A stretch of DNA of 31,532 nucleotides from assembly GCA_018711445.1 (NCBI GenBank), contig DVII01000124.1:1-31532 (forward strand). The letters run 5' to 3'. This document shows positions 1 through 31,532 of this stretch, one piece after another. The notes under the pieces are model-generated. The model did not search any database. It saw only the letters and a program-made list of their open reading frames with translations, and was not told where the DNA came from. Source of the stretch: Candidatus Coprovivens excrementavium (lineage in GTDB: Bacteria > Bacillota_I > Bacilli_A > RF39 > UBA660). Positions within the stretch are counted from its first letter, which is position 1. The number at the start of each line of letters is the position of its first letter. A program made the position numbers and the translations under genes.

Positions 1-711
1 AATCCTGCGATATTTATTTTTGTTACAAATATTATTCTAGTAGTAATAAGTTTCTTCTTTTTAGGACCTAAAAGTACAGGCTTAACTATAATAGGATCAA
101 TATTATATCCGATTTTTGTCTCTTTAACTGAAGAGCCTTGCTTACATCTAGCTGAAAATCTAGCATTTGATAATTTTTTGATTGTCGTTATAATAAGTGC
201 CTTATTATTTGGGACAGCCAATGGCTTTTTATATAAAATTGGTTTTTCAACAGGTGGTACTGATATAATTATTCAGCTATTTAACAAATATCTAAAAATA
301 CCAACAGGAACAGCGTCTTTTATTATTTATGCCGTAATAATTGCTTTTGGAGCAGTTGTATTTGGTATAAATAATGCAGTGTACTCAATAATCATAGTAG
401 CTATAAACGGTTTCTTAGTTGATAAAATAATGCTTGGTATATCTAATAGTAAAATGTTCTATATCCATAGTAAGAAAGTTGACGAAATAACATCTTTTAT
501 TCAAGAAATACAAAGCGGTTATACTATTATGCATACTAAAGGTGGATATACCAAAGAAGAAAATAATTTAATAATGTGCGTAGTTCCTACGAAAGACTAT
601 TATATGTTTAAAAGTGTTGTTGAAAAAATAGATCCAGAAGCCTTTTTCATTATAAGTGATTGTTATGAAGTTTACGGCGGTCAACGTAAAGAGCAATTCC
701 CTTTTTTGTAA
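1..711 (+). CDS. YitT-family membrane protein with C-terminal DUF2179-like domain, 5'-truncated by the window edge
   Basis: Frame 1 is open from base 1 (NPAIFIFVTN...) to TAA at 709-711. Contains the GFSTGGTDII motif, several hydrophobic segments and a KGGYT...IDPEAFFIISDCYEVYG C-terminus typical of YitT. Confidence 0.85.
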   Translation, partial: NPAIFIFVTNIILVVISFFFLGPKSTGLTIIGSILYPIFVSLTEEPCLHLAENLAFDNFLIVVIISALLFGTANGFLYKIGFSTGGTDIIIQLFNKYLKIPTGTASFIIYAVIIAFGAVVFGINNAVYSIIIVAINGFLVDKIMLGISNSKMFYIHSKKVDEITSFIQEIQSGYTIMHTKGGYTKEENNLIMCVVPTKDYYMFKSVVEKIDPEAFFIISDCYEVYGGQRKEQFPFL

Positions 712-737
712 AAGGTGTTTTTTTACCCTTGTTTTTT

Positions 738-746
738 TGTTATAAT
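738..746 (+). promoter_or_regulatory. Putative extended -10 sigma-A promoter for ftsEX operon
   Basis: TG-T-TATAAT about 23 nt before the ftsE ATG; no good -35. Confidence 0.45.
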
Positions 747-768
747 AAATACAATAAGGTGGTGTATA

Positions 769-1479
769 ATGAAATTTATTGATATAAAAAATTGCTATAA
801 AGTATATAAAAATGGCGTTACAGCAATTGCTGATTTAACTTTATCAATAGATAAAGGCGAATTTGTCTTTGTAACTGGTGCTTCTGGTTGCGGTAAATCA
901 ACCTTAGTAAAATTATTATATCGTGAAGAAAAACCTACTAAAGGTCAAGTAATGGTAGGTGGAATAAATGTTGCTAAATTATATAATAGTCGAGTATATA
1001 AATTAAGAAGAAAATTAGGAATAGTATTCCAAGACTTTAAATTATTACCCAAATTAACAGTTTATGAAAATGTTGCATTTGGATTAGAAAATTTAGGAAT
1101 GAAAGGAAATATCATTAAATCGCGTGTTCTTAAAGCTTTAGATCGTGTTGGACTTAAAGAAAAAACACGAAGTTTTCCAAACGAATTATCAGGTGGTGAA
1201 CAACAAAGAGTTTGCATAGCACGAGCTATCGTTAACGAACCTAAATTATTAATATGTGATGAACCTACTGGTAATCTTGATCCTAAAACATCAAAAGAAA
1301 TTATTAAAGTAATAAATAGTATTAATAAAGATATGGGAACTACTGTTGTTATGGTAACTCATGACAAAGATATCGTTAACTCAATGAAAAAAAGAGTTAT
1401 AACACTTGAAAATGGTGTTTTAACATCAGATTCAAAGAAAGGAAGTTACACAGCCGATGAAAGCAATAAGAATATTTAG
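769..1479 (+). CDS. ftsE: Cell division ABC ATPase FtsE
   Basis: Walker A GASGCGKST, Q-loop VFQDFKLL, signature LSGGEQQR, Walker B ICDEPTGNLD, H-loop VTHD; directly upstream of ftsX. Start moved to ATG 769 behind AAGGTGG RBS. Confidence 0.93.
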   Translation: MKFIDIKNCYKVYKNGVTAIADLTLSIDKGEFVFVTGASGCGKSTLVKLLYREEKPTKGQVMVGGINVAKLYNSRVYKLRRKLGIVFQDFKLLPKLTVYENVAFGLENLGMKGNIIKSRVLKALDRVGLKEKTRSFPNELSGGEQQRVCIARAIVNEPKLLICDEPTGNLDPKTSKEIIKVINSINKDMGTTVVMVTHDKDIVNSMKKRVITLENGVLTSDSKKGSYTADESNKNI

Positions 1480-2371
1480 ACGTAATATTGCCAATGCTAT
1501 AAAAAGCATATTTCGTAATTTTAGTTTAAGTGCTGCTTCCATTATTTGTACTACAATTACTTTAATAATTGTTGCTCTAGCTATTATTTTCTCAGCTAAT
1601 GTTAATAATTTTACAAGAGATATTGAAAATACTTTAACTATAATAGTTTTTGTTGACAAAACAGCTACTGAAGAAGATATAAGTTCAATAAGAAGTAAAA
1701 TTTTAGAAATTAAAAATGTCAAAAGTGACGAATTAATCTTTAAAGATAAAGAAGAGATTAAAGAAGAAACAATGAAAAACACAGATAAAAGTTCATCATT
1801 GTATTCTATTATGGAAAATTGGACAGAAGAAACAAATCCATTAGAATCAGAATTTATTATATCTGTCAAAAATGTTGAAGACTTAGAAGAAACAGCTACT
1901 ACTTTAGAAAAAATAGAAAAGGTAACAAATGTTAAGTATAGTGAAGATGTTGTTGATAATATGATTCCTCTATTTGACGTTGTTGAAAAAGTAACAATTG
2001 TTATAATTATTGGTTTAATTGTTGTCACTACTTTCTTAATTTGTAACACAATAAAATTAACTATCTTCGCTCGTAAAAATGAAATTGAAATAATGCGTCT
2101 AGTAGGAACAAGCAATTTCACTATTAAATTACCATTTGTAATAGAAGGTCTATTTCTAGGAATGATTGGTTCAATAATTCCTATGTTAGCAACAATATGG
2201 GGATATATATTTGCATTTGATAAATTAGAGGGACATTTATTTACAAATTATATAAGAATGATAACTCCAATACCATTTGTCTTTTATACATCTATTGCTT
2301 TGCTAATTATTGGATCATTAGTTGGTATGTTTGGTAGTTATATAACAGTAAGGAAGTATTTAAAGATATGA
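1457..2371 (+). CDS. ftsX: Cell division permease FtsX
   Basis: Four TM segments with a large extracellular loop; RKNEIEIMRLVGTS and PFVIEG motifs; overlaps ftsE. Confidence 0.9.
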   Translation: MKAIRIFRRNIANAIKSIFRNFSLSAASIICTTITLIIVALAIIFSANVNNFTRDIENTLTIIVFVDKTATEEDISSIRSKILEIKNVKSDELIFKDKEEIKEETMKNTDKSSSLYSIMENWTEETNPLESEFIISVKNVEDLEETATTLEKIEKVTNVKYSEDVVDNMIPLFDVVEKVTIVIIIGLIVVTTFLICNTIKLTIFARKNEIEIMRLVGTSNFTIKLPFVIEGLFLGMIGSIIPMLATIWGYIFAFDKLEGHLFTNYIRMITPIPFVFYTSIALLIIGSLVGMFGSYITVRKYLKI

Positions 2372-3588
2372 TAAAGAAATCAAAAAAAATAATTAATCTG
2401 TTTATAATATTTGCTCTTGTTTTTGTTACAACATGTCCATTCAAAGTCAAAGAAGTCAAAGCGGAAAGATTAATCGATTACAAAAATAAAGTAGCAGAAC
2501 TAGAAAGTCAAAAAGCTGAAGCAGATGCTTTAACAAATGAAGCAAAGCAAAATATTGAAAAAAAATCTCAAGCTATAAAAGATGCCAATAACACAATCAT
2601 TCTAAATGAACAACGTGTTGAAGAAGCCAAACAAAAAGTCGCTGAGAGCCAAGAAGAAATAAAAATAAAACAAGAGGAACTAAAAGATGTTCTAGTTTCT
2701 CTTCAATATTCAGATTTAAATCCTGATGAAATATATACTGATTATATTTTTTCAGCCTCAAGTATTTCTGAAATGATGGAAAGACAAGCGGTAGTTGAAC
2801 AAGTAGTAAACTACACCCAAGAACAACTAAATAGTCTAGATGAATTAATTGAAGACAACGAAAAATTACAAGTTAAACTAGCAAATGATAATGTTACTTT
2901 AAATAATTCAATTACTTCGTATGAAACGCAATTAGAAGAACTTCACGAATATGTTGATAAACAAGCTAGTATAGGCATGGGGTTTGCAGATCAAATTAAA
3001 GCTCAAAAAAATATGATTAAACTATTTGAAGAAGCAGGTTGTAAAGATAATGATGATGTAGAAGTTTGTTACTTCTCTAAAATGGAAGGATCTGGCTCAT
3101 TCTCAAGACCATTAACTAAAGGAAAGGTTACTCAGGCATATAATAAAACACATGCCGGTATTGATTTAGGAGGAAATCCTGAAGGAACACCTGTTTATGC
3201 TCCTGCAAGTGGTACAGTAATTTATGTTGCTCGTAAAACATCTTGTGGCGGAAATATTGTTTATATGCATGCTTTAGTTGATGGAAAAAAATATACTGTT
3301 GAAATGGCACATTTATTAAGTATTAAAGTTTCATCAGGACAAAAAGTTAGCAAAGGACAAATAATTGGAACCGTTGGTGGCTACTCAACGTCACATGCTT
3401 TATCTGGTGGCTATGATTATTGTACTTATGGCGCTCACTTGCACTATGCAATATCATATGGTTATTTCTTCTCAGAAAGTGGTAGAACCCAATGGAATAA
3501 ATTTAAAGCTAATACAGGAGCTACTTCAGTACAATCAATCTCTGGTATTAAGAGTAAAAAAGGTTGGAAGTGGACTACAAGAGGATAA
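2368..3588 (+). CDS. Secreted coiled-coil M23 (LytM) metallopeptidase, likely FtsEX-regulated peptidoglycan hydrolase
   Basis: N-terminal signal peptide, long coiled coil, HAGID (HxxxD) and HLH (HxH) Zn motifs; ATGA overlap with the ftsX stop. Confidence 0.85.
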   Translation: MIKKSKKIINLFIIFALVFVTTCPFKVKEVKAERLIDYKNKVAELESQKAEADALTNEAKQNIEKKSQAIKDANNTIILNEQRVEEAKQKVAESQEEIKIKQEELKDVLVSLQYSDLNPDEIYTDYIFSASSISEMMERQAVVEQVVNYTQEQLNSLDELIEDNEKLQVKLANDNVTLNNSITSYETQLEELHEYVDKQASIGMGFADQIKAQKNMIKLFEEAGCKDNDDVEVCYFSKMEGSGSFSRPLTKGKVTQAYNKTHAGIDLGGNPEGTPVYAPASGTVIYVARKTSCGGNIVYMHALVDGKKYTVEMAHLLSIKVSSGQKVSKGQIIGTVGGYSTSHALSGGYDYCTYGAHLHYAISYGYFFSESGRTQWNKFKANTGATSVQSISGIKSKKGWKWTTRG

Positions 3589-3618
3589 GAAGGATAAAAC
3601 CTTCTTTTTTTTCTTTTT
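3587..3618 (+). terminator. Intrinsic terminator of the ftsEX-M23 operon
   Basis: AAGAAGG-ataaaa-CCTTCTT 7-bp stem followed by a T tract immediately at the stop codon. Confidence 0.75.
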
Positions 3619-3620
3619 AT

Positions 3621-3771
3621 ATAATATCGATTTTTGTCGATTTAAATAAAAAAATGTCGAATTTATTTCTTTTTTATCGTAAATTGTTTAATTTTGTCGA
3701 TTTTTGTCGTCCAGTATCTATTTATAATGTATTTAGTTTTATAAAGTCGAAATATGTCGTATTATGTCAAT
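3621..3771 (+). repeat. 10-bp-phased array of Spo0A-box-like heptamers (unit consensus WWWWTGTCGA)
   Basis: Heptamers start at 3625 TATCGAT, 3635 TGTCGAT, 3655 TGTCGAA, 3675 TATCGTA, 3695 TGTCGAT, 3705 TGTCGTC, 3745 AGTCGAA, 3755 TGTCGTA and 3765 TGTCAAT. Weaker copies are at 3685 and 3715. All are in the same register modulo 10. Confidence 0.9.
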
Positions 3772-3806
3772 AGCTTCTTATCTTCTTTTTATGCAGATAA
3801 TATTTG

Positions 3807-3815
3807 TGGTATCAT
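3807..3815 (+). promoter_or_regulatory. Possible extended -10 promoter for yvcK-whiA
   Basis: TG-G-TATCAT about 24 nt upstream of the ATG; poor -35. Confidence 0.35.
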
Positions 3816-3838
3816 AATATTTAAATGGAGGTTTGCAT

Positions 3839-4786
3839 ATGAAAAAAGTAGTTATTTTTGGTGGCGGAAGTGGAATGTCACAATTATTAAAAGGAATGAT
3901 TCAATTTCCTATGGATATAACAGCTGTTGTTAGTATGTCTGATAATGGAACGAGTACAGGGCGTTTGCGTGAAGAATTTTCTATTCCCGCTGTAGGTGAT
4001 ATAACTAAAGTTTTAATGGCTATGTCTACAGAATCAAAGGGTGTTAAAGACTTATTTAATTATCGTTTCAGCAATGATAGTAGTATTGGTAATCATTCTA
4101 TAAAGAATTTGATAATGACTGCATTATTGGAAATGAAAGGGGATTTTGCTCATTCCTTACCAATATTATGTGATTTACTAGATGTTAAAGGTAAACTTCT
4201 TCCTATTACAGAAGACAATGTTGATTTAATTGGAATTACAAAAGAAGGATACGAAATAATAGGTGAGGCTGAGATAACAGAATCAAAAAGAGAGATAGTT
4301 GATCTTAAATATAGTAAAAAAGTCAAAGTTACTCCTAAAGTTTTAGAAGAAATAAAAAAAGCCGATTTAATAATTTTTAGTTCGGGTTCACTTTTAACTA
4401 GCATTTCACCACATATTATTATTCCTGAAATACAAGAAGCTGTTAGAAATTCCAAAGCACGAAAAATGTATATTTGCAATATGCTTACTCAACCAGGTGA
4501 AACTGACGGCTTCAAAGTAAGTGATCATATAAAATATCTTGAAAAATATCTAGGAACAGGAACAATTAATGCAGTTATTGCCAATAACTCAAAGATTCCA
4601 CAAAATATGGCTCTTCTTGCTAAATCAGAAGGTAAAGATCCTGTTGCTATTGATACAAAAGCGTTACAAAATATGGACATAGAGATTTTAGAAGAAAAAT
4701 TATTCAAAGTTGAAGAAGGATATATTAGACATAATTCTCTAAAAACAGCATACTTAATCTTTTCGTATTTAATTGAGGACGAATAA
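3839..4786 (+). CDS. yvcK: YvcK/GlmR (CofD-related) gluconeogenesis morphogenetic factor
   Basis: GGGSG, SDNGTSTGRLREEF, GDI, NHSIKNL, SGSLLTSI and CNMLTQPGETDG motifs; upstream of whiA. Start set at ATG 3839 behind GGAGG. Confidence 0.9.
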   Translation: MKKVVIFGGGSGMSQLLKGMIQFPMDITAVVSMSDNGTSTGRLREEFSIPAVGDITKVLMAMSTESKGVKDLFNYRFSNDSSIGNHSIKNLIMTALLEMKGDFAHSLPILCDLLDVKGKLLPITEDNVDLIGITKEGYEIIGEAEITESKREIVDLKYSKKVKVTPKVLEEIKKADLIIFSSGSLLTSISPHIIIPEIQEAVRNSKARKMYICNMLTQPGETDGFKVSDHIKYLEKYLGTGTINAVIANNSKIPQNMALLAKSEGKDPVAIDTKALQNMDIEILEEKLFKVEEGYIRHNSLKTAYLIFSYLIEDE

Positions 4787-4787
4787 T

Positions 4788-5720
4788 ATGACATTTACTA
4801 CTAGGTTAAAAGAAGAAATAACTAAAAATGAAATATCTCAATTAGAATCGCTTATTGAATTATCAGCATTTATAAGATTTTCTGCTCATTTAAAAAAAGA
4901 TAAAATTGTTCTAATAATGGAAAATGCTTCAGTTGCTCGAAGAATATACAAAGATATAAAAGCAAATTTTGCTGTTAATATAAAAATAACAATTCGTAAT
5001 CAAAAAAGATTTCGTGTTAAACAAATATACATATTAGAAATAAATGAAAAAGTGGATTTTATTTTAGAATCATTAAGTATCCTAAAAAATAATAAAAAGA
5101 TTCTCCCAGAAGAATATTTTATTAATAGTAAAGAAGAAACAATCGCTTTTTTAAAAGGAGCTTTTCTAGCATCTGGTAGTTTAAATGATCCTAGCAAAGC
5201 TGGATATCATTTTGAACTTACTTCATCAACTAAAAAAGAAGGATTGTTTTTATCTCAATTACTAAAGAAATTTGACTTTTCAGCTAAAGTAATAAAACGT
5301 AATAATCATTACATGACATATATAAAAAGTGCTGAAATGATAAGTGAATTAATTCGTTTATTTGGAGCGACAAATTGTTTCTTTTATTTTGAAGATATAC
5401 GTATTTATCGTGATCATAAAAATATGGTTAATCGTTTAAATAACTGTGAAATTGCTAATCAAGAAAAAATTCTGAAATCAGGAATAAAACAATTAAATGA
5501 TATAGCCTATTTAAAAGAGCATGACCTTATAGGACTACTAGATGAAAATGTCCAAGAAGCTATCAAATATCGTGAAGCATATCCTGAAACCTCTCTTCAA
5601 GAATTAGCTGATATCATTTCAACTGAAACTGGTCGAAAAATAGGTAAATCAGGAATCAATCATTATTTTATTAAAGTAAAAAAATTAATTGAAAAACATA
5701 AAGAAAAAAACGCTAAATAG
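4788..5720 (+). CDS. whiA: DNA-binding protein WhiA
   Basis: MTFTTRLKEE start, FLKGAFLASGSLNDP-GYHFE, NRLNNCEIAN and SLQELAD...GKSGINH HTH region. Start set at ATG 4788 behind GAGGA. Confidence 0.92.
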   Translation: MTFTTRLKEEITKNEISQLESLIELSAFIRFSAHLKKDKIVLIMENASVARRIYKDIKANFAVNIKITIRNQKRFRVKQIYILEINEKVDFILESLSILKNNKKILPEEYFINSKEETIAFLKGAFLASGSLNDPSKAGYHFELTSSTKKEGLFLSQLLKKFDFSAKVIKRNNHYMTYIKSAEMISELIRLFGATNCFFYFEDIRIYRDHKNMVNRLNNCEIANQEKILKSGIKQLNDIAYLKEHDLIGLLDENVQEAIKYREAYPETSLQELADIISTETGRKIGKSGINHYFIKVKKLIEKHKEKNAK

Positions 5721-5732
5721 CGTCTTTTTTTT
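5704..5732. terminator. Probable bidirectional terminator between whiA and the convergent gene
   Basis: A tract - ACGCT-aaat-AGCGT - T tract, between two stop codons 10 bp apart. Confidence 0.6.
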
Positions 5733-7107
5733 ACCACATATTAGAATAGTTACCATCTTCCTTATATACTGAGTCCATTAATATAATATAATCATAAATA
5801 CTATTATTAACTAGTTTGTTCTTTCTAACAACAGTCATCACAACTCCACCGGTTGTATTTAGAGATTCGGCAATATAGTAGTTGGTATCATCCCAGCCCG
5901 CTAAAATAGCCATATGACCGTTTAATCCAATCAAATCACCAGCTTTAACTCTTCCAGAATTCATTAATTCTTCCGTTATTTTTACTTTTTCACCCAAATC
6001 ATCTAAGTCATCATGTTCAGCATTTTCTCCAGCACCAATATCACCTACATCAAATCCACCATTCAATAATGCCCAAGTTACAAATCCAGAACAATCTAAT
6101 CCATTAGGATAATATTTGCCAGTTATATATGGGCCCCAATCAGTATAATTTTGTAAATCGCATCCCCAAATAGCTGGTCCAACAAAACTAGATGTTATAT
6201 CTTTAAATTTACTTTCATTTAAATATAATCCTCGATGATAATAACGTCCTTCACCATCGACATGTTTATAAGGAGCATAATTATTTAAACGTCCATTTTC
6301 ATAGAAGTAGTGAATACGATAAGAGAATTCAAGAGTAATGAAACGAGCAGCTGCAATAACCCCAGCTCTTGTCCCGTATCCAGCTTCATTAATTCTATCA
6401 AATAAGATATTATCTATTAACTTTGCTTCTTCTTCACTAAATTGTTTACAAGATATATAACTTTTTTTAGTATTTACCACCGGTTTAGTAATAAAAGGAC
6501 TAACTATAACTTTAACTTTACTATTTGCTCCATCATCACTTACTAAATTTATATATGCTGTTCCATAATCATTTGCCTTTATAATGCCGTCATCATTAAT
6601 ACTGGCAATTTTTTCATTACTAGAAGTTATTTTTATATTTTCTTCTACATTACCCAACTTAACTAATTCATAAGTTAGTAATTGTTCCATTCCTTTCCAC
6701 ATATAAAAAGTTGTTTTATTAGGTTTTATTTCTAAAATTTTATCAATATTAACTTTTTGTTTATTTGAATCTACAATATTTCCATATGTATCCTTAACAA
6801 AGATGTTGTACTCACCATCTTCTACTGTAAAAGAGCAATATCCGTTACGAGCTTGAACCCAATTATTATCTTTTTTATTTGGGACATCATCACTTTCTGA
6901 TAATAAACACCATGTTGCTTTATTAAACTTTAAGGGATGATTATCAACTTCAATATTAAAAATAACTTGATTATCAAATCTTTTAGATTCGTTTATTTCA
7001 ATATTAGTTACATAAGGAGGCATTTTAAAGTTGATATATCCTAAATATCCAATAATTCCAAGTATGATTATAATTATGACAATTAGTAAGACCTTTTTAT
7101 TCTTCAT
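5731..7107 (-). CDS. Membrane-anchored surface protein with Ig-like domain(s) and C-terminal NlpC/P60-like (papain-fold) cysteine hydrolase domain
   Basis: N-terminal KK plus hydrophobic anchor; Big_2-like ITSSNEKIASINDDGIIKANDYGTAYI; GLDCSGFVTW, GDLI, GHMAI and YIAES give a candidate Cys-His-Glu triad; GGAGG RBS. Confidence 0.75.
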   Translation of the reverse strand: MKNKKVLLIVIIIIILGIIGYLGYINFKMPPYVTNIEINESKRFDNQVIFNIEVDNHPLKFNKATWCLLSESDDVPNKKDNNWVQARNGYCSFTVEDGEYNIFVKDTYGNIVDSNKQKVNIDKILEIKPNKTTFYMWKGMEQLLTYELVKLGNVEENIKITSSNEKIASINDDGIIKANDYGTAYINLVSDDGANSKVKVIVSPFITKPVVNTKKSYISCKQFSEEEAKLIDNILFDRINEAGYGTRAGVIAAARFITLEFSYRIHYFYENGRLNNYAPYKHVDGEGRYYHRGLYLNESKFKDITSSFVGPAIWGCDLQNYTDWGPYITGKYYPNGLDCSGFVTWALLNGGFDVGDIGAGENAEHDDLDDLGEKVKITEELMNSGRVKAGDLIGLNGHMAILAGWDDTNYYIAESLNTTGGVVMTVVRKNKLVNNSIYDYIILMDSVYKEDGNYSNMW

Positions 7108-7127
7108 AAAGTTCCTCCATTTCCTGC

Positions 7128-7136
7128 ATTATAACA
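7128..7136 (-). promoter_or_regulatory. Putative extended -10 promoter for the NlpC/P60-like gene
   Basis: Minus strand TG-T-TATAAT about 20 nt upstream of the start. Confidence 0.45.
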
Positions 7137-7187
7137 CAATATCTTATTATATAAAATAAACTAAAAAAGTAAAGAATAATAAAATTT

Positions 7188-7217
7188 TTAACAAAATATG
7201 CTTATTTATAGTATAAT
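7188..7217 (+). promoter_or_regulatory. Putative sigma-A promoter for the nucleoside kinase-gap unit
   Basis: TTAACA-18 bp-TATAAT. Confidence 0.4.
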
Positions 7218-7243
7218 TATTTTAGAATAAGAGAGGGATATTA

Positions 7244-8914
7244 ATGGCAACAAACAGAACAAACGTAACTTTTAACGATGGAACGGTTATTGAGGTAGAA
7301 AAAGGAACAACTATCTACGAATTGAGTAAATTATATAAATCATCAATGTCCTACAGCATAGTTGGTGCCGAAATAGATAACGAGACTGTTCCAATGGAAA
7401 CAAAGATTACTCGTGCAACTAAATTGGAGTTTATCGATGTTACATCAACCAACGGATACAAAATTAATAAATCTGGCTTAGAATTTGTAACTGAAGTAGC
7501 TTTAAAAGAAACTTTCGGAGATGGTTATGAAGTAACTTTCGATCATTCAATTGCAAATGGTATACATATGACTATTATTTGTGATAAAAAATTTTCCTTA
7601 ACAGACGCTAAAAAACTAAAAACTAAAATGAATGAGATTATTGCTAATGACGAAAGAATATATAACCTTAATGTCGAAAAAAAAGAAGCTATAAACTATT
7701 ACAATAAAGTTAAAGCTCCTGAAAAAGCTCAAAACATTCATAATTTAACTAATAATATTGTTACAGTATATAAACTTCGTAATTACATAAATTACTTTTA
7801 TTCTGAAATGCCTTATTCAACTGGCTGCTTAAATAAATATGATTTAGTGTTCTTAGGAGATAATAAACTTGTTTTATTATTTCCATCACCTAACGCTAAA
7901 TACAAAGTACCAGAATATATTCATTATCAAAATGTTATTAAATGTTTTGAGGAAGGTAAAAAGTGGATTAACGCTTTAGGATTGCCTTACATACCAGATT
8001 TAAATAAAAAAATATCTGACTGTGAAATAGAAGACTTAATTAAACTTGTTGAAACAAATTTCAATAATGAAATACATGATTTAGTAGATGATATAATTAA
8101 AAAGAATGCTAGATATGTTTTATTTGCTGGTCCATCTTCATCTGGGAAAACTACAACCACTAAAAAAGTTGCTCTTCAACTTCGAAGTCGAGGATACGAA
8201 GTATTAGTAATTTCGGTTGATAACTATTTTAAAGATAAGAAAGATACACCTAAAGACGAAAAAGGAAATTATGACTTTGAATGTTTACAAGCTTTAGACC
8301 TAAAACTGCTTAATAAACAATTAAAAGATTTAATTCAAGGTAAGAAAGTAAATTTACCTGAGTACAACTTCGTATCTGGTGTAAAAGAATACAATAATGA
8401 ACCTATTAAATTAGGAGAAAAAGCTATTATCTTAATGGAAGGATTACATTGTTTGAATGATGAAATGACTCCTGACTTAGATGCAAATCTAAAATATAAA
8501 GTATATTTAAGTCCATTTATACCTATAAATGTTGACCGCCATAATTATATTTCTACTACTGATTTAAGATTAATGCGTCGCATAGTTAGAGACAATCGAA
8601 CTCGTGCTACAGATGTTGGTGCCACGATAAATTATTGGAATTCTGTTCGTAGTGGTGAAGAAAAATATATTTTTCCGTATATAAATAATGTCAATAAAAT
8701 AGTTAATACATCACTCATATATGAAGTTGGAGTATTAAAAGTCTTTGTAGAACCATTATTATATTCAGTAAAAAGTAACTCTTCAGCATATAATGAAGCT
8801 CGACGTTTAATTAATTCTTTACGTGGTTTCTACCCAATTCCTTCTGATTATGTTGGAGATGACTCAATACTACGTGAATTTATTGGTAAAAGTGCATTTG
8901 AAACTTATAAATAG
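7244..8914 (+). CDS. Uridine/nucleoside kinase with N-terminal TGS/ThrRS-like domains
   Basis: TGS-like N-terminus (VEKGTTIYEL), ThrRS-editing-like middle, P-loop AGPSSSGKTTT, SVDNYF, DFECLQALD, EGLHCLN, RRIVRD and GEEKYIFPY motifs. Confidence 0.85.
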   Translation: MATNRTNVTFNDGTVIEVEKGTTIYELSKLYKSSMSYSIVGAEIDNETVPMETKITRATKLEFIDVTSTNGYKINKSGLEFVTEVALKETFGDGYEVTFDHSIANGIHMTIICDKKFSLTDAKKLKTKMNEIIANDERIYNLNVEKKEAINYYNKVKAPEKAQNIHNLTNNIVTVYKLRNYINYFYSEMPYSTGCLNKYDLVFLGDNKLVLLFPSPNAKYKVPEYIHYQNVIKCFEEGKKWINALGLPYIPDLNKKISDCEIEDLIKLVETNFNNEIHDLVDDIIKKNARYVLFAGPSSSGKTTTTKKVALQLRSRGYEVLVISVDNYFKDKKDTPKDEKGNYDFECLQALDLKLLNKQLKDLIQGKKVNLPEYNFVSGVKEYNNEPIKLGEKAIILMEGLHCLNDEMTPDLDANLKYKVYLSPFIPINVDRHNYISTTDLRLMRRIVRDNRTRATDVGATINYWNSVRSGEEKYIFPYINNVNKIVNTSLIYEVGVLKVFVEPLLYSVKSNSSAYNEARRLINSLRGFYPIPSDYVGDDSILREFIGKSAFETYK

Positions 8915-8928
8915 AAAGAGGAGATAAA

Positions 8929-9942
8929 ATGATAAAAGTAGCAATTAATGGATTTGGAAGAATAGGAAGATTAGCTTTCCGTGAAATGATAACAGGAAGC
9001 GATTTTGATATTGTTGCAATCAATGATTTAACAGATGCTGAGACTTTAGCATATTTGCTAAAGTATGATACTAATCATCGTTCATTTCATGAAGATATTA
9101 TCAATTTTGAAGGCGATGAAATTGTCATAAAAGGAACTAAAAGAATTAAAGTGTATAGTGAAAAAGATCCTGTGAATTTACCATGGAATGATTTAGGGAT
9201 AGATGTTGTTTTAGAATGTACAGGACATTTTACAAGTATCGAGGATGCCTCTAAACATATAACTGCTGGTGCTAAAAAAGTTATTATTTCTGCTCCAGGA
9301 AAAGGTGACATGAAGACGATCGTTTACAATGTAAACTCTGATACCTTAGATGGAAGCGAAACAGTAATTTCTGCAGCGTCTTGTACTACAAATTGTCTTG
9401 CTCCAGTATTAAAAGTAATCGAAGATAATATTGGTATCGTAAAAGGTTATATGACAACTGTTCATGCTTATACAAACGATCAAGCAACACTTGATATTCC
9501 TCATAAGAAAGGAATCAAAGCTCGTCGTGGTCGTGCTTGCGCAATGAATATTGTTCCTGCTTCAACTGGTGCAGCTAGTGCTATAGGAAAAGTTATACCT
9601 TCTTTATTAGGTAAAATGGATGGTAATGCATTCCGCGTTCCAGTGCCAGATGGCTCAGTTATTGACGTTACTCTTGAATTAAGTAGAAATACAACGGTTG
9701 AAGAAATAAACACGTTGTTTACTAATAATCAAAACGAAACATTAAAAATTACTATGGATCCTGTTGTATCAAGTGATATTCTAGGTAAGAAAACAGGAGC
9801 ATTAGTTGATGGGTTACTAACTAATGTTTTAGAAAGCGAAGGGCGTCAATTAGTAAAAATTATTGCTTGGTATGATAACGAAATGGGTTATACAGCTCAA
9901 ATGATGCGTACCGCTAAAAAATTAATGAGTTTTAACAAATAA
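8929..9942 (+). CDS. gap: Type I glyceraldehyde-3-phosphate dehydrogenase, NAD-type
   Basis: GFGRIGR, NDL, ASCTTNCLAP (catalytic Cys), VHAYTNDQ and WYDNE motifs all canonical. Confidence 0.97.
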   Translation: MIKVAINGFGRIGRLAFREMITGSDFDIVAINDLTDAETLAYLLKYDTNHRSFHEDIINFEGDEIVIKGTKRIKVYSEKDPVNLPWNDLGIDVVLECTGHFTSIEDASKHITAGAKKVIISAPGKGDMKTIVYNVNSDTLDGSETVISAASCTTNCLAPVLKVIEDNIGIVKGYMTTVHAYTNDQATLDIPHKKGIKARRGRACAMNIVPASTGAASAIGKVIPSLLGKMDGNAFRVPVPDGSVIDVTLELSRNTTVEEINTLFTNNQNETLKITMDPVVSSDILGKKTGALVDGLLTNVLESEGRQLVKIIAWYDNEMGYTAQMMRTAKKLMSFNK

Positions 9943-9943
9943 T

Positions 9944-9968
9944 AAAGTGTCTATAAGGCACTTTTTTT
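9944..9968 (+). terminator. Intrinsic terminator after gap
   Basis: AAAGTGTC-tataa-GGCACTTT stem (one G-U pair) plus T tract. Confidence 0.7.
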
Positions 9969-9991
9969 ATGTAAAGACTTATTTTTAAAAA

Positions 9992-10020
9992 TTGAAGTCC
10001 ATCATTAAGTATTCTATAAT
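9992..10020 (+). promoter_or_regulatory. Sigma-A promoter for pgk-tpiA
   Basis: TTGAAG-17 bp-TATAAT. Confidence 0.6.
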
Positions 10021-10035
10021 TAAAGTGGTGATGAT

Positions 10036-11229
10036 ATGAAAAGAAGAATTCAAGACATGGATGTAAAAAACAAAAGAGTATTACTTAGATGTGACTTTAA
10101 TGTGCCTGTCAAAGATAACGTAATCTTAGATGATAGTAAAATAGTAGCTGCTTTAAACACTATTGAATATTTAATAAAAGAAGGAGCTAAAATTATCATC
10201 TTATCACACTTTGGTAAAGTAAAAACAGAAGAAGATAAAGCTAAAAACTCACTAGCTCCAATTGCTGCTCATCTTCAAAAATTAGTTAATACTAAAGTAA
10301 TTTTCTCAAAACAATCACGTAGTTTATACCTTGAAGCCAAAATCGAAAATATGAATCCAGGAGAGATTATAGTTTTAGAAAATACTCGTTTTGAAGATGT
10401 ACCTAATAAATTAGAAAGTGGAAATGATGTTCAACTTGCGATGTATTGGGCTGGTTTAGCCGATATTTTCTGCTTAGACGCTTTCGGTTCAGCTCATCGA
10501 AAACATGCTTCAACATATGGCGTTGCCAAATACTTGCCAAGTTGTATAGGTTTCTTAGTCCAACATGAAGTTGAAATGCTTGATACCTATATTCTAAGAG
10601 CGTCTCATCCTTTTACGATTGTAATGGGAGGTGCCAAAGTTGAGGATAAAGTTGAATTAATTGAATCACTTCTTCCACGCTGTGATCAATTATTACTAAC
10701 TGGTGGAATAGCAAATTCTTGTTTAGCTATTTTAGGATTTAGTGTAGGTAATTCCTTACGAACAACTGATACTGAAGTAATGAACAAGATAAAAAATATC
10801 TTAATTAAATATAAAGATAAAATCATGCTTCCAGTTGATGCAATAGTTGGTCGCGTTTACGATGAAAAATATGTAGAACATGTTAATATTGATAAAGTAG
10901 CTGAAGATGATATTATCTATGATATAGGAATCAAAACAATTAATAAATATGATGAAATAATTAAACAATCAAAAACAATTTTTGTTAATGGAACTGCTGG
11001 TAAATACGAAGATATTAGATTTGCTACAGGAACTAGAGAACTATTAACTCGCATAACTGACAGCAACGCGATAAAAGTTGTTGGTGGTGGAGATGGTGTA
11101 AGTGCAGTTAAACATTTCAAATTAGAAAATCGATTTAACTTCCTATCTACAGGAGGAGGAGCAACTTTAGAATATATAATTCAAGGTGGATTACCAGCTA
11201 TTGACAATATTCCTGATAGTGTAAAATGA
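10036..11229 (+). CDS. pgk: Phosphoglycerate kinase (divergent)
   Basis: RCDFNVP, ENTRF, DAFGSAHR, GGAKVEDK, GGGD and STGGGATLE motifs; some basic-patch substitutions. Confidence 0.93.
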   Translation: MKRRIQDMDVKNKRVLLRCDFNVPVKDNVILDDSKIVAALNTIEYLIKEGAKIIILSHFGKVKTEEDKAKNSLAPIAAHLQKLVNTKVIFSKQSRSLYLEAKIENMNPGEIIVLENTRFEDVPNKLESGNDVQLAMYWAGLADIFCLDAFGSAHRKHASTYGVAKYLPSCIGFLVQHEVEMLDTYILRASHPFTIVMGGAKVEDKVELIESLLPRCDQLLLTGGIANSCLAILGFSVGNSLRTTDTEVMNKIKNILIKYKDKIMLPVDAIVGRVYDEKYVEHVNIDKVAEDDIIYDIGIKTINKYDEIIKQSKTIFVNGTAGKYEDIRFATGTRELLTRITDSNAIKVVGGGDGVSAVKHFKLENRFNFLSTGGGATLEYIIQGGLPAIDNIPDSVK

Positions 11230-11951
11230 AATATTTAGTATGTAACTTAAAAGCTAACAAGATAAAAGAAGATTTGATTACATATGAAAAAGGAATATCT
11301 ACGATTAAGACAGTTCCTGATATTGAATTAATCATATGTCCCTCAACACCTTTCTTATATCTTTTTCAATCATCTAAATATAGTTTAGGAAGTCAAGATA
11401 TATCTCAATTTAACTTAGGACCATATACTGGAGAAACAACGGCTGAACAATTGCACTCTTTGAATGTCAAGTATTCATTAGTTGGTCATAGTGAAAGAAG
11501 AAATTTATTAAAAGAAGATGAACAAACAATTATAACAAAAATAAAAAAATCATATCATAGTCACATTCAACCTATTTATTTTATAGGTGAAACAGGTGAT
11601 AAAAAAGAAATAATAAATGAAACTTTAAAACAACAAATAATAAATATTATAGACGAAGTACCTGATTACAAGCGCCCTAAAATGATTATTGTTTATGAAC
11701 CAATATGGGCGATTGGAACAGGAATAGTTCCGACGAATAATGATATAGAAATACGTATAAAAAATATAAAAAGAATTATTGAAGAAAATTATAATTTAAA
11801 ACTTCCAGTATTATATGGTGGAAGTGTCAACGAAGATAATATAAATGAGTTAATTAAAATAGATGAATTAGATGGCTTTGTTTTAGGCGAGAGCTCAAAA
11901 GAATATAGCGAAGTAGAATATATTTATCAAAAGATTCAAAAAAATATCTAA
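11226..11951 (+). CDS. tpiA: Triosephosphate isomerase (divergent)
   Basis: NLKAN (catalytic Lys), GHSERR, YEPIWAIGTG and YGGSVN motifs; ATGA overlap with pgk. Confidence 0.92.
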   Translation: MKYLVCNLKANKIKEDLITYEKGISTIKTVPDIELIICPSTPFLYLFQSSKYSLGSQDISQFNLGPYTGETTAEQLHSLNVKYSLVGHSERRNLLKEDEQTIITKIKKSYHSHIQPIYFIGETGDKKEIINETLKQQIINIIDEVPDYKRPKMIIVYEPIWAIGTGIVPTNNDIEIRIKNIKRIIEENYNLKLPVLYGGSVNEDNINELIKIDELDGFVLGESSKEYSEVEYIYQKIQKNI

Positions 11952-11958
11952 GTCGACA
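11952..11958 (-). promoter_or_regulatory. 0A-box-like site upstream of the spo0A-like gene
   Basis: TGTCGAC on the minus strand (6/7 match to TGTCGAA), 57 bp upstream of the ATG. Confidence 0.35.
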
Positions 11959-12015
11959 AAATAATACATAATACCAAGACAGTATACTTTAAACTAAGAA
12001 CATAGAAAGAGAAAA

Positions 12016-12780
12016 ATGAATATGAAAAATAATATGAATACATTGGTAGTATGTAGTAAAGAAGAATCGAACAAACTTAAACAAGAAATAGCAGTTTTAA
12101 CAACTGAAATAACTATTAAATACACAGCGGACAATTACAAAGATGCATTGCAAATCATTAATAATTCTGATGATTTGGATGCAATATTAATTGATGGTAC
12201 AATGCCTGGAGAAAATATTTTGAATTTATTAACAAATTATAAAAATGAAATATTATTATCTAGAACTATCATCATTGATAACATTAAATTAGATTGCTAT
12301 AATTTATCAGCATCTAACTATCAAATATTCAATGTTATTCCTAAAAATTACAAAATAAATGAATTGATTATCTCTTTAAAAGAAATAAAGAATAAACAAG
12401 AAAAATATAATTTCCACAAGATATCAATCTATGATAAAGTAGCTGAGATATTAAAAAAATTAGGTATTGCTCCTGATAAAAATGGATTTCATTATTTAAG
12501 AAAAGCAATTTATGAATGTTACTTGGAGCCTTCATTATTAACTTCTATTACTAAAGAAATATATCCTATGTTAGCTGCATCTTTTTCTAAAAAAGAAAGT
12601 TGTATCGAGAGGTCAATTAGAAGTGCAATTGAAACAGGTTGGGATCGTGGAAATTACGAATATTCTAATGAATTATTTTCCAATTGTGTAGATTACTATA
12701 AAACAAAGCCAACTAATGGAGAATTTATAGCTATTATAGTTGACAAAATAATGATGGAAGAAGGAAGAACAATTTATTAA
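12016..12780 (+). CDS. spo0A: Spo0A-family transcription factor with an atypical receiver domain
   Basis: C-terminal LGI-PDKNGFHYLRKAI...ITKEIYP...ERSIRSAIE..W.RGN...KPTNGEFIA matches the Spo0A effector domain; N-terminus has LIDGTMP at the receiver beta3 position. Confidence 0.85.
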   Translation: MNMKNNMNTLVVCSKEESNKLKQEIAVLTTEITIKYTADNYKDALQIINNSDDLDAILIDGTMPGENILNLLTNYKNEILLSRTIIIDNIKLDCYNLSASNYQIFNVIPKNYKINELIISLKEIKNKQEKYNFHKISIYDKVAEILKKLGIAPDKNGFHYLRKAIYECYLEPSLLTSITKEIYPMLAASFSKKESCIERSIRSAIETGWDRGNYEYSNELFSNCVDYYKTKPTNGEFIAIIVDKIMMEEGRTIY

Positions 12781-12818
12781 AAAAGAAATTACTTGCCTAC
12801 CTTGTAATTTCTTTTTTT
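12779..12818 (+). terminator. Intrinsic terminator after spo0A
   Basis: AAAAAAGAAATTAC / GTAATTTCTTTTTT 14-bp inverted repeat with an 11-nt loop. Confidence 0.75.
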
Positions 12819-12831
12819 GTTGTGCTATTAT
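12802..12831 (+). promoter_or_regulatory. Possible promoter for the gpmI-like gene overlapping the terminator
   Basis: TTGTAA-18 bp-TATTAT with TG extension. Confidence 0.35.
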
Positions 12832-12850
12832 GTTAATAGGAGAAATGCTT

Positions 12851-14365
12851 ATGAAGAAGATTTTAACAATTATATTGGATGGCTTTGGAATGCGTGAAGA
12901 TATTTATGGTAACGCTGTGAAAAATGCCGGAATGAACAATTTCATCGATATTTGGAATAACTACCCGCACTGTTTGTTAAAAGCTAGCGGTTCTTCAGTT
13001 GGCCTACCTGATAAACAATGTAGTAGCAGCGAATTAGGTCATGAAATAATAGGAACAGGTCGTTTAATTGAAAATGCTCTTGATGAAATAAATGAAGTTT
13101 TTAAAAGGGAACGCCTAAAATATAATCCTAAATATAATGAAATGATTAATTATTTATCTAATAACCCAACCAGAAGTCTTCATATATTTCATTTATTATC
13201 TGATGGTGGCGTTTCTTCACATATAAATCATCTAAAATGTTTTTTAAATACCCTTAGTCACGATAAAGTAGAAAATAAAATCTATCTTCATTTAGCTGCT
13301 GACGGCCGTGATTCAGATAAACATAAAATATATACATATCTTAAAGAAATTGAAAATAATATTTCTAATAATGTTAAGTTAGCTTCAATTTGTGGTCGTT
13401 ATTATGCTTTAGATGATACAAAAGATTATAAGAGAACAAAAATGTTTTATGACTTGTTATTTGATGGACGAGGTATAGATGCTAAAAATTTACCGCGTTT
13501 TATTGAAAAATGCTATGAAAAGAAACTCTCAGATGAATACTTACCGCCATTAAAAACAAATGACTTTCAAACTCTAGATAATAATGATGTTTTAATCTTT
13601 TTAAATTTTAGTAAAGAAAATCAACTTCAATTATTAGATGCGATATGTAATAAAGACTTTATTGAATTTAATAATTATTCTTTAAATATAAAAGTTTATA
13701 GTTTATTTGAAATAGATAAACATATTAATACCAATTATTTCTTTGAAATGCCAAAAAACAAACATACCCTAACTGAATATTTAGCCGGCCTTGGTTTAAC
13801 TCAAGCTCATATATATGAAAGTATAAAAAATAGTTCTATGAGTTATTACCTAAATGGCAAAAGATATTTAAAGTTAGAAAATTGTGATATCTATAGCATT
13901 GATTCGCCAGTGGTTGATAGCTTTGATTTAAAACCTGAAATGAACGCTTTATCTGTTGCTAAAACAATTATTAAATGCATGGAAAAAGATTATGACTTTA
14001 TATTAGCTAATTTCGCCAATCCTGATGAAGTAGGACATACAGGCAATTATCAAGCAACAATAAATGGCTTACAAGCTGTTGATGTATGTTTAGGCAAAAT
14101 ATTAGAAGTTGCCGAAGAAAATTTTTATAAAGTAATTATAACTTCAAGTCACGCTAATGCTGATACGATTATCGATCGCAATAATAATATAATAACCAAA
14201 AACACATTAAGTCCTGTGCCTTTTATAATAATGGACAAAAAATACAAGTTGAAAAATGGAACGTTAACAAGTTTTGCTCCGACACTTTTAAAGTACATGG
14301 ATATTGCTATCCCTAAAGAGATGAAGGATGCAGAAATTTTAATCGAAAAAAATAAAATATCATGA
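12851..14365 (+). CDS. gpmI: 2,3-bisphosphoglycerate-independent phosphoglycerate mutase homolog with a degenerate active site
   Basis: ILDGFG, SELGH, LSDGGV, DGRD, GRYY, DLKPEM and NFANPDEVGHTG motifs give the family; several catalytic residues are substituted. Start set at ATG 12851 behind AGGAGA. Confidence 0.88.
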   Translation: MKKILTIILDGFGMREDIYGNAVKNAGMNNFIDIWNNYPHCLLKASGSSVGLPDKQCSSSELGHEIIGTGRLIENALDEINEVFKRERLKYNPKYNEMINYLSNNPTRSLHIFHLLSDGGVSSHINHLKCFLNTLSHDKVENKIYLHLAADGRDSDKHKIYTYLKEIENNISNNVKLASICGRYYALDDTKDYKRTKMFYDLLFDGRGIDAKNLPRFIEKCYEKKLSDEYLPPLKTNDFQTLDNNDVLIFLNFSKENQLQLLDAICNKDFIEFNNYSLNIKVYSLFEIDKHINTNYFFEMPKNKHTLTEYLAGLGLTQAHIYESIKNSSMSYYLNGKRYLKLENCDIYSIDSPVVDSFDLKPEMNALSVAKTIIKCMEKDYDFILANFANPDEVGHTGNYQATINGLQAVDVCLGKILEVAEENFYKVIITSSHANADTIIDRNNNIITKNTLSPVPFIIMDKKYKLKNGTLTSFAPTLLKYMDIAIPKEMKDAEILIEKNKIS

Positions 14366-14387
14366 GTAATTTTCGTGATATTTTTTT
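14354..14387 (+). terminator. Intrinsic terminator after gpmI
   Basis: AAAATATCATGA / TCGTGATATTTT stem (one G-U pair) plus T tract. Confidence 0.7.
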
Positions 14388-14413
14388 AAATATTGAAAAA
14401 TTTAACTTTTTTC

Positions 14414-14442
14414 TTGCATTTATCGAGCTTTATTGCTATAAT
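14414..14442 (+). promoter_or_regulatory. Strong sigma-A promoter of the S10 superoperon
   Basis: TTGCAT-17 bp-TATAAT with TG extension. Confidence 0.8.
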
Positions 14443-14448
14443 TAAAAA

Positions 14449-14577
14449 CGTATGACTGCTTAGATGTGTGAGGTTGCCGATACACTAGGATGAGTTGTTT
14501 ATATTTTATCTTAAATTTATCGGGGAATTCATTACGGAGCAAGTCTATACTAGATATAGACGAAGGGAGGACATAAA
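14449..14577 (+). ncRNA. Structured 5' leader of rpsJ (candidate r-protein leader)
   Basis: About 130-nt leader, more GC-rich than its flanks. Contains GAGGTTGCCGATACAC, ACGGAG and a GTCTATA-ctaga-TATAGAC hairpin abutting the SD; resembles Bacilli rpsJ leaders as recalled. Confidence 0.55.
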
Positions 14578-14883
14578 ATGTCAAGTAACAAAGTTCGCAT
14601 CACTCTAAAAGCTTATGATCATAGATTATTAGATTTAGCTTGCGGAAAAATTGTTGAAACTGTTAAAAGAACTGGGGGAGAAGTTGTTGGTCCAGTGCCA
14701 CTTCCAACTGAAGTTGAAAAAATCACTGTACTAAGAGCTGTACATAAATATAAGGACTCTAGAGAACAATTTGAAAGCCGTACTCATAAGAGACTTATTG
14801 ATATTAAAAACCCAACAAAAGAAACTGTTGAAGCACTTGCTCACTTAGATATTCCAAGTGGTGTTGCTATTAACATAAAATAA
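14578..14883 (+). CDS. rpsJ: 30S ribosomal protein S10
   Basis: [31 protein letters not shown]. Confidence 0.98.
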
Positions 14884-14907
14884 TAAAAAATAAATGGAGG
14901 TAAAAAA

Positions 14908-15669
14908 ATGAAAGGAATCTTAGGACGTAAAGTCGGAATGACTCAAGTCTTCACAAAAGATGGAAAACTTGTTCCTGTAACAGTTGTATCTGTTGAACCT
15001 AATGTTGTTACTCAAGTTAAAACAACTGAAAAAGATGGTTATAACGCTATTCAATTAGCTACAGTTGACAAGAAAGAAAAAAATGCTAGCAAAGCTAGTA
15101 TTGGTCATGCTAAAAAAGCAAATACAACTCCTAAGCGCTACTTAAAAGAAATTCGTAATTACGAAGGTACTTATAACTTAGGAGATACCATTAACGCTGA
15201 TATTTTTACTGCTGGTGAATATGTTGATGTTACTGGTACTAGTAAAGGTAAAGGTACTGAAGGTGTAATTAAACGTTGGAACCAATCAAGAGGACCAATG
15301 GCTCATGGTTCACGTTATCACAGAAGACCTGGTTCAATGGGAACAATGAGACCTATGCGTGTTCTTAAAGGAAAAAAATTACCAGGACATATGGGTGTTG
15401 AAACAACAACAATCCAAAATCTAGAAATTATTGAAGTAAATGCTGCTGAAAATTATATTTTAGTAAGTGGAAATATTCCGGGTGCTAAACAATCTTTAGT
15501 TTTAATTAAAACAGCTGCTAAAAAGAAAGGTGCTACAGAACCAAAAGAAATCCTTTCTTATGAAGAAGAAACAGTTGTTGATGAAGTTGTAGAAAACGAA
15601 ACTCCAGTAGAAGAAGTTACTACTGAAGAAGTAGAAGCTACAGAAGAAAACCAAGGAGAAAGTAAGTAA
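14908..15669 (+). CDS. rplC: 50S ribosomal protein L3 with acidic C-terminal extension
   Basis: [34 protein letters not shown]; position in the operon. Confidence 0.98.
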
Positions 15670-15692
15670 TTTACTTAGAAAGGTGATCTAAT

Positions 15693-16316
15693 ATGGCAAA
15701 AGTACAATTAATTAATGTAAAAGGTGAAAAACTAAAAGATTTAACATTAGCTGATAATGTATGGAATATTGAAGTAAATGATATTGTTTTAAAAAAGGCA
15801 ATTGACTTACAATTAGCAGCAACTAGACAAGGAACTGCCAAAACTAAAACTCGTTCAGAAGTTTCTGGTGGAGGAAGAAAACCTTGGAGACAAAAAGGAA
15901 CTGGTAGAGCTCGTCAAGGCTCAATCAGAGCTACTCAATGGCGTGGCGGTGGAATCGCTGGTGGAGTAACACCAAGAGATTACACTTTCCAAATCAATAA
16001 AAAAGAAAGAGTATTGGCTCTAAAAAGTGCTTTATCTCATAAATTCCAAGATAAAGAACTAGTTGTTATTGACAACATTAAACTAGATGATTTAAAAACA
16101 AAAAATATTAAAGATATAATGGCAACATTAAAATTAAATGGAAAAGTTTTATTCGTTACTGGCGAAGACAACGAAAACTTATATATGGCTACTAGAAATC
16201 TTGGCTATGCATATAACATTAACGCTGACGAAATCAACTGCTATGATTTGGTTAATGCTGATGTTGTAGTTTGTGACGAAAAAGCTATTGAAGTAATTGA
16301 AGGGGGACTTAAATAA
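15693..16316 (+). CDS. rplD: 50S ribosomal protein L4
   Basis: [17 protein letters not shown]. Confidence 0.98.
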
Positions 16317-16591
16317 TGAAAGATTATACTGATATTATTATTGCACCTGTAATTACAGAAAAATCTGCTATTCAAGCAGAAGCAAATGTATACACTTTTA
16401 AAGTTGCTACATCTGCAAACAAAATTGAAATAAAAAAAGCAATCGAAGACGCTTTCAATGTTAAAGTAGTTAAGGTTAACACTTTAAATACTAAATCAAA
16501 AGCTAAAAGAGTTGGTAGATATGCTGGTAGAACTAAAACATATAAAAAAGCATTTGTCACATTAGCTGATGGCGACAAAATAGAATTATAG
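16316..16591 (+). CDS. rplW: 50S ribosomal protein L23
   Basis: [29 protein letters not shown]. Confidence 0.97.
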
Positions 16592-16607
16592 AAGGAGAGA
16601 AGAAATT

Positions 16608-17438
16608 ATGGCAATAAAGAAATATAATCCAACGACTAACGGACGTCGTGGAATGACTACTTTAGCAAATAATGAAATAACGACTTCAACTCCTGAAAAA
16701 ACATTATTGGTTTCTAAAATTAAATCAGGTGGAAGAAATAACCAAGGTAAAATGACTGTTCGCCACATCGGTGGAGGAGCAAAACAAAAATACAGAGTTA
16801 TTGATTTCAAAAGAAATAAAGTTGGAGTTACTGGAAAAGTAGCTACTATTGAATACGACCCAAACAGAAATGCAAATATTGCGTTAATTAATTATCGTGA
16901 CGGAGAAAAAAGATATATTATCGCTCCTAAAGATTTAACTGTTGGTTCAATAATTGAATCAGGTGAAAATGCTGATATTAAAATCGGAAATGCATTACCA
17001 CTTGCTAATATTCCAGTTGGTACAACAATTCACTGTATTGAATTGCAACCTGGAAAAGGAGCTTCACTATGTCGTGCGGCTGGAACAAGCGCTCAAATCT
17101 TAGGTCGTGAAGATAAATATGTGTTAATCAGATTGCAATCTGGTGAAACAAGAAAAGTTCTTGGAACTTGTATGGCAACAATCGGAACTGTTGGAAATGA
17201 AGATTACGAATTAGTAAATCTTGGTAAAGCAGGACGTAAACGTCATATGGGTATCAGACCAACTAACCGTGGATCTGTTATGAACCCTAACGACCACCCA
17301 CATGGTGGAGGAGAAGGACGTACTCCAGTAGGACGTAAAGCACCAATGACTCCATGGGGTAAAAAAGCTATGGGTGTTAAGACTCGTAGTAGTAAGAAAA
17401 AATCTAGCAAGCTAATTGTTAGTCGCAAGAAGAAATAG
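16608..17438 (+). CDS. rplB: 50S ribosomal protein L2
   Basis: [26 protein letters not shown]. Confidence 0.98.
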
Positions 17439-17451
17439 GAGGAAATAAATA

Positions 17452-17715
17452 ATGGCAAGAAGTTTAAAAAAAGGACCATACGTATTCGATAGATTACTAA
17501 AAAAGGTTCAAGAATTAAATAAAAATAATAAAAAAGAAGTTATTAAAACATGGTCTCGTCGTTCAACTATTTATCCTGATTTCATAGGACATACAATAGC
17601 TGTTCATAATGGTAAAGAATTTATCCCAGTATATATTACTGAAGATATGGTTGGACACAAATTAGGTGAGTTTGCATTAACTCGTAAATTTGGCGGACAT
17701 GCTGGACAAAAGTAG
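17452..17715 (+). CDS. rpsS: 30S ribosomal protein S19
   Basis: RSLKKGP, TWSRRS, GHKLGEF. Confidence 0.98.
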
Positions 17716-17732
17716 GAAAGGAGAAATAAGTA

Positions 17733-18077
17733 ATGGAAACATATGCAATACATAAAAATGCTATGATCGCTCCTCGTAAAGCAAGAATGACTCTTGATTT
17801 AGTTAGAGGTAAAGACGTTCAAACAGCTCAAGGTATATTAGAAAATACTAATACAAAAGCTAGCAGACTAATCCTAAAAGTTTTAAATTCTGCTATCGCA
17901 AATGCCGTAAATAATAATGGCGCAAATGAATCTGATCTTGTTATCTCTGAATGCTACATTAATCCAGGACAAGTTTTAAAAAGAATCAAATTCGGTTCTA
18001 GAACTAAAGTAGATAGAAGAGATAAAAGAACAAGTCATATCACTATCAAAGTATCTGATAATAAGGAGGTAAAATAG
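17733..18077 (+). CDS. rplV: 50S ribosomal protein L22
   Basis: [19 protein letters not shown]; position in the operon. Confidence 0.96.
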
Positions 18078-18078
18078 T

Positions 18079-18759
18079 ATGGGACAAAAAGTAAATCCAA
18101 TTGGTCTAAGAGTAGGCGTTAATAAAAATTGGGAAGCTAATTGGTTCGCAGACAAAAAAGAATTTGGTAATCTTTTAAACAAAGATAATAAAATTCGTAA
18201 ATATATTGCAACTAAAATGAAAGATGCTGCAATATCAACTGTTCTAATCGAAAGAACTGCTAAAAGAACTGATGTTAAAATCTATACTGCTAAACCTGGT
18301 GTTATTATTGGACATGGCGGAGAAGATATTGAAAAATTAAGAAACGAATTAAAAAAATTAGTTGATGAAGAAATTTATGTTTCAATCATCGAAGTAAAAA
18401 ATCCAGATTTAAATGCTAAATTAGTAGCAGAACAAATCGCTGGCCAAATCGAAGCAAGAGCACCATTCAGAAGCGCTCAAAAGAGAGCAATAAGAAACAC
18501 AATGAAAGCTGGCGCAAAAGGAATTAAAACTGCAGTATCAGGAAGACTTGGTGGAGCAGAAATGGCTCGTACTGAGGGTTATACTGAAGGAACAGTTCCA
18601 TTGCATACAATCAGAGCTGACATTGACTATGCAATTGCAGAAGCTAATACAACATATGGAAAAATTGGTGTAAAAGTTTGGATTTATAAAGGTGAGATTC
18701 TTCCTACTAAAAAAGCTGTGAAGGGAGAGAGCAAAGATGTTAATGCCAAAAAGAACTAA
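18079..18759 (+). CDS. rpsC: 30S ribosomal protein S3
   Basis: [30 protein letters not shown]. Confidence 0.98.
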
Positions 18760-19171
18760 GTATCGTAAACAACATCGTTTATCATACGAAGGAAAAGCTA
18801 AAGGAAATACAGAACTACATTATGGCGAATACGGACTTATGGCTACAGAAGGAACATATATAACTGCTCAACAAATTGAAGCTGCTCGTATCGCAATGAC
18901 TCGTTTTATGAAACGTGGTGGAAAAGTATGGATTAACATCTTCCCACATTTACCATTAACTAAGAAACCTCTTGGTGTTCGTCAAGGTAAAGGTAAAGGT
19001 AACGTTGAACAATGGGTAGCTGTAGTAAAAAAAGGAAAAATCATGTTTGAAGTTGGTGGCGTATCTGAAGAAATTGCTAGAGAAGCATTAAGATTAGCAT
19101 CACACAAACTTCCAGTAACTTGCAAAATAGTTAAGAAAGAAGATAAAGGCGGTGAATCTAATGAAGGTTAA
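18737..19171 (+). CDS. rplP: 50S ribosomal protein L16
   Basis: [27 protein letters not shown]. Confidence 0.97.
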
Positions 19172-19373
19172 TGAAGTAGTAAAAGAATTAAGAGCTTTAT
19201 CTGATGATGAATTAAAAAGCAGAATCACAGAATCTAAAAAAGAATTATTTGATCTTAGATTAAAACAATCTACTGGTTCATTAGAAAAACCATCTAGGAT
19301 TCGTGAATTAAGAAAAAACGTTGCTAGAATGAAAACAATCCTAGCAGAAAGAGAAAATGGAGGCGAAAAATAA
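19161..19373 (+). CDS. rpmC: 50S ribosomal protein L29
   Basis: [19 protein letters not shown]; start set at ATG 19161. Confidence 0.95.
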
Positions 19374-19633
19374 TGGCAGATACTAAAAAGACAACATTAG
19401 TTGGTAAAGTTGTAAGTGCAAAAAATGACAAGACTATTACCGTTTTAGTTGAAACATATAAAAAGCATCCACTTTATGGAAAAAGAGTAAAATATTCAAA
19501 AAAATATACAGCTCATGACGAGTTAAATAAAGCAAAAGAAGGAGACACAGTTAGAATTAGTTCTACTAGACCATTATCTAAAACAAAAAGATATGAATTA
19601 GATGAAGTACTAATCGAAGCTGTTGTTCTATAG
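19373..19633 (+). CDS. rpsQ: 30S ribosomal protein S17
   Basis: [27 protein letters not shown]. Confidence 0.97.
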
Positions 19634-19644
19634 GGGGTATCATT

Positions 19645-20013
19645 ATGGTAATGCAAGAAACAAGACTTAAAGTTGCCGATAACTCTGGAGCTCGTGAATT
19701 ACTTGTTATTAGAGTTGTAGGTGGAAGTAGAGTAAAAAGCGGTAACATTGGTGATATCGTTATTGGAACAGTAAAAAAAGCTATTCCAAACAGTAATATT
19801 CCTAAGGGAAAAGTTGTAAAAGCTGTAATCGTTAGAACAGTTGAAGGTGTTAGAAGAGCTGATGGTTCATACATTAAATTTGATGACAATGCATGTGTAT
19901 TGATTAGAGAAGATAAGAGTCCAATTGGAACAAGAGTTTTAGGACCTGTTGCTCGTGAACTTCGTGAAAAAGATTTCATGAAAATCGTATCACTTGCACC
20001 TGAAGTACTATAG
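19645..20013 (+). CDS. rplN: 50S ribosomal protein L14
   Basis: [29 protein letters not shown]. Confidence 0.98.
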
Positions 20014-20027
20014 GAGGTAAGCAGAAT

Positions 20028-20333
20028 ATGAAAGTTAAAGTTGGCGACAATGTAAAAGTTTTAGCTGGAAAAGATAAAGGCAAAACTGGTAGAATTATTA
20101 AAACTCTAATCAAAGAAAATAAAGTAGTTGTTGAAGGAATTAACATCGTAAAAAAACACATTAAACCAAATCGTATGAATGAAGTAGGTTCTATCGTTGA
20201 AGTAGAAGCTCCAATTCATGTATCTAACGTTAAAGTAATTACAGAAGAAAAAGCAACAAAGAAAGCTGAAACTAAAAAAACTGAAACAAAGACAACAAAA
20301 AAATCAAAAAAAACAGAAGAGAAAGCTAGTTAG
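20028..20333 (+). CDS. rplX: 50S ribosomal protein L24 with replaced C-terminus
   Basis: [14 protein letters not shown] (KOW), EAPIHVSNV. Confidence 0.95.
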
Positions 20334-20344
20334 TGGGTGAAGAT

Positions 20345-20884
20345 ATGAGTACATTTAAAAAATTATATAATGAACAAATAACTGACTCTCTAATGAAAAA
20401 ATTCAATTATTCTTCTAAAATGGAAGTTCCAAAATTAGAAAAAATAGTTATAAATATGGGAGTTGGAGAAGCTTCACATGATGCAAAATTCATTGAAGCA
20501 GCAGTTAAAGATCTAGAATTAATATCTGGTCAAAAACCTGTTGTAACAAAAGCTCGTAAATCAATAGCTGGCTTTAAAATTAGAGAAGGCCAAGTAATTG
20601 GAGCAAAAGTTACATTACGTGGTGAAAACATGTATAATTTCATGGAAAAACTAATCAAAATTGCTCTTCCACGTGTTAGAGATTTTAGAGGTATATCTAA
20701 AACTGCATTTGATGGTAAAGGAAATTATACTTTAGGAATAAAAGAACAAATTATATTCCCAGAAATTGAATATGATCAAGTACTAAAAATAAGAGGTATG
20801 GATATCGTATTCGTAACAACAGCAAAAACAAACGAAGAAGCATTCGAATTATTAAATGGATTCGGAATGCCATTTAGAAAGTAA
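20345..20884 (+). CDS. rplE: 50S ribosomal protein L5
   Basis: [23 protein letters not shown]; start set at ATG 20345. Confidence 0.98.
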
Positions 20885-20906
20885 TTAAAGGAGGAGGAAA
20901 ATATTT

Positions 20907-21092
20907 ATGGCAAAGACTAGTTTAAAAGTTAAACAACAAAGACCTGCAAAATTTAAATCAAGAGCTTATACTCGTTGCGAAAGATGTGGACGTCCTCATG
21001 GAGTTCTTCGTAAATATAAGTTATGTCGTATTTGCTTTAGAGAAATGGCAAATAACGGACAAATTCCTGGCGTTAAGAAGTCAAGTTGGTAG
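20907..21092 (+). CDS. rpsN: 30S ribosomal protein S14, Zn-binding (type Z) form
   Basis: CERCGR...CRIC, KSSW; 61 aa. Confidence 0.97.
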
Positions 21093-21110
21093 AAAGGAGG
21101 AATTTAGACT

Positions 21111-21506
21111 ATGGTAGGAGATATAATATCAGATATGCTTACAAGAATTCGTAATGCAAATCAAATGAAATATGAAACTGTTGAAGTTTTAGGATCAAAG
21201 ATGACTTTAGGTATTGCTGAAATCTTAAAACGTGAAGGTTATATTGCTGATTTCAAATATGAAAAAAATACTAAAGGCGATAAATTAAATTTAACACTAA
21301 AATATGGTGATAAAAAAGAAAGAGTAATTACAGGTTTAAAAAGAATCTCTAAATCTGGATTACGTGTCTATGCCAAATGTGATGAAATTCCTCGTGTACT
21401 TAATGGTTTAGGAATTGCAATCATTTCAACTTCAAAAGGATTAATGACTGACAAAGAAGCTCGTGAAGCTGGTCTAGGAGGAGAAGTACTTGCCTATATT
21501 TGGTAA
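21111..21506 (+). CDS. rpsH: 30S ribosomal protein S8
   Basis: [23 protein letters not shown]. Confidence 0.98.
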
Positions 21507-21519
21507 GGAAAATTAGGTT

Positions 21520-22059
21520 ATGAGTAGAATAGGAAAAAGAGAATTAGTTATCCCATCTGGAGTAACTGTAACTGTTGATAATAATACTATAACTGTTAAG
21601 GGACCTAAAGGTGAACTAACTTATAATAAAGCAGACATTATTACTGTTGAAGAAGTTGATGGCAAAATTATTACAAAAAGACCAAACGATACTAAAGTTG
21701 CTAAACAATTACATGGTACAACAAATGCTTTAATTAAAAATATGATTACAGGAGTAACTGAAGGATTTCAAAAAGGTCTTGAAGCAGTTGGAGTTGGATA
21801 TAGATTCCAAGTTCAAGGTAATAAGATTAATATAAATGCTGGTTATTCACATCCAGTAATTATAGAAGTTCCTGCTGATTTAAAAGCAGAACAAGTAAGT
21901 AACACTGAAATAACAATTTCAGGTATCGATAAGCAAAAGGTTACTGAATTTGCGGCAAATGTACGTAGTGTAAGAGAACCAGAACCTTATAAAGGTAAAG
22001 GTATTCGTTACAAAGGTGAATATGTTCGTCGTAAAGAAGGTAAGAAAGCAGCTAAATAA
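21520..22059 (+). CDS. rplF: 50S ribosomal protein L6
   Basis: [21 protein letters not shown]. Confidence 0.98.
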
Positions 22060-22079
22060 GGGTAAGGAGTCGAGATATT

Positions 22080-22436
22080 ATGATAGTTAAAGAATCAAGA
22101 AACGAAATGCGTAAAAAAAGACATTCTCGTATCCGTAACAAAATAAGCGGAACTGCTGAATGCCCAAGATTAAACGTATTTAGATCAAATACACAGATAT
22201 TTGCTCAAATTATCGATGATGTTAAGGGCGTTACTCTAGCTAGCTCTTCATCTGTCGAATTAAAAATTAAAAATGGTGGTAATGTTGAAGGCGCTAAATT
22301 AGTAGGTAAAGACATTGCCGAAAAAGCTAAGAAAATTAATATTAATAAAGTAGTTTTCGATAGAGGTGGATACCTTTACCACGGACGTGTTCAAGCTTTA
22401 GCTGAAGCAGCACGTGAAAATGGACTAGAATTCTAA
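22080..22436 (+). CDS. rplR: 50S ribosomal protein L18
   Basis: [21 protein letters not shown]. Confidence 0.98.
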
Positions 22437-22452
22437 GAGGGAGGTACAGATT

Positions 22453-22956
22453 ATGCCAAAAACAAAAATGGACTCTAAGAAAAACTTGCTTGAAGAAAAA
22501 GTTGTTTCAATTGGCCGTGTAACAAAAGTTACTAAAGGTGGTCGTCATTTTAGATTTTCAGCAACAGTAGTTGTTGGAAATAGAAAAGGGCTAGTTGGAA
22601 TCGGAACAGGAAAAGCTAACGAAGTTCCTGAAGCTATTAAAAAAGCTATTCAAGCAGCTAATAAAAACGTAACAAAGATTGCTTTAATTGATAACAGAAC
22701 AATCCCACATGAAGCTATAGGAAAAATAGGACGTGCTCAAGTTCTAATTAAACCTGCTAAAGAAGGTACTGGAGTTATCGCTGGTGGATCTGCCAGAGAT
22801 GTACTTGAACTTGCTGGTGTACGTGATATAGTTTCAAAATCACTTGGATCAAATACTAAAATTAATGTTGCAAAAGCTACTTTAGAAGCTCTTAAAATGC
22901 AAAGAACACCTGAACACATTGCAGCTTTAAGAGGAAAGAAAGTTGAGGAGTTGTAG
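22453..22956 (+). CDS. rpsE: 30S ribosomal protein S5
   Basis: [23 protein letters not shown]. Confidence 0.98.
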
Positions 22957-22957
22957 T

Positions 22958-23401
22958 ATGAAATTAAATGAATTAGCACAATCTCCAGAAGCAAAAAGAA
23001 AGAAAATAGTAGGACGTGGACCTGGAAGCGGTAGAGGAAAAACTGCTACAAGAGGTCAAAAAGGTCAAAAATCTCGTTCTGGTGCAAGTATTCCAGCTTG
23101 GTTCCAAGGTGGACAAACTCCACTATATAGAAGAGTTCCAAAACGTGGTTTTAAAAATACTAAATTTAGAACTGAATTTGCAACAATTAATTTAAGTGAT
23201 TTAAATAAATTCTTCAATGATGGAGACATTGTAACTCCAGAAGTATTAAAAGAAAAGGGAATTATCAAAAAACAACTTTGTGGCGTAAAAGTCTTAGGCA
23301 ATGGTGAACTAGAAAAGAAATTAACTATTAAAGCTAATAGATTCTCAAGTTCAGCCGTTACAAAAATTGAAAGTGCTGGCGGAAAAGCAGAGGTGATCTA
23401 G
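22958..23401 (+). CDS. rplO: 50S ribosomal protein L15
   Basis: GRGPGSGRGKT, GGQTPLYRRVPKRGF; start set at ATG 22958 behind GAGGAG. Confidence 0.97.
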   Translation: MKLNELAQSPEAKRKKIVGRGPGSGRGKTATRGQKGQKSRSGASIPAWFQGGQTPLYRRVPKRGFKNTKFRTEFATINLSDLNKFFNDGDIVTPEVLKEKGIIKKQLCGVKVLGNGELEKKLTIKANRFSSSAVTKIESAGGKAEVI

Positions 23402-24661
23402 ATGTTTTCTAACCTAAAACAGCTATTTAACCGTAACAATAAAGATTTAAGAAAGAGAATATATTTTACACTATTTTGTTTAGCAGTATTTAGCTTTGGA
23501 AGTACTATAACAGTTCCATGGGCTAATACCGTATATGAAGAATTAGGATTTTTAGAAATCTTTAACCTAATGACAGGTGGAGGCTTATCTTCATTCTCCA
23601 TCTTTGCCTTAGGTGTTACACCATATATTACTGCTCAAATTATTACTCAATTATTACAAATGGATATTATTCCATACTTTAAAGAATTAAAAGAACAAGG
23701 ATATACAGGAAAACAAAAAATAAATCAAATCACAAGATATCTTGGTGTAGCATTTGCTTTTATCCAAGGATATATCTTTACAATTGTTTTCTCAGCCTCT
23801 AATGATTGGTCTACCATTTTAAAAACAACTGTTGTTTTAACAGCAGGTACATGTTTACTATTATGGATTGGTGATCAAATTACTAAAAGAGGAATTGGTA
23901 ATGGTCTATCATTATTAATTATGGCTGGTATTCTTCAATCTATGCCAAGTGTTTTCGTTAATGCATTTAATGAATTAGTATTAGCAGAAACATTTAACAC
24001 TATCGTAGGTTCATTATTATTTGCTTCTTTTGTAATAATATATTTATTAATAATTGTCGGCATGGTATGGGTGCAACTTGCCGAAAGAAGAATCCCTATT
24101 CAATATGCTAATCGAACAAATAGTGCATATGGAGGACATCAAAATTTCCTTCCAATAAAAATAAATTCAGCTGGAGTTATTCCAGTTATCTTTGCATCAA
24201 CATTAATGGCAATTCCTACAACCGTTGTTAACTTTATAGACAATCAATCAGCTATTGACTTTGTTAATAAATATATTGTCAATACATCATTAACAGGTTT
24301 TGTCATCTATGTATTCTTGATTTTCTTCTTCGGATATTTTTATACTTTCTTACAAATGAATCCTGAAGAAATGTCAAAGAATTTAAGCAAAAGTGGTGCA
24401 TATATTCCTGGCGTTAGACCTGGGAATAATACAATTGAATACGTAAGTAACGTATTAAGTAAACTAACAATAGTAGGTTCTTTATTCCTAGTTATTATTG
24501 CAGGATTACCAATACTATTTTCTAACTTCTCAGGACTTTCAAGTTCTGTAACAATTGGAGGAACTGGATTACTTATCGTTGTTGGTGTTGCTATTGAAAC
24601 ATATAAGCAACTAGAAAGTAGCTTAATAAGTAGAAGTCATAGGGCAGGTATAAGAAGATAA
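23402..24661 (+). CDS. secY: Preprotein translocase subunit SecY
   Basis: FSIFALGVTPYITAQI, GIGNG, AGVIPVIFA, GAYIPGVRPG, GGTGLLIVVGV. Confidence 0.98.
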   Translation: MFSNLKQLFNRNNKDLRKRIYFTLFCLAVFSFGSTITVPWANTVYEELGFLEIFNLMTGGGLSSFSIFALGVTPYITAQIITQLLQMDIIPYFKELKEQGYTGKQKINQITRYLGVAFAFIQGYIFTIVFSASNDWSTILKTTVVLTAGTCLLLWIGDQITKRGIGNGLSLLIMAGILQSMPSVFVNAFNELVLAETFNTIVGSLLFASFVIIYLLIIVGMVWVQLAERRIPIQYANRTNSAYGGHQNFLPIKINSAGVIPVIFASTLMAIPTTVVNFIDNQSAIDFVNKYIVNTSLTGFVIYVFLIFFFGYFYTFLQMNPEEMSKNLSKSGAYIPGVRPGNNTIEYVSNVLSKLTIVGSLFLVIIAGLPILFSNFSGLSSSVTIGGTGLLIVVGVAIETYKQLESSLISRSHRAGIRR

Positions 24662-25326
24662 TGAATATTATATTTATAGCTCCTCCTGCAGCAGGAAAAG
24701 GAACATTGAGCGATAAGCTTGTTTCAAAATACGATTACAAACACCTATCTACAGGAGATTTATTAAGAGCTGAAATAAAGAAAAAATCCGATTTAGGAAA
24801 AAGAATCGATAAAATAATATCAAAAGGCGAATTGGTAAGTGATGAAATAATCACTGAACTTCTAAAGAATGAATTACAAAAAATAAAAAAGGAAAAATTC
24901 ATTTTAGATGGATATCCAAGAAATATAACTCAAGCAAAGACTCTCAGTAAATTATTTGCAGAACTAGAAATTAGTGATTATGTTGCAATATATTTAGATA
25001 TCAAAGAGGAACTTGCTATGAAAAGAGCTCTTGGAAGAATAATTTGTTCAAAATGTGGAGCAAGTTATAACACATATTTTGAAAATTTTATGCCTCGAAA
25101 AGAAGGAATTTGTGATAAATGCGGTAGTGAACTACAACATCGTGTTGACGATACTGAAGAGACTTTCAAAAAAAGATTTATTACTTATATTGAAGTAACA
25201 TCTCCAGTATTAGATTATTATAAAGAAATGAACAAACTTCAAATAATCGATGCAAATTATGAATCAGATGATGTATTTAAAGTAGTTGAACAAATTCTTG
25301 ATGATGGGAATGTTGATAACAAATAA
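24661..25326 (+). CDS. adk: Adenylate kinase with Zn-finger LID
   Basis: APPAAGKGT, HLSTGDLLR, LDGYPR, CSKC...CDKC, RVDD. Confidence 0.96.
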   Translation: MNIIFIAPPAAGKGTLSDKLVSKYDYKHLSTGDLLRAEIKKKSDLGKRIDKIISKGELVSDEIITELLKNELQKIKKEKFILDGYPRNITQAKTLSKLFAELEISDYVAIYLDIKEELAMKRALGRIICSKCGASYNTYFENFMPRKEGICDKCGSELQHRVDDTEETFKKRFITYIEVTSPVLDYYKEMNKLQIIDANYESDDVFKVVEQILDDGNVDNK

Positions 25327-25337
25327 GTTATCAACAT
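25310..25337 (+). other. Perfect 11-bp hairpin covering the adk stop codon, without a U tract
   Basis: ATGTTGATAAC-aaataa-GTTATCAACAT. Confidence 0.7.
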
Positions 25338-25381
25338 CCATACCATCAAAAATGGCAAAAAAAATTATATAGGAGATAAAT

Positions 25382-25600
25382 ATGGCTAAAGAAGAGAAAA
25401 TTGAAGTTGAAGGTAAGGTTGTGGAAATCCTAAAAGGAGGAACTCCAATCGTTGAATTACCTAATGGACATACTGTAGAAGCCTACGTTTCTGGTAAAAT
25501 GCGAGTTAATATGATTCGTATCTTACCAGGTGATACAGTTACAATAGAATTATCGCCTTATGATTTAACACGTGGGCGTATAATATGGAATAAAAAATAA
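25382..25600 (+). CDS. infA: Translation initiation factor IF-1
   Basis: [25 protein letters not shown]. Confidence 0.97.
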
Positions 25601-25613
25601 TGGAGGTACAATT

Positions 25614-25727
25614 ATGAAAGTTAGACCATCAGTTAAAAAGATTTGTGCAAAATGCAAAATTATAAGAAGAAAAGGAAAAATCATGGTTATTTGTGAAAAT
25701 CCAAAACACAAACAAAAACAAGGTTAA
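25614..25727 (+). CDS. rpmJ: 50S ribosomal protein L36 (missed by the ORF track)
   Basis: Translated by hand: [37 protein letters not shown] (37 aa); GGAGG RBS; CxxC...CxxxxH Zn form. Confidence 0.98.
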
Positions 25728-25740
25728 TAGGAGGTAAAAC

Positions 25741-26115
25741 ATGGCACGTATTAAAAATATTGAATTACCAGGCGAAAAACATACTTGTATAGGATTAACT
25801 GCTATTTATGGTATAGGTAGAAGTTTAGCAAATACAATCTGCGATAATGCTGGAGTAGATAGAAAGAAAAAAATTAAAGATTTAACTGACGAAGAAATTA
25901 CAAAACTACGTTCAGAAGTTGACAAACATATGGTTGAAGGAGATCTACGTCGTGAAGTTCAATTAAATATTAAAAACAAAATGGAAATTAATAGTTATCA
26001 AGGAACTAGACATAAAAAAGGACTTCCTGTACATGGTCAAAGAACTTCAAGAAATGCTCGTACAAGAAAAGGTAAAGGTAAAGTAGTTGCTAATAAGAAG
26101 AAAGCTACTAAATAA
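25741..26115 (+). CDS. rpsM: 30S ribosomal protein S13
   Basis: [28 protein letters not shown]. Confidence 0.97.
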
Positions 26116-26136
26116 TAAATAGGAGGTTAAAAGATT

Positions 26137-26520
26137 ATGGCTTATAATAGAAGAAAAAGAAAAATTAAGAAAAATATCCCTGAAGCACAAGCTCATATTC
26201 ATTCAACATATAACAATACCGTTGTAACAATTACAGATAAAGAAGGAAATGTTATCAGTTGGGCTTCTGCTGGAACAATCGGATACAAGGGTTCAAAGAA
26301 GAAAACTCCATTTGCTGCTGGTATGAGTGCTGAAGCTGCTGCTAAAGTTGCAATGGATAATGGAGTTAAAAAAGTAGAAGTATTTGTTAAAGGATTAGGT
26401 GCAGGACGTGAAAACGCAATTCGTTCATTACAAACTGCAGGATTAGAAATTACATCTATTAATGACGTTACTCCAGTTCCACATAACGGATGTCGTCCAC
26501 CAAAACGTCCAAGAAATTAA
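26137..26520 (+). CDS. rpsK: 30S ribosomal protein S11
   Basis: [25 protein letters not shown]. Confidence 0.98.
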
Positions 26521-26542
26521 TTGAAAGAAGGGACTTAAGGAT

Positions 26543-27487
26543 ATGTTAAGATTTGAAAAACCAGAATATAAAATAACAGAATACATTGAAAGCAACCACT
26601 ATGGAAAATTTGAATTAGAGCCACTTGAAAGAGGCTTTGGTACAACAATTGGTAATGCACTAAGAAGAGTTATGTTATCTTCACTACCTGGAAGTGCAAT
26701 TACGTCTGTTAAAATAGAAGGTGTAATGCACGAGTTCCAAAAGATAGATGGTGTAGTAGAAGATGTTACAGCTATCGTTCTTGCTTTAAAAAGTGTAGTT
26801 ATTAAAAATCACTCAAACGAAGATAAAATTATAAGACTATATGCTGATAAAGAAGGAACTGTAACTGCTGGGGATATCGAAAGAGATGCTGACATTGAAA
26901 TAATAAATCCAGATTTAGTTATTGCTAACCTTGTAAAAGGTGGAAAATTAGATATGGAAATGACAGTAAGCAATGGTCGTGGATATGTTGATTCTAAAAC
27001 AAATCAAAAACTTTTAGGTGAAAACAAAATCGGCGTTATTGCTATAGACTCATTATACTCACCAATCGAGAGAGTAAGTTATGAAGTAGAAAGTGCTCGT
27101 GTTGGTCAAAATGAAAACTTCGATAAACTTATTATCAATGTATATACAAACGGATCAATAACTCCAGAAGAAGCAATGGCTTTATCTGCACGTATATTAA
27201 TTGAACATTTCAATATTATTACTGATTTAAATGCAATAAGTGATGTGTCAGGTTTAATGGCAGAAAAGAAAGTAGATACTATTACTAAGACTTTAGAAAC
27301 TCCTATTGAAGAAATTGAATTCTCAGTACGTGCTTATAACTGCTTAAAAAGAGCTGGTATAAATACAGTTCAAGATTTAATTTCTAAGAAAGAAATAGAA
27401 GTAACTAAAATCCGTAATTTAGGTAAAAAGTCATTAAAAGAAGTTATTGATAAGGTAAAAGAAATGGGACTTAAGTTCCGCGATTAA
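26543..27487 (+). CDS. rpoA: RNA polymerase subunit alpha
   Basis: EPLERGFGTTIGNALRR, alphaCTD SVRAYNCLKRAGI and RNLGKKS. Confidence 0.98.
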   Translation: MLRFEKPEYKITEYIESNHYGKFELEPLERGFGTTIGNALRRVMLSSLPGSAITSVKIEGVMHEFQKIDGVVEDVTAIVLALKSVVIKNHSNEDKIIRLYADKEGTVTAGDIERDADIEIINPDLVIANLVKGGKLDMEMTVSNGRGYVDSKTNQKLLGENKIGVIAIDSLYSPIERVSYEVESARVGQNENFDKLIINVYTNGSITPEEAMALSARILIEHFNIITDLNAISDVSGLMAEKKVDTITKTLETPIEEIEFSVRAYNCLKRAGINTVQDLISKKEIEVTKIRNLGKKSLKEVIDKVKEMGLKFRD

Positions 27488-27513
27488 TATAAAAACAAGG
27501 AGGTAAAATACTT

Positions 27514-27858
27514 ATGGCAAAGTATAGAAGATTAAATAGAGAAAAAAGTATACGTAGAAGTATTTTAGCTGGTTTAACTAAAGATGTTATTCTTAACGAA
27601 TCAGTTGTAACTACTGAAGCAAGAGCAAAAGAAGTAAGAAAATTTGTTGATAAAATGATTACTTACGGAAAAAAAGGAACTTTAGTTTCAAGAAGAAAAG
27701 CTTTAGCTTTTGTAAACAATGATACTCAAGTTATAGATAAAGTATTTAGTGAATTAGCTAAACGTTATGAAACTAGAAATGGTGGATACACTAGAATCAT
27801 AAAATTAAAAGAAAGAGTTGGCGACGACGCTCTAACTGTAAAATTAGAACTAGTATAA
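27514..27858 (+). CDS. rplQ: 50S ribosomal protein L17
   Basis: TTEARAKE, RNGGYTRIIK, RVGD. Confidence 0.97.
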   Translation: MAKYRRLNREKSIRRSILAGLTKDVILNESVVTTEARAKEVRKFVDKMITYGKKGTLVSRRKALAFVNNDTQVIDKVFSELAKRYETRNGGYTRIIKLKERVGDDALTVKLELV

Positions 27859-27871
27859 TAGTTCTTTTTTT
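27846..27871. terminator. Terminator of the ribosomal superoperon, shared with the convergent gene
   Basis: AGAACTA-gtataa-TAGTTCT stem plus T tract. Confidence 0.7.
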
Positions 27872-28241
27872 ATTTGCTTTTTAACTTTTCAATTTCCTCT
27901 TGCATAATAGCAATTGTTCTCTCCAACGCCTCAAAATAATCATTATCATTTTTATAATGTGAAAATGATGAAGGACTCGAATATAAAGGTGGATTTCCCA
28001 TATATGGACTTCCACCATTTTTAGCTTGTTGACTATTAATATTAATGGTATTACCTTTTATTCGTTCTTCAACAACCTCTTGCCATGAACCGCAATTCTC
28101 TAAAGTTTGGCCAATAGTCATAAACCAATTTCCAATTGCATATTGCTCATTAGCTGTAAAATTATCAGTTAATGCCAAACCTATTATTACTGCGCTTATT
28201 GTATAAAGTTTTGGATCGTAACTTGGTGGAAATCTATTCAT
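27870..28241 (-). CDS. Hypothetical protein (N-terminal helical hairpin, possibly DUF6774-like; C-terminal short coiled coil)
   Basis: 123-aa ORF filling the intergenic gap, AGAGGA RBS; family resemblance is from memory only. Confidence 0.7.
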   Translation of the reverse strand: MNRFPPSYDPKLYTISAVIIGLALTDNFTANEQYAIGNWFMTIGQTLENCGSWQEVVEERIKGNTININSQQAKNGGSPYMGNPPLYSSPSSFSHYKNDNDYFEALERTIAIMQEEIEKLKSK

Positions 28242-28305
28242 AATAATATCATCCTCTTAAAATTATATTTTACAAAAATATTTTTTATATCTAAAAATTG
28301 TTTTA

Positions 28306-28334
28306 TTGAAAATAAGTAAGCTTTATGATATGAT
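28306..28334 (+). promoter_or_regulatory. Sigma-A promoter for the coiled-coil protein operon
   Basis: TTGAAA-17 bp-TATGAT with TG extension. Confidence 0.65.
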
Positions 28335-28365
28335 TAATTTAGACTAGAATAAAGGGTGTGTAAAT

Positions 28366-30564
28366 ATGGACGATAAATTAAAAGTATTTTGGAATTTAGA
28401 TGTATTAGTAAAAATGTCACGCTCTAAAAGTGATGGTCCATCTTTACGTGTCGAAGAAGAAGAAATAGAAACAAAATTAAAAAATTATAACCAAGAAATA
28501 GACGAAATAAACTCTATTTCCGAAGAAGAAATCTATGATACTAGTGCTGAAATGGCTGATCGTAATATTGAAATTATAACAAAAAAACAACTTCAAGCTT
28601 TAAGAAGTGAATTAAAAGAGAAAAATAAAGAATTAATCAAATTAAAAGAAGAAGAAGAGTTATTATATAACCAAAATACTCTGTTAAGAGATAACAAAAA
28701 CAGCCAAGAAAAATACATGCTTAGTATGGAAGATCGAATAGGAGAGACAACTGATAGTGATATAATAGCCCGCTATAATACTCTTATATCCGAAACATCA
28801 CAATATATAGAAAATTTAGATAAAGAATTAAAAAGTCAAAATACAAACTACGAAGATATTCAAAGTCAAATAATAGAGCACACCGAAATAATAAAAAATC
28901 TTGAAGAAAAAATCGATAAAAAGAAAAAAATATTAGCTGAAACTCAAGCATCTTTAGAAAATCGTGATAACTATATTGATAAAAGTAAAAAAGAAAAAAA
29001 TAATAAACGTATTGTCGACTTAGAAAATAAAAAGAAAGTCTTAACTAGCCGTCTAGAAGAAATTAGAAATGATCCTAAATATTTGGAATCTAAAATTAAA
29101 GAAATAATTAATAATAAAGAAGATTTATCAAAAACTCGTCCATATTTGATTAATCTTCTAAATCAAGTTATTAGAATTCCTTATATTAACGTTCCGACTA
29201 ACAACGCTCTTGAAGAAGAATTACTTCGCGCAACTCAAGCACGAGATTCATTTGCCAATGAAATAGATCAAAAAACATATAATATTCTTGAAGCAAATAC
29301 CCCTGAAAAAGTTAGAACAGAATTTTTAAATGAACGCATATCTAAATGGAACGATGAACTAGAAACTTTAAAAGAAAAGATTTCCGATATTGATAAGGAT
29401 AATCAATTTGATTATAGTTCAAAAGATAAAATAATAGCTGAAATGCTTGCGACAATGAAAAATGATTATAATGAATTTCAACGTGCTTATGATGAAACAC
29501 CAGATACAAGTATTGGTGCTAAAGCTCGCTTAAAAGCATCTTTAGAAGAGAAAAAAGAAGATATAATAGAAACTGAAAAAATAGCAACGTCATTTAAAAT
29601 AGATGAAGCTGAAGATATTGAAAGCGCAACTCGAATCATTAAATACGAATGTGAAAATTTAAATAAAAAAATAAAAAATGCCGAAGAAGAAATAAATCGT
29701 TTAAAAAATCGTTTAACTTCAAAAAAATCTGGTTTAATCGATATTACTTCTAAAAATAAAGATAAAGATATTTTAAAGGAACTAGCTCAAATTGTTATAG
29801 ATATTAAACATCGTCGTCAGTTCCCAGAAGCTCCTATCGATATAATAAATCGTTTAGAAGAGTCTCTTGAATTAAATTTAATGAAAGATATTGATAGTGA
29901 AGTAATAAACGAGACCAATCAAATAATTCCTCGTGATTATGACCAATACATAAAAGAAGATTATCAAGTAATTGATTCCTTAGATGAAACTTTTATAGAT
30001 GAAGTTCCATCACCACCAAAAAGAGGAATAAAAGTTATCAACGAGGCTAAAATAACAGTTCCATCTAATTTGTTTGAAGAAATAGATGAAGCTAATTCAG
30101 ATAACGAAAATAATTCTAGTAATTCGACAAGTTCTATAGACATTACTGAATCAAATCAAATGGTAAATAAAAATAGTGAAGAAGAAAATAACGATAATTA
30201 TATTCAAGAAGAAATCACAATAAAAGAACCATCTGAACAAGAAGATTTAAGTTCTATTTCTGAATCAGAAGAAGATATTTCTCCAATAATTGAAGATACA
30301 CCATCAGAATTAGAAACAACATCTGAAGAAAATACATCTACCCAACAAGAAGAACATAATGAAACAGAAGCTATTATACCAGAAGAGTCATCTTCTGAAA
30401 AAGAAATAACATCGGAAGAGGAGAACCCATTATCACTTGACACAATTTTTAATCCTCAAAAAAAATATGAAGAACTTCAAAGTAGTAACAACCAAGTATC
30501 TACAGAGAATTTAACTCATGAACTAGACCAATATATTAATAGTCTAGACAGTAATCAAAACTAG
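28366..30564 (+). CDS. Large hypothetical coiled-coil protein with acidic low-complexity C-terminus
   Basis: 732-aa ORF; E/K/L/I heptad-rich first ~540 aa and E/S/N/T-rich tail; no signal peptide, TM segment or Walker A seen. Confidence 0.85.
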   Translation: MDDKLKVFWNLDVLVKMSRSKSDGPSLRVEEEEIETKLKNYNQEIDEINSISEEEIYDTSAEMADRNIEIITKKQLQALRSELKEKNKELIKLKEEEELLYNQNTLLRDNKNSQEKYMLSMEDRIGETTDSDIIARYNTLISETSQYIENLDKELKSQNTNYEDIQSQIIEHTEIIKNLEEKIDKKKKILAETQASLENRDNYIDKSKKEKNNKRIVDLENKKKVLTSRLEEIRNDPKYLESKIKEIINNKEDLSKTRPYLINLLNQVIRIPYINVPTNNALEEELLRATQARDSFANEIDQKTYNILEANTPEKVRTEFLNERISKWNDELETLKEKISDIDKDNQFDYSSKDKIIAEMLATMKNDYNEFQRAYDETPDTSIGAKARLKASLEEKKEDIIETEKIATSFKIDEAEDIESATRIIKYECENLNKKIKNAEEEINRLKNRLTSKKSGLIDITSKNKDKDILKELAQIVIDIKHRRQFPEAPIDIINRLEESLELNLMKDIDSEVINETNQIIPRDYDQYIKEDYQVIDSLDETFIDEVPSPPKRGIKVINEAKITVPSNLFEEIDEANSDNENNSSNSTSSIDITESNQMVNKNSEEENNDNYIQEEITIKEPSEQEDLSSISESEEDISPIIEDTPSELETTSEENTSTQQEEHNETEAIIPEESSSEKEITSEEENPLSLDTIFNPQKKYEELQSSNNQVSTENLTHELDQYINSLDSNQN

Positions 30565-30580
30565 ATAGGAGAATGAAATT

Positions 30581-30826
30581 ATGAGTCTAAAAACAAATAC
30601 AATAATTAGCTTAGAAAATAATGAAAAATATGTTGTATTAAATGAAACCATGTATGGTGGTGTAAAATATTTCCTTGTTATGGGAGTCGATGAAAATAAA
30701 GACATCATTCCTACTAATGTTGCTATTGTTGAAGAAATTATCGATGGACAGGATACGTATGTAGATCGTGTCAAAGATCCTGAATTAATAATTATATTAA
30801 CAAGAATCTTAAAATCTCAAATATAG
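30581..30826 (+). CDS. Small acidic hypothetical protein (possibly DUF1292-like)
   Basis: 81 aa, AGGAGA RBS, 16 bp after the upstream stop; beta-rich pattern with a C-terminal helix. Confidence 0.75.
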   Translation: MSLKTNTIISLENNEKYVVLNETMYGGVKYFLVMGVDENKDIIPTNVAIVEEIIDGQDTYVDRVKDPELIIILTRILKSQI

Positions 30827-30856
30827 TAGATAAATATTTATCTACTATTTTATTTT
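30823..30856 (+). terminator. Intrinsic terminator formed by a perfect 26-bp palindrome
   Basis: ATAGTAGATAAATATTTATCTACTAT (30823-30848) followed by a T-rich tract. Confidence 0.7.
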
Positions 30857-30863
30857 ATCCTAA

Positions 30864-30892
30864 TTGACTTTATCATCTTTTTATAGTAGTAT
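30864..30892 (+). promoter_or_regulatory. Putative sigma-A promoter
   Basis: TTGACT-17 bp-TAGTAT. Confidence 0.55.
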
Positions 30893-30917
30893 AACACTCA
30901 AAAAGGAGAATAGACTT

Positions 30918-31532
30918 ATGAACTTAATTACTCTTATAATTCAAATTGTATTAACAATTCCTTTAACAATAATCTTAAATATATTTCAAAACAAAGAAAA
31001 TCGTAGCATAAATTACATTCTTATACCTACGATATATATGATAATTATCGCTGCCTTAATTCCTTCAATTAAAGAGAATATCTTTTTAATTGTTGTCTTT
31101 GAAATTTTTATTAGAAACTTTTATATTACCTCGGTTGTAAGTCAAGAAAATAAAATTAGCAACACTATGTTTATCATAGAGAGTTTATTAAGTATTGCTC
31201 TAAGTCTATTCACCTATAATTACTTTATTAATCAAGTTTCATCAGTTATTCCTGATCCTACAGAGATAGCTCCATTTTTATGGTTCCTAATAATTCTATA
31301 TTTATCATCTTTATATAAGGAAATAAATAAAGAAAAGAAAACAATACATCAACAAAAAGAAATAAAGCTAAAAAAAGAGCAAATTATAATGCAATATGCT
31401 AAATTTAAAAATCGTTATTCGTCATTTATCAAAAGTAAAAACAACAATATCAACAATTTAGTTTATGCTCTTATGATTTTTAATGATTATAAAAAACCAA
31501 AGTTATATCGTAATTTAACTAGTTATTTTGGT
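30918..31532 (+). CDS. Hypothetical integral membrane protein, 3'-truncated by the window edge (missed by the ORF track)
   Basis: AGGAG RBS, ATG 30918, frame open to the window end (205 codons, MNLITLIIQIVLTIPL...); about 4-5 hydrophobic segments then a basic soluble region. Confidence 0.8.
   Translation, partial: MNLITLIIQIVLTIPLTIILNIFQNKENRSINYILIPTIYMIIIAALIPSIKENIFLIVVFEIFIRNFYITSVVSQENKISNTMFIIESLLSIALSLFTYNYFINQVSSVIPDPTEIAPFLWFLIILYLSSLYKEINKEKKTIHQQKEIKLKKEQIIMQYAKFKNRYSSFIKSKNNNINNLVYALMIFNDYKKPKLYRNLTSYFG

Follow-up and report, generated by a model that had tools for sequence, protein, structure and literature searches.

A 10-bp-phased array of Spo0A-box-like words upstream of yvcK-whiA is a candidate platform for Spo0A in Candidatus Coprovivens excrementavium

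Long one-strand arrays of short words spaced near the helical repeat imply cooperative, oligomeric occupancy. Plasmid R1 parC with its ParR protein, MraZ boxes and the low-affinity DnaA arrays of oriC are long one-strand arrays of short words, as is the array described here; they differ from it in their words and proteins, in the 11-bp period of the parC and DnaA arrays, and in context, as no partition gene, mraZ or origin lies at our locus. Closer counterparts are the tandem 0A boxes of the Bacillus subtilis abrB promoter (structure 1LQ1), of phage phi29 and Nf promoters and of the phi29 origins, in which a TGTCGAA-type word recurs on one strand every 10 bp, perfect and imperfect copies being mixed. 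In C. difficile, G2, C4 and G5 of TGTCGAA are the bases that Spo0A touches, and one substitution lowers affinity about 10-fold (PMC3485338). Even a box with up to 3 mismatches is protected if a good box is 3 bp away, and the phi29 origins carry four consecutive 0A boxes (PMC2731898). In the literature we found neither a row of more than four 0A boxes nor a report that Spo0A governs yvcK-whiA. The present array shares with these systems a TGTCGAA-type word, the placing on one strand, the 10-bp spacing, the mixture of perfect and imperfect boxes, a spore-forming host and a Spo0A with the same recognition helix. Unlike them, it has 15 slots (19 in a sister species) rather than 2 to 4, its core is TGTC with G5 often lost, and it precedes a gene pair that has not been described as a Spo0A target.

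The window, by which we mean the whole stretch of 31,532 nucleotides that was analysed, belongs to an assembly of 2.22 Mb with 28% G+C in 345 contigs (G000). By direct reading and genome scans, the array occupies 3625..3774 on the + strand and divides into 15 ten-base slots, 11 of them with a W-R-T-C-N-W word. Nine boxes are clear (3625 TATCGA, 3635 TGTCGA, 3655 TGTCGAA, 3675 TATCGT, 3695 TGTCGA, 3705 TGTCGT, 3745 AGTCGA, 3755 TGTCGT and 3765 TGTCAA) and two are weak (3685 TGTTTA and 3715 TATCTA). Every box lies on the + strand and starts at a position equal to 5 modulo 10, and the four decayed slots (3645, 3665, 3725 and 3735) are still 10 bp long. An earlier reading of this DNA, made from the sequence alone, had counted nine clear and two weak same-strand heptamers in this phase, with a perfect TGTCGAA at 3655; direct reading agrees on both, and the heptamer at 3655..3661 (+) is the sole perfect 0A box of the array. 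An adjacent pair, TGTCGAT and TGTCGTC (3695..3711, +), is set 10 bp apart in an abrB-like tandem geometry, and three consecutive promoter-proximal boxes, AGTCGAA, TGTCGTA and TGTCAAT, occupy 3745..3771 (+). G2, C4 and G5 occur together in six units. The reverse strand of the array reads NCGACA, TGACA or AGACA. Within the 251-bp spacer between an M23 peptidase gene and yvcK, which is 22.7% G+C, all eight CpGs are part of TCG and lie in one phase. An open reading frame of 69 codons traverses the array; the array as a gene was rejected, the counterpart in the sister species being stop-ridden in all frames. An Rfam search of 3400-4000 returned only a chance viral match (E = 0.11).

Upstream of the array lies the last gene of an ftsX-containing unit, encoding an M23 peptidase with a PcsB-type coiled coil (2368..3588, +; Pfam Peptidase_M23 9.4e-19, CC_PcsB). 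This gene ends in an intrinsic terminator with a 7-pair stem and a T run (3587..3616, +), found in a terminator scan that gave one site against 0.1 expected in shuffles; a metatranscriptome contig that terminates at 3593 is weak evidence for it. The array begins 9 bp past the terminator. Downstream, direct reading gave an extended -10 promoter of sigma-A type, TGTGgTATCAT (3805..3815, +), without a good -35, and a ribosome-binding site, GGAGG (3827..3831, +). They serve yvcK, a glmR-type gene of the CofD family (3839..4786, +; Pfam CofD 4.7e-88), and whiA, which overlaps the end of yvcK (4773..5720, +; Pfam WhiA_N, LAGLIDADG_WhiA and HTH_WhiA). The promoter form TRTGnTATnAT is kept in 17 of 19 loci of the genus. 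The last box (3765) starts exactly 40 bp ahead of the TGTG of the extended -10, which places it at about -57 to -51 relative to the likely transcription start. Pfam matches bear out the gene context given by the sequence-only reading, with yvcK-whiA next to the array and a Spo0A homolog 8 kb off, and point to no other candidate DNA-binding protein among the neighbouring genes.

The phased run is unique in its genome. The whole 2.22-Mb assembly holds no second site with at least four in-phase RTCGW words within 100 bp, and within 150 bp the in-phase count is 8 in the array against at most 3 in ten first-order Markov genomes. A further triple of phased WGTC is likewise missing from this genome, which rules out a regulon built on lattices of this kind. 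TGTCGW itself is not enriched across the window (16 found, 12 expected), and the non-random aspect of the array boxes is their clustering and phase. About 20 perfect 0A boxes lie in intergenic DNA of this small genome.

Among the 27 species genomes of the genus, only the nearest species (G009, YvcK 93% identical) has an array at the yvcK locus. It comprises 19 units in perfect 10-bp register, flanked by the same terminator and promoter, and the distance from its last box, TGTCAAT, to the TGTG of the promoter is again 40 bp. When the two loci are aligned by BLASTN, only the array ends match; the interiors differ by exactly 40 bp, or four units. The yvcK spacers of 17 other congeners are short and lack an array, and none was found in 18 metagenomic yvcK relatives (71-79% identical). 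The expectation of conservation upstream of yvcK was thus borne out for motif and phase in the sister species, but not in the 17 congeners and 18 metagenomic relatives. In six congeners the same promoter position is taken by one TGTCAA or TGTAAA, shifted in L011 to -39 from the usual -40. A stricter search of the genus for four GTC in a row returned the sister species and, besides it, a microsatellite of (GTCTT)n in G014 and a chance match in coding sequence of G013.

Contigs of chicken-gut and faecal metagenomes from three further studies span the array, which is therefore not an assembly artefact, and differ from it at 0-4 positions, with no indels. Four spacer SNPs were seen among strains, at 3711, 3732 and 3774 inside the array and at 3777 just beyond it, all of them outside the TGTC core. 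Public metagenome runs also show the sister form, in which 252 letters replace 217. The organism of the window is an uncultured chicken-gut or faecal one that was detected in runs of at least seven studies, and the sister species with the longer array co-occurs with it in the same samples.

The single Spo0A homolog of the organism is the candidate reader of the array (12016..12780, +; Spo0A_C 3.3e-32, Response_reg 19.5 bits). Its effector domain is of canonical type and gives a full-length alignment to the Spo0A-DNA structure 1LQ1, and 1FC3 was aligned as well; the recognition helix reads SCIERSIRS against SRVERAIRH in 1LQ1, with E-R..R retained. The receiver domain is divergent, at 19.5 bits against a Pfam cut-off of 30.2, and its phospho-acceptor Asp and its Lys align. 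The acidic pocket of the receiver appears altered; its activation may be unusual. Of the 27 species, 25 have spo0A, each as one copy that without exception sits about 8 kb from yvcK, and from the presence of SpoIVA above cut-off in 19 of the 27 we infer that the lineage forms spores.

Single 0A boxes stand at other genes of this genome that recall known Spo0A targets. An inverted 0A-like box, TGTCGAC (11952..11958, -), immediately follows the stop codon of tpiA, leaving about 60 bp to spo0A, and an inverted TGTCGA(N) is kept ahead of spo0A in most congeners, which suggests autoregulation of spo0A despite the gene's place inside a pgk-tpiA cluster. At C130:6746 a perfect TGTCGAA immediately precedes the -35 of a gene for a sigH-like sigma factor of 219 aa (C130:6042-6701, -), an arrangement found in 17 of 20 species; before this gene the sister species has AGTCGAA, a variant that is common in its array too. 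The sigH-like gene is probably a direct target of Spo0A, as in C. difficile, where both sigH and spo0A are direct targets (PMC3485338). Upstream of dnaA, a perfect 0A box (C277:2290, L193) adjoins two canonical DnaA boxes, an arrangement reminiscent of B. subtilis, whose Spo0A binds at oriC. With canonical boxes at these classical Spo0A targets, the Spo0A of the genus very probably reads TGTCGAA.

Other occurrences of the box were of less certain standing. On a 6.5-kb contig (C195:3652-4660; L189, L194), a spoIIAA-like STAS gene has a promoter with a perfect 0A box and is followed by a sigma factor gene. The STAS gene occurs in none of 26 congeners, and the contig represents either contamination of the assembly (estimated at 4%) or lineage-specific retention. 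For these reasons its box was not used as evidence. Tandem box pairs on C10, C179 and C196 adjoin unknown or mobile-element genes.

The geometry of the array, 7-bp boxes 3 bp apart and thus 10 bp head to tail, is the arrangement for which Spo0A binding has been established by experiment. Both the likeness to 0A boxes and this head-to-tail geometry upstream of the yvcK-whiA promoter, which the sequence-only reading had put forward, held up. As in spoIIG- or spoIIE-type sigma-A promoters and in the sigH-like promoter of the genus, the box is oriented with transcription and lies upstream of a weak or absent -35. From box start to -10 the distance is 34 bp in the sigH-like promoter and 45 bp here, about one helical turn more. 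Unlike those promoters, the locus has a proximal box, TGTCAAT, that is not perfect, and a long array in place of one or two distal sites. Spo0A is the best candidate reader, and we consider it an even chance that the array is a cis-regulatory platform for the organism's single Spo0A.

Several observations weigh against Spo0A as the reader. Only one heptamer of the array is perfect, and the best-kept base, T3, falls where the older consensus TGNCGAA has N. What is conserved is TGTC, not CGAA. Furthermore, the 17 congeners and 18 metagenomic relatives that lack the array also have Spo0A. The single proximal TGTCAA or TGTAAA shared with some congeners is a poor 0A box, which makes ancestral control of yvcK by Spo0A uncertain. 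Placement of the boxes on a single face of the DNA holds locally but not over the whole array, as a unit of 10.0 bp against a helical repeat of 10.5 bp rotates the sites by about 0.7 turn over 150 bp. Any filament on such a lattice must therefore overwind the DNA or take a shallow left-handed path.

What has been conserved can be read from the 34 slots of the two species together. T1 is present in 25 of 34, G2 in 26, T3 in 33 and C4 in 27, whereas G5, a base that Spo0A contacts, is found in only 15 of 34 and in 6 of 19 in the sister species alone. There G2 is kept in 17 of 19 units against 6 of 19 for G5 (p = 6e-4, Fisher test). Random A or T fills positions 6-10, and the units have diverged at positions 5-10. 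Third-codon positions of yvcK are only 66% identical between the two species; with a third of them different, neutral sites have turned over. Taking these profiles together, the maintained feature is one TGTC word per 10 bp at a fixed distance to the promoter.

Three other accounts of the array have to be set against a Spo0A platform. It could be a functionless relic, a 10-bp minisatellite that grew by slippage in the unconstrained spacer between terminator and promoter and is now decaying, its likeness to 0A boxes being due to chance or to the seed. Confinement to two sister species, loss of the core in four units of the present species and the many kinds of 10-bp GTC array found across bacteria and archaea would all fit such a history, as would the difference of exactly four units between the species, which means that whole units were gained or lost, a process that preserves phase automatically. 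Yet G2, T3 and C4 persist at 76-97% while positions 5-10 are saturated with change, and in a genome of 28% G+C mutation pressure should have erased G and C first. Not one 1-bp indel has been fixed across 150 bp in the present species or 190 bp in the sister species, homopolymer-rich as the sequence is. The distance from last box to promoter is identical in the two species although about half of the intervening sequence has changed, and strain contigs from three studies show no length polymorphism, with the reservation that contigs can hide rare length variants. The sequence-only reading had named a recent slippage-derived minisatellite as the finding that would speak against function. Tandem Repeats Finder at a score of 30 did not detect the array in the present species, and on the sister array it gave only 66-70% matches at period 10, units being randomised outside TGTC. 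A recent neutral minisatellite is unlikely, given that TGTC is kept while the rest is randomised, that the register is intact and that strains show no indels; the relic account as a whole we hold to be quite improbable. The array might instead act on the promoter by its structure and need no regulator of its own: phased TG steps and T-tracts would make the DNA curved or anisotropically bendable, and so stimulate the extended -10 or wrap RNA polymerase. Upstream curved DNA enhances promoters in A+T-rich Gram-positives, and the promoter here lacks a -35. In a wedge model, whose numbers are approximate and indicative only, the array of the present species is among the 2% most curved of 150-bp intergenic windows and beyond 99% of its own shuffles. 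By the same model, however, the sister array, though longer and better kept, shows no more than moderate curvature, with a ratio of 0.83-0.87 that falls near the 7th percentile of its shuffles. Moreover, the orientation of A- and T-tracts varies among units while G2 and C4 are kept, and it is tracts that curvature needs. A purely structural role we likewise hold to be quite improbable.

The third account accepts a reader of TGTC but assigns it to another protein, either a non-canonical WhiA acting on its own operon or an oligomerising or DNA-wrapping regulator or nucleoid protein. The selected core is precisely TGTC, or GACA on the other strand, and on the reverse strand nearly all units have A or T after GACA. 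The same GACA core belongs to WhiA operators, which are GACAC in Streptomyces and GAYACRCY with GTTGT at rpsJ in Mollicutes and Firmicutes, and the array stands upstream of the operon that encodes WhiA. The helix-turn-helix of WhiA makes its base-specific contacts mostly to the GACA of GACAC, in imitation of the way sigma region 4 reads TTGACA (PMC10243135), WhiA is autoregulated in Streptomyces (PMC3781837), and that of M. gallisepticum can coat long DNA non-specifically (PMC11701221). The window itself, however, holds a canonical WhiA site in the rpsJ (S10) leader (14479..14498, +), with the core GATACACT and the auxiliary GTTGT 7 bp downstream, which lies downstream of a TTGCAT-17-TATAAT promoter. 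It matches the M. gallisepticum site, whose core GAYACRCY with GTTGT is that of Firmicutes and Mollicutes (PMC11701221); of 24 congeners, all have the core and 22 the auxiliary motif, and this standard word is most likely what the host WhiA reads. The array units fit only about 5 of 8 core positions and never read GACAC, the CRCY half (the 3' half of the core) being missing from all of them, and WhiA binding is sensitive to single core substitutions (PMC11701221). WhiA also binds singly, each monomer covering about 34 bp at an isolated site, a footprint at odds with a 10-bp lattice, and it is present in all congeners while the array is in only two. The case that the sequence-only reading had made against WhiA, from reverse-strand GACAA and GACAT in place of GACAC, is thus strengthened by a canonical site of which the array has only the GACA part. 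For another reader of TGTC, the gene neighbourhood offered no other candidate protein. All told, we regard a reader of TGTC other than Spo0A as unlikely.

Some further readers were ruled out by inspection. OmpR/WalR-type operators consist of TGTWAH hexamers repeated at 11 bp; the array has a period of exactly 10 bp and C at position 4 in 27 of 34 units. A cluster of DnaA boxes was rejected on the ground that the units are without a CCACA core and that true boxes in the genome (C277) are canonical TTATCCACA. WalR, PhoB, DnaA and MraZ-type sites are each excluded by period or by core sequence.

To place the array among other genomes, we searched 185,579 species genomes for runs of five GTC words spaced by 10 bp and set among A/T; the 110 loci obtained fall into several unrelated classes. 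Among the matches labelled as Clostridia, 5 of 7 have TGTCG(A/T) units (Ruminococcus, Anaerovoracaceae, Catenibacillus, Mageeibacillus and Oscillospiraceae), whereas such units are rare among roughly 70 labelled matches of other phyla. An Oscillospiraceae genome (L076:2617-2680) carries six phased boxes at -62 to -120 of spo0A, reading TGTCGTTTTT four times, then TGTCGATTAT and TGTCGAACTT, and so does a near-identical second species (L146). Relative to spo0A these boxes are inverted, as is the one box that precedes this gene in the genus studied here, and the four identical units suggest recent slippage. Another Clostridia array adjoins a small histidine kinase gene. Amplified 0A-type boxes are thus recurrent in Spo0A-bearing lineages, in view of these Clostridia arrays and the one at spo0A. 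The statement of the sequence-only reading that no 0A array this long had been described is therefore right for the literature, where four boxes in phi29 are the maximum (PMC2731898), but similar long arrays do exist in other Firmicutes genomes. Arrays of TGTCGA or AGTCGA type at 10 bp are also found in taxa without Spo0A (Spirochaetales, L091; Saccharibacteria, L092).

The remaining classes bear other words. Bathyarchaeia genomes have 5-20 TGTCAAAWWW units, always followed by a conserved stretch of about 50 bp starting TGTATCAACCTGCAA (L050, L064, L067, L082, L107, L118, L144, L148, L150, L154 and L156), and at other loci the mirrored form, TTGCAGGTTG and then AGTCTAAAWA units. The stretch and its units look like one conserved element, either an origin or the end of a mobile element. 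Bacteroidales and Prolixibacteraceae contain many tandem arrays of the 10-mer AGTCATTAAT, and Parachlamydiaceae contain TGTCCATWWW arrays; L051, L053, L094 and L138 are examples from these groups.

If the array is a Spo0A platform, its history and action could be as follows. In the simplest history, a lone proximal box would have been amplified by in-register slippage before the two species parted, and the array would then have been kept by selection on the phased core. Effector domains of Spo0A would line up head to tail as they do on abrB in 1LQ1, each occupying 10 bp. Nucleation would take place on about six good boxes in which G2, C4 and G5 are present (3635, 3655, 3695-3705 and 3745-3755). 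Neighbour contacts would fill the weaker boxes, so that occupancy would climb steeply with active Spo0A. The promoter-proximal Spo0A would touch RNA polymerase at a promoter that has no -35, and yvcK-whiA expression would rise sharply past a Spo0A threshold. In this way yvcK, concerned with UDP-GlcNAc supply for the wall, and whiA, concerned with division and chromosome segregation, would be tied to the decision to sporulate. Since the core promoter is free of boxes, activation is likelier than repression; alternatively, the array may act in repression, in insulation from read-through of the upstream operon or in titration of Spo0A. The ultrasensitive switch, titration sink or chromosome anchor that the sequence-only reading had suggested are speculative.

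Long 10-bp 0A lattices could be a recurrent evolvable device of endospore-formers, in which slippage at a genuine 0A box creates a track for a Spo0A filament that tunes the threshold or cooperativity of a single promoter, here yvcK-whiA and in an Oscillospiraceae genome spo0A; we offer this wider idea tentatively and think it rather doubtful. Under the same idea, such a track could in addition soak up free Spo0A in a genome as small as this one, with its few perfect intergenic boxes, and given the atypical receiver domain, occupancy may depend on the level of Spo0A rather than on its phosphorylation. Should Spo0A polymerise on 15-19 boxes, its known dimer or tetramer mode would be extended to a filament-like one, for which the array provides a compact natural substrate to examine cooperative binding in vitro. 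It would also be a natural case of simple repeat amplification tuning the sensitivity of a promoter to a graded master regulator. For this organism, a Spo0A platform would mean a direct link from sporulation to yvcK/glmR and whiA that is undescribed in model organisms, and the same logic may hold for similar arrays in other gut Firmicutes.

What the first reader, a model, noticed from the sequence alone, without database searches (positions are those of the whole stretch)
10036..14365. spo0A inserted inside the pgk-tpi-gpmI cluster: a possible glycolysis-derived regulatory module
Seen: the order is gap | pgk-tpiA-spo0A | gpmI. gap is canonical, pgk and tpiA carry phosphate-site substitutions and gpmI is heavily degenerate. 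No terminator hairpin was seen in the 64 bp between tpiA and spo0A, so pgk-tpiA-spo0A may be one transcript. Known: Bacilli normally have cggR-gap-pgk-tpi-pgm-eno, with spo0A elsewhere near spoIVB. Inference: eroded lower-glycolysis enzymes plus a non-phosphorylatable Spo0A may form an undescribed system in which enzyme homologs relay phosphoglycerate or triose status to the regulator. Its output could include the boxed yvcK (gluconeogenic growth factor)-whiA operon.
Basis: inference. Interest (0 to 1): 0.75.

Follow-up and report, generated by a model that had tools for sequence, protein, structure and literature searches.

The report
Phospho-pocket-less Spo0A beside degenerate GpmI paralog
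In this uncultured gut bacterium (Candidatus Coprovivens, order RF39) the sporulation master-regulator gene spo0A sits between glycolysis genes, as it does across its whole family, but here the protein has lost the pocket needed for its usual phosphate switch and its neighbour is a catalytically crippled spare copy of phosphoglycerate mutase; nothing yet shows that the two work together.

Summary
The gene order gap | pgk-tpiA-spo0A | gpmI is real. There is no hairpin between tpiA and spo0A, and terminator-like hairpins follow gap and spo0A.

It is not a local insertion. tpi-spo0A adjacency holds in 48 of 60 loci from other RF39 genera and in 21 of 24 genus genomes. Fourteen other families of the class lack it, and 9 of 10 tested there keep the classic spoIVB-spo0A pair.

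Two features are specific to the Coprovivens lineage:
- **Spo0A receiver:** it lost the acidic pair (DD to CS), the switch Thr (to Asp) and the Lys-Pro motif. It kept the acceptor-position Asp and an almost invariant DNA-binding domain.
- **Adjacent gpmI:** it is a divergent paralog lacking four substrate residues and two Mn ligands, yet under purifying selection. A canonical gpmI lies elsewhere in 25 of 27 genus genomes.

PGK and TPI keep their catalytic residues. The genus still carries spoIVA, spoIIGA and spoVA.

Best reading: this is the true Spo0A ortholog, now probably independent of phosphorylation and controlled through its amount. GpmI* is a separate transcription unit of unknown new role.

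The proposed enzyme-to-regulator relay is neither supported nor excluded. Receiver and GpmI degeneracy co-occur in only one related clade, with counterexamples both ways.

The parts
8929..9942 (+). gap, type I glyceraldehyde-3-phosphate dehydrogenase, canonical
   Evidence: TIGR01534 414 bits (cut-off 367), Pfam Gp_dh_N/C; catalytic SCTTN motif
9944..9964 (+). terminator-like hairpin plus T-run after gap
   Evidence: -9.3 kcal/mol, z -2.6
9992..10020 (+). sigma-70-like promoter candidate for pgk (TTGAAG-17-TATAAT)
   Evidence: consensus match only, function inferred
10036..11229 (+). pgk, phosphoglycerate kinase; single copy; catalytic residues intact
   Evidence: Pfam PGK 407 bits; alignment to 4DG5; motifs invariant in genus; single copy; dN/dS 0.03-0.10
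11226..11951 (+). tpiA, triosephosphate isomerase; N/K/H/E, loop 6 and loop 7 intact; loop 8 reads GE; fastest-evolving gene of the cluster and absent from about half of the genus
   Evidence: TIM found in 14 of 27 genus genomes; dN/dS 0.08-0.24
11952..11958 (+). GTCGACA: 0A-box-like word (6 of 7 of TTCGACA, the reverse of TGTCGAA) directly after the tpiA stop; conserved upstream of spo0A across RF39
   Evidence: TCGACA upstream of spo0A in 46 of 55 RF39 loci, about 2 expected by composition; role as Spo0A site or promoter element is inferred
12016..12780 (+). spo0A* : Spo0A ortholog made of a pseudo-receiver (residues about 1-130) and a Spo0A_C DNA-binding domain (residues 142-245, nt 12439-12750)
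   Evidence: Pfam Spo0A_C 111 bits; 1LQ1/1FC3 E 1e-22; model pLDDT 85.6, C-domain TM 0.90 to 1LQ1, N-domain TM 0.76 to Spo0A receiver 5WQ0; pocket residues C13 S14 D60 D88 K110; only Spo0A_C copy in the genome
12779..12817 (+). intrinsic-terminator-like hairpin (14-bp stem) plus T-run after spo0A*, conserved in the genus
   Evidence: -11.8 kcal/mol, z -5.3, 0 of 200 shuffles
12802..12831 (+). promoter candidate for gpmI* (TTGTAA-18-TATTAT with TG), conserved as TGcTATTAT in the genus
   Evidence: inferred
12830..14365 (+). gpmI* : divergent iPGM paralog (likely true start ATG 12851, where genus-wide conservation begins). Keeps D12 S62 H66 R153 D154 R185 K336 D403 H407 H445; lost H123 R191 R261 R264 D444 H462
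   Evidence: canonical paralog at G000:C308:4112-5620 (-) and in 25 of 27 genus genomes; dN/dS 0.07-0.12

Best explanation
The gene at 12016-12780 is the orthologous, single-copy Spo0A of Candidatus Coprovivens (order RF39, uncultured gut Bacilli). An ancestor of the RF39 family moved spo0A from the classic spoIVB-spo0A position to a site downstream of tpi inside gap-pgk-tpi-gpmI, and it has stayed there since.

In the Coprovivens lineage the receiver became a pseudo-receiver. The Mg-binding acidic pair is gone (C13 S14), the switch Thr is now Asp (D88) and Lys-Pro reads Lys-Asn. The DNA-reading domain is almost frozen.

I infer that activity is no longer set by a phosphorelay or kinase but by how much protein is made. 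Two inputs are likely: read-through from the pgk-tpiA transcript, since no terminator intervenes, and a conserved TCGACA (0A-box-like) element directly upstream, which may be autoregulatory. Targets are 0A-type boxes such as the phased array before yvcK-whiA.

Because most species of the genus keep spoIVA, spoIIGA, spoVA and a sigF-like gene, Spo0A* most likely still starts sporulation.

gpmI* is a separate sigma-A-type transcription unit behind a terminator. It is the old syntenic iPGM copy, and it lost substrate and metal residues. A canonical gpmI, nearest to those of other RF39 genera, is present elsewhere in the genome. GpmI* is kept by selection for an unknown role that is not phosphoglycerate mutase.

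SHOWN: orthology and synteny, residue states, paralogy, purifying selection, hairpins. INFERRED: loss of phosphorylation, control through amount, box function, role in sporulation.
For: SYNTENY
- pgk-(tpi)-spo0A-gpmI is found in 21 of 24 genus genomes.
- tpi lies directly upstream of spo0A in 48 of 60 loci from other RF39 genera.
- Spo0A_C is present in 197 of 201 RF39 genomes.
- In 14 other families of the class spo0A is not near tpi, pgk or gpmI, and 9 of 10 tested have spoIVB upstream.

RECEIVER
- 57 of 60 other-genus Spo0A proteins read DD/D/T-or-S/K. All genus members read CS (or GS, ST, SK, SN)/D/D/K-or-lost.
- The predicted fold is still CheY-like.
- dN/dS is 0.07-0.24 for the pseudo-receiver and 0.01-0.04 for the C-domain within the main clade.
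- The E, R, R of the recognition helix are kept.
- One species (G024, locus L020) has only the C-domain: 121 aa, starting 77 nt after tpi. The receiver is therefore dispensable there.

SPORULATION GENES
- SpoIVA is present in 19 of 27 and SpoIIGA in 18 of 27 genus genomes, mostly the same ones.
- The window's genome has SpoVAC x4 and sigF-like genes next to spoVA.
- Each genome has one Spo0A_C copy at most.
- RF39 was already predicted to form spores (PMC10868615).

TRANSCRIPTION SIGNALS.

GpmI*.
Against: - No RNA or protein data exist for this uncultured organism, so phosphorylation-independence is inferred from residues alone.
- The acceptor-position Asp (D60) and a Lys are conserved, and a new Asp (D88) sits in the pocket. 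An unorthodox phosphorylation chemistry is not excluded.
- SpoIIGA and sigE were not found in the window's own genome, which is only 82% complete.
- No convincing sigma-A or sigma-H promoter could be read upstream of spo0A*. TCGACA could be a promoter element rather than a Spo0A site.
- dS is saturated (>1) in all pairs, so the dN/dS values are rough.
- The very long conservation of tpi-spo0A-gpmI, and the retention of degenerate iPGM and TPI-like genes next to spo0A in tiny genomes, hint at a functional tie that this explanation leaves unexplained.
Confidence: 0.6

Rival explanations
1. First reader's module: the degenerate GpmI*, perhaps with TPI or PGK, binds the Spo0A* pseudo-receiver and relays metabolic status (triose or phosphoglycerate level) to the regulator, replacing the phosphorelay.
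For: - The adjacency has been conserved across a whole family of strongly reduced genomes.
- GpmI* is kept under purifying selection although a canonical copy exists.
- Receiver and GpmI degeneracy co-occur in Coprovivens, L072, L075 and L078. In contrast, 29 of 30 loci with a canonical receiver have a canonical GpmI.
- Degenerate TPI-like genes are kept upstream of spo0A in several genera.
- In G193 the degenerate GpmI is the only iPGM, yet it stays intact.
Against: - gpmI* is a separate unit behind a conserved terminator.
- GpmI* lost H123, R191, R261 and R264, the phosphoglycerate contacts.
- The co-occurring lineages form one clade in the GpmI tree (96/98 support) and share the closest PGKs, so there are few independent events.
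- Counterexamples are L061, L081, L093 and L095.
- A degenerate GpmI occurs without spo0A (L076), and spo0A occurs without a downstream gpmI in 30 of 60 loci.
- PGK and TPI here are ordinary enzymes.
Confidence: 0.12
2. Spo0A* is still a phosphorylated response regulator with a rebuilt pocket: D60 accepts the phosphoryl group, D88 or other residues replace the lost acidic pair for metal binding, and a lineage-specific kinase acts on it.
For: - D60 is nearly invariant and a Lys near the beta5 end is kept in the main clade.
- A new, invariant Asp-Asn appears at the switch-Thr position.
- The receiver is under purifying selection.
- The genome encodes other two-component receivers, so kinases are available.
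Against: - Both Mg-binding acids, the switch Thr and the Lys-Pro motif are replaced. By established receiver-domain knowledge these are needed for phosphotransfer and for the activation switch.
- There is no Pfam Response_reg hit.
- One species drops the receiver altogether (L020), and the asporogenous subclade also loses the Lys.
Confidence: 0.15
3. Relic: Coprovivens is losing sporulation. Spo0A* and GpmI* are decaying leftovers with no present function, and their linkage is inherited gene order only.
For: - A subclade of the genus (G021, G017, G020, G041, G016, G011) lacks spoIVA and spoIIGA and has a more degenerate or missing Spo0A*.
- tpi and eno are being lost in the genus.
- Other RF39 genera without spoIVA carry truncated Spo0A.
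Against: - All ORFs are intact, and the C-domain is 95-98% identical across most of the main clade, with dN/dS 0.01-0.04.
- The replacement residues in the pocket are themselves conserved.
- GpmI* has 120 invariant columns and dN/dS about 0.1.
- Truncated Spo0A persists next to tpi in six asporogenous genera with 0.7-1.2 Mb genomes, which argues for a retained function.
Confidence: 0.08

Closest known systems
Spo0A of Bacillus and Clostridium (structures 1LQ1, 1FC3, receiver 5WQ0/1QMP)
   Same: Same two-domain build. The C-domain is 40-42% identical with TM 0.9, and the recognition-helix E/R/R are kept. It is the single copy in a genome that carries sporulation genes. A 0A-like box lies upstream of its own gene.
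   Different: The receiver lacks the acidic pair, the switch Thr and Lys-Pro. It scores below the NCBIfam equivalog cut-off. It lies after tpi instead of after spoIVB.
Atypical or phosphorylation-independent response regulators and pseudo-receivers (e.g. HP1043/HsrA, ChxR, Streptomyces GlnR and WhiI, RitR; from my own knowledge, not tested here)
   Same: A CheY-like fold is retained while the phospho-pocket residues are replaced, and the output domain stays intact.
   Different: As far as my literature searches reached, none of them is the master regulator of endospore formation, and none is described for Spo0A.
B. subtilis sad67 and Spo0A-C constructs (receiver-deleted, constitutively active laboratory alleles; own knowledge)
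   Same: Natural receiver-less Spo0A occurs in G024 (121 aa) and in asporogenous RF39 genera (122-174 aa), directly after tpi.
   Different: These are natural alleles fixed in lineages. The window's own protein keeps a full-length pseudo-receiver.
Cofactor-independent phosphoglycerate mutase GpmI (B. stearothermophilus 1EJJ)
   Same: Full-length two-domain iPGM homolog. It passes TIGR01307 and keeps the nucleophile Ser62 and 5 of 7 metal ligands.
   Different: It lost H123, R191, R261, R264, D444 and H462. It is a second copy beside a canonical one. It belongs to an RF39 clade in which several lineages are degenerate in different ways.
B. subtilis cggR-gapA-pgk-tpi-pgm-eno operon (own knowledge)
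   Same: The gap-pgk-tpi-gpmI order is kept.
   Different: No cggR or eno is present at the locus. spo0A is intercalated. Terminators split the cluster into gap | pgk-tpi-spo0A | gpmI*. The S10 ribosomal operon follows.

Membership tests
Spo0A (sporulation response regulator) | Spo0A_C DNA-binding/transactivation domain | tested here: met
   Pfam PF08769 111 bits versus cut-off 25; phmmer to 1LQ1 8e-23; fold TM 0.90
Spo0A (sporulation response regulator) | Receiver domain with phospho-acceptor pocket (D10, D11, D56, T84, K106-P, B. subtilis numbering) | tested here: not met
   C13, S14, D60, D88, K110-N; no Pfam Response_reg hit; the CheY-like fold itself is predicted
Spo0A (sporulation response regulator) | NCBIfam equivalog TIGR02875 trusted cut-off | tested here: not met
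   122 bits versus 200
Spo0A (sporulation response regulator) | Orthology: single copy at the position held by canonical Spo0A in sister genera | tested here: met
   one Spo0A_C per genus genome at most; same tpi-spo0A-gpmI slot as canonical Spo0A in other RF39 genera
Spo0A (sporulation response regulator) | Required for initiation of sporulation; activated by phosphorylation | not testable with these tools
   uncultured organism; only the presence of sporulation genes could be shown
2,3-BPG-independent phosphoglycerate mutase (GpmI) | Family HMM TIGR01307 above cut-off; two-domain architecture | tested here: met
   406 bits versus 331; Metalloenzyme plus iPGM_N
2,3-BPG-independent phosphoglycerate mutase (GpmI) | Two-Mn site (D12, S62, D444, H445; D403, H407, H462) | tested here: not met
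   D444S and H462N, fixed in nearly the whole genus
2,3-BPG-independent phosphoglycerate mutase (GpmI) | Substrate contacts H123, R153, D154, R185, R191, R261, R264, K336 | tested here: not met
   H123S, R191D, R261S, R264N; the other four kept
Triosephosphate isomerase | Catalytic N10, K12, H95, E165; loops 6 and 7 | tested here: met
   CNLKANK, GHSERR, YEPIWAIGTG, YGGS; loop 8 reads GE instead of GG
Phosphoglycerate kinase | 3-PG basic patch, catalytic Lys, GGGD hinge motif | tested here: met
   RCDFNVP, ENTRFE, AHRKHAS, GGAKVEDK, GGGDG
Operon pgk-tpiA-spo0A (one transcript) | No terminator between the genes; RNA spanning the junction | tested here: inconclusive
   no hairpin in the 64-nt gap, but a conserved TCGACA element suggests an own promoter or operator; no RNA data could be laid

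The most novel reading that the evidence does not exclude
In RF39 bacteria Spo0A has been uncoupled from spoIVB and wired into the lower-glycolysis cluster. In Coprovivens it works as a phosphorylation-independent switch whose pseudo-receiver is read by the neighbouring iPGM-derived pseudoenzyme, and/or is driven by glycolytic-operon transcription. Carbon flux, rather than a kinase or phosphorelay, would then decide entry into sporulation. In asporogenous relatives the receiver-less Spo0A would survive as a metabolic or cell-envelope regulator.
Probability: 0.1. Interest if true: 0.85.

Novelty: new variant of a known kind. Interest (0 to 1): 0.6.

Why it matters
Every sporulation-initiation architecture described so far, whether phosphorelay or direct orphan kinases (PMC6136694, PMC11210211), ends in phosphorylation of the Spo0A receiver.

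This lineage keeps core sporulation genes, yet its only Spo0A lacks the metal-binding pocket. It would be a natural case of phosphorylation-independent Spo0A control. Alternatively it is a snapshot of how sporulation is dismantled in gut bacteria with shrinking genomes.

The family-wide tpi-spo0A-gpmI linkage, the survival of receiver-less Spo0A in six spoIVA-less genera, and the repeated degeneration of the adjacent iPGM are comparative facts. I did not find them in the papers I searched. They give concrete, cloneable proteins for testing.

Tried and rejected
- **RNA evidence for co-transcription:** The look-up of sequencing runs listed no RNA holder for 9900-14400, so no reads were laid.
- **Complex prediction of GpmI* (alignment A3) with Spo0A* (alignment A2):** no answer, score 0.00, controls not run. 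This is not evidence either way.
- **Genome-wide search for clusters of TGTCG words:** only the yvcK-whiA array (C42:3635-3705) and one 3-site cluster on C299 were found, and none at the glycolytic genes apart from the single GTCGACA. TGTCGAA in the window occurs 5 times against 2.3 expected, which is not significant.
- **Reading a sigma-A or sigma-H promoter upstream of spo0A*:** no convincing -35/-10 pair with proper spacing.
- **dN/dS:** dS exceeds 1 in every pair, so only the order of magnitude is usable.
- **sigE (TIGR02835) and SpoIIGA in the window's own genome:** not found in an 82%-complete assembly. SpoIIGA is present in 18 of 27 genus genomes.
- **Contamination as the source of the sporulation contigs:** rejected. 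Their GC is 25-30%, like the genome, and the genes recur on long contigs of sister species.
- **GpmI* as a decaying pseudogene:** rejected. The ORFs are intact and conserved throughout the genus.

Full report
WHAT IS THERE

The window is contig C42 of a 2.2-Mb, 345-contig, 82%-complete MAG with 28% GC. Close relatives are deposited as Candidatus Coprovivens or 'uncultured Bacilli' from animal guts. The genus was assigned to order RF39, family CAG-1000, when it was named (PMC8035907).

The ORFs, all on the + strand, are:
- a 556-aa uridine-kinase-like gene
- gap, 8929-9942
- pgk, 10036-11229
- tpiA, 11226-11951
- a 254-aa Spo0A_C protein, 12016-12780
- an iPGM-family gene, 12830-14365
- then the S10 ribosomal operon

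The signals between the genes are as follows:
- Hairpins with T-runs follow gap and the Spo0A gene.
- The 64-nt tpiA-spo0A spacer does not fold.
- A sigma-70-like promoter precedes pgk.
- A conserved extended -10 element precedes the iPGM gene.

THE SPO0A HOMOLOG (Spo0A*)

Its C-terminal domain is a true Spo0A DNA-binding domain:
- Pfam 111 bits
- 1LQ1 E-value 8e-23
- predicted fold TM 0.90 at 40-42% identity
- the E, R, R of the recognition helix are kept

The N-terminal half is predicted to fold like a receiver (TM 0.76 to the Spo0A receiver 5WQ0). It gets no Pfam Response_reg hit, and the whole protein scores below the NCBIfam Spo0A cut-off.

Aligned with canonical Spo0A, the pocket differs as follows:
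- The acidic pair is C13-S14.
- The acceptor-position Asp is kept (D60).
- The switch Thr is D88.
- Lys-Pro is Lys-Asn.

These replacement residues are conserved across the genus. dN/dS is about 0.07-0.24 for the pseudo-receiver and 0.01-0.04 for the C-domain within the main clade, though dS is saturated. It is the only Spo0A_C gene in this genome, and no genus genome has more than one.

SYNTENY

The order pgk-(tpi)-spo0A*-gpmI* recurs in 21 of 24 genus genomes first searched. Spo0A_C is present in 197 of 201 RF39 genomes, covering 98 of 99 genera.

In 60 loci from other RF39 genera:
- tpi lies directly upstream of spo0A in 48.
- An iPGM gene lies within 3.5 kb downstream in 30, and within 150 nt in 14.
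- 57 of the 60 Spo0A proteins have the canonical DD/D/T-or-S/K pocket.

In 14 other families of the same class spo0A is not near tpi, pgk or gpmI. In 9 of 10 tested there it follows spoIVB. The RF39 position is therefore a derived but ancient relocation, not an insertion in this genome.

The word TCGACA, usually as TTCGACAAA, is the reverse of the 0A box TGTCGAA. It stands upstream of spo0A in 46 of 55 RF39 loci, where about 2 would be expected from base composition. It is always in the same orientation. In the window it starts one base after the tpiA stop codon (11952-11958).

Many other genera have a terminator between tpi and this element. Coprovivens does not.

IS THE ORGANISM A SPORE FORMER?

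- SpoIVA is present above cut-off in 19 of 27 genus genomes.
- SpoIIGA is present in 18 of 27.
- They are mostly the same genomes, and the genes often lie on long contigs.
- The window's genome has SpoIVA, four SpoVAC/EB genes and sigF-like genes next to spoVA, on contigs with the genomic GC.

RF39 was already predicted to sporulate (PMC10868615). That paper does not mention synteny, receivers or glycolysis.

A subclade of the genus (G021, G017, G020, G041, plus G016 and G011) lacks both marker genes. Its Spo0A* is more degenerate (73-77 bits), remnant or absent.

Six other RF39 genera with truncated or receiver-less Spo0A (122-232 aa, 0-76 nt after tpi) have no SpoIVA. Four genera with canonical Spo0A have it. 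Main-clade Coprovivens is thus the odd case: sporulation genes are kept, but the only Spo0A lacks the phospho-pocket.

One species (G024) has only the C-domain.

THE ENZYMES

gap is canonical.

PGK keeps all catalytic motifs. It is single-copy, and the checked motifs are nearly invariant in the genus.

TPI keeps N, K, H, E, loop 6 and loop 7; loop 8 reads GE. It is nevertheless the least constrained gene of the cluster. TIM is found in only 14 of 27 genus genomes, and in the others nothing lies between pgk and spo0A*.

Enolase is found in only 12 of 27 genus genomes, three of them with an internal stop. In several other RF39 genera the tpi upstream of spo0A has lost loop 6 or even H95 and E165.

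The iPGM gene next to spo0A* (GpmI*):
- It has lost H123, R191, R261, R264, D444 and H462.
- It keeps D12, S62, H66, R153, D154, R185, K336, D403, H407 and H445.
- The loss pattern, with D444S and H462N nearly fixed, is genus-wide.
- 120 columns are invariant across the genus.
- dN/dS is about 0.07-0.12.

25 of the 27 genus genomes also carry a canonical iPGM elsewhere, scoring 600-670 bits; the exceptions are G013 and G016.

Other RF39 genera have a single iPGM, the syntenic one.

In a tree, GpmI* falls in an RF39 group that contains canonical syntenic copies and several differently degenerate lineages. The canonical Coprovivens copy groups with the syntenic copies of other genera.

Among the 144 top 50%-identity clusters that could be aligned, 131 are canonical at all 16 sites. 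The degenerate clusters mostly sit in the same slot after spo0A:
- L072 and L075 sit after spo0A, with tpi upstream.
- L078 sits after spo0A.
- L076 keeps the gene before the S10 operon without spo0A.
- P0130 lies elsewhere.

In G193 the degenerate copy is the only iPGM.

DO THE TWO DEGENERACIES GO TOGETHER?

Outside the genus, 36 loci have both genes:

| Receiver | GpmI | Loci |
|---|---|---|
| canonical | canonical | 29 |
| canonical | degenerate | 1 (L061, spoIVA present) |
| defective or missing | canonical | 3 (L081, L093, L095) |
| defective | degenerate | 3 (L072 reads LS, L075 reads -D, L078 reads DS) |

Coprovivens adds one more joint case. The trend is real. However, Coprovivens, L072 and L075 form one supported clade in the GpmI tree and have the closest PGKs. 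The number of independent events is therefore one or very few.

INTERPRETATION

The best-supported reading is an orthologous Spo0A that has become independent of phosphorylation. It is probably controlled through its amount, by read-through from pgk-tpiA and by a conserved 0A-like element. The neighbouring iPGM is a retained, non-mutase paralog transcribed on its own.

The long-lived linkage, and the retention of crippled enzyme homologs beside spo0A in very small genomes, remain unexplained. It has no direct support, and GpmI* lacks the residues needed to bind phosphoglycerate.

An unorthodox but still phosphorylated receiver, and a decaying relic, are the other rivals.

Noticed in passing
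window 3620-3770: Array of TGTCGA/TGTCGT/TATCGA words in about 10-bp phase just upstream of yvcK-whiA. It is the densest TGTCG cluster in the whole (fragmentary) genome. It was already noted by the scan (e1-5296368) and is a plausible Spo0A* target.
   Followed up: partly
genus genomes G001-G042: Lower glycolysis is eroding in the genus. TIM is found in only 14 of 27 genomes and enolase in 12 of 27 (three with an internal stop codon). gap, pgk and a canonical gpmI are almost always kept.
   Followed up: partly
L059, L061, L064, L065, L066, L067, L071 (tpi upstream of spo0A): In several other RF39 genera the TPI homolog has lost loop 6. In L064 it has also lost H95 and E165, yet the ORF is kept directly upstream of spo0A. 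These are possible TPI pseudoenzymes.
   Followed up: no
L091-L096 (G064, G052, G046, G051, G058, G043): Six RF39 genera with 0.7-1.2 Mb genomes and no SpoIVA keep a truncated or receiver-less Spo0A (122-232 aa) 0-76 nt after tpi. The Spo0A DNA-binding domain seems to outlive sporulation.
   Followed up: partly
L061, L064, L111, L117, L139 and others, upstream of spo0A: In canonical RF39 genera TTCGACA is followed 17-19 nt later by a conserved CTCTAGAAAT-like word. This may be the spo0A promoter, with a sigma-H-like -10 (output).
   Followed up: no
window 7244-8914 and L055, L062, L075, L081: A 556-aa protein with a C-terminal uridine-kinase/PRK domain and an unassigned N-terminal half of about 280 aa is conserved directly upstream of gap across RF39.
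   Followed up: no
G000:C195:1827-4308 and C130:4299-6683: There are two separate clusters in which a sigF-like sigma-factor gene is followed by spoVAC/spoVAEB genes in the same genome.
   Followed up: no
G030 (L024, L029): A 0.9-Mb genome of another family in the class has two canonical spo0A genes, one of them in a tpi-spo0A-gpmI arrangement like RF39.
   Followed up: no

Follow-up and report, generated by a model that had tools for sequence, protein, structure and literature searches.

A Spo0A ortholog with a degenerate, probably phosphorylation-independent receiver in Candidatus Coprovivens

The spo0A locus and its DNA-binding domain

We analysed a 31,532 nucleotide stretch of contig DVII01000124.1 (hereafter the window) from Candidatus Coprovivens excrementavium. 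The genus Candidatus Coprovivens corresponds to UBA11963 of the GTDB, in the order RF39 (PMC8035907). The organism is an uncultured gut bacterium with a small genome. The metagenome-assembled genome (MAG) comprises 2.22 Mb in 345 contigs, has a G+C content of 28% and is 82% complete. The features considered here are listed in Table 1. The spo0A gene lies in the order gap, pgk, tpiA, spo0A, gpmI, followed by the S10 ribosomal operon. The likelier translation start is an ATG at position 12022; orthologs begin MKNN, and this codon has the more favourable distance from the ribosome-binding site, GAAAGAGA. This suggests that the real protein is 252 aa in length. Positions 9800–14700 were also scanned for promoters and terminators. 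The scans gave no excess over shuffled controls, and neither the tpiA–spo0A interval nor the region 3′ of spo0A yielded a predicted terminator.

Table 1. Positions of the spo0A gene, its domains and key residues, and the 0A-type boxes of the window
Feature	Position	Strand	Basis or remark
0A-type box array, candidate Spo0A target	3621..3771	+	upstream of ORF starting 3833
0A-type box TGTCGAC, candidate autoregulatory site	11952..11958	-	~68 nt upstream of start
spo0A ORF	12016..12780	+	intact, 254 aa
Pseudo-receiver domain, residues ~7-126	12034..12393	+	sub-threshold PF00072, AF2 model
C13-S14, at positions of Mg-binding acidic pair (DD)	12052..12057	+	MAFFT, hhalign, AF2 secondary structure
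D60, phospho-acceptor position, retained	12193..12195	+	aligned to canonical Asp (MAFFT, hhalign)
D88-N89, at switch Thr/Ser and T+1	12277..12282	+	MAFFT alignment
K110-N111, conserved Lys kept, K+1 cis-Pro lost	12343..12348	+	MAFFT, hhalign
Spo0A_C DNA-binding and transcription-activation domain, residues 142-245	12439..12750	+	PF08769 profile match
Recognition helix SCIERSIRS, residues 195-203	12598..12624	+	aligned to SRVERAIRH of 1LQ1

The spo0A product scored 122.1 bits against TIGR02875, the NCBIfam equivalog model for Spo0A. The cut-off of 200 bits is not reached because the receiver half of the protein scores low. A genome scan with PF08769 returned one match in the whole MAG, which was this ORF (113 bits). 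The presence of a canonical spo0A paralog elsewhere in the MAG is ruled out by this result. The order pgk-tpiA-spo0A-gpmI was found at all Coprovivens loci; of 30 other RF39 genera in the sample, many have it as well. Hence, since canonical RF39 genera share the arrangement, the gene is a vertically inherited ortholog and not a paralog. We conclude that the ORF is the single true spo0A ortholog of its genome. Across the order, a gene for Spo0A_C was found in 147 of the 151 RF39 genomes sampled.

The DNA-binding half of the protein is well preserved. The match to PF08769 (111 bits, E 3e-32, cut-off 25) covers the entire 104-position profile. In phmmer comparisons with the PDB, the C-terminal domain was 40–42% identical to 1LQ1 and 1FC3 (B. 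subtilis and G. stearothermophilus), and superposition of the AF2 domain on these structures gave a TM-score of 0.9. It was phmmer that aligned the recognition helix with its counterpart in 1LQ1. Among 92 Spo0A homologs, E198 and R202 of this helix never vary, and R199 is kept in at least 90%. The equivalent E, R and R are base contacts according to the 1LQ1 literature, which PMC3485338 cites without residue numbers.

Sequences resembling the 0A box are also preserved. Of 16 Coprovivens species, 14 have a TGTCGNN box at positions −68 to −70, despite saturated synonymous sites, and all 30 of the other RF39 genera carry a TTCGACAAA box 5′ of spo0A. The sequence TGTCGAC occurs 25 times in the 2.2-Mb genome. 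The array listed in Table 1, with its TGTCGWW cluster at 3635–3755, is the strongest of two clusters, genome-wide, with at least three TGTCGWW sequences per 160 bp. Together, the conserved boxes and the array support a predicted retention of TGTCGAA-type specificity and of autoregulation.

The receiver half: residues, fold and distribution

PF00072 matched the receiver half at residues 32–119 only, and the score of 19.5 bits (21.1 bits in the genome scan) is below the cut-off of 30.2. Residues of the old phosphorylation site were mapped in three ways. These were a MAFFT alignment of 92 sequences, in which the reference was a canonical member reading ADDNE / LLDIIMP / ILTA / LLKPY; a global profile–profile alignment, made with hhalign, of Coprovivens sequences against 30 canonical RF39 Spo0A proteins, in which the N terminus aligned free of gaps; and the secondary structure of the AF2 model.

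C13, at the first position of the acidic pair, is found in at least 98% of 113 cluster representatives. The S14 position is occupied by Cys in 7 of 38 sequences. D60 is invariant in the main Coprovivens clade and is replaced by Glu in genome G020. D88 and N89 are invariant, deep members of the clade included. In the MAFFT alignment, V107 occupies the aromatic position three residues before the conserved Lys (Val or Ile at the aromatic switch). In the hhalign alignment, K110-N111-Y112 lies opposite the canonical K-P-F. K110 is nearly invariant in the main clade; G007 has His instead, and G017 and G021 have lost it. A second register was given by hhalign, with LDCYN opposite the canonical LTSYN, such that the Thr position falls at D93; MAFFT and the model place it at D88. 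Under either register, the aligned sequences and the model put an Asp at the Thr position. Thus, three of the five residues of the catalytic quintet (DD, D, T/S and K) are absent, namely both members of the acidic pair and the T, while D60 and K110 are present.

In the AF2 model, strand 1 spans residues 7–12 and helix 1 spans residues 15–28. Hence, C13 and S14 are in the strand 1 to helix 1 loop where DD sits, and E16 and E17 are in the first turn of the helix. Acidic residues two and three positions after DD are also frequent among DD-bearing Spo0A proteins of the 92-sequence alignment, so E16 and E17 are not substitutes for the pair. A role for these two residues as Mg ligands was rejected on the basis of MAFFT, hhalign and the AF2 secondary structure, all of which place both on helix 1. 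Alignment and secondary structure were the basis on which the pocket geometry, the reach of E16 included, was judged. The lone exception is the pairwise phmmer alignment to 3b2n, which sets EE16-17 on ED by means of a 2-residue gap.

These results bear out the descriptive part of the original prediction. It had identified a Spo0A homolog in which the DNA-reading helix keeps the E, R and R, and both points hold. It had further described a receiver that keeps the phospho-acceptor Asp and a Lys and has lost the acidic pair, the switch Thr and the cis-Pro. The alignments agree, with C13/S14, D88 (or D93) and N111 at the altered positions and with E16 and E17 outside the Mg pocket.

The AF2 model, built from 92 homologs, has a mean pLDDT of 86. 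Values in the receiver half are mostly 87–97, the lowest (69–72) being in residue blocks 1–10 and 91–100. Strands 1–5 are kept, but helix 4 has only 3 residues and helix 3 is split. Compared with the Spo0A receiver 5wq0, the receiver half of the model has a TM-score of 0.76. On the evidence of the model, the N-terminal domain appears to retain a receiver-like fold. A homodimer prediction for residues 1–132 scored 0.00; it was made without control runs and is evidence for neither side.

Estimates of dN/dS from 16 species were ~0.15 for the receiver (residues 8–126) and ~0.03 for the C-terminal domain, values that are rough because dS is saturated (median ~1.5). Among the 113 cluster representatives, which are 66–100% identical, 34 receiver positions show conservation of 98% or more. 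The set includes V11-V12-C13, D55-A56-I57, D60, T84, D88-N89-I90, L92-D93-C94-Y95-N96, Y102-Q103 and N106. The conserved positions form the old active-site face, which is the best-conserved part of the domain. These comparisons indicate that the degenerate receiver is under purifying selection and is not decaying. The old pocket looks rebuilt and constrained rather than abandoned. An input at the pocket, or an unusual phosphorylation of D60, therefore has to be entertained.

The change in the receiver is confined to one lineage. All 30 loci examined from other RF39 genera encode canonical receivers (hhhhDD / DLxMP / LTS / KPF), and those of sister genera score 81–88 bits on PF00072, compared with 19.5 for the Coprovivens protein. 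A maximum-likelihood tree groups the Coprovivens Spo0A proteins in a single clade (SH-aLRT 99), whose stem measures 3.04 substitutions per site, as against 0.1–0.3 for the internal branches of the canonical RF39 proteins. The tree indicates that the receiver change arose once, on the very long stem branch of the clade. Judged from the genomes sampled, the degeneracy belongs to a single genus-level clade, the sister genera being canonical. The GTDB genus itself shows a gradation. The main clade, to which the window protein belongs, reads C/S-D-D-K. Deeper members are G007, with His at K, G017 and G021, without K, and G020, with Glu at the acceptor position. G024 is without a receiver, its Spo0A consisting of a 121-aa Spo0A-C only. 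The gene has its own ribosome-binding site and lies between tpiA and gpmI, 60 nt 3′ of tpiA. SpoIVA is still full-length in G024 (618 bits), and a SigG-like sigma factor is present as well.

Sporulation genes and phosphorelay components

The MAG encodes SpoIVA (621 bits) and SpoIID (286 bits), both above cut-off. A gene for a SigG-like sigma factor (316 bits on PRK08215) is followed by YlmC/YmxH. SpoVAC-SpoVAD(-SpoVAEB) comes after each of two SigF-like genes; a SpoIIAA-like gene stands before one of the two, with SpoIIAB missing between it and the sigma gene. In relatives, a SigE-like gene adjoins a SpoIIGA-like gene, and a SigK-like gene is also present. The search for sporulation sigma factors thus returned SigF- and SigG-like proteins in the MAG itself and SigE- and SigK-like proteins in relatives. 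Searches for SpoIIE in 27 genus genomes gave no match, nor did those for SpoIIID and SpoIIIAA in five. Two ORFs 5′ of the sigF-like genes were considered as SpoIIE-like. The first (546 aa) has no Pfam match and the second (464 aa) has only a sub-threshold match to DUF6273, and both were rejected.

Full-length SpoIVA, above cut-off, is present in 18 of the 27 genus genomes, including that of the window, G024 and G007. Genomes G017, G020 and G021, which have the most degenerate receivers of the genus, lack both SpoIVA and a SigG-like sigma factor. Among 151 RF39 genomes, SpoIVA is absent from 21, including those inspected that have a truncated, degenerate or absent Spo0A. Outside the genus, an eroded, truncated or missing Spo0A receiver occurs together with no SpoIVA in G043, G046, G052, G058, G064, G107, G145, G169 and G081/G123/G151. 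Going by these gene contents, receiver erosion and loss of sporulation usually occur together, but not in the main Coprovivens clade or in G024.

RF39 bacteria have been predicted to sporulate under different regulation, without spoIIE and spoIIAB (PMC10868615). Spore-forming Erysipelotrichaceae have a streamlined machinery from which most SpoIIIA genes are absent (bioRxiv 10.1101/2022.02.25.481979). The Coprovivens gene set fits both the prediction for RF39 and the machinery of the Erysipelotrichaceae. As far as gene content indicates, the Coprovivens lineage has retained sporulation genes, though in a reduced set.

We also searched for parts of a phosphorelay, alongside the search for a canonical spo0A paralog. 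No second spo0A was detected in the MAG, and Spo0B was not found; the sole SPOB_a match is inside a 444-aa ORF with HATPase_c, which adjoins a receiver-bearing ORF on the same contig. In five genus genomes there is no stand-alone Spo0F-like receiver, since the open frames that hold PF00072 matches are all 200 aa or longer. In G023 (7 contigs), all non-hybrid kinases adjoin their own regulator. Two hybrid HK-REC kinases and a 267–275-aa regulator form one cluster that is conserved in the genus. Canonical RF39 genera also carry hybrid kinases. Thus, the kinase census fails to separate Coprovivens cleanly from canonical RF39. Kinases without a neighbouring regulator numbered three in G047, a genome with a canonical Spo0A, and none in G023, in what is a very small sample.

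Regulation of Coprovivens Spo0A and comparison with known systems

In receivers, the acidic pair serves to bind metal, and T and K bind phosphoryl oxygens (PMC12632262). Canonical phosphotransfer to D60, with allosteric read-out, is very unlikely in the Coprovivens protein because Cys/Ser are at DD, Asp is at T and the Thr/aromatic switch is gone. We consider that Coprovivens Spo0A is probably phosphorylation-independent, its activity being set by an autoregulated level, by some input at the rebuilt pocket, or by both. The isolated DNA-binding domain of Spo0A binds its targets without phosphorylation, according to work cited in the relevant passages of PMC3485338. The phosphorylation-independent reading is favoured because that domain works unphosphorylated and G024 is a natural construct of this kind. 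Since the N-terminal domain of the window protein is under purifying selection, this protein is probably not simply constitutive.

The mechanism that we envisage is as follows. Mg-dependent, canonical phosphotransfer to D60 would be out of use. The protein would bind TGTCGAA-type boxes and, with no phosphorelay involved, switch on the reduced sporulation programme. How active it is would depend on its concentration, from an autoregulated promoter within the glycolytic gene cluster, and some input on the rebuilt pocket of the pseudo-receiver (C13, D60, D88-N89 and LDCYN) may also contribute. The pseudo-receiver probably still gates the DNA-binding domain or helps dimerisation. More speculatively, D88 might be a built-in negative charge at the site of the phosphoryl group. 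Spore formation in Coprovivens thus probably starts without the usual phosphate switch.

The original prediction had inferred a master-regulator homolog that is uncoupled from the phosphorelay and controlled by level, ligand or partner protein. The uncoupling is supported by the failed quintet, by the searches that found no Spo0B and no Spo0F-like protein, and by G024, which lacks a receiver and keeps SpoIVA. Control by level fits the conserved candidate 0A box upstream of spo0A. The description as a homolog has to be amended; the protein is not a side-lined homolog but the one true ortholog. Some observations count against phosphorylation independence. The near-invariance of D60 and K110 would be needless were the site irrelevant, the two conserved hybrid kinases have receivers that could feed an unusual relay, and SpoIIE, SpoIIID and SpoIIIAA were not found in the genus genomes searched.

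D60 might still be a phosphorylation switch that works by non-canonical chemistry, with metal held by other carboxylates (E16/E17, D88) or with phosphotransfer from a hybrid kinase. We regard this as unlikely. The invariance of D60, and near-invariance of K110, in the main clade would be explained, as would the conservation of the pocket face above the rest of the domain, the E/D conserved at positions 16–17 and the genus-wide clustering of the two hybrid kinases with their regulator. However, both DD positions are non-acidic in MAFFT, hhalign and the fold model, and acidic residues at DD+2/+3 are common even when DD is present. The Thr/aromatic switch pair is lost, and receiver chemistry (PMC12632262) predicts that an Asp at the Thr position would repel the phosphoryl group. 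In addition, deeper members of the clade do without K, have His at K or have Glu at D, and G024 has SpoIVA without the whole domain. A different use of the pocket would be as a sensor. Its thiol and carboxylate groups (C13, Cys14 in some species, D60, D88-N89 and LDCYN) might respond to redox state, a metal or a metabolite and so free the DNA-binding domain, giving a one-component start to sporulation. We give this specific proposal a low probability. Oxygen exposure on exit from the gut would be an example of a redox signal.

It is unlikely, in our judgement, that the lineage no longer sporulates, or is losing the ability, with Spo0A repurposed as a general regulator and its receiver eroding as the phosphorelay has gone. 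Such an account would draw on the absence of SpoIIE from 27 of 27 genomes and of SpoIIID and SpoIIIAA from five of five. It would also draw on the coincidence, elsewhere in RF39, of eroded, truncated or missing receivers with no SpoIVA, on the same pattern in G017, G020 and G021, the most degenerate cases, which have neither SpoIVA nor a SigG-like sigma factor, and on the many non-spore-formers that carry Spo0A (bioRxiv 10.1101/2022.02.25.481979). Conversely, full-length SpoIVA is above cut-off in 18 of 27 genus genomes, that of the window among them, and SpoIID, four sporulation-type sigma factors and SpoVA persist across species with saturated synonymous sites. Nor are the missing genes decisive; spore-forming Erysipelotrichaceae also lack most SpoIIIA genes (bioRxiv 10.1101/2022.02.25.481979), and RF39 is predicted to sporulate although spoIIE and spoIIAB are missing from the order as a whole (PMC10868615). 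Finally, the receiver is under apparent purifying selection, with an invariant pocket. That the degeneracy is an artefact of alignment or assembly, the receiver truly being canonical, is highly improbable. The MAG is fragmented and incomplete, and the pairwise alignment to 3b2n does set EE16-17 on the acidic pair. However, the same residues recur in over 100 cluster representatives that are independent of one another and come from many metagenomes, and MAFFT, hhalign and AF2 agree. The PF00072 score is also far from those of the sister genera. The cluster representatives, with MAFFT and hhalign, effectively refute an artefact.

To our knowledge, endospore formation is considered to be triggered universally by the phosphorylation of Spo0A. 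The sequences suggest that a whole genus of widespread, uncultured bacteria of the animal and human gut combines sporulation genes with a Spo0A unfit for canonical chemistry. If phosphorylation independence is correct, the decision to sporulate can be rewired to an input free of the phosphorelay, either the level of the regulator or a new sensor pocket. The canonical, rebuilt and receiver-less forms at one locus would then be a natural system for studying roles of the receiver beyond phosphate. The main Coprovivens clade and G024 are of interest as exceptions, in which the receiver is altered or lost and yet SpoIVA is kept. For prediction of sporulation from MAGs, the presence of Spo0A, or its TIGR02875 score, should not be taken as a sign of a standard initiation pathway.

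That RF39 has spo0A and is predicted to sporulate is already published (PMC10868615). In the literature searched we found no Spo0A ortholog with a degenerate or deleted receiver, and absence there is no proof. Like the canonical Spo0A proteins of B. subtilis, G. stearothermophilus and C. difficile, the Coprovivens protein joins a receiver-like N-terminal domain to Spo0A_C with the E/R/R helix, has a 0A-type box 5′ of its own gene and occurs together with sporulation sigma factors and SpoIVA. It differs in lacking DD, Thr, the aromatic switch and the cis-Pro, and in having Asp at the Thr position, a helix 4 that is nearly missing in the model, and a short linker. Furthermore, Spo0F, Spo0B and an orphan kinase were not found in the genus genomes examined, and the gene lies between tpiA and gpmI rather than adjoining spoIVB. 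The Spo0A proteins of sister RF39 genera, of the same family (loci L038-L067), are orthologs of ~250–265 aa that share the pgk-tpiA-spo0A-gpmI order and the upstream TTCGACAAA box. The sisters keep the full DD/D/T/K quintet, and overall identity is only ~30%.

Coprovivens Spo0A belongs to the same class of regulator as the pseudo-receivers and atypical response regulators ChxR (PMC3960148) and HP1043 (PMC5253667), and resembles BldM and WhiI of Streptomyces (PMC4125116) in being a developmental regulator. With three of five residues missing, it falls within the definition of a pseudo-receiver in PMC12632262. It differs from the pseudo-receivers described there in having Spo0A_C as output, Spo0A being unmentioned in that work, and in having Cys/Ser at DD and Asp at T. 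It is not an aspartate-less receiver (ALR) because the phospho-acceptor Asp, D60, is kept. The remaining comparison is with the isolated C-terminal domain of Spo0A, which is active unphosphorylated in experiments with the B. subtilis and C. difficile proteins. The protein of G024 is a natural counterpart of that domain, whereas the window protein differs from it in keeping an N-terminal domain that appears to be under purifying selection.

The spo0A locus and a run of 0A-type boxes

The spo0A orthologs begin at a codon that matches the second ATG in window segment 12016-12024 (ATG 12022), not the first, which is the one annotated (ATG 12016). Spacing from the conserved ribosome-binding site, GAAAGAGA, likewise favours ATG 12022 over ATG 12016. 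Because of the ortholog starts and this spacing, ATG 12016 is probably not the true start codon. Upstream, tpiA (window 11226-11951) diverges within the genus much faster than its neighbouring genes. Across sampled loci L003-L028 and L068-L071, within-genus identity was 42-77% for tpiA, compared with 71-93% for pgk. In several species (L008, L012, L025-L027 and L068-L071), no tpiA separates pgk from spo0A.

The window also contains a candidate Spo0A target, a dense run of 0A-type boxes that includes TGTCGAT, TGTCGAA, TGTCGAT, TGTCGTC, AGTCGAA and TGTCGTA, among others. Just two clusters of at least three TGTCGWW sequences per 160 bp occur in the 2.2-Mb genome; this array ranks first.

Locations of the 0A-type box array and of two split spoIVA genes
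Feature	Location	Context
Dense run of 0A-type boxes	window 3621-3771	upstream of ORF with start 3833
Split spoIVA	G079:C2 72632-73003 and 75618-76745	
Split spoIVA	G191:C12 3849-4217 and 14410-15525	

Altered receivers and a candidate relay

At the tpiA-spo0A locus of eight RF39 genomes (G052, G107, G064, G169, G145, G058, G043 and G046; loci L076-L083), the Spo0A receiver is deleted, internally truncated or degenerate. These are independent events. SpoIVA was not found in any of the eight genomes. Separately, there are receiver-less metagenomic proteins of 350-540 aa (P0121, P0123, P0124, P0129 and the product of G187:C6 51296-52375) in which Spo0A_C is repeated three or four times in tandem.

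The sole candidate for an unusual relay is a conserved cluster on contig C147 of the window's own genome (about 1700-6800), with syntenic counterparts in the congeneric genomes G001, G009, G018 and G023. It encodes two hybrid kinases, one of 771-791 aa that carries two receiver domains and one of 633-647 aa, along with a response regulator of 267-275 aa.

Sporulation genes

The window's own genome has two paralogous clusters of sigF-like, spoVAC and spoVAD (and spoVAEB) genes, on contigs C195 (L034) and C130 (L035). One of them follows a SpoIIAA-like gene, and no SpoIIAB gene separates that gene from the sigma gene. The ORFs upstream of the clusters (546 and 464 aa) matched no significant Pfam family; the sole match of the 464-aa ORF, DUF6273, was sub-threshold.

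Elsewhere in RF39, at least 10 genomes have a spoIVA that is broken in two near residue 121-124. The two parts are separated by 2.6-10 kb or, in many cases, sit at contig ends. The break looks like the insertion of an intervening, skin-like element.

Follow-up and report, generated by a model that had tools for sequence, protein, structure and literature searches.

Does an intact gpmI homologue whose catalytic residues differ from those of working enzymes still act as a phosphoglycerate mutase, is it a relic awaiting deletion, or has it been kept for another role? The question is raised by a gene, here called gpmI', at positions 12851-14365 of the window (the whole stretch of DNA that was analysed, 31,532 nucleotides long; all features given below lie on its forward strand). 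A preliminary description had presented the gene as a probable pseudoenzyme with a dismantled active site, maintained for a new role rather than undergoing simple decay.

The gpmI' gene and its catalytic residues

Reading along the window, we find ftsE/ftsX-like genes, a gene for an M23 peptidase, yvcK, whiA, a uridine-kinase-like gene, gap, pgk, tpi, a gene for a Spo0A_C regulator, gpmI' and the S10 operon, in this order. Pfam and NCBIfam matches together with synteny identify gap-pgk-tpi (8929-11951) as a glycolytic cluster, in which gpmI' holds its ancestral gpmI slot. The conserved neighbours were assigned by domain search and synteny. Upstream lies the gene of a Spo0A_C-domain regulator with a degenerate receiver (12016-12780; the spo0A-like gene hereafter), and downstream lies rpsJ (14578-14883), the first gene of the S10 operon.

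The gpmI' frame is stop-free and encodes 504 amino acids, in agreement with the earlier statement that it carries no frameshift or stop. The ribosome-binding site that had been attributed to it is also there, as a Shine-Dalgarno sequence, AGGAG (12838-12842), read 8 nt 5' of the ATG. We place the start at 12851 and not at an in-frame upstream ATG at 12830, because M1-K2-K3 at the N-terminus is invariant in the homologues. The claimed terminator stood only in part: a 7-bp hairpin over the stop codon is followed by a U run, but the structure is weak (z -1.7) and absent from a consensus terminator scan, which called no terminator over 11900-14650. Between the spo0A-like gene and gpmI' lies an intrinsic-terminator-like element, a 14-bp hairpin with a U run (12779-12817; -11.8 kcal/mol, z -6.0, 0 of 200 shuffles as stable), which is A/U-rich and was revealed by folding only.

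By its translation, its Pfam and TIGR01307 matches and its AF2 model, gpmI' is a full-length, two-domain iPGM homologue. It carries the Pfam domains PF01676 (Metalloenzyme, 173.7 bits) and PF06415 (iPGM_N). Against the NCBIfam equivalog TIGR01307, it scored 406.4 bits and exceeded the cut-off of 330.65, while it failed the stricter NF003897 model (287 against a cut-off of 862). Its best solved relative is the G. stearothermophilus iPGM, 1EJJ (E 6e-93, 36% identity). The AF2 model, built from a 44-sequence alignment, reached a pLDDT of 91.3 and a pTM of 0.90, with the lowest confidence at residues 11-30 and 431-450. Both the phosphatase and the transferase domains are present in the model, which matches the closed iPGM form, with a TM of 0.93 to substrate-bound 1EJJ and to 1O98.

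The 1EJJ motifs GGVHSH, YYSMDR, NFRPDR, TADH and TAHT read GGVSSH, YYALDD, NFSKEN, TSSH and TKNT in gpmI'. Using the 1EJJ HMMER alignment and a separate residue mapping, we recovered all six changes that had been described (canonical numbering, with the gpmI' residue in brackets): H123S (S122, 13214-13216) and R191D (D189, 13415-13417) in the substrate pocket, R261S and R264N (S254 to N257, 13610-13621, with the two codons beginning at 13610 and 13619), D444S (S433, which with the retained H445, H434, spans 14147-14152) and H462N (N451, 14201-14203). The residues reported as retained were verified by alignment as well, namely D12 (D10, 12878-12880), the phospho-accepting nucleophile S62 (S60, 13028-13030), R153/D154, R185, K336, D403 and H407 (D392 to H396, 14024-14038), and H445. 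To this inventory we add H66, which is also retained, and two further changes: H339S (S329, 13835-13837; seen in the alignment and column comparison) and Met to Glu at residue 393, adjoining D403 (NPDMVGH to NPDEVGH). Seven positions changed in gpmI' are invariant in 74 of 74 canonical sequences, so the pattern of substitution is far from chance.

In the C. elegans iPGM, metal site 1 consists of Asp/His/His and site 2 of Asp/Ser/Asp/His (PMC5382265); from this composition, H462N is the loss of a site-1 ligand and D444S the loss of a site-2 ligand. Site 1 (D403, H407, H462) is thus incomplete in gpmI', with Asn in place of H462, and so is site 2 (D12, S62, D444, H445), with Ser in place of D444. 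Counting the Ser nucleophile, 5 of 7 metal-site residues are kept and 2 are replaced. The basic phosphoglycerate pocket (H123, R153, R185, R191, R261, R264) is left with only R153 and R185.

We checked these positions in 121 cluster representatives that are 57-100% identical to the gpmI' query. D12, H66, D154 and H445 are retained in all 121, R185 and H407 in 120, and D403 in 119. Position 62 varies between Ser (114) and Thr (7) and nothing else, and position 336 is Lys in 106 and Arg in 14. The substitutions are likewise conserved across the relatives, a point on which the new-role proposal had been made to depend. N462 is present in 121/121, position 444 is Ser in 101 and Thr in 12 (113/121 together), N264 and S339 are each found in 99/121, and position 123 is Ser or Thr in 115/121 against His in every canonical copy. 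The pocket position 191 is hypervariable, with 14 different residues in the clade (E/D/N in 73/121). Canonical enzymes have 69 columns with a conservation of 95% or more; in the gpmI' clade, 42 of these are retained, 7 have changed to a different residue that is itself conserved, and 20 are relaxed. The residues that are invariant specifically in this clade cluster at 14-32, 405-408 and 439-451, which are phosphatase-domain segments bearing the metal-site residues.

The earlier term "dismantled active site" holds for the pocket residues and the two metal ligands, which are gone, but not for the nucleophile, six metal- or phosphate-contacting residues and D154/R185, which are invariant. With this core invariant and fixed Ser/Thr and Asn standing in for the lost ligands, the centre gives the impression of remodelling and not of abandonment, and the name "pseudoenzyme" is not established for gpmI'.

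Provenance of the two iPGM copies

A search for a second gpmI or gpmA had been suggested as a check. In the assembly (2.22 Mb, 345 contigs, 82% complete, 28% G+C), we find a second iPGM gene on contig C308 that scores 652 bits against TIGR01307 and whose catalytic residues are all canonical. A canonical gpmI is also found in 22 of 24 congeners, and these 22 genomes carry both copies; the remaining two assemblies have a completeness of 73% and 85%. The genus's canonical copy is 33-37% identical to gpmI'. The codon adaptation index, with the window's ribosomal-protein genes as reference, is 0.64 for gpmI' and 0.70 for the canonical copy; both values lie within the bulk of this 28% G+C genome and are uninformative. 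No true gpmA is present in the assembly: a dPGM was considered as a hidden second mutase, and the two His_Phos_1 genes (C146 and C311) both fall far under every gpmA cut-off.

C308 is a 5.7-kb contig with DNA 99.5% identical to a sister-species genome, whereas the contig of the window is only 86% identical to that genome. Between the same two genomes, the canonical genes show a dS of 0.026 as against 1.1 for gpmI'. C308 may be mis-binned or recently exchanged, and the 22 congeners are safer evidence for the two-copy state than this contig.

The degenerate copy sits in the slot pgk-(tpi)-spo0A-like gene-gpmI'-rpsJ (S10) in 23/24 congeners. Other genera of the family also have a gpmI at this place, 38-48% identical to gpmI' and mostly the sole iPGM of its genome. 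All examined catalytic residues of these genes are canonical, bar four exceptions (G073, G105, G091 and G099, discussed below); H125 was set aside in this check, as it is variable even among canonical enzymes. In a maximum-likelihood tree of 100 sequences, the degenerate clade is monophyletic (support 100) and lies inside a clade of operonic canonical genes (support 100), while the canonical copies of the genus group with operonic genes of three other genera (support 98). A constraint uniting the genus's two copies was 137 log-likelihood units worse (AU p 0.0006; the group was chosen after inspection of the tree). Tree and AU test together reject a within-genus duplication as the source of the two copies. 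From the synteny of the slot, the identities, the tree and the AU test, it follows that the genus inherited the degenerate gene as its resident orthologue and received the working one as a xenologue from elsewhere in the family. Thus, gpmI' is the ancestral operon-resident gpmI of this RF39-type family of gut Bacilli.

Selection and the mutase role

We estimated dN/dS by NG86, since YN00 gave no value for most pairs. For close species pairs, gpmI' exhibited a dN/dS of 0.04-0.14; the values are rough, though far from 1, because dS is about 1, near saturation, in the closest pairs. In the same genome pairs, the values were 0.03-0.06 for the spo0A-like gene; for tpi they mostly fell at 0.13-0.19, apart from a saturated pair that gave 0.045. 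Purifying selection on gpmI' is therefore as tight as or tighter than that on the neighbouring tpi, which answers the dN/dS check that had been proposed. By domain, the omega of gpmI' is 0.03-0.07 for the phosphatase part and 0.05-0.25 for the transferase part, and in most pairs the substrate-holding transferase domain has roughly double the dN of the phosphatase domain. In the canonical copy, the two domains did not differ consistently, and the omega of this working enzyme overlaps that of the gpmI' phosphatase domain.

One could argue that gpmI' has been functionally replaced and is simply awaiting deletion or breakage. As this reading would expect, degenerate active sites are always accompanied by a backup mutase, and gpmI' accumulates amino-acid changes some 3-4 times faster than its canonical counterpart in the same genome pairs. 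The excess lies mainly in the transferase domain. However, the gene is intact in 23 species whose divergence reaches down to 53% identity, with the low dN/dS given above, and the replacement residues are themselves fixed. Moreover, after replacement by gpmA, the loss of gpmI is usual in these 0.8-2.4 Mb genomes. The selection data largely refute the relic reading, which we consider improbable. Throughout the radiation of the genus, purifying selection has acted on gpmI', which is still full-length and foldable. The earlier claim that the metal sites and the pocket are compromised while the protein is maintained is borne out by the fixed substitutions and this selection, and "not simple decay" by the same-slot copy in 23/24 congeners and its dN/dS.

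The family outside the genus shows when such substitutions occur, which is a pattern and not a formal test because these genomes are related. In 52 of the genomes, iPGM genes were inspected at their catalytic positions. Catalytic substitutions were seen in 0/45 genomes in which the gene is the only mutase found and in the operonic copy of 4/7 genomes with a second mutase. The four degenerate cases comprise G073 and G105, which carry gpmA, and G091 and G099, which carry a second iPGM. G073 has an acquired gpmA, and its congener G045 has a canonical gpmI and no gpmA. Among 150 family genomes, gpmA is present in 27, and 23 show no iPGM match; 19 of 20 listed iPGM-less genomes carry gpmA (the exception is G113, and three more are unlisted). 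Only five genomes were seen with both gpmA and an iPGM, so deletion is the common fate of a replaced gpmI, and the long retention of gpmI' is not the default.

Foster et al. 2010 describe gains, losses and lateral transfers of bacterial phosphoglycerate mutases, and trace four double-iPGM genomes to a pseudogene in one case, a recent duplication in another and lateral transfer in two (PMC2964296). The present family shows the same turnover, with gpmA mostly in genomes without gpmI and with xenologous second iPGMs. Unlike gpmI', none of the second copies in their account of those genomes is presented as an intact, selected gene with altered catalytic residues.

Could gpmI' still be a phosphoglycerate mutase, as a second isozyme with a variant active site? 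Its score above the TIGR01307 cut-off, its place within the glycolytic cluster and its match to the closed iPGM form would all agree with this. Against it stand the seven changed positions that never vary in the canonical sequences, the lack of any such change where the gene is the sole mutase, and the independent case of G073, in which the changes are paired with an acquired gpmA while the canonical congener has none. We give the isozyme next to no chance. On these comparisons, and despite a TIGR01307 score above the cut-off, it is almost certain that gpmI' no longer works as a phosphoglycerate mutase, and comparative genomics points to the other, canonical copy as the one that does the mutase job. 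Very probably, gpmI' does something other than its annotated job.

Possible functions of gpmI'

The preliminary proposal of a new role rather than decay is favoured by the second canonical copy, the conserved substitutions and the purifying selection alike. As for the nature of this role, we incline, with slightly more confidence than doubt, to a gpmI' product that would still bind a phosphoryl group at its remodelled centre and possibly hydrolyse or transfer it, and so would be a neo-functionalised protein of the alkaline phosphatase superfamily and not a dead one. Several observations underlie this reading of a phosphate site. The residues that contact phosphate or substrate and not metal (H66, D154, R185 and K/R336) are invariant; position 62 accepts no nucleophile other than Ser or Thr; where ligands were lost, fixed side chains with an oxygen donor (Ser/Thr and Asn) have taken their place; and the phosphatase domain is constrained about as in working enzymes, with the transferase dN about twofold higher.

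The course of events that would lead there can be sketched. A canonical xenologue has displaced the resident gpmI, and the resident copy has lost four phosphoglycerate-binding residues and one ligand per metal site. The loss of the residues that hold the glycerate for re-phosphorylation might convert a mutase into a phosphatase-like enzyme. As four basic residues of the pocket have given way to Ser/Asn plus an acidic or polar residue (Asp here), any ligand of gpmI' would presumably carry less negative charge than phosphoglycerate.

Alternatively, gpmI' might be a non-catalytic pseudoenzyme that uses the iPGM fold for binding, scaffolding or regulation, for example in a pre-existing moonlighting role, with the core residues serving the fold or a metal-dependent stability. 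The operational definition of a pseudoenzyme (an enzyme fold, essential catalytic residues missing, maintenance by selection) does describe gpmI'. Any catalysis may be gone, because each metal site is without a ligand that is invariant in working iPGMs; four pocket residues are lost as well, and purifying selection acts across the entire protein. Related lineages argue in the same direction. Among the nearest 150 representatives of 50% clusters, 14 carry catalytic substitutions, with D444S/T and H462N recurring, and several of these degenerate relatives also lack the nucleophile, with S62 changed to E, G, N or C. The persistence of such intact, nucleophile-less iPGM-like genes in the group favours a non-catalytic role. 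On the other hand, a scaffold has no obvious need for the non-metal phosphate or substrate contacts H66, D154, R185 and K/R336, which are invariant in 120-121 of 121, or for a nucleophile that varies between Ser and Thr only. We rate the non-catalytic role as the main rival, though as less likely than not. The conserved core of the remodelled centre may leave room for residual or new catalysis.

The two ligand substitutions recur in the family. In a second lineage, G073 and five metagenomic relatives (80-91% identical) also carry D444S and H462N, and retain D12, S62, H66, K336, D403, H407 and H445. This lineage is the sister of a canonical congener in the tree, and its D444S and H462N are independent of those in the gpmI' clade. 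We propose tentatively, and with more doubt than belief, that the fixed centre D-(S/T)-H ... D-H ... (S/T)-H ... N might constitute a new activity on the iPGM scaffold, a phosphatase or phosphotransferase for a non-carboxylate, possibly amine-bearing phosphoester, derived from a displaced glycolytic enzyme, with D444S and H462N reached independently in at least two RF39 lineages.

We compared gpmI' with known systems. It resembles GpmI (TIGR01307; 1EJJ/1O98) in its two-domain fold, its glycolytic-cluster position, its Ser nucleophile and 5/7 metal-site residues; it differs in being without H123, R191, R261, R264, H339, D444 and H462, and in not being the genus's only iPGM homologue. The "proposed homoserine kinase" of TIGR02535 and phosphopentomutase are precedents for the use of the alkaline phosphatase superfamily core in other phosphotransfer reactions. 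However, gpmI' matches both only weakly and belongs to neither family, with scores far under the cut-offs (26 against 446 bits for TIGR02535 and 23 against 256 bits for phosphopentomutase), and is clearly derived from bacterial GpmI. The trypanosomatid AdoMetDC prozyme, an example of impaired paralogues that serve as partners or regulators, is likewise an intact paralogue without catalytic residues that is selected beside an active copy (PMC5201418). In contrast to the prozyme, the degenerate copy is ancestral and the active copy is the newcomer in the case of gpmI'. An enzyme paralogue that has lost catalytic residues and is kept by selection is thus of a known kind. Two features of gpmI' are unusual: it is the ancestral gene that has degenerated, and the same pair of ligand substitutions has arisen independently more than once. 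In our literature search, no intact iPGM carrying these substitutions came to light.

The case of gpmI' offers a clean natural example of the fate of a central enzyme after lateral replacement: such a gene is usually lost, and here it is kept genus-wide with a rebuilt active site. As the equivalog model still names gpmI' a phosphoglycerate mutase, metabolic reconstructions count one mutase too many, and reconstructions of these gut bacteria would be wrong wherever gpmI' is the sole copy binned. An active remodelled centre would represent a chemistry new to the iPGM scaffold; with an inactive one, gpmI' would be a bacterial pseudoenzyme with a partner yet to be found. Either way, the D444S/T and H462N changes that recur in separate lineages form a defined substitution pair for testing.

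We also looked at the neighbour and at expression. When gpmI' and the Spo0A-like neighbour were modelled as a complex, the prediction scored 0.00, which weighs neither for nor against binding. Expression was checked over 11226-14883 in three metatranscriptome runs and one DNA run. RNA contigs of related strains covered rpsJ, bits of tpi and the start of the spo0A-like gene and left gpmI' uncovered, at very low depth. A gpmI' homologue of 73% identity is labelled Candidatus Coprovivens, a genus of the order RF39 and family CAG-1000 described from chicken faeces (PMC8035907). Sampling words of the window, we found 78-87% of them in metagenomes, mostly from chicken gut, and this occurrence is consistent with the origin of Candidatus Coprovivens in chicken faeces.

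Mutase replacement and a further iPGM type

Replacement of one mutase by a non-homologous one is frequent inside this single family of small genomes. The gpmA gene, encoding the phosphoglycerate mutase unrelated to iPGM, was found in 27 of the 150 genomes of the family-level sample, and nearly all family genomes without any iPGM match have it. In one family genome (G092), where gpmA was not found, the sole iPGM (locus L117, contig C63) is split into two overlapping ORFs of 307 and 340 aa, as a result of a frameshift or of misassembly. This protein carries R191T, its catalytic residues being otherwise canonical. We also noticed that scattered genomes, one congener included, share a canonical iPGM of 520-540 aa that forms a type of its own on a long branch: L062 (G016), L092 (G099), L109-L110 (genus g39) and L061 (another family). 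Such a scattered distribution implies at least one further lateral acquisition.

Composition of assembly G000 and the distribution of enolase

Contig C308, which carries the canonical gpmI in the assembly of the window (G000), shows 99.5% DNA identity to the species G009, and contig C158 is its continuation, at 100% identity. The window contig (C42), in contrast, is only 86% identical to G009. This contrast, together with an assembly size of 2.2 Mb in 345 contigs, suggests that G000 is a mixed bin or has undergone a very recent exchange. Searching whole genomes for enolase (TIGR01060), we did not find it in G000, G009 or G023, the last being 92% complete in 7 contigs. Enolase was found in G001, G005 and G018, and in G005 and G018 it lies on one contig with the canonical gpmI.

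Neighbours of gpmI' in the glycolytic slot

A chicken-gut metagenome contig spanning the entire window carries an additional A at position 14345, in an A-run six codons ahead of the stop of gpmI' (12851-14365, forward strand); this would alter the last few gpmI' residues in that metagenome strain. Upstream of the S10 leader, reading by eye, we found a promoter-like sequence at 14414-14442 (TTGCAT and TATAAT, separated by 17 nt of which the last three are TGC, giving an extended -10), which is absent from the consensus scan listing.

In several congeners (L013, L014, L020-L022, L024, L026, L027), pgk directly precedes the spo0A-like gene, tpi being absent from this position. Where present, tpi is fast-evolving: a comparison of the two closest species gives 77% identity and an omega of 0.18. 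The window tpi scores 97.8 against TIGR00419, under the cut-off of 130.6.

The receiver of the Spo0A-like neighbour (12016-12780) is degenerate in the genus of the window. Comparing loci L005-L023 with L071-L108, we find that the acidic pair DD is replaced by CS and that neither the switch Thr/Ser nor the KP Lys motif persists, the Asp at the acceptor position being the sole residue of this set that is kept. Most other family genera have xxDDN...DLIMPxxDG, and those closest to the genus have DN or DS at the acidic pair. This distribution indicates that both neighbours, the Spo0A-like gene and gpmI', were remodelled on one and the same lineage.
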